The position numbers and the translations under genes are program-made. This document shows, piece after piece, positions 1 to 20,000 of a stretch of DNA of 20,000 nt; positions within the stretch are counted from its first letter, which is position 1, and every line of letters begins with the position of its first letter. Source of the stretch: Candidatus Heimdallarchaeota archaeon (GTDB lineage: Archaea > Asgardarchaeota > Heimdallarchaeia > JABLTI01). The stretch is taken from contig JABCTZ010000003.1 of assembly GCA_018238155.1 (NCBI GenBank), forward strand, positions 205,765 through 225,764, read 5' to 3'. The notes beneath the pieces are model-generated. The model was not told the origin of the DNA, made no database searches, and saw only the letters and a program-made list of their open reading frames with translations.

Positions 1-1
1 G

Positions 2-163
2 GAAAGAAAAATTAATGAAATAAAAACCAAATATCCTGAACCTTCTGACAAACCGAAAAGAACTCAAACTCCTAGAACGAGATCACATTCAAATCAGAAA
101 TCAAGGCAGCCAAAAACATCTAGTAAATACAAAGGTGGAGAGCGTTCCCAAAGAAGACGATAA
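2..163 (+). CDS. Partial C-terminal tail of Nop5/Nop56-like C/D-box RNP protein (N-terminus outside window)
   Basis: Open frame from the window edge translates ERKINEIKTKYPEPSDKPKRTQTPRTRSHSNQKSRQPKTSSKYKGGERSQRRR*. The EIKxKYPxP motif and basic tail are typical of Nop5 C-termini, and it lies immediately upstream of fibrillarin as in many archaea. Confidence 0.6.
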   Translation, partial: ERKINEIKTKYPEPSDKPKRTQTPRTRSHSNQKSRQPKTSSKYKGGERSQRRR

Positions 164-168
164 GGAAT

Positions 169-867
169 TTGAAGGTGAAATACATGGAAATTAAAAAATA
201 CAAATCATTTAAGGAAATTTATAATGTGTTCTTTCGGGATGGATCCAGACGTCTTGCTACCAAAAATCTAAATCCAGGCTATAAAGTCTATGGAGAAGAT
301 TTGATTCTGGAAGGTAAAGATGAGTATCGTTTGTGGGATCCAACAAGATCAAAATTAGCTGCAGCGCTTGTGAAAGGATTAAAGCATTGCCCCATTGTTC
401 CTGGATCTAAGGTTCTCTATTTAGGTGCTGCATCAGGTACCACTCCTAGTCATGTATCTGACATTCTTGGTAAACAAGGATTCGAGTATTGTGTGGAATT
501 TGCTCCAAGATCAATACGCGATCTAGTTTTTCTATGTGAGAAGAGAGAGAATATGCTTCCCATTCTTGATGATGCTCGTATCCCGAGAAATTATGAAAAT
601 GTTGTTGATCAAGTTGACGTCGTCTATTGTGATGTTGCTCAACCAGATCAAGGGAAGATTATCACAGAGAATGCAAAGCTGTTCCTCAAGAAAGGAGGTT
701 ATCTAATGCTTGCTGTTAAGGCAAGAAGCATTAGTCCGACAAAGAATCCTTCTGTTGTGTACAAACAACAAATGAATATCATTGAAGCTGAAGGCTTTCA
801 GAACATTGAAGCAGTAGATTTACACCCACTCGAAAAAGACCACGCAATGATTCTTGCTAAATATTAG
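169..867 (+). CDS. flpA: Fibrillarin-like rRNA/tRNA 2'-O-methyltransferase
   Basis: 232 aa, TTG start; NPGYKVYGEDL, YRLWDPTRSKLAAAL, VLYLGAASGTTPSHVSDI, YCVEFAPRS and YCDVAQPDQ motifs of archaeal fibrillarin. Confidence 0.95.
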   Translation: MKVKYMEIKKYKSFKEIYNVFFRDGSRRLATKNLNPGYKVYGEDLILEGKDEYRLWDPTRSKLAAALVKGLKHCPIVPGSKVLYLGAASGTTPSHVSDILGKQGFEYCVEFAPRSIRDLVFLCEKRENMLPILDDARIPRNYENVVDQVDVVYCDVAQPDQGKIITENAKLFLKKGGYLMLAVKARSISPTKNPSVVYKQQMNIIEAEGFQNIEAVDLHPLEKDHAMILAKY

Positions 868-979
868 TAAAATTTGGAAGAACCACAAACAAAGAACTAA
901 TAAATAAAAAAATGCTCTATAATACTAATCGAAAGAATCACTCATCAAACTCACTTTCATATTAAGGAGTACGAGAAAT

Positions 980-1843
980 TTGGCAAACTCACTGAAGCTT
1001 CTAAGAAAATTAATCAAGGATAAAAAAGCAGTATCTGAGACCCTCGCTGCAATTATGATGATTTTTATGTTTATAACAGCTATTGGTGTTGTTTGGGGAT
1101 ATTTGTATCCGACCTATAAACAATTTCAAACTGATAACTCAATAAATAGTGTTGTCTCGTATATGCTAAGTGTTGATAATAAAATTTATGACTTACTGAG
1201 TGATGGACCTGGTTCAACAACGGCAGTTAATGTTGATAGTTTCTTTGGATATTATCAATATGAAACAGGAAAAAATGTTTCTTTACAATTTGCTGATGAA
1301 GGCAGTACATTTAGCAATTCTTACAGTTATGGTAATATGGGTTCATTTGCTTATTGGTTGATTGGTAGGCAAGGCAGTGCTATAAATGTTGATAGCCACA
1401 AATACTTGAAGGGTCCTGCCACTCAAAACAATTTCTTTGTAAACAATTCTGATTCATCATCGTATCAAGGCTTAACCAATCTTACATTAGTTAGACCTGA
1501 AACAGACATAATGAATATAGAATTGAATTATAGAGTCAGTTTGTATTATTGGTATGATCAAACAAATGATGTTCTGTCAATAACAATTAGCTTGTTGATA
1601 ATAGATATAATTGGACCAAAACTCATGCTTAGTTCCTTTAATACCCTGAATATAGGGTATAATGAATCAGAGACATTATTTACCGATTCAGCAACTATTA
1701 CCACTGATTTCTATGTTGATGGGTCAATAGCATCTGGATTCTCACCCTTTGAACGCGTCTTGGATTTTGCTAAACCACCTGCTGTAGGTAGTTATGATGT
1801 GACAATAGAAATAGTAGCATCATATTTATTATTTTATATTTAA
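980..1843 (+). CDS. Archaeal type IV pilin/archaellin N-terminal domain protein
   Basis: 287 aa, TTG start preceded by AAGGAG; N-terminus KDKKAVSETLAAIMMIFMFITAIGVVWGYLYPTY is the class III signal-like hydrophobic segment, followed by a beta-rich extracellular region. Confidence 0.7.
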   Translation: MANSLKLLRKLIKDKKAVSETLAAIMMIFMFITAIGVVWGYLYPTYKQFQTDNSINSVVSYMLSVDNKIYDLLSDGPGSTTAVNVDSFFGYYQYETGKNVSLQFADEGSTFSNSYSYGNMGSFAYWLIGRQGSAINVDSHKYLKGPATQNNFFVNNSDSSSYQGLTNLTLVRPETDIMNIELNYRVSLYYWYDQTNDVLSITISLLIIDIIGPKLMLSSFNTLNIGYNESETLFTDSATITTDFYVDGSIASGFSPFERVLDFAKPPAVGSYDVTIEIVASYLLFYI

Positions 1844-1973
1844 TTAAACAGAGACCGAAGATTTTATAACTGAAAGTTTCTGTGAAAGCTTTACCTTTAT
1901 TATGCTAACTTTTAAATACGGATTTTGTTCCGAACAGCATACAGTTAGTGAATTTAGCTGGAGATTGTAGCAA

Positions 1974-2282
1974 ATGGTAAAAATTCCTGCAAAAATGCGT
2001 ACCCATTGTCCAAAATGTGGAAAACACACTACTATGACCGTCAGACAAGAAAAAGGTGGAAGACGTGGTAGTGGAATGGTAGCGGGTACTAGACGTGCCG
2101 TTAGAAATAAAAAAGGATCAGGCAACAAAGGAAAGTACTCAAAGAAAGCTATCAGCCAATCTAAAATGGCTTCAAAGACATCACAAAAAGTTGATTTGCG
2201 TTTAACATGTGATGTATGCAAAGCTACTTGGGTTAGAAATTATCCAAGATCTCGTGGTGTAGAGATAGTTAAATCAGCATAA
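1974..2282 (+). CDS. rpl44e: 50S ribosomal protein L44e (eL42)
   Basis: 102 aa; MRTHCPKCGKHTTMTV...CDVCKATWVRNYPRSRGVEI, four-Cys zinc ribbon and basic body typical of eL42. Confidence 0.93.
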   Translation: MVKIPAKMRTHCPKCGKHTTMTVRQEKGGRRGSGMVAGTRRAVRNKKGSGNKGKYSKKAISQSKMASKTSQKVDLRLTCDVCKATWVRNYPRSRGVEIVKSA

Positions 2283-2432
2283 TTGCTGCAATTGTTGGGA
2301 TGCAATTTTTTTCTAAAATCCCAAATTCTTTCTTCTTTTATTAATTTTTCATCCTTTCTTAACAAAGAAAACTTAGTCATTTTATTTAGGTTAGGCTATA
2401 GATTACTATATACAGAAAGAGTTGTATGTAAA

Positions 2433-3221
2433 ATGACTTCAAAATACCCAGATACATTTGTCAAAATAATTAAGGAACATAAATTAAAAGGTGGAGTATT
2501 ATTACAATGTTTTCCCGGGCAAGGGTTAGTAGGACGTATGGCAGGAATGCATTTAATTGATTATTTCGATGTAAAAGAATCAGCAAAAATATTTTCAAGT
2601 TATTTTCCACATCTAGTAATCTTCCAAGGAAATTTAGGTAAATTGATTCATGCAGAACTTTATGCAATAGAAGATTCCAATCCACCAATTCTTGTACTCA
2701 CGGGAGAAAGCCAACCACAAGAAGGACCTGATGGAATGTTTAGAGTAATAAATGCAACATTAGATTTAGCTCAAGACTGGGGGATCGAAACGGTAATTGC
2801 CATAGGTGGTTTTAGACCTGCTGATGTAAAAACAACTCCAGATACAACAGCCTTTGCTTTCACTGAGGACGACGCTCAAAGTATTAAGGATTGGGGTATC
2901 AAATTATTCACTGAAGGAAGAGTAAGTGGTGCAGTTGGTGTTCTAACCGCTCTTGCTGCAGAACGAGGGATGAAATCATTTGGATTAATGGGTAAAGTAA
3001 ATCTAAGTGATAATAATTCAATGTCTTTTGGAGTGGATCCAAATGCAGCAAAAAATGTTTTAAAAGCTATTATGAAAATGACTGGAATCAAATTAGACCT
3101 TTCTAAAATGGATAAAATGATAAAGGAAATAGAGCAAACTGAAGCTAGTGCAATGAAAGTGATGGATGATATGCGTAAAACAGGTCCTGGTAAGAAAGAT
3201 GCAAAATCCTTTATGATTTAA
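2433..3221 (+). CDS. PAC2 family protein (proteasome assembly chaperone-like / ATP-grasp-like COG2047 type)
   Basis: The ORF track begins at 2283, but the likely start is ATG 2433 (MTSKYPDTFVKII...). LLQCFPGQGLVGRMAGMHLIDYF, ILVLTGESQP, GIETVIAIGGFRP and VSGAVGVLTALAAERGMKSFGLMG are PAC2 motifs. The preceding 50 codons look like translated intergenic sequence. Confidence 0.85.
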   Translation: MTSKYPDTFVKIIKEHKLKGGVLLQCFPGQGLVGRMAGMHLIDYFDVKESAKIFSSYFPHLVIFQGNLGKLIHAELYAIEDSNPPILVLTGESQPQEGPDGMFRVINATLDLAQDWGIETVIAIGGFRPADVKTTPDTTAFAFTEDDAQSIKDWGIKLFTEGRVSGAVGVLTALAAERGMKSFGLMGKVNLSDNNSMSFGVDPNAAKNVLKAIMKMTGIKLDLSKMDKMIKEIEQTEASAMKVMDDMRKTGPGKKDAKSFMI

Positions 3222-3236
3222 GCAGATAGAAAAAAC

Positions 3237-3268
3237 GTGGGAGAAATTTCCCACCTCAACTATTTTTT
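3237..3268. terminator. Hairpin plus T-run between convergent genes
   Basis: GTGGGA(3237-3242)-gaaatt-TCCCAC(3249-3254), followed by TTTTTT at 3263-3268 on the + strand; the A-run at 3231-3235 gives a T-run on the - strand. It lies between convergent stops at 3221 and 3270. Confidence 0.55.
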
Positions 3269-3269
3269 A

Positions 3270-4106
3270 CTACATTTCTTTCAAAATATTTTCAACGATA
3301 TTTTGAAAAGCTTCTTTTGTTTCAGATTCTACAGAAACAATTGGTTTACCTGCATCCGCAAGTGGAACTATTTCAGGATTTAGAGGAATGGCTCCTAAGA
3401 AGGGGATATTGAGTTCCTTTGCAGCATTTCTTCCGCCATCTATACCAAATATGTTAATGACTTTACTGCAATGTGGGCACTTAAAACCACTCATATTCTC
3501 AACTATGCCAATTACTTTCAATCCCACCTTCTTTACGAAGTTAATTGATTTTCTAACATCTAACAAAGCTACTTCTTGTGGAGTAGTGACAATTATAACT
3601 CCATCTGCCTCTGGTATCATTTGTGCGATACTTAATGGTTCATCGCTGGTTCCAGGTGGAAGATCTATGATTAAAAAGTCTAATTCACCCCACTTGACAT
3701 CTCCAAGAAATTGGTTGATTGCGCCCATTTTAAGAGGACCACGCCAAATAATAGCGTCTGTGTTGTCTTCTAAAAGAAATTCCATAGAAATTACTTTGAC
3801 TCCTTGTGCAGATTCAACAGGAATGATTTTTTTCAATTCATCATTATAGTCTGGTCTTTGTCCTTCTAATCCAACCATTTTTGGAACATTTGGACCGGTG
3901 ATATCTGCATCGAGAATACCAACTTTATGACCTTTTTGAGATAATGATGTAGCTAGATTCACCGCTACCGTCGTTTTACCTACTCCACCTTTTCCACTCG
4001 CTACGATTAAAACATGTTTAATGTCTTTCAAAGTAGCAGATACTTTGGCTTTCTTTGGGTCAATAGCTAGACCTGAAAGTTTTGGTTTTTCATCTTTTTT
4101 TGACAT
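3270..4106 (-). CDS. mrp: Mrp/NBP35-family Fe-S carrier P-loop ATPase
   Basis: 278 aa; deviant Walker [40 protein letters not shown], and CPHC motif near C-terminus ([14 protein letters not shown]). Confidence 0.93.
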
Positions 4107-4245
4107 ATTTTAACTATCCTTTAGTCTTCAAACAAAAAGTTAACTGTTTATCCTTTTAAATTAAATCATTGATAATGAAAGAAAAATAAAAGACTGAACC
4201 AAAGAAATTGTTGGTCAGCCATACTTTATAATAATAAATGAGCTT

Positions 4246-4575
4246 TTAACACCAAGTGATAACTTTCTCGTACTTGTCCATAATGATGGAAATAGATTCA
4301 TCATAATCTACTTGTTTTATGTCTGGATGAACTTTGTCTCCAGTAATCCCACGAGCTTCTAAATCTTCTTTTATTGCATATACTTCAATACCGTGAGCTG
4401 CAGCATCAGCAATGATATTCTTTCCACCTTTCCAAGCAGCTAAAGTGCTATCTTGTATTAAGAGGACGCCAACATCATGACCGTTATCCATTTGGCTTTT
4501 CGTAATATCAAGTAAAGTTCCTTGTGCAGCACAAGTATAGATACTTTTTGATGTGATATAGAGTACTTTTACCAT
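4246..4575 (-). CDS. DsrH/TusB-like sulfur relay protein
   Basis: 109 aa, DsrE-like fold pattern (VLYITSKSIYTCAAQGTLLDITKSQMDNGHDVGVLLIQDST); adjacent to DsrF- and DsrE-like genes in the same direction; ends in a terminal Cys (VITWC). Confidence 0.6.
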   Translation of the reverse strand: MVKVLYITSKSIYTCAAQGTLLDITKSQMDNGHDVGVLLIQDSTLAAWKGGKNIIADAAAHGIEVYAIKEDLEARGITGDKVHPDIKQVDYDESISIIMDKYEKVITWC

Positions 4576-4588
4576 TTATTTTATCCTC

Positions 4589-4948
4589 CTATAATGCAAT
4601 AGTTGCACATGCATCTAAGAGTAATTCACTTAGATCTGCAACAGAAATAACTTTTACTTCAAGCTTTGGGTCCAAATCTTTAATTTGGATTCCTCTCTGC
4701 TCGAGAGATTTATCTAGAGCATAAATTGGCACTTCATATCTGTGAAGAGCTTCAAGAGCGCCCATTACTGAATGATGCCCAATTCCATCGGGGTTCTGAT
4801 CTTTTATGAGATTAAAAACTCCATCATCAATGAATATAGCATCATTTTCCACATCTAAAACAAGTAATCCTTGGCCAACACGAACGCCTTCGAGGCTGTT
4901 GATTATTCCATAAGGACCCTTTCGAAAAAGAACAATTACACGATCCAT
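4589..4948 (-). CDS. DsrF/TusC-like sulfur relay protein
   Basis: 119 aa; VIVLFRKGPYGIINSLEGVRVGQGLLVLDVENDAIFIDDGVFNLIKDQNP, DsrF/TusC-type pattern. Confidence 0.75.
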   Translation of the reverse strand: MDRVIVLFRKGPYGIINSLEGVRVGQGLLVLDVENDAIFIDDGVFNLIKDQNPDGIGHHSVMGALEALHRYEVPIYALDKSLEQRGIQIKDLDPKLEVKVISVADLSELLLDACATIAL

Positions 4949-4961
4949 TCTTCATTCACCT

Positions 4962-5336
4962 CTAAGCTGAAAAGATGAGGATTCTATCCGAATCTTCAAC
5001 ATACTCACTAAGAGCACCAAGACCATCGAAGCTACTTCCTTCGATAATCTTATCTTGACCCATTGTTCCACGATATTCAGCACAAATTGGACAAGCAACC
5101 ACAGGAATACCTGCTTCAACAAGTTCCTTAAATAATTCAGAAATATTTCTATCTCGATCATCAGATGGCTTAATATCTTTGACAACGTTGAAAACACCAT
5201 CTGTGTATAGATATATTCCTGTAACCTCATGACCTGCTTTTATTGCTGCTTTTGCAAGATGTATAACTGTATCTGAATTTTGAAAAGTATAAGGCGAGGT
5301 CATAACGAGAAATGCAATTCTACCCAAAAGTATCAC
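4962..5336 (-). CDS. DsrE/TusD-like sulfur relay protein
   Basis: 124 aa; AFLVMTSPYTFQNSDTVIHLAKAAIKAGHEVTGIYLYTDGVFNV and VPVVACPICAEYRG with the conserved sulfur-acceptor Cys region. Confidence 0.8.
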   Translation of the reverse strand: MILLGRIAFLVMTSPYTFQNSDTVIHLAKAAIKAGHEVTGIYLYTDGVFNVVKDIKPSDDRDRNISELFKELVEAGIPVVACPICAEYRGTMGQDKIIEGSSFDGLGALSEYVEDSDRILIFSA

Positions 5337-5498
5337 CTAACATATCTAATTCTAGTAAATTAATAAATTTGTTAAGAATAATGGTTTAAAAAGTATACGC
5401 ACGGGACGGCTCTTCTACTTAAGAAAATATACCCCCAACTTTATTTAAATTCTCGTTATTTCAAACTTAGATAATAATTGACTGTTTTTGTGATAAAA

Positions 5499-5921
5499 AT
5501 GTCTGACAGTAAAAAAAGTATGTCCATTATAGTCCATTCTGGTACTCTGGACAAAGCTTATCCTCCCTTGATGCTTGCTGTAGCTGCAGCTGCATCTGAT
5601 ATGCATGTTGATTTATTCTTTACTTTCTGGGGTTTACCTCTAATCAAGAAAAACGGTTTGAAAAAAGCCAAACTCCCAGGACTGATGCGTTTCGGAACCT
5701 TTATGATGAGACGCCGAATAAAGAAAGTAGGTATCGCAAAATTGCAAGAGTTACTTGAAGCTGCTGTTGAAACAGGCAATTTGAATATTTATGCTTGTAC
5801 TGCTACAATGGACTTGATGATGATCAAAAAAGAACAATTAATTCCTGAAGTAGATGGGTTCATAGGTGCCGCAGGTTTCATGGACATAGCTGTTGATGCT
5901 GATATTCATTTGTTCATATAA
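5499..5921 (+). CDS. DsrE/DsrF/DrsH-like family protein (DsrE2-like peroxiredoxin family type)
   Basis: MSDSKKSMSIIVHSGTLDKAYPPLMLAVAAAASDMHVDLFFTFWGLPLI...LPGLMRFGTFMMRRR...LQELLEAAVETGNLNIYACTATMDLMMI; track start 5478 is TTG, ATG 5499 is more likely. Confidence 0.85.
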   Translation: MSDSKKSMSIIVHSGTLDKAYPPLMLAVAAAASDMHVDLFFTFWGLPLIKKNGLKKAKLPGLMRFGTFMMRRRIKKVGIAKLQELLEAAVETGNLNIYACTATMDLMMIKKEQLIPEVDGFIGAAGFMDIAVDADIHLFI

Positions 5922-5937
5922 ATAAAGGAGAAATTAA

Positions 5938-6180
5938 ATGACTGATATTCCAACTTCTGATAAACTTTTAGATGCACGTGGATTACAATGTCCAATGCCT
6001 ATTTTGAAAGCAAAGAAAGAAATAGTAAAACTTGAAATAGGACAAATACTCGAGATATATTCAAATGATGAGGGATCAAAAGAAGATTTCCCACGATGGG
6101 CAAGAAGAACAGGTCATGAAATGCTTGGTATTTTCGATGAAGCCGATTATGCTCGGTATTTTGTAAAACGTCTGGTCTAA
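5938..6180 (+). CDS. tusA: TusA/SirA family sulfur carrier protein
   Basis: 80 aa; LLDARGLQCPMPILKAKKEIVKLEIGQILEIYSNDEGSKEDFPRWARRTGHEML with the CPxP catalytic motif. Confidence 0.92.
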   Translation: MTDIPTSDKLLDARGLQCPMPILKAKKEIVKLEIGQILEIYSNDEGSKEDFPRWARRTGHEMLGIFDEADYARYFVKRLV

Positions 6181-6294
6181 TCCAAGACCTTCCGTTATTT
6201 TTTTAAGTAAGTTTTTTTTAGTTTCAGATATTCTAAAAATAACAGTTTTTAGATTAATGGAATCAATCGTTTGTATTCCGTAAAAACGGCAAAC

Positions 6295-6302
6295 TTTAAA
6301 AA
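6295..6302 (+). promoter_or_regulatory. Putative TATA/box A of the permuted 5S rRNA gene
   Basis: TTTAAAAA at 6295-6302; expected start 24-27 nt downstream (about 6325) coincides with the first base of the flanking stem at 6327. Confidence 0.5.
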
Positions 6303-6326
6303 CCAAAAGGCAAAACGATTGAATCA

Positions 6327-6483
6327 CGCAAAAACTCATCACCGGAAGTTAAGCCTTCATACGTAGTGATAATTACTGATCTGAGAGATCGTTCGGGAAC
6401 ATCATTAAGCTGCGTTGCGACGCGGTCAAAGCTGGAGGGCAACACCCGGACCCGTCCGATCCCGGAAATGGTGAGTTTTGGCG
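6327..6483 (+). rRNA. Circularly permuted 5S rRNA gene (including flanking closing stem; 5S-like core about 6342-6468)
   Basis: 3' domain first: CCGGAAGTTAAGCCTTCATACGTAGTGATAATTACTGATCTGAGAGATCGTTCGGGAACATCATTAAGCTGCGT (6342-6415). TGCG tetraloop at 6416-6419. Then 5' domain: ACGCGGTCAAAGCTGGAGGGCAACACCCGGACCCGTCCGATCCCGG (6420-6465). Helix I: 6410-6415 with 6420-6425. Helix II: 6433-6438 with 6354-6359. Helix III CCGG (6446-6449) with CCGG (6462-6465). Helix V/IV base: 6364-6370 with 6401-6407. Apical hairpin GATCT-GAG-AGATC at 6378-6390. Conserved archaeal TACTG...CGGGAA loop E-type sequences are present. Confidence 0.88.
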
Positions 6484-6503
6484 ACTAATTGTACCAGAAA
6501 CGA

Positions 6504-6515
6504 TTCTTTCTTATT
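6504..6515 (+). terminator. T-rich tract downstream of the permuted 5S
   Basis: TTCTTTCTTATT pyrimidine/T-rich stretch about 20 nt after the flanking stem; archaeal T-tract termination is plausible. Confidence 0.35.
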
Positions 6516-6584
6516 ATAATTACCTCAAAATCATTTGAATTATAGTTAATTTTTTTTAAATAAAAGAAATAATAAAAGATTAGC

Positions 6585-6941
6585 TTATTCTAGCTTATCT
6601 TCTACATCAAAAGCCATTTTTCCAGCTTCAACAGTTATAAAACTGAAACTCAATGTATGTGTTCCTGAAGATAAAGAACCTTTGATTTTAAAAGTAAAAG
6701 TATCTCCCTTTGTTAATTTGAAGGGATTTTCCTTGGAAATTTCTGCTACTGCTATTTCTTGTTCTTTAACAAAAATGTTAATTGTGTTCAAATTTAATTC
6801 TTGACCATCAATTTTAAGATATTCAACTTTTTTAACAGTGCCAGGGTATAAATTATTCCGTAATTGAAAGGAATATTCTTCTCCTTCTTGAGCTAAGCTG
6901 CCTTGAACATACAATTTCTTTAACATCGCTTTTGGAATCAT
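6585..6941 (-). CDS. Small beta-sandwich-like protein, possible DUF6379/C-glycoside deglycosidase beta-subunit relative
   Basis: 118 aa; MIPKAMLKKLYVQGSLAQEGEEYSFQLRNNLYPGTVKKVEYLKIDGQELN...VKEQEIAVAEI...KLTKGDTFTFKIKGSLSSGTHTLSFSF resembles that family's general layout. Assignment is from recalled motif pattern only. Confidence 0.4.
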   Translation of the reverse strand: MIPKAMLKKLYVQGSLAQEGEEYSFQLRNNLYPGTVKKVEYLKIDGQELNLNTINIFVKEQEIAVAEISKENPFKLTKGDTFTFKIKGSLSSGTHTLSFSFITVEAGKMAFDVEDKLE

Positions 6942-7050
6942 CTAATACATCTCATTATTTTTTGTTATTTTTTCCCTTCTCATCATTTTAATTTATCGGT
7001 TATTTTCTCTTTGTTTTGGATAAATCTTTTATATTATTGGGAGAAGTATT

Positions 7051-7070
7051 TTTTACGAATATTCGTAAAA
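7051..7070. promoter_or_regulatory. Perfect 20-bp palindrome, candidate metalloregulator operator
   Basis: TTTTACGAAT|ATTCGTAAAA, 21 bp upstream of the ATG of the metal-binding protein gene and downstream of TATA-like TTTTATAT (7027-7034). Confidence 0.65.
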
Positions 7071-7091
7071 TAAACTTGGAGTCTTAAATAA

Positions 7092-8117
7092 ATGAGACAA
7101 ATGCAGACATTTATTGTTCTTCTATTAATAGTATCATTACAAACTAATACAGAGTTTATAGACAATGTTACATCTCATACTGGCGAAAATAACCTAAAAG
7201 AGATTAATAATGGGACAATAAATGTTGTAGCTTCGATTTCAATTGTGGCTGATTTTAGCAATCAAATTGGCGAGGGAATTTTTACTGTAGAAAGTATTGT
7301 GTCTGGGAATGAAAATCCACATGTCTATGAACCATCTCCACATGAAATAGAAAAGGTCGCACAAGCAGATCTTTTTGTGAGATTAGGATTAGAAGGATTA
7401 GAGCCATGGGTTCAATCTGTTTTGGATGTAAACCCTGGAATAAATGTTTTAGAATTAGTAAATTCATCAATGATAGAATTCGATGATGTAATTAATTCTA
7501 ATAATCCTCATGTTTGGATGGATCCAAATAATGTTAAAATAATGATTGAAGAAATTTATCAAAGTGTCTCATTATTAGATCCAACAAATATTGCAACTTA
7601 TGAATCTAATAGAGACTCTTATCTCAATGAACTTGATTTATTACTTATTCGAATTGATCAAGCAAAGGGCGTTTTTAGTGGAACAAAGGTAGTTGTTCAT
7701 CATCCCTCATTCAAATATTTCTTTGATTTACTCGGAATTATTCGAATTGGGGCAATTGAAGAACAAGATGGTGTTGAACCTTCTCCTGATCATATACAAG
7801 AAATAATTTCTGCTATTGAATTAGAAAATGTCACTTTAATAATAAATCAACCTCAATTGGATGATGAAACTGTAAATCAAATTGCAAGAGATACAGAAAT
7901 ACAGATTGTTAATTTAACTCCCTTGCTAGGAGTTTATAGTTTAGTTGATTATATTTCTATGATTGACTACAACATATTGGCACTCAAGAATCCTTTCAAT
8001 CCATCTTCATCATTCTTACCATGGACAACTTGGTTACTAATAGGGTTTGCCGGAACAATACTTGTAGCATTAGGTGTTGCAATAATAATTGTAAGAAGTA
8101 AAAATCCAAGAAAATAA
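7092..8117 (+). CDS. Zn/Mn-type ABC transporter substrate-binding protein (TroA/ZnuA family), C-terminally membrane anchored
   Basis: 341 aa; NPHVYEPSPHEIEKVAQADLFVRLG, NPHVWMDPNNVKIM, VVVHHPSFKYFFDLLGI metal-ligand His motifs; C-terminal TM WLLIGFAGTILVALGVAIIIV. Confidence 0.93.
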   Translation: MRQMQTFIVLLLIVSLQTNTEFIDNVTSHTGENNLKEINNGTINVVASISIVADFSNQIGEGIFTVESIVSGNENPHVYEPSPHEIEKVAQADLFVRLGLEGLEPWVQSVLDVNPGINVLELVNSSMIEFDDVINSNNPHVWMDPNNVKIMIEEIYQSVSLLDPTNIATYESNRDSYLNELDLLLIRIDQAKGVFSGTKVVVHHPSFKYFFDLLGIIRIGAIEEQDGVEPSPDHIQEIISAIELENVTLIINQPQLDDETVNQIARDTEIQIVNLTPLLGVYSLVDYISMIDYNILALKNPFNPSSSFLPWTTWLLIGFAGTILVALGVAIIIVRSKNPRK

Positions 8118-8133
8118 AGGGCTGGTTATCAAA

Positions 8134-8568
8134 TTGAAACGTAGAATAGATTTGGAAGAAAAGTTGTTAGATTTCTTGCATTCGTGGCTTCGTCCAATAC
8201 GAATTGGAGATTTAAAGAAAGAATTAGAGAAAGAACATATTGCCATCCCTCATTCATCTATTAATTCAATAATCAAGAGGTTGGTGGATGATAAGTTAAT
8301 TACTTGGCAAAAATACGGTCCAATTTCTTTAACTCAGAAAGGACAACAACAAGCAGCTCATAAACAAAGACATTTTCATTTATTGATAATGTTCTTTATG
8401 AATACTCTCCATTTGTCACATCGGGAAGCAAAAAAAGAGAGTCATGTAATAGCAAGTGTCATATCATGCAATATGATCGGTCAAATTAGCAGAGAGTTAA
8501 ATAACCCTTTGAAGTGTCATTGCAATGAAACCATTCCTAGAGTGGAGCAATGCACAGTAAGAAACTAA
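8134..8568 (+). CDS. DtxR/MntR-like metal-dependent transcriptional regulator
   Basis: 144 aa; N-terminal wHTH (LLDFLHSWLRPIRIGDLKKEL...SINSIIKRLVDDKLITWQKYGPISLTQKGQQQA), then KQRHFHLLIMFFMNTLHLSHREAKKESHVIASVISCNMIGQISRELNNPLKCHCNETIP, matching DtxR dimerization-domain layout. Sits inside the ABC operon. Confidence 0.75.
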   Translation: MKRRIDLEEKLLDFLHSWLRPIRIGDLKKELEKEHIAIPHSSINSIIKRLVDDKLITWQKYGPISLTQKGQQQAAHKQRHFHLLIMFFMNTLHLSHREAKKESHVIASVISCNMIGQISRELNNPLKCHCNETIPRVEQCTVRN

Positions 8569-8584
8569 TCAAGGTGAGTAAACA

Positions 8585-9595
8585 ATGAGCGTTTTACTAG
8601 AATTCTTCCAAGCATTTCAATATCCATTTATGCAAAGAGCATTTGTATCCGCATTTGTGATTGGCATCGTTTGTTCAATTATTGGTGTTTTTGTTCTCTT
8701 GAGAGGGCTAATCTTCCTAGGGCAAGCAATTGCTCATTCTGCATTTGCAGGTGCGGCATTAGCTATTCTTACAGGCATCGATCCGATATTAACAATAATT
8801 GGTTTTTCAGTTGTATCTGCAATTGGCATTGGTTATGTCAATCAAAAGAAATTAATGAATAGTGAGGTGATAATTGGCATTGTCTTTGCATTCTTTATGG
8901 CGTTGGCAATACTTTTCATTGGTTTACATGGAGAATATAGTTCAGATATCAATTCAATCCTTTTTGGTAATATATTACTCGTTGACCTTGCAGATATGCT
9001 TCTTCTAATAGTTTTTTCTGTTGTTATTCTTCTGATAGTTTTTGCAATCAAAAAGGAGTTATATTTTATGACGTTTGACTCTCAACAAGCACAAGTTTCA
9101 GGTGTGCCTGTTAAATTCCTTTCCTATCTCTTCCTTATTGCAGTTTCTTTAACAATTTCAGTTTCACTAAAAGCGATCGGAGCAATTTTGGTTTTTGCTA
9201 TGATTGTTACTCCTGCGGCAGCAGCATATCAATGGACTTTCAAAATTAATACTATGATTATACTCTCAGCTATCTTTGGGGTTTTCTCAGCTATCTTTGG
9301 TTTATTCTTTTCATATATTTTGGATTTGCCTTCAGGTTCAACTATTGTTATATTAATAACATTGATCTTTGTTATCTCGTTTATTGCTTCTCCAAAAAGA
9401 AGAGCTTCTAAAAAAGATCTCCTGGAATGTCCTTTCTGCAAAGATTATCTTCCTGGACCTTGTGAGGATTGTAATGGTGATTGTGATTTGGGAATACCTC
9501 ATACACATGAAGAAGAACGAATTATAATAAGTACAAAACATTTACCTGATAAGGATCCAACTACACACAACCATATGGAGGAGGAAACAAAGTAA
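8585..9595 (+). CDS. Zn/Mn-type ABC transporter permease (ZnuB/MntB family) with Cys/His-rich C-terminal tail
   Basis: 336 aa, multi-TM; FLLGQAIAHSAFAGAALAIL-type motif (FLGQAIAHSAFAGAALAILTG), AIGAILVFAMIVTPAAAAYQ; tail ECPFCKDYLPGPCEDCNGDCDLGIPHTHEE... Confidence 0.93.
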   Translation: MSVLLEFFQAFQYPFMQRAFVSAFVIGIVCSIIGVFVLLRGLIFLGQAIAHSAFAGAALAILTGIDPILTIIGFSVVSAIGIGYVNQKKLMNSEVIIGIVFAFFMALAILFIGLHGEYSSDINSILFGNILLVDLADMLLLIVFSVVILLIVFAIKKELYFMTFDSQQAQVSGVPVKFLSYLFLIAVSLTISVSLKAIGAILVFAMIVTPAAAAYQWTFKINTMIILSAIFGVFSAIFGLFFSYILDLPSGSTIVILITLIFVISFIASPKRRASKKDLLECPFCKDYLPGPCEDCNGDCDLGIPHTHEEERIIISTKHLPDKDPTTHNHMEEETK

Positions 9596-10383
9596 TGACT
9601 AGTAAGGAAATTAATAAAGTGAATAATTCTACTGTTGCTTCTTCTAGCAAAACTCCAAAGCCAATTATTTGTGTTCATGATGTTGTTGTTGCTTATCAAT
9701 CAAATGTTGCGATATTTGATATTAATCTCGACATCTTCAGGAACGAGTTTGTTGGTATTTGTGGTCCAAATGGTTCTGGGAAAAGTACATTATTAAAAAG
9801 TATTATTGGCGCTGTTGACCCGCTAAAAGGAACAGTCAAGATTTTAGGTGAAGATATTTTAAAGAAAGGAAGTCTACATGGACTAAGGAAAAAATTTGGT
9901 TACCTTCCTCAAAAAACTGAAATTGATCGTAACTTTCCTGCATTAGTAAAAGATGTTGTAGGGATGGGACTCTATTCAACCGTTGGTCTCTTTAGAAGTT
10001 TAAACAAAAAAGATTATGAAAGAATCGATCGAGCACTTGAAATTGTGGAGTTGGATCAGTTCAAAGATAGACCAATAGGGCATCTATCTGGCGGACAACA
10101 ACAGAAGGTAATGATTGCCAGAGGAATTGTTAATGAACCCGAAATTCTCTTTTTGGACGAACCCACCTCGGCTCTAGATTTCAAGGTTGCAAGAAATATT
10201 ATGACCCTTATACGGAAGATTCACGAAGAAACAGAACTAACAATTATCTTGGTAAGTCACGATATTGACTTTATCAAGAATAATTGTTCTAGAGCAGTTT
10301 GTATGAATAGGCGGATTGTTTGGGAAGGAAATCCAAAAGATGAAGAATTTGATGAAGTGATAAACAGAGTTTTCCTAAAATAG
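9595..10383 (+). CDS. Zn/Mn-type ABC transporter ATP-binding protein (ZnuC family)
   Basis: 262 aa; Walker A GPNGSGKST, signature LSGGQQQKVMIARG, Walker B ILFLDEP; start overlaps the permease stop (TAATG). Confidence 0.95.
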   Translation: MTSKEINKVNNSTVASSSKTPKPIICVHDVVVAYQSNVAIFDINLDIFRNEFVGICGPNGSGKSTLLKSIIGAVDPLKGTVKILGEDILKKGSLHGLRKKFGYLPQKTEIDRNFPALVKDVVGMGLYSTVGLFRSLNKKDYERIDRALEIVELDQFKDRPIGHLSGGQQQKVMIARGIVNEPEILFLDEPTSALDFKVARNIMTLIRKIHEETELTIILVSHDIDFIKNNCSRAVCMNRRIVWEGNPKDEEFDEVINRVFLK

Positions 10384-10391
10384 GCTATTTT

Positions 10392-11720
10392 TTAGGGGAA
10401 CGCTGATTTTAAGAACTCGAAGATATGTTTGGATGAAATCTTAGATTCACCACGCACTCTAGGATTGAAAACATAACCAACTCGGCTCACAGTAGTTTCT
10501 TTCTTTTTGGAATGTTTTAGTAATTCAAACATGATTTTATATCCCTTTGGTCTGAAACCTTTAGGGTGGTTTTCAATAATCATTTTTGAATATTCAGTTT
10601 CCCCACCAAAAAGTCCACTCATTACATCAGTACAAGTGGCAGATCTGTGAATCCAAAGAGAAAATTTACCAATTGTTTTTGCACCCCAAGAAATCAATCT
10701 TCTTTTGAAGGGCCAATCTGGTATTTCATCTCGTTCACCAATAACAAAATGGAATCCTTCACGAAGTTTGACTGCAATTTCACCTGCCTTCTCTGGGGGA
10801 TGTTGGAAATCACAATCCATAACAACATAATATGGTGTTTGAACCCTCTTGATAGCATCAATAACACTAATCGTTAAACCATGAATTTCCTCTTGCTCTC
10901 TATCAAGCAAAGAAACATTTGGGTTCCTAGCATTAAATTCACGAACTTGCTCTCGAGTTCCGTCTTTTGAACCATCATCAGCAATAATTAATTTTACATT
11001 AGCATATTTTTCAGTAATGACTTCCATAAGTTGACCGACATTTTCATTTTCGTTAAATGTTGGAGAAATGACCGTTAAATCACAGAAATCCATATCTGGA
11101 GGAACAACAATTGGTTCATCAGGTGTTTTTTCAGAAACGGAAAAAGTCCATATTTCATTCCAAAGAAAATTCCACAAAACCGTAATAATAAATGCTATCA
11201 TAGTTGAGGGGATGAGTGAATGTTTCTCTTGAACAATAACTAAACTGAACAAACCATTCAACCCTGAAGTCAGAAAATATTTCAAAATAGCTCCAGAGCC
11301 ACCCACTAAACCATATTTTAAGAATTGTAAGAAGAAGTTTTCACTCTTAGCTTCTTTGAAGGTCCAAAATTTATTTAATAAGAAATTTGACGTTGTTGCA
11401 GCACCAATACCTAACGTGAGCGCAATAAAACCAATAATTGAATAACTAAAGAGATTTACATTACCTATAGTGATATATTGGTCTGCCAGACTTGGCCAAT
11501 ATTTATTTATAATAATCTCTGTCAAATACACTGCTAAAGTATTAATTCCAAAACCAATCAGAGATACTATAGTGAACTGAGGAAGCCTTCTCTTCATTCT
11601 TTGACCAAAGCTTTTACTTCGTTCTTTGAAACTAAGTTTCTCTTGCTCTTCTGATTCATCAAAAGTTTCTATTAGCTCAGCGTCTTCCAAAGCAATCCTT
11701 CTCCTAAAGACAAATCTCAA
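10392..11720 (-). CDS. GtrA-like membrane domain fused to C-terminal GT2 polyprenyl-phosphate mannosyltransferase-like domain
   Basis: 442 aa; N-terminal four-TM GtrA-like region (YGLVGGSGAILKYFLTSG...NFLWNEIWTF), then LTVISPTFNENENVGQLMEVI, LIIADDGSKDGTREQV, YYVVMDCDFQHPPEKAGEI. Confidence 0.88.
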   Translation of the reverse strand: MRFVFRRRIALEDAELIETFDESEEQEKLSFKERSKSFGQRMKRRLPQFTIVSLIGFGINTLAVYLTEIIINKYWPSLADQYITIGNVNLFSYSIIGFIALTLGIGAATTSNFLLNKFWTFKEAKSENFFLQFLKYGLVGGSGAILKYFLTSGLNGLFSLVIVQEKHSLIPSTMIAFIITVLWNFLWNEIWTFSVSEKTPDEPIVVPPDMDFCDLTVISPTFNENENVGQLMEVITEKYANVKLIIADDGSKDGTREQVREFNARNPNVSLLDREQEEIHGLTISVIDAIKRVQTPYYVVMDCDFQHPPEKAGEIAVKLREGFHFVIGERDEIPDWPFKRRLISWGAKTIGKFSLWIHRSATCTDVMSGLFGGETEYSKMIIENHPKGFRPKGYKIMFELLKHSKKKETTVSRVGYVFNPRVRGESKISSKHIFEFLKSAFP

Positions 11721-11939
11721 TTATATTCGAGATTTTAAATAGATATTAGATAATTCATTATTAAAACTATTCAAATTATTCATTGAGTGTAATATTCTCA
11801 CGTCTTCTTTACCATTTAAAATAAATGCTCCTTTTATTTCAAATACACTTTAGACTAGTTGAATTTATTCCCTGTTGATTGTTTTATCGTTAATGTCAAT
11901 ATCAGTATAAAACGTTCTTTGTTTCTTTTATTTAGAACT

Positions 11940-12914
11940 TTAGTATTGGGTTAGCTTCATTTTCCCATCTAAAACGCAGGTAGCATTGCCACCAATGTAA
12001 ATTTCTTTTATAACCTCATTAACAGTAACCATTTCCACAACAATTTCTCCAATTCGGTTATCATTTGATTGTTGAACAAAAGTGGTAATGATTTTGGAAC
12101 CAGAAATAGTAATTAACTTTTGCTCATAAACATAAGCTGCTATTCCTGGATTACTTAATCCAGTTATCAGATCTTCAAAATAACCCCCAGAATCAATAGT
12201 AATTACATTAGGATTGAAAACTCGAGTGTATATTTTATTATCAGCTTGCAATTCATCAATATAGAATAAACAAATATATTCAACATTAATTTCTGTTGCA
12301 AGATTGATTAATTTACTTCTATTCTTAATGACTTTGTTAAGCGCTTCTTTATTTGTCACTGGAACCATTACAGACCAATGCTTCATTTTCACCGCTTGTA
12401 TAGGAACAGCTCTGTGAATGTCTTCAGAAGCTAATCCTAGCGCTTCTGCCATCATCGTATTATCATAATCAATTCTACGAAATTCAGCTTTTTCATTCCA
12501 ATCAAGCATAATCATCAATTGATGTAATTCTCGTCCTTTTGATTGAACAAGTAAAGGAAAAACACCGTCTTTTGTTTGCACTGTTAATACATTAGTACCT
12601 CCATCTTTCAAAGTAACTTGTTTTTCTGCGATCATTACAAAAGTAGAACCAATCAAACTTTGATAATCACAATCGATTTCTGCATGTTTTGAATAGGAGT
12701 TTATTTTGAAATCAGATTTACCATCATCTGAATCACCGATAAAAACACCTTTTGTAGCATTCATCTCTCGAATAATTGATGTTTTTTCTTCTAATGCCAA
12801 ATTCTCGCCATAGAGTACAACTACAAGAGAATTGCCTTGAAATGGTTCTTTAGTAAAAACATCAACTAATTTCAAATCAACTTGTTTTGCTGTTGTTTTT
12901 CGGTGGTATGTCAA
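11940..12914 (-). CDS. Divergent PhzF family protein
   Basis: 324 aa; VDLKLVDVFTKEPFQGNSLVVVLYGENL (PhzF N-terminal motif), VQTKDGVFPL, and a second-half FNPNVITIDSGGYFEDLITGLSNPGIAAYV...ISGSKI pattern. Confidence 0.8.
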   Translation of the reverse strand: MTYHRKTTAKQVDLKLVDVFTKEPFQGNSLVVVLYGENLALEEKTSIIREMNATKGVFIGDSDDGKSDFKINSYSKHAEIDCDYQSLIGSTFVMIAEKQVTLKDGGTNVLTVQTKDGVFPLLVQSKGRELHQLMIMLDWNEKAEFRRIDYDNTMMAEALGLASEDIHRAVPIQAVKMKHWSVMVPVTNKEALNKVIKNRSKLINLATEINVEYICLFYIDELQADNKIYTRVFNPNVITIDSGGYFEDLITGLSNPGIAAYVYEQKLITISGSKIITTFVQQSNDNRIGEIVVEMVTVNEVIKEIYIGGNATCVLDGKMKLTQY

Positions 12915-13040
12915 CTCAATATCTCCTTAATTCCGAATAATAGTTAGCCTAACTAATAGTTCTCTTTTGAAAGAATACATGCCACTCACATTTAATTTTA
13001 TGGTTATTTTCAAAATCACTACTGATAAGAAGAATAGATG

Positions 13041-13075
13041 AAAAAGAAAGGATTTGAGGTTGAAGAATCAACCTC
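13041..13075 (-). terminator. Hairpin plus T-rich tract after the membrane protein gene
   Basis: GAGGTTGA(13056-13063)-agaa-TCAACCTC(13068-13075), 8 bp perfect. On the - strand it is followed by AAATCCTTTCTTTTTC, starting 17 nt after the stop codon at 13092. Confidence 0.6.
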
Positions 13076-13091
13076 GGTGATATTAAAACTA

Positions 13092-14516
13092 CTACATTAC
13101 AAGTTTTGCAATTGATTTGTTAGAATCAAGTGATCTACCTGCTTCCTTAATGTCTCCACGTAATTCTGCAGGCATTCTGGAAGGTAATTTATGGTTGGTT
13201 TCTTCATCTTGAGCGTAAGCGAAAATAAACGTAAGATACGCTGTCTTCATTGGTCTAAAGATAAAGAATGTTGGAATATTACCAAATATCAACATGGGTA
13301 TTATTGTAACCAATAGAGCTACAGTCCAAGTGATACCAGTACCTAAAACACCTTTGAGAATAACACCAATGATAGCTCCAATAATGCCATAAATTAAAAA
13401 GGCAATTGCTTGAATGAATGACATTCCCGTACTAACACCTGTTTCACGAATAAGAACATCCATATAGTATTTTTTCAACAAGGCGAAGCTTCTCGTAACA
13501 CCATCTTTGAATTTTCTGCCTTCGATAGCGATTGCTGGGAGTGTAAAGTAAGTAAGATATTTGAAGATAATTCCCATAATTCTGGCAACTATTCGAGCCA
13601 AAATTGCAAATATAATACCTAAAGCATTACCTTGTTTACTTGTTTTTGCGGCAGAATTCCTGAGCATTTGTTGAGCCCAAGTCACTAATGCAGTTACTAT
13701 ACCAAATATTAAGATAGGTCCAAACATTCCTGCGACATTTCTTACACAGAATTTCATATCTGGGTCTCTTTTTCGATACCATTCATAGGCATAGGTTGTG
13801 TTAATTGCTTCTGCAACATAAAACATACCATAGTAAATAACTAATTGCAAAAGTGAAGCCAATGATCCTAAAACATACCCTAACCATTCTACCGACCCTT
13901 GGAAAGTAAATACTAAGAATGCGAATATTGATCCCATTGTTATGAAGTTAATAATCGAAACAAAAGTCACAAATAGAGGTGCAATGATCATGCCCTTTTC
14001 TGCAAGAACAACTCTGCCGGTAAATTTCATAAATTCACCTGCTCGTTTGAATTTTTTAAAATTAGTAATCATTCCAATGATTAATCCTACTGCAGGAAGA
14101 AGTGTTCCGATCATGCCTATTGGATTAGTCAAACCGAAGAGAAGTGCTCCAACAATTGCTCCAATGATGTAAAAAATACATCCTGCATAAACAATAATAT
14201 GTCCAAATTTTGCTACTAAAACTAATAGTAACCAACCAACTAAAAATCCAATTGCTGTTAAACCTACAACAATGAGAAGAATGATCCACCAATATTGTGC
14301 AATAGTTGCTCCAGTTCCTACTATTAACTCCATCAAGTCATTAAGAAGAAGAGAAATTATTTCTCCAATTGTTTCAGTTGAACCTTGAGGGGTTATTCTC
14401 AGTAAGAGAATGAAACACAAAACACCTATACCTACAAATATTAGGGACGTTAAGGAGTAACCTAAAATTGCTCCTTTGTTTGCCGGCTTGGGTTTTATTT
14501 TTCCTACAGCTGTCAT
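13092..14516 (-). CDS. Polytopic membrane protein, DUF6159-like (remote similarity)
   Basis: 474 aa, many TM segments; YYGMFYVAEAINTTYAYEWYRKRDPDMKFCVRNVAG...YLTYFTLPAIAIEGRKFKDGVTRSFALLKKYY resembles the pattern of that family. Confidence 0.5.
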   Translation of the reverse strand: MTAVGKIKPKPANKGAILGYSLTSLIFVGIGVLCFILLLRITPQGSTETIGEIISLLLNDLMELIVGTGATIAQYWWIILLIVVGLTAIGFLVGWLLLVLVAKFGHIIVYAGCIFYIIGAIVGALLFGLTNPIGMIGTLLPAVGLIIGMITNFKKFKRAGEFMKFTGRVVLAEKGMIIAPLFVTFVSIINFITMGSIFAFLVFTFQGSVEWLGYVLGSLASLLQLVIYYGMFYVAEAINTTYAYEWYRKRDPDMKFCVRNVAGMFGPILIFGIVTALVTWAQQMLRNSAAKTSKQGNALGIIFAILARIVARIMGIIFKYLTYFTLPAIAIEGRKFKDGVTRSFALLKKYYMDVLIRETGVSTGMSFIQAIAFLIYGIIGAIIGVILKGVLGTGITWTVALLVTIIPMLIFGNIPTFFIFRPMKTAYLTFIFAYAQDEETNHKLPSRMPAELRGDIKEAGRSLDSNKSIAKLVM

Positions 14517-14675
14517 TTTTAATCCTCAATAGATAGTTAAATAATTCTGATTTCTCATATCAGTAATTCTTTATAATAATATTGTTAGTCTATTTTTCAT
14601 TTGATGGAAATTAATTTATTCACATGAATAACAATCGAAGATATCAAATAGAACTACTCTGGGAGAATTCAGTAG

Positions 14676-15551
14676 ATGTCAGGTGAAACTAAGTCAACTT
14701 CTGTTGATGAAATAAAAAATGCTATCCAAATTTCTAATGTAACCAAAGTTTATGGTGTAACTATTGCCCTCGCAGGAGTTTCATTTGAAGTAAAACTTGG
14801 AGAGATATTTGGTTTATTAGGTCCAAATGGTGCGGGGAAAACCACTTCGATTAGAATTCTTAAAGGAATGATTAAGCCAACATCCGGAGAGGCATTTATT
14901 CTAGGGAAAAGAATAAGTGATGATCCTAATTGGGCGAAAGAGCATACTGGTTATTTACCTGAAGAAGGTAGTCTCATAGGAAGATTAACTCCATTAGAAC
15001 TTTCAGAATTCATTGGAGGATTATTTGGTGTTTCTGCAGAAATTTCTAGAAATAGATCCACTGAATTATTCCGAATGTTTGAACTCTATGAGAAAAAAGA
15101 TGAACTTATAGAAAAACTCTCTCGAGGGATGAAACAAAAATTATCCATTATTTGTTCTCTTATACACGATCCTGATATTCTTCTGATGGATGAGCCGTTA
15201 GCTAGTTTAGACCCTTCAGCTGCTAAAATGGTTAAAGATTTCATTAAATTTCTATCTCGAGAAAAAGAAAAAACGATCATTATCTCATCACATCGATTGT
15301 CTTTAGTAGAAGATGTTTGTGATCGCGTAGCAATTATTCATCAAGGTGTAATCATCGCAGAAGGAACTCCAAAGAGCATTATGCAAGAAACAAATACTTC
15401 TTCGTTAGAAGATGCTTATTTAGCTGTTATTCCCGGTTATAAAAGTCCTGTAATTACAAACGAAGGCATAATTGTTGAATCTGCTCCTGAGATTAACACC
15501 AACGATGCTTCTGAGCTTTCAGAATTGAAAACAGATGAAAGTAATAACTAA
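14676..15551 (+). CDS. ABC transporter ATP-binding protein
   Basis: 291 aa; GLLGPNGAGKTTSIRILKG, LSRGMKQKLSII, ILLMDEPLASLDPSA. Confidence 0.93.
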   Translation: MSGETKSTSVDEIKNAIQISNVTKVYGVTIALAGVSFEVKLGEIFGLLGPNGAGKTTSIRILKGMIKPTSGEAFILGKRISDDPNWAKEHTGYLPEEGSLIGRLTPLELSEFIGGLFGVSAEISRNRSTELFRMFELYEKKDELIEKLSRGMKQKLSIICSLIHDPDILLMDEPLASLDPSAAKMVKDFIKFLSREKEKTIIISSHRLSLVEDVCDRVAIIHQGVIIAEGTPKSIMQETNTSSLEDAYLAVIPGYKSPVITNEGIIVESAPEINTNDASELSELKTDESNN

Positions 15552-17199
15552 TTTCAAAGGAGATTTAGACTTGGAAAAAACAATTCGCTTTCAAAATAAA
15601 GTCCATCCACAATGGTGGTATGTATTTCTCGCGGATTTGCGTGTTCGTACCTCTCGGTTTAGATTTCTGGGGAAATTTCGATTTGCCCTTCCCTTTATCA
15701 TGATAGTTCTATTTATCATCCAGTTTATTTTAGTTATAACAAGCAAGTTTAACACTGAATTTACTGATATGTTTTCTTTTCTATTAACTGAAGGAGCATT
15801 TATGGTTGAAACGATCATAGCAGCTTTTGTTATTTTCACAGCTTTTAATTCAAGTATTAGTTTCTTTGGGCAAAATACTACAATGGAGGAACTGGAATTA
15901 ATATCCGGTTCACCAATTAGTACTCGATCATATTTGTTCGGTAAGTATCTGAGTATGCAAATCAATTATCTTATTTTCGTTCCATTTATAATGATTGCAC
16001 AGGTAGAAGTTGCAAAACTGGCAGGAATGGATATAAATTGGTTCTATCTCTTCTTTCATTTTATAGTCATTAGTGTATTATTTTTATCTCTAAGTTGGTT
16101 AGGATTAACACTAGGTCCAAAAGTAGTCTTCAATATTGATAAACAAAGAAAAGGTCAGAAAGGTGCAAGAGATATTAGATCAATATCATTAAGTATGCTT
16201 GTGGTCTTTCAATTCTTCATACCAATTATTTTAGCTTTCCTTTTAACTCCGGAACAATTTGAAATTGGCTTTACTTATGTACCAACAGGATGGTATGCAA
16301 AACTGGCTCGAGAGATATTTTTCTCCCGTTCAATAGAAATAATCCCTTCTGTATATGGATTGTTAGCTCTCCTGTTCGGTTCACTGTTCCTAGTGGTAGC
16401 TTATTTCAGGACTAATTATTCACTCAATTTAGAAAACTTCGAAGCACTCACTGGTGGAGGTTCTTCTAATTCAAAAACACCGTTTGTTGTGAAGGTAATT
16501 GATAAATTACCACTGCCACATAAATATTCAATCAAAACTTTCTACTTGCTAAGTAGTAGAAAAAACTCACTCAACAGGCTTGTAGATATTGCATTTATCA
16601 TTGGTCTTATTGGAATAACAATTGTGGGATTTTTATTCGAACAATACGATTGGTCTAAATACGTTTTTTTAGGAGCGGTTGTTATTGGATTTATTCTACT
16701 CACAGTATCTTCTACAGGAGGATTACAGATATTATTTGGTGGGAAGAATACTTTTCTGGTTTGCCAATCTGCTCCAAATGGAATTCGAAAAATGTTAATT
16801 GGAAAAATAATTCAACTTCTTTTCTCATATACAATTGAAATTTTATCTGTAGCTATTTTGCTGTTGATTTTTCATAACAGTAAACTGGATGCTCTATTAC
16901 TGATATTGGTTATTATTTGTGGAGCATTTAATGGTGTAATGACAGGTGTTTTGTCTCTATCTATCGCTCCATTTTTTGAAACAACAGATATAACTTCAAA
17001 TCCAATTAGGGGGTTACAAATTGCCCTTCCATTAAATATCAATATGTTCTTAGTTGGTGGCATAGTAATTATATTAGTGCTAATTTTTCAAACAATTCCA
17101 TTCTGGTTGTTATTTTTAATTCTAGCATTGATTTTTGTAGGGTTGGGTATCATTTATTTTATTATTGCGGAGAAATTCTTACTTCGATTTCAAACCTAG
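15535..17199 (+). CDS. ABC transporter permease
   Basis: 554 aa, multi-TM; overlaps the partner ATPase by 17 nt, implying translational coupling. Confidence 0.8.
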   Translation: MKVITNFKGDLDLEKTIRFQNKVHPQWWYVFLADLRVRTSRFRFLGKFRFALPFIMIVLFIIQFILVITSKFNTEFTDMFSFLLTEGAFMVETIIAAFVIFTAFNSSISFFGQNTTMEELELISGSPISTRSYLFGKYLSMQINYLIFVPFIMIAQVEVAKLAGMDINWFYLFFHFIVISVLFLSLSWLGLTLGPKVVFNIDKQRKGQKGARDIRSISLSMLVVFQFFIPIILAFLLTPEQFEIGFTYVPTGWYAKLAREIFFSRSIEIIPSVYGLLALLFGSLFLVVAYFRTNYSLNLENFEALTGGGSSNSKTPFVVKVIDKLPLPHKYSIKTFYLLSSRKNSLNRLVDIAFIIGLIGITIVGFLFEQYDWSKYVFLGAVVIGFILLTVSSTGGLQILFGGKNTFLVCQSAPNGIRKMLIGKIIQLLFSYTIEILSVAILLLIFHNSKLDALLLILVIICGAFNGVMTGVLSLSIAPFFETTDITSNPIRGLQIALPLNINMFLVGGIVIILVLIFQTIPFWLLFLILALIFVGLGIIYFIIAEKFLLRFQT

Positions 17200-17337
17200 A
17201 AAAATAGTGGCAATATTTGCAATAATGCTTTTAAAATAACAGTGAGTCAACAACTTGAGGCATTTAATGCTATTCATTTAATACTAAAATAAAGAATATA
17301 AAAATAATAATACAAAATAGTATACTGGTGATAAACG

Positions 17338-18777
17338 ATGACTTTGAAAGTGCGTAATAGTTTAAAAATGGAATTAGAAGAATTCATTCCTCTTGAAGAT
17401 GGGAAAGTCAAGATGTACACGTGTGGACCAACGGTATATGGAACTCCACACATTGGCAATTATCGGACATTCTTTATGGGTGATATGATTCGAAGATATT
17501 TAGAATTTAAAGGCTATGTGGTTTTTCACCTCCTAAATATAACGGACATCGATGACAAAACTATACGTGAATCAGGGAAAGAAGGAGTGACTCTAAAAGA
17601 GTTCACTGAAAAATACACTCGAGAGTTTCTTGAAGGAATAGATTGGTTGAATATCAAAAGAGCACATATGTATCCACGCGCAACTGATCATATACAAGAA
17701 ATGGTTGATGTAATCAAAGTGTTAGAAAAGAAAGGATATGCATATGATGCAGAGGATGGAGTATACTTCAATATTAAGAAATACAAAGACTATGGAAAGT
17801 TAGTGAAAATCAACCTTGAAGAACAAAAGGTTGGTGAACGAGTAAAAGATGATACTTACGATAAAGATAATCTTCAAGATTTTGCTCTCTGGAAGAAAAG
17901 CACCCCGGAAGAAATTGAACGAGATATCTTCTATGAAAGCCCATGGGGTAAGGGACGACCAGGTTGGCATATAGAATGTTCTGCTATGGCCATGAAATAT
18001 CTAGGAGAATCCTTTGATATCCATACAGGTGCAGTAGACCTACGCTTTCCACACCATACTAATGAAATAGCTCAATCAGAAGCAGCTACAGGAAAAGAAT
18101 TTGCTAGATATTGGTTACATGGTGAATTTCTGAATTTTGCCAAAGAAAAGATGTCAAAATCCTTAGGGAACGTTACAAGCTTACACCAATTAATGGATAA
18201 ATTTACTCCCGATGCAATTAGATACTTTTTCTTATCAACACGATACGATGCAATATTGGTGTTTACTGAGGAAAAATTAACTGGTGCAATAAACAGTGTT
18301 GAACGGTTAAGAAATACCTACACTAATATCATAGCCGCATTGAGAACTCCAGGACAAAAATCACCCATGGGTAAAAATGAAGAAGAGCTCTTAACAGAAG
18401 TTCACAAGACGAGAAAAGACTTCGAGGAATTTATGGATGTTAATTTTGATACCCCAAAAGGTTTGAAAGCTATACATGAACTCTCCAAAGCACTAAATAA
18501 ATATCTGAAAGGAGAAATCAATAGTGGAACTCTTCTAGAAGCATCTATAATTTACAAAGAGCTTTTATCCACATTTGGTTTATTCGAAGGTATACACGTT
18601 TCATCTGAAGGAAATGAAACCATGGATCAACTTCTTCAATTAATTATTAATCTGAGAAATGAAGCTCGAAAGAAGAAAGACTATGCAATGAGTGACAAAA
18701 TTCGAGATGGTCTTTCGGAATTAAACATTATCTTGGAAGATTCTCCAAAAGGAACGATTTGGAAGTACAAAAAATAG
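17338..18777 (+). CDS. cysS: Cysteinyl-tRNA synthetase
   Basis: 479 aa; [21 protein letters not shown] (HIGH motif), [47 protein letters not shown] (KMSKS motif). Confidence 0.97.
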
Positions 18778-18784
18778 TCAGTAA

Positions 18785-18818
18785 TAAAAGCAATTCATTT
18801 GCTTTTATTTTTCTTCTC
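18785..18818 (+). terminator. Intrinsic terminator-like hairpin after cysS
   Basis: TAAAAGCAA(18785-18793)-ttcat-TTGCTTTTA(18799-18807) followed by TTTTTCTTCTC. Confidence 0.65.
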
Positions 18819-18880
18819 ACAATATTTTTTTTAGATTTGTTTATATAGATGAATATTCCTTCCATTCTTGGTGAATTAAT

Positions 18881-19084
18881 TTGTTTGATTTTTACAATAA
18901 AGAACACAAAATACGGTTACCAAGAAATCTCAGATGCCCTAATTGCAAGGAAATGATCCATGATATTGTACTAGTATTTGGAAAAATGAAAGTTGCATTT
19001 GGCTCAACTTGGGAAGAAGTGTGTTACTGCCCAAAATGCTTAGTAATTTTATCAATAAATAATGTTGAAAGAGGCTCAAGCTAA
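18881..19084 (+). CDS. Small zinc-ribbon-like protein
   Basis: 67 aa; LPRNLRCPNCKEMIHDIVLVFGKMKVAFGSTWEEVCYCPKCLVILSI has two CxxC knuckles; TTG start. Confidence 0.6.
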   Translation: MFDFYNKEHKIRLPRNLRCPNCKEMIHDIVLVFGKMKVAFGSTWEEVCYCPKCLVILSINNVERGSS

Positions 19085-19236
19085 ATTACACTAAAATCAC
19101 TCTTTTTAAGAGTAAAAAAGAATATTTAATTCGGGTTTAATAGAAAAACTTGAAAGGTAATTTCAATTGCCGATTATTCATAGGATCAGTTTAAACTAAA
19201 TGCCTAATTGTAAATAATTATTGGATGTAATATAAG

Positions 19237-20000
19237 ATGCCAGATAAACCTAGTATATCATTAAAAATTGCTGAAGCGCGGCAAAGGGACATTGGGAGAC
19301 AAAAAGTGCGAATCGATGGTTTGTCTATGCGACAAATCAATGTGACCACTGGGGATGTTGTAGAAATCAAGGGGAAAAAAACTACTGCCGCAATTGCATG
19401 GCCAGCTTATCCTGAAGACCAAAATGCCGGTTTGATACGAATGGATAAACTCTTGAGAAATAATGCTGATGTTGGTTTATCTGAAAAAGTTACTGTTACA
19501 AAAGCCAATGCAAAGAATGCTAAAGTAGTTACTCTTGCTCCATTTCAAACTCCAGTAGCAATTGATTATAGCTTCGAGAATTTCGTTAAAAGAAAACTAT
19601 TAGGTTATCCTCTAACAGCAGATGATACAGTGCTAATCCCTATTTTAGGAAAGTCATTACCATTCACAGTTACATCAACCACTCCAAAAGGTATCATTAG
19701 AATCACAGAGGACACAGAACTTAAAGTAATTGATAAACCTGTTCGAGTTGCTGATGATGACATATTAACAAGAACTTCATATGAAGATATCGGTGGTCTT
19801 GGTGGACAGATTCGAAGAATCAGAGAAATGGTAGAGCTACCTATGAAACATCCTGAATTATTCCAGAAATTAGGAATTGATCCTCCAAAGGGTGTTCTTC
19901 TACATGGTCCTCCTGGTTGTGGAAAAACACTTATTGCGAAAGCAGTTGCAAACGAGAGCACATCACATTTTGCTGTTATCAATGGTCCTGAAATAATGTC
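19237..20000 (+). CDS. CDC48/VCP-like AAA+ ATPase, partial (runs off the window)
   Basis: ATG 19237, [62 protein letters not shown]... [59 protein letters not shown]; CDC48 N-domain plus first AAA Walker A. Not in the ORF track because it is open at the 3' edge. Confidence 0.96.

Follow-up and report, generated by a model that had tools for sequence, protein, structure and literature searches.

5S rRNA is universal, and across cellular genomes neither the layout of its gene nor its free-ended helix I is expected to vary. A hairpin in a 20,000-nucleotide stretch of Candidatus Heimdallarchaeota DNA (contig JABCTZ010000003.1 of assembly GCA_018238155.1, positions 205,765 to 225,764; this whole stretch is referred to as the window) raises the question of whether a 5S rRNA can be encoded with its native 5' and 3' ends joined, and in what form such an RNA would reach the ribosome. 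A first-pass annotation of the letters had proposed a permuted 5S gene in which the native ends are fused through a minimal tetraloop, with the permuted connectivity persisting in the mature rRNA. The window sequence is identical to contigs of NCBI assemblies GCA_018238125.1 and GCA_018238085.1.

Identity and conservation of the permuted gene

Comparative sequence analysis confirmed that positions 6327 to 6483 of the window are a 5S rRNA gene that stands alone and is circularly permuted, from a Heimdall-group Asgard archaeon. Inside an outer helix, the gene runs from 5S position 52 to the native 3' end, through a 4-nt loop, and then from the native 5' end to position 51. The 3' portion (6348 to 6415, forward strand; about 50 to 120 of the Rfam model) comprises GUUAAGC, the 3' strand of helix II, helix V, loop E, helix IV, loop D and the 3' strand of helix I, with helices II, IV and V covarying. 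The 5' portion (6420 to 6467, forward strand; about 5 to 53 of the model) comprises the 5' strands of helix I and helix II, separated by loop A (CAAAGC), followed by loop B and by helix III with loop C and the bulged A6466 and A6467.

Across the whole window, no Rfam match was obtained at the gathering threshold, and ARAGORN identified no tRNA. A permissive Rfam scan of positions 6200 to 6600 returned two half matches to RF00001 that meet at the loop, with model positions of about 50 to 120 located at 6346 to 6418 and about 5 to 53 at 6422 to 6470. These scored 17.5 and 16.6 bits, respectively, against a gathering score of 38, a threshold that the linear sequence does not reach because of the permutation. 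When columns 27 to 148 of the alignment of relatives described below were opened at the loop, the resulting sequences of 116 to 118 nt folded as a canonical 5S rRNA; the RNAalifold structure had helices I, II, III, V and IV and included 14 compensatory pairs. The rotated sequences aligned gap-free through CCGGAA|GUUAAGCC (CCGGAAGUUAAGCC) to the normal 5S rRNA of L088, an ordinary archaeal gene scoring 62.5 bits against RF00001. They displayed the three-way junction, helices I to V, loop A (CAWAGC), the loop C hairpin, the GAAGUUAAGC segment and the loop E region, and the circular fold of one relative (L092) likewise had the 5S shape.

To our pattern scan of GTDB species genomes, at least seven loci of the same arrangement were visible among the matches listed, in MAGs labeled Candidatus Heimdallarchaeota (L048, L055, L058, and L110), Candidatus Hodarchaeota (L007), and Promethearchaeati (L056 and L092), the last of which is the Asgard kingdom. 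A tighter pattern identified 11 further loci in JGI metagenomes. Both of these large collection scans used exact patterns. The alignment (A2) contained 18 distinct sequences, 15 of the Heimdall type and three of the Hodarchaeota type, and the range of taxa it covers should be read as a lower bound. Core identity to the window ranged from 97% down to 61%, while the outer-helix strands of the Hodarchaeota-type sequences were only 9 to 27% identical to those of the window. In the window, the neighbors of the gene encode a PAC2 proteasome chaperone, an Mrp/NUBPL ATPase, DsrE/F/H, TusA and ZnuABC, and the order DsrE2-TusA-5S-(orf118)-ZnuA is conserved in the Heimdall-type loci. Two contigs of 3.05 Mb and 435 kb that carry DsrE2 homologues have a different gene order, with neither a permuted nor a canonical 5S gene nearby.

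Signals flanking the gene suggest that it is transcribed on its own. A conserved upstream motif, AAAAACGGCAAACTTTAAAAA (6282 to 6302, forward strand), includes the TATA-like box TTTAAAAA at 6295 to 6302, about 24 nt before the processing stem begins, and was considered a putative promoter based on the archaeal TATA consensus. The motif lies at the same distance in the Heimdall-type relatives, and TTTTTAAA is found at the equivalent distance in the Hodarchaeota-type loci. Downstream, the T-rich tract TTCTTTCTTATT (6504 to 6515, forward strand) may be an archaeal terminator, and runs of T5 to T8 occur 10 to 35 nt past the outer helix in most relatives. With a TATA-like box before it and T-rich tracts after it, the permuted 5S gene looks like a short independent transcription unit.

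The precursor alignment supported the encoded structure. Across the 18 sequences, 99.2% of the proposed pairs can form, compared with 33 to 46% when the 3' partners are slid by one to three columns; 21 of the 43 pairs have changed on both sides, and none of 500 shuffled alignments reached any of these measures. All 5S helices covary, with compensatory changes in every one. A covariance model built from the permuted family (R1) gave 149 to 189 bits for the members tested, whereas ordinary 5S genes scored no more than 33 bits. Scanning with R1 revealed no second copy of the permuted gene in the window, and neither the window nor 116 kb of the relatives' loci yielded a canonical 5S gene. The locus could in principle be what is left of a decayed tandem 5S duplication, or an artefact of assembly, as its score lies under the Rfam gathering threshold and tandem 5S copies with short spacers exist in some bacteria, where they appeared as by-catch of the pattern scan. 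Against this stand the identical architecture in 18 distinct sequences from independent assemblies, the compensatory changes in every helix, the conserved promoter-like box and the T-rich tracts after the gene, the conserved DsrE2-TusA-5S synteny and the R1 scores of 149 to 189 bits on all members tested; this explanation is already effectively refuted and retains a negligible probability.

The hairpin that closes helix I

The letters from 6408 to 6427 were found exactly as the first-pass annotation had read them: CTGCGT at 6410 to 6415, TGCG at 6416 to 6419 and ACGCGG at 6420 to 6425. The six pairs it had drawn between the first and the last of these segments, including one U-G (U6411-G6424), were confirmed, and the wobble G6409-U6426 was added as the seventh pair of helix I. 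The capped helix thus occupies 6409 to 6426 of the forward strand, with 6409 to 6415 paired with 6420 to 6426 over 7 bp around the UGCG loop at 6416 to 6419, and has a predicted energy of -8.8 kcal/mol. In isolation, its stability is not beyond chance (z = -1.5; 16 of 200 shuffles were equally stable). The hairpin being unremarkable on its own, its weight comes from context and conservation.

The loop of helix I is exactly 4 nt long in all 18 distinct sequences, reading UGCG in 10, UUCG in five, CGCG in two and UGUG in one. Fifteen loops are therefore of the UNCG form, and 17 are YNCG once CGCG is included, with UGUG the exception. The loop-closing pair is U-A in the window and in all Heimdall-type sequences, U.G in L007 and L127, and C-G only in L129, which is the only sequence with the classic C(UUCG)G. 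As the window has a U-A closing pair, the exceptional stability of C(UNCG)G is not to be assumed for it. The assignment of the loop to the UNCG class accordingly held for the UGCG of the window and for 15 of the 18 sequences, but not for the closing pair in the window or for the UGUG relative. Viewed against the UNCG/YNMG tetraloops, UGCG, UUCG and CGCG fit, UGUG and the U-A closing pair differ, and what all the loops share is the 4-nt Y..G form.

Helix I is 98% paired across the 18 sequences, with two compensatory pairs. The stem GCUGCGU/ACGCGGU does not change among the 15 Heimdall-type sequences, while the loop varies at three of its four positions. Helix I of the Hodarchaeota type has 8 bp with compensatory changes (C-G to U-A; A.C or A-U) and a UUCG loop. 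A loop of constant length and YNCG-like but variable sequence on an invariant stem is the pattern of a structural cap. Variable length would be expected of an excisable spacer, and a conserved sequence of a nuclease recognition site; the loop matches neither. No spacer, bulge, bulge-helix-bulge (BHB) or other processing motif was visible at helix I in the 18 sequences. The free ends that characterize the distal part of helix I in a 5S rRNA are absent from the gene, being closed by 4 nt in 18 of 18. These patterns argue that the cap is a retained structural element, and it is very probably permanent in the mature RNA.

The proposal of a permuted 5S gene with its native ends joined by a minimal tetraloop and no spacer was therefore borne out, by the two Rfam half matches as well as by the 18 sequences. 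Long variable linkers in relatives, which the first-pass annotation had named as evidence against its reading, were not found, the 4-nt length being kept down to about 61% core identity. The covariation of helix I and conservation of the loop that it had asked to see in relatives were both present, in the pairing frequency, the two compensatory pairs and the 4-nt loop throughout.

Joined native ends also have an experimental precedent. An E. coli 5S rRNA with its native ends joined by a 4-nt connector takes its normal position in active ribosomes (PMC7283268), and a capped helix I thus appears structurally tolerable. The engineered E. coli cp5S (Huang et al. 2020, PMC7283268) resembles the archaeal RNA in its 4-nt connector, in having a capped helix I in functional ribosomes and in the location of its new ends in the beta or gamma domain. 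It differs in being artificial and in that its ends, in loop C or loop D, are tethered into 23S rRNA and not ligated to each other.

The outer helix and the relaxed bulge-helix-bulge motif at the new ends

Folding of 6325 to 6485 gave a long terminal stem in which 6327 to 6341 pair with 6469 to 6483 (11 to 14 bp). The leader strand (6327 to 6341, forward strand) consists of CGC at 6327 to 6329, an unpaired A and AAAACUCAUCA at 6331 to 6341, and pairs with 6469 to 6479 and 6481 to 6483. The trailer strand (6469 to 6483, forward strand) consists of UGGUGAGUUUU at 6469 to 6479, a G, and GCG at 6481 to 6483. All 11 core pairs of this outer helix are formed in 18 of 18 sequences, and nine of the 11 have changed on both sides.

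Immediately inside the stem, the leader segment CCGG-AAG (6342 to 6348) lies opposite CCGG-AAA (6462 to 6468) on the 3' side, and the two CCGG tetramers form a 4-bp helix. The leader CCGG (element a, 6342 to 6345, forward strand) is the 5' strand of this central helix, with 6462 to 6465 (element b2) as its partner. The AAA bulge (6466 to 6468, forward strand) is located between the 4-bp and outer helices, and the AAG bulge (6346 to 6348, forward strand) is on the other strand at the far end of the 4-bp helix. In the canonical BHB of pre-tRNAs, each bulge is positioned 3' of its central-helix strand. The same polarity is found here, together with a 4-bp central helix, two 3-nt bulges on opposite strands and an outer helix h. 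From the canonical BHB rule, we infer cuts at A6347/G6348 and A6467/A6468, where G6348 is 5S position 52. Bulge lengths and positions are constant in 18 of 18 sequences. The 5' bulge is invariant, the 3' bulge is AAA in 17 sequences and AAU in L127, and the bases that would be retained do not vary. The only variable bulge position, the third base of the 3' bulge (A or U), is predicted to be discarded.

Manual inspection of the window clade revealed no contiguous inner helix h' after the 5' bulge, as G6348-C and U6349-A pair only across a loop of approximately 18 nt, and the motif is therefore not of the strict hBHBh' form. Lacking a contiguous inner helix, it corresponds to the relaxed hBH or bulge-helix-loop as defined in PMC5829648. 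For the same reason the 5' cut site is placed in a junction, where only an enzyme of relaxed specificity would cut. On sequence and predicted structure, the new ends of the gene carry a relaxed BHB motif. The first-pass annotation had reported no processing signals; this is true of helix I, but the new gene ends carry this conserved and covarying motif.

The central helix was examined against the alternative partners of its strands. Pairing of a with b2 is possible in 72 of 72 cells (CCGG or CUGG against CCGG or UCGG). The changes are of the one-sided wobble type only, with no double compensatory change, so that the support for the central helix is consistent pairing in few lineages; the conservation evidence for these 4 bp is consistent but thin. 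Element b2 is also the native 3' strand of helix III, in which it pairs with b1 (6446 to 6449). In two lineages, L131 and the Hodarchaeota clade, this b1/b2 helix has changed from G-C to A-U; there, a keeps its pairing with b2 via G.U and mismatches b1. The covariation of b1/b2 shows that this is the helix that functions in the mature RNA.

Pairing of the leader CCGG with b1 was considered as a conserved interaction and rejected. It is 94% paired and breaks in four sequences, L131 and the three of the Hodarchaeota type, through a C.A mismatch, whereas a/b2 never breaks. As b1/b2 covaries but a/b1 does not, the leader copy does not behave as a functional strand of helix III. RNAalifold chose the a/b1 pairing. 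In constrained folding, the a/b1 and BHB conformers of the window had energies of -52.0 and -52.7 kcal/mol, respectively, and a/b1 was the better of the two in the five others folded. The two conformers are thus about equal in stability, with no thermodynamic preference for the BHB form, and both were more stable than the native fold with a unpaired.

Predicted processing, rival fates and meaning

In the processing pathway that we propose, the transcript would begin just upstream of the 11- to 14-bp leader/trailer helix. The leader CCGG would pair with the native helix III 3' strand (6462 to 6465), forming a relaxed BHB with the outer helix, and the second 3-nt bulge would open into a junction. 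An EndA of the broad-specificity (alpha-beta)2 type would then cut both bulges, at A6347/G6348 and A6467/A6468, and RtcB would join A51 to G52, restoring the canonical CCGGAAGUUAAGC. After removal of the leader copy, helix III would refold through b1/b2, and the product, a covalently closed 5S rRNA, would enter the ribosome without free ends. The predicted circle, 6348 to 6467, is 120 nt long (122 nt in the Hodarchaeota type). Its predicted junction CCGGAA/GUUAAGC corresponds to the canonical, near-universal 5S positions 46 to 58, with no base gained or lost, and a cut after the first instead of the second bulge base would give the same product. The ligation junction can also be written CCGAUCCCGGAA/GUUAAGCCUUC, and the junction sequence GUCCGAUCCCGGAAGUUAAGCCUUCAUACG is absent from the DNA.

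Support for such cutting and ligation is indirect. Asgard archaea, including a Heimdallarchaeota genome, encode an (alpha-beta)2 EndA with an L1 (crenarchaeal-type) loop (Kaneta et al. 2018, PMC5829648), and only EndA with such an L1-type loop cleaves relaxed motifs such as hBH (PMC5829648). The Hodarchaeota-type loci themselves have a tRNA-Phe gene just upstream of the 5S gene, with an intron at the noncanonical position 22/23 that is 37 nt long in L007 and 26 nt in L129 and is lacking in L127. The intron borders form a 4-bp helix (CGGG with CCUG or UCCG) with 3-nt bulges and a weak outer helix, and these relaxed-BHB introns indicate that the lineage evidently processes relaxed BHBs at unusual sites. 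To our knowledge, the products of archaeal splicing endonucleases described so far, namely tRNA exons, introns and rRNA circles, are all ligated. Mature ribosomes of many archaea have been reported to contain 23S rRNA in circular form, and Asgard archaea to have circular 16S and 23S transcripts (PMC12918454).

Given the conserved BHB at the new ends and the canonical junction of its predicted product, a closed circle is more likely than a linear permuted molecule as the mature RNA. The persisting permuted connectivity put forward in the first-pass annotation is thus retained as far as the conserved cap is concerned, but with a product that would restore CCGGAA|GUUAAGC at the other end of the molecule, so that the RNA would more likely be closed than linear. 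A linear permuted RNA would have helix I capped and its new ends unligated, being either trimmed of leader and trailer by EndA or some other nuclease and nicked between A51 and G52 in helix III or left with part of the outer helix as an arm. The capped helix I and its conservation fit such an RNA equally well, a linear permuted 5S rRNA exists in brown-algal mitochondria (PMC4267664), and the a/b1 conformer, in which the leader copy replaces the 3' strand of helix III, is as stable as the BHB and was the structure selected by RNAalifold. However, exact BHB geometry and polarity have been kept while the outer helix was rewritten, which simple trimming would not need, and the leader copy is not a functional helix III strand, as it is b1/b2 and not a/b1 that covaries. 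In addition, the known products of archaeal splicing endonucleases are ligated (PMC12918454), and a retained 11-bp arm at the helix III bulge is without counterpart in any 5S rRNA. A linear permuted mature RNA is therefore regarded as unlikely.

Slightly less probable again is a circle that serves as an intermediate and is reopened in or next to the 4-nt loop, giving an ordinary linear 5S rRNA with a 7-bp helix I. In Cyanidioschyzon, the products of permuted tRNA genes pass through a circle before they are restored, according to the work as it is cited in PMC4267664, and the 23S rRNA of P. furiosus is circularized and then relinearized by excision of helix 98 (PMC7758197); a single cut in the loop would leave short overhangs of normal appearance. 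Yet helix I has no spacer, bulge or BHB, and its constant 4-nt loop, of the compact YNCG type in 17 of 18 sequences, would be a poor nuclease substrate. The loop is unlike the variable intervening segments of permuted tRNAs, and the fact that its sequence varies while its length is fixed argues against sequence-specific cleavage. Returning to the permanently closed circle, the full chain of BHB cutting, ligation and a permanent cap is given a probability of one half or marginally above. The broader proposal, that the sole 5S rRNA of Heimdall-group Asgard archaea (Heimdallarchaeota and Hodarchaeota MAGs) is a closed circle of 120 to 122 nt made by EndA and RtcB that functions without ends, we hold to be evenly poised between true and false.

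Among known systems, the closest in mechanism are the permuted tRNA genes of Cyanidioschyzon. According to the work cited in PMC4267664, these also have the 3' half upstream of the 5' half and a BHB at the precursor termini, with a canonical junction; cutting and ligation are predicted in the 5S case. The same account has the intervening sequence of the tRNAs excised by RNase P and tRNase Z to yield a linear canonical RNA. In contrast, the permuted 5S has only a conserved 4-nt loop with no visible reopening signal, and concerns 5S rRNA in Archaea. The distinction that the first-pass annotation had drawn from permuted tRNAs is consequently sound for the native ends, where there is nothing to excise, but not for the first step, the BHB cut and ligation, which would be alike.

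As a processing system, archaeal rRNA circularization is the closest. The 16S and 23S rRNAs share with the proposed 5S pathway a leader/trailer stem with a BHB, cutting by EndA and ligation by RtcB (predicted for 5S) and, for 23S, a persisting closed form (PMC12918454). The 16S and 23S genes are collinear and their BHB lies outside the mature RNA, whereas the 5S gene is permuted and its BHB, relaxed and without inner helix, lies inside the body of the RNA, at the helix III bulge. According to the literature, 5S rRNA is not known to be BHB-processed (PMC12918454), and the 23S rRNA of P. furiosus is circularly permuted (PMC7758197).

The 5S rRNA of brown-algal mitochondria is the only natural permuted 5S described before. 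This mtPerm-5S, found in brown algae and other stramenopiles (Valach et al. 2014, PMC4267664), likewise has helix I as a closed hairpin and its ends elsewhere. It differs in that a 5' hairpin replaces helix I and the three-way junction is open, with the ends at the alpha/gamma junction; its halves are not reordered, the beta and gamma domains being collinear, it has no BHB, and its mature form is linear. In the archaeal gene, the break falls within helix III, dividing the beta domain and carrying a putative ligation signal, and the gamma domain comes ahead of the 5' part, an arrangement outside the definition of mtPerm-5S. Full-text searches of the literature found no earlier description of a permuted or circular archaeal 5S rRNA.

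In the description of two closed Heimdallarchaeum genomes, prediction of a 5S gene was unsuccessful (Wu et al., PMC8813620), while 5S genes have been reported in MAGs of other Asgard lineages, Borr- and Jordarchaeum (PMC9723677). A permuted gene, being invisible to the standard 5S model, fits this failure and offers an explanation for the seemingly missing 5S genes of Heimdallarchaeum. That standard tools such as Rfam miss the permuted gene also affects the quality scoring of MAGs where a 5S gene is required, and the R1 covariance model can be used to annotate the permuted family. If the proposed pathway is true, its product would be the first circular 5S rRNA, and the locus the first permuted cellular (nonorganellar) 5S gene. 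BHB/EndA/RtcB processing would be extended to 5S rRNA, with the motif inside the body of the mature RNA, and the junction CCCGGAA/GUUAAGCC, absent from the genome, would mark a ribosome with circular 5S rRNA. The gene itself is a natural permuted cellular 5S gene in the archaeal lineage considered closest to eukaryotes.

Gene order around the permuted 5S rRNA gene

The permuted 5S rRNA gene (6327-6483) lies within a conserved gene order, DsrH-DsrE-DsrE / DsrE2-TusA / permuted 5S / 118-aa protein / ZnuA-repressor-ZnuB-ZnuC, in which the 118-aa protein 3' of the 5S gene carries an HMG-CoA_red_N-like domain. The blocks flanking the gene in the window (4246-6180 and 7092-10383) share synteny with the relatives' loci L048, L125, L126, and L132, among others, and TusA identity among the Heimdall-type loci extends down to 61%. 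This synteny was absent at the more distant DsrE2 homologues (L134 and L136).

Upstream motif and overlapping reading frame

A strongly conserved motif, AAAAACGG(C/T)AAACTTTAAA(A), was found upstream of the 5S gene (6282-6302), at a fixed distance from the processing stem formed by the leader and trailer in the window and at L048, L126, L055, L056, L131, L132, and L123. A TATA box alone would be shorter than this motif, which may represent a lineage-specific promoter or BRE element of the permuted gene. An 88-aa ORF with a GTG start on the minus strand (6076-6342) overlaps both the 3' end of TusA and the leader and putative promoter of the 5S gene. No gene is annotated at this position in the NCBI contigs, and the ORF is almost certainly spurious.

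tRNA-Phe genes at the Hodarchaeota-type loci

At the Hodarchaeota-type loci, the permuted 5S is preceded upstream, on the same strand, by a tRNA-Phe(GAA) gene, which contains a 37-nt intron in L007 (3272-3382, plus strand) and a 26-nt intron in L129 (5418-5517, minus strand) and is intronless in L127 (1902-1978, plus strand). Both introns occupy a noncanonical site, D-arm position 22/23, where a relaxed bulge-helix-bulge (BHB) motif comprises 3-nt bulges and a 4-bp helix in which CGGG pairs with CCUG or UCCG. Neither intron-bearing copy was detected by ARAGORN.

Possible origin of the permutation

The genome-scan matches listed included, as by-catch, tandem 5S rRNA genes spaced only ~10 to 25 nt apart, from Clostridia/Ruminococcus MAGs (L005, L032, L039, L041, L043, L081, L094, L098, and L111) and Bacillus (L040). 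A permuted gene could be derived from such closely spaced tandem genes if the outer halves were lost. At the motif of the new ends (6342-6348 and 6462-6468), the native helix III 3' strand with its two bulged adenines (CCGG-AA) already resembles half a BHB, i.e., one helix strand and one bulge; this resemblance may account for the permutation break and ligation site having evolved precisely there.

Follow-up and report, generated by a model that had tools for sequence, protein, structure and literature searches.

The genomic stretch analysed here (20,000 nt of a Candidatus Heimdallarchaeota archaeon, GCA_018238155.1 JABCTZ010000003.1:205765-225764; hereafter the window) contains a 5S ribosomal RNA gene, the two halves of which are encoded in inverted order, between a sulfur-relay gene cluster and a gene for a 118-aa protein of family PF25653 (Table 1). 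The permuted gene is flanked by two complementary 15-nt segments and preceded by a BRE/TATA promoter element. Here, we describe the structure, distribution and covariation of this gene, and consider how its transcript might be matured.

A permuted 5S rRNA gene at a conserved locus

No Rfam family, 5S-related or other, reaches its gathering score in the window. At a relaxed threshold, however, RF00001 (5S rRNA) matches twice, with 6303-6418 aligning to the 3′ half of the model (GAAGUUAAG, helix II 3′ strand, helices V and IV, helix I 3′ strand) and 6422-6531 aligning to the 5′ half (helix I 5′ strand, loop A, helices II and III, loop C), at 17.5 and 16.6 bits against a gathering score of 38, as expected for a permuted order. 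Re-ordering the halves gives a colinear alignment to canonical archaeal 5S, with 76-82 of 116 positions identical, against 48-64 as encoded. Single-sequence folding of the re-ordered 5S was uninformative (z = -0.96), but RNAalifold, given only the alignment of orthologues, recovers helices I-V. Helix I (GCUGCGU/ACGCGGU), which in canonical 5S pairs the 5′ and 3′ termini, is here closed by a tetraloop in every sequence. The break falls between CCGG-AA and GU, which aligns with E. coli C49-A50-G51-A52-A53-G54-U55, and the hexamer CCGGAA is present at both ends.

Table 1 Features at the permuted 5S locus. Coordinates are those of the window.
Feature	Coordinates	Strand	Description
dsrE/dsrF/dsrH-like plus tusA cluster	4246-6180		Sulfur-relay cluster
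88-aa ORF	6076-6342	-	Overlaps the tusA 3′ end, the 5S promoter and the 5′ arm; almost certainly not a gene
A-rich element	6274-6292		TTCCGTAAAAACGGCAA, flanked by CC...GG; directly upstream of the BRE/TATA box
BRE/TATA promoter element	6291-6302	+	AAACTTTAAAAA; TATA box TTTAAAAA at 6295-6302
5′ arm of the new stem	6327-6341	+	CGCAAAAACTCATCA; outer helix h of the proposed hBH motif
5′ copy of CCGGAA	6342-6347	+	CYGGAA in relatives; CCGG could form the central 4-bp helix with 6462-6465; predicted cut after A6347
3′ half of 5S	6348-6415	+	Helix III proximal GU (6348-49), loop B UAAG, helix II 3′ strand (6354-58), helix V (6364-70 with 6401-07), loop E, helix IV with GNRA loop D (6376-97), helix I 3′ strand (6409-15)
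Tetraloop closing helix I	6416-6419	+	UGCG; UGCG, CUCG, UGUG, CGCG, UUCG or AAUG in relatives
5′ half of 5S	6420-6467	+	Helix I 5′ strand (6420-26), loop A CAAA, helix II 5′ strand (6431-38), helix III 5′ strand (6442-49), loop C (6450-61), helix III 3′ strand CCGG (6462-65), AA (6466-67)
AAA	6466-6468	+	3 unpaired nt between CCGG and the 3′ arm; proposed bulge B; predicted cut after A6467
3′ arm of the new stem	6469-6483	+	TGGTGAGTTTTGGCG
Predicted excised and ligated product	6348-6467	+	120-nt circle with predicted junction ...GAUCCCGGAA/GUUAAGCC...; inferred, not observed
118-aa protein gene (PF25653)	6585-6941	-	
znuA/metal-dependent repressor/ABC-3 permease/ABC ATPase operon	7092-10383		

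The order tusA/5S/118-aa gene is kept in every related contig that reaches both genes, and all carry the permuted gene except two damaged copies described below. An identical tusA-like protein is encoded on contigs of two NCBI MAGs, and homologues of the 118-aa protein are labelled Heimdallarchaeota or Asgard. A search pattern inside the 3′ half, which would match either gene order, hit 10 GTDB species representatives, all of which are permuted; eight are named Heimdallarchaeota, one Promethearchaeati and one Bathyarchaeia. A 256-kb contig (DATKZI010000026.1) labelled Candidatus Bathyarchaeia carries the Heimdall-type gene with its promoter, so that either the bin is mislabelled or the gene occurs outside Heimdallarchaeota. 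A covariance model built from the permuted genes finds exactly one copy per locus in 238 kb of sequence, at 184-199 bits. Relatives keep the dsrE/tusA cluster, the 5S gene and the 118-aa gene together; the znu operon follows in L001-L008 (L numbers denote the individual loci compared), but in L039 and L042-L044 a GtrA/glycosyltransferase gene lies next to the 118-aa gene instead.

A loop-C pattern applied to metagenomes hit nine further permuted genes and 11 canonical ones, but no contig with a Heimdall-type 5S body in canonical order. Of the 11 canonical genes, the six loci scanned score 42-97 bits with RF00001, whereas the permuted loci score nothing at gathering threshold. Where neighbouring proteins carried names, they place these contigs in Thermoprotei (Ignisphaera and Fervidicoccaceae/Desulfurococcales types); the proteins looked up from two of them (L025 and L028) carried no name. 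The canonical genes are therefore not sister lineages, and they say nothing about when the permutation arose. They share with the Heimdall permuted gene the 23-nt loop-C stretch CCCGGACUCGU(C/U)CGAUCCCGGAA, followed by GUUAAGCC, and their loop C is one nucleotide shorter than the Rfam consensus.

The core AAACTTTAAA of the promoter element is identical in all orthologues with upstream sequence, whereas the last two positions of the box vary. The box ends 21-24 nt before the first stem base, which, by the usual archaeal spacing, would place the transcription start at about 6325-6329, at the foot of the stem. In most relatives a run of four or more T begins 1-12 nt after the 3′ arm, and there is no room for a long leader or trailer; the window has no T4 run after the arm, only the T-rich stretch 6504-6517. 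The A-rich element upstream of the box is kept in most orthologues (CCGTAAAAACGG, CCATAAAAACGG, CCCAAAAAGAGGG, CCTTAAAAGAGG) but is absent in L018, and could be a small hairpin or a regulator-binding site.

Two orthologous loci are damaged. In L008, a Heimdallarchaeota contig (JGI 3300033153/NCBI; 2925-2990, minus strand), the promoter, the 5′ arm and the 5S 3′ half are kept up to GAUCUGAGCG, after which the sequence jumps to GAGUUUUUGC of the 3′ arm, an internal deletion of about 90 nt from loop D to the 3′ arm; that organism must have a working 5S gene elsewhere. L042 (VIKM01000508.1, Asgard group archaeon, GCA_011366225.1; 2358-2706, minus strand) keeps only AAAUGGUGAGUUUCGUGCC, with AAATGGTGAGTTTCGTGCC, the 3′ arm, remaining next to the 118-aa gene. 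Everything upstream of the AAA is unrelated DNA and includes what looks like the start of a signal-peptide protein on the other strand. This break coincides with the proposed cleavage bulge, and could reflect a rearrangement, an insertion or a chimeric contig.

The new termini are joined by a covarying stem

The two arms pair at 14 of 15 positions, as noted in the preliminary description, with 13 Watson-Crick pairs, one U-G (6339/6471) and one A×G mismatch (6330/6480) (duplex -16.5 kcal/mol), and the stem appears in both the MFE and the centroid fold of 6327-6483 (z = -2.94). As a bare inverted repeat it is not remarkable in this 34% G+C window: arms of 15 nt with at least 14 pairs (G-U allowed), spanning 61-301 nt, occur 135 times, against about 82 in shuffles, and there are 31 windows (about 15 loci) with at least 13 Watson-Crick pairs, against 15 ± 6.5 in shuffles. 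Its significance comes instead from its position, abutting the two halves of the permuted 5S, and from comparison with orthologues.

In 18 distinct sequences, which align without any gap, the inner 11 bp of the stem (6331-6341 on the 5′ arm) are paired in 18 of 18, and both-side changes occur at 6331/6479 (G-C 9, A-U 8, G-U 1), 6332/6478, 6337/6473 (a C-G to G-C swap in L024) and 6341/6469 (A-U 13, G-C 5). None of 500 column shuffles reached the observed covariation for the whole structure tested, and sliding the partner by 1-3 columns drops pairing from 98.8% to 35-47%. RNAalifold predicts the same 11 bp without guidance. The outer 3-4 bp exist in two registers: the window, L003 and L018 have the A×G mismatch followed by CGC/GCG, and most others have a 1-nt bulge followed by GCA/UGC. 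Counting the outer pairs, 7 of 14 stem pairs show both-side changes, more than in any other helix of the molecule; helices V and I have 2 of 7 each, the latter a double compensatory change in the two pairs closing the tetraloop of L015, and the other helices have none and are 100% paired. This pattern fits an element constrained only to pair, although all bases of the stem core (AACUC, A, UC) and the third A of the AAA are invariant, which pairing alone does not require, in a molecule that is 92% conserved as a whole. Even without transcript data, these results point to an expressed, structured RNA under selection, with the stem as part of the transcript. The arms do not seem to be remnants of duplicated 5S flanks, as the 5′ arm compared with the loop C region, and the 3′ arm compared with the sequence after CCGGAA, show no similarity beyond chance (p = 0.49-0.96).

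These data support the preliminary description, which had proposed that the stem is absent from conventional 5S, holds the new termini together at the position of E. coli A52/A53, and could serve either as a retained arm or as a processing stem. It did not, however, recognize that the CCGGAA at both ends, the extra A6468 and the stem together have the geometry of a relaxed bulge-helix-bulge (hBH) site for the archaeal splicing endonuclease.

A candidate splicing-endonuclease site

The 5′ arm runs directly into CCGG (CYGG in relatives), whereas the 3′ CCGG is followed by exactly three A residues and then the 3′ arm. CCGG is palindromic, so that the two copies can form a 4-bp helix (C-G 18; C-G 14/U-G 4; G-C 18; G-C 18), in which the only variation is C/U at 6343, opposite G6464. 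The copy that would be discarded is thus the one that varies, and the copy that would be kept is invariant. The AAA is invariant in sequence and length in all 18 sequences, which derive from more than 25 assemblies, without a single indel in the motif. The resulting order (outer helix, 3-nt bulge on the 3′ strand, 4-bp helix, then an open strand beginning AAG) corresponds to that of an archaeal tRNA intron at position 37/38, as we derived from the positions of the anticodon stem and the splice sites: the anticodon stem runs straight into the 4-bp helix on the 5′ strand, the 3′ splice site sits in the bulge next to the stem, and each cut falls two nucleotides 3′ of the 4-bp helix. The MFE fold of 6327-6483 contains this element, and this conformer is isoenergetic with the native-like fold. 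RNAalifold, however, pairs the 5′ CYGG with 6446-6449 of the helix III 5′ strand rather than with the 3′ copy; the three CCGG tetramers are mutually complementary and the alternative folds differ by only 0-3 kcal/mol. Moreover, only the relaxed form is possible. The strict motif (hBHBh′) comprises two 3-nt bulges, a 4-bp helix and flanking helices of more than 2 bp (PMC3978253), but here U6349-A6351 cannot pair with A6459-C6461 and no h′ helix can form; after AA, the helix III proximal pairs G6348-C6443 and U6349-A6442 may form instead.

Cuts at the two predicted sites, followed by ligation of the inner piece, would give a 120-nt covalently closed 5S RNA in which helix III is restored exactly (CCCGGAA/GUUAAGCC, or more fully GAUCCCGGAA/GUUAAGCCUUC), with a length and a junction sequence that match canonical 5S. 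The stem would leave as a small ligated hairpin, and the circle would be either the mature 5S or its immediate precursor. Part of this fit is automatic, because any permutation born from a tandem duplication with overlapping ends restores the canonical sequence when one overlap is removed, and the palindrome is simply helix III. The non-trivial part is therefore the exact spacing of zero nucleotides on the 5′ strand and three on the 3′ strand.

For the machinery of such a reaction, the evidence is from the literature only. The relaxed hBH form is common in archaeal tRNAs (PMC3978253), and Asgard archaea, including Heimdallarchaeota AB_125, have the (αβ)2 EndA with the L1 loop, which is associated with broad substrate specificity in Crenarchaeota, where the enzyme carrying it (APE EndA) cleaved a relaxed hBH mini-helix (PMC5829648). 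Asgard archaea make circular 16S and 23S rRNA, EndA and RtcB were found in every archaeal genome examined in that study, and circular 23S sits in ribosomes of one isolate and is inferred for many uncultivated archaea (PMC12918454). RtcB would join the ends here as it does for tRNA introns and for pre-16S and pre-23S rRNA. None of 22 Heimdall loci holds a tRNA, so the BHB forms used by this lineage could not be read from intron-containing tRNAs nearby.

Alternative explanations

In the absence of RNA evidence, we consider it about as likely as not that the stem is the outer helix of a processing site giving a circular 5S. A retained terminal helix is possible but less likely. In that case the primary transcript of about 157-160 nt would be essentially the mature 5S, with the stem taking over the role of helix I in holding the ends together and protecting them from exonucleases, and projecting from the helix III/loop C region of the central protuberance, either in a three-way junction at the AA loop with CYGGAA as a linker or stacked on helix III with loop C as a 19-nt bulge. 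Consistent with this reading, the inferred start and the T-runs of most relatives leave a transcript that needs no trimming, the stem covaries, its core and both linkers are highly conserved as expected for a part that is kept and contacted, RNAalifold folds the whole RNA as a closed five-helix 5S plus stem without invoking processing, and 5S molecules that remain permuted in the mature RNA exist in brown-algal mitochondria (PMC4267664). On the other hand, a retained arm does not explain why a second CYGGAA is kept at exactly zero and three nucleotides from the stem; helix III and loop C are contact sites for uL18 and uL5 and lie close to 23S H84, where room for a 15-bp arm has not been shown; and the stem is the most variable helix of the molecule, unlike the rest of the 5S body.

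Processing of another kind seems unlikely. The stem might serve only folding or assembly of the precursor and be removed by a double-strand-specific or other nuclease and exonucleolytic trimming, leaving a linear permuted 5S nicked in the 3′ strand of helix III and held together by helices II and III. Leader-trailer helices are a general feature of rRNA precursors (PMC11404451) and the stem varies freely as long as it pairs, but the transcript has almost no leader or trailer to remove, and this reading gives no role to the exact CYGG/AAA spacing. It is very unlikely, although whole genomes were not scanned, that the permuted gene is a non-functional relic or a paralogue with another role while a canonical 5S serves the ribosome. 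The deletion in L008 favours such a view, but compensatory changes in helices I and V and in the stem, the conserved promoter and the conserved synteny in more than 25 assemblies, including 10 species representatives, argue against it and led us to reject a pseudogene or assembly artefact. In addition, the 3′-half pattern found only permuted genes in the GTDB representatives, and the canonical 5S genes returned by the metagenome scan came, where assignable, only from Thermoprotei. The authors of two closed Heimdallarchaeum genomes reported that no 5S gene could be predicted (PMC8813620). A permuted gene invisible to RF00001 is a candidate explanation, although those genomes were not among our pattern hits.

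Comparison with other permuted and circular RNAs

Our literature searches found no report of a permuted 5S in Archaea, and a 2023 paper's introductory list of natural circular RNA permutations cites only the organellar 5S case. That case, the mitochondrial 5S of brown algae and other stramenopiles (mtPerm-5S), also has ends outside helix I and a closed hairpin in its place, but its termini lie at the junction of the α and γ domains, it has no new closing helix and it stays permuted in the mature RNA (PMC4267664), whereas the termini here lie in helix III (β domain) and the genomic context is archaeal chromosomal. Permuted-gene maturation through a BHB has so far been proposed only for tRNA genes. 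In the permuted tRNA genes of Cyanidioschyzon merolae, other algae and Thermofilum pendens, the order is likewise 3′ half, short intervening sequence, 5′ half, the transcript termini pair to form a BHB or relaxed BHB, the splicing endonuclease and ligase are proposed to make a circular intermediate, and the junction can lie at many positions in the structure (PMC3978253). In the 5S gene the intervening sequence is only a 4-nt tetraloop and there is no RNase P or tRNase Z site to re-open it, so the circle, if formed, may be the end product.

Archaeal 16S and 23S rRNAs also carry a BHB in a long leader-trailer helix, from which EndA excision and RtcB ligation give circular rRNA, and circular 23S can be the ribosomal form (PMC12918454; PMC7758197). 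Those genes are colinear and the circle joins the natural ends, whereas here the gene itself is permuted and ligation would repair an internal helix. 5S rRNAs are stated not to be known to use this route (PMC12918454), and only minor circular 5S species, possibly degradation products, have been reported (PMC12558985). If the hBH reading is right, 5S rRNA would join the permuted tRNAs, and the archaeal habit of circularizing rRNA would extend to 5S; if instead the stem is retained, these ribosomes carry an extra 15-bp arm on the central protuberance. A further possibility, which we consider somewhat less likely than not, is that the ribosome's 5S in this clade is itself the 120-nt circle, which would make it the first permuted rRNA gene in Archaea and the first case of an organism whose functional 5S has no ends, and would explain why standard 5S models find no 5S gene in these genomes. 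Heimdallarchaeia are the archaea currently placed closest to eukaryotes, and 5S rRNA is treated as essentially constant in cellular life. MAG quality standards that ask for a 5S gene will mis-score this lineage. A closed helix I is compatible with function in another setting: in engineered E. coli 23S-cp5S, the native ends are joined by a 4-nt connector and new ends are opened in the β or γ domain (loop C or loop D), and the resulting ribosomes are active (PMC7283268), although that construct is artificial, is inserted into 23S rRNA and has no closing stem.
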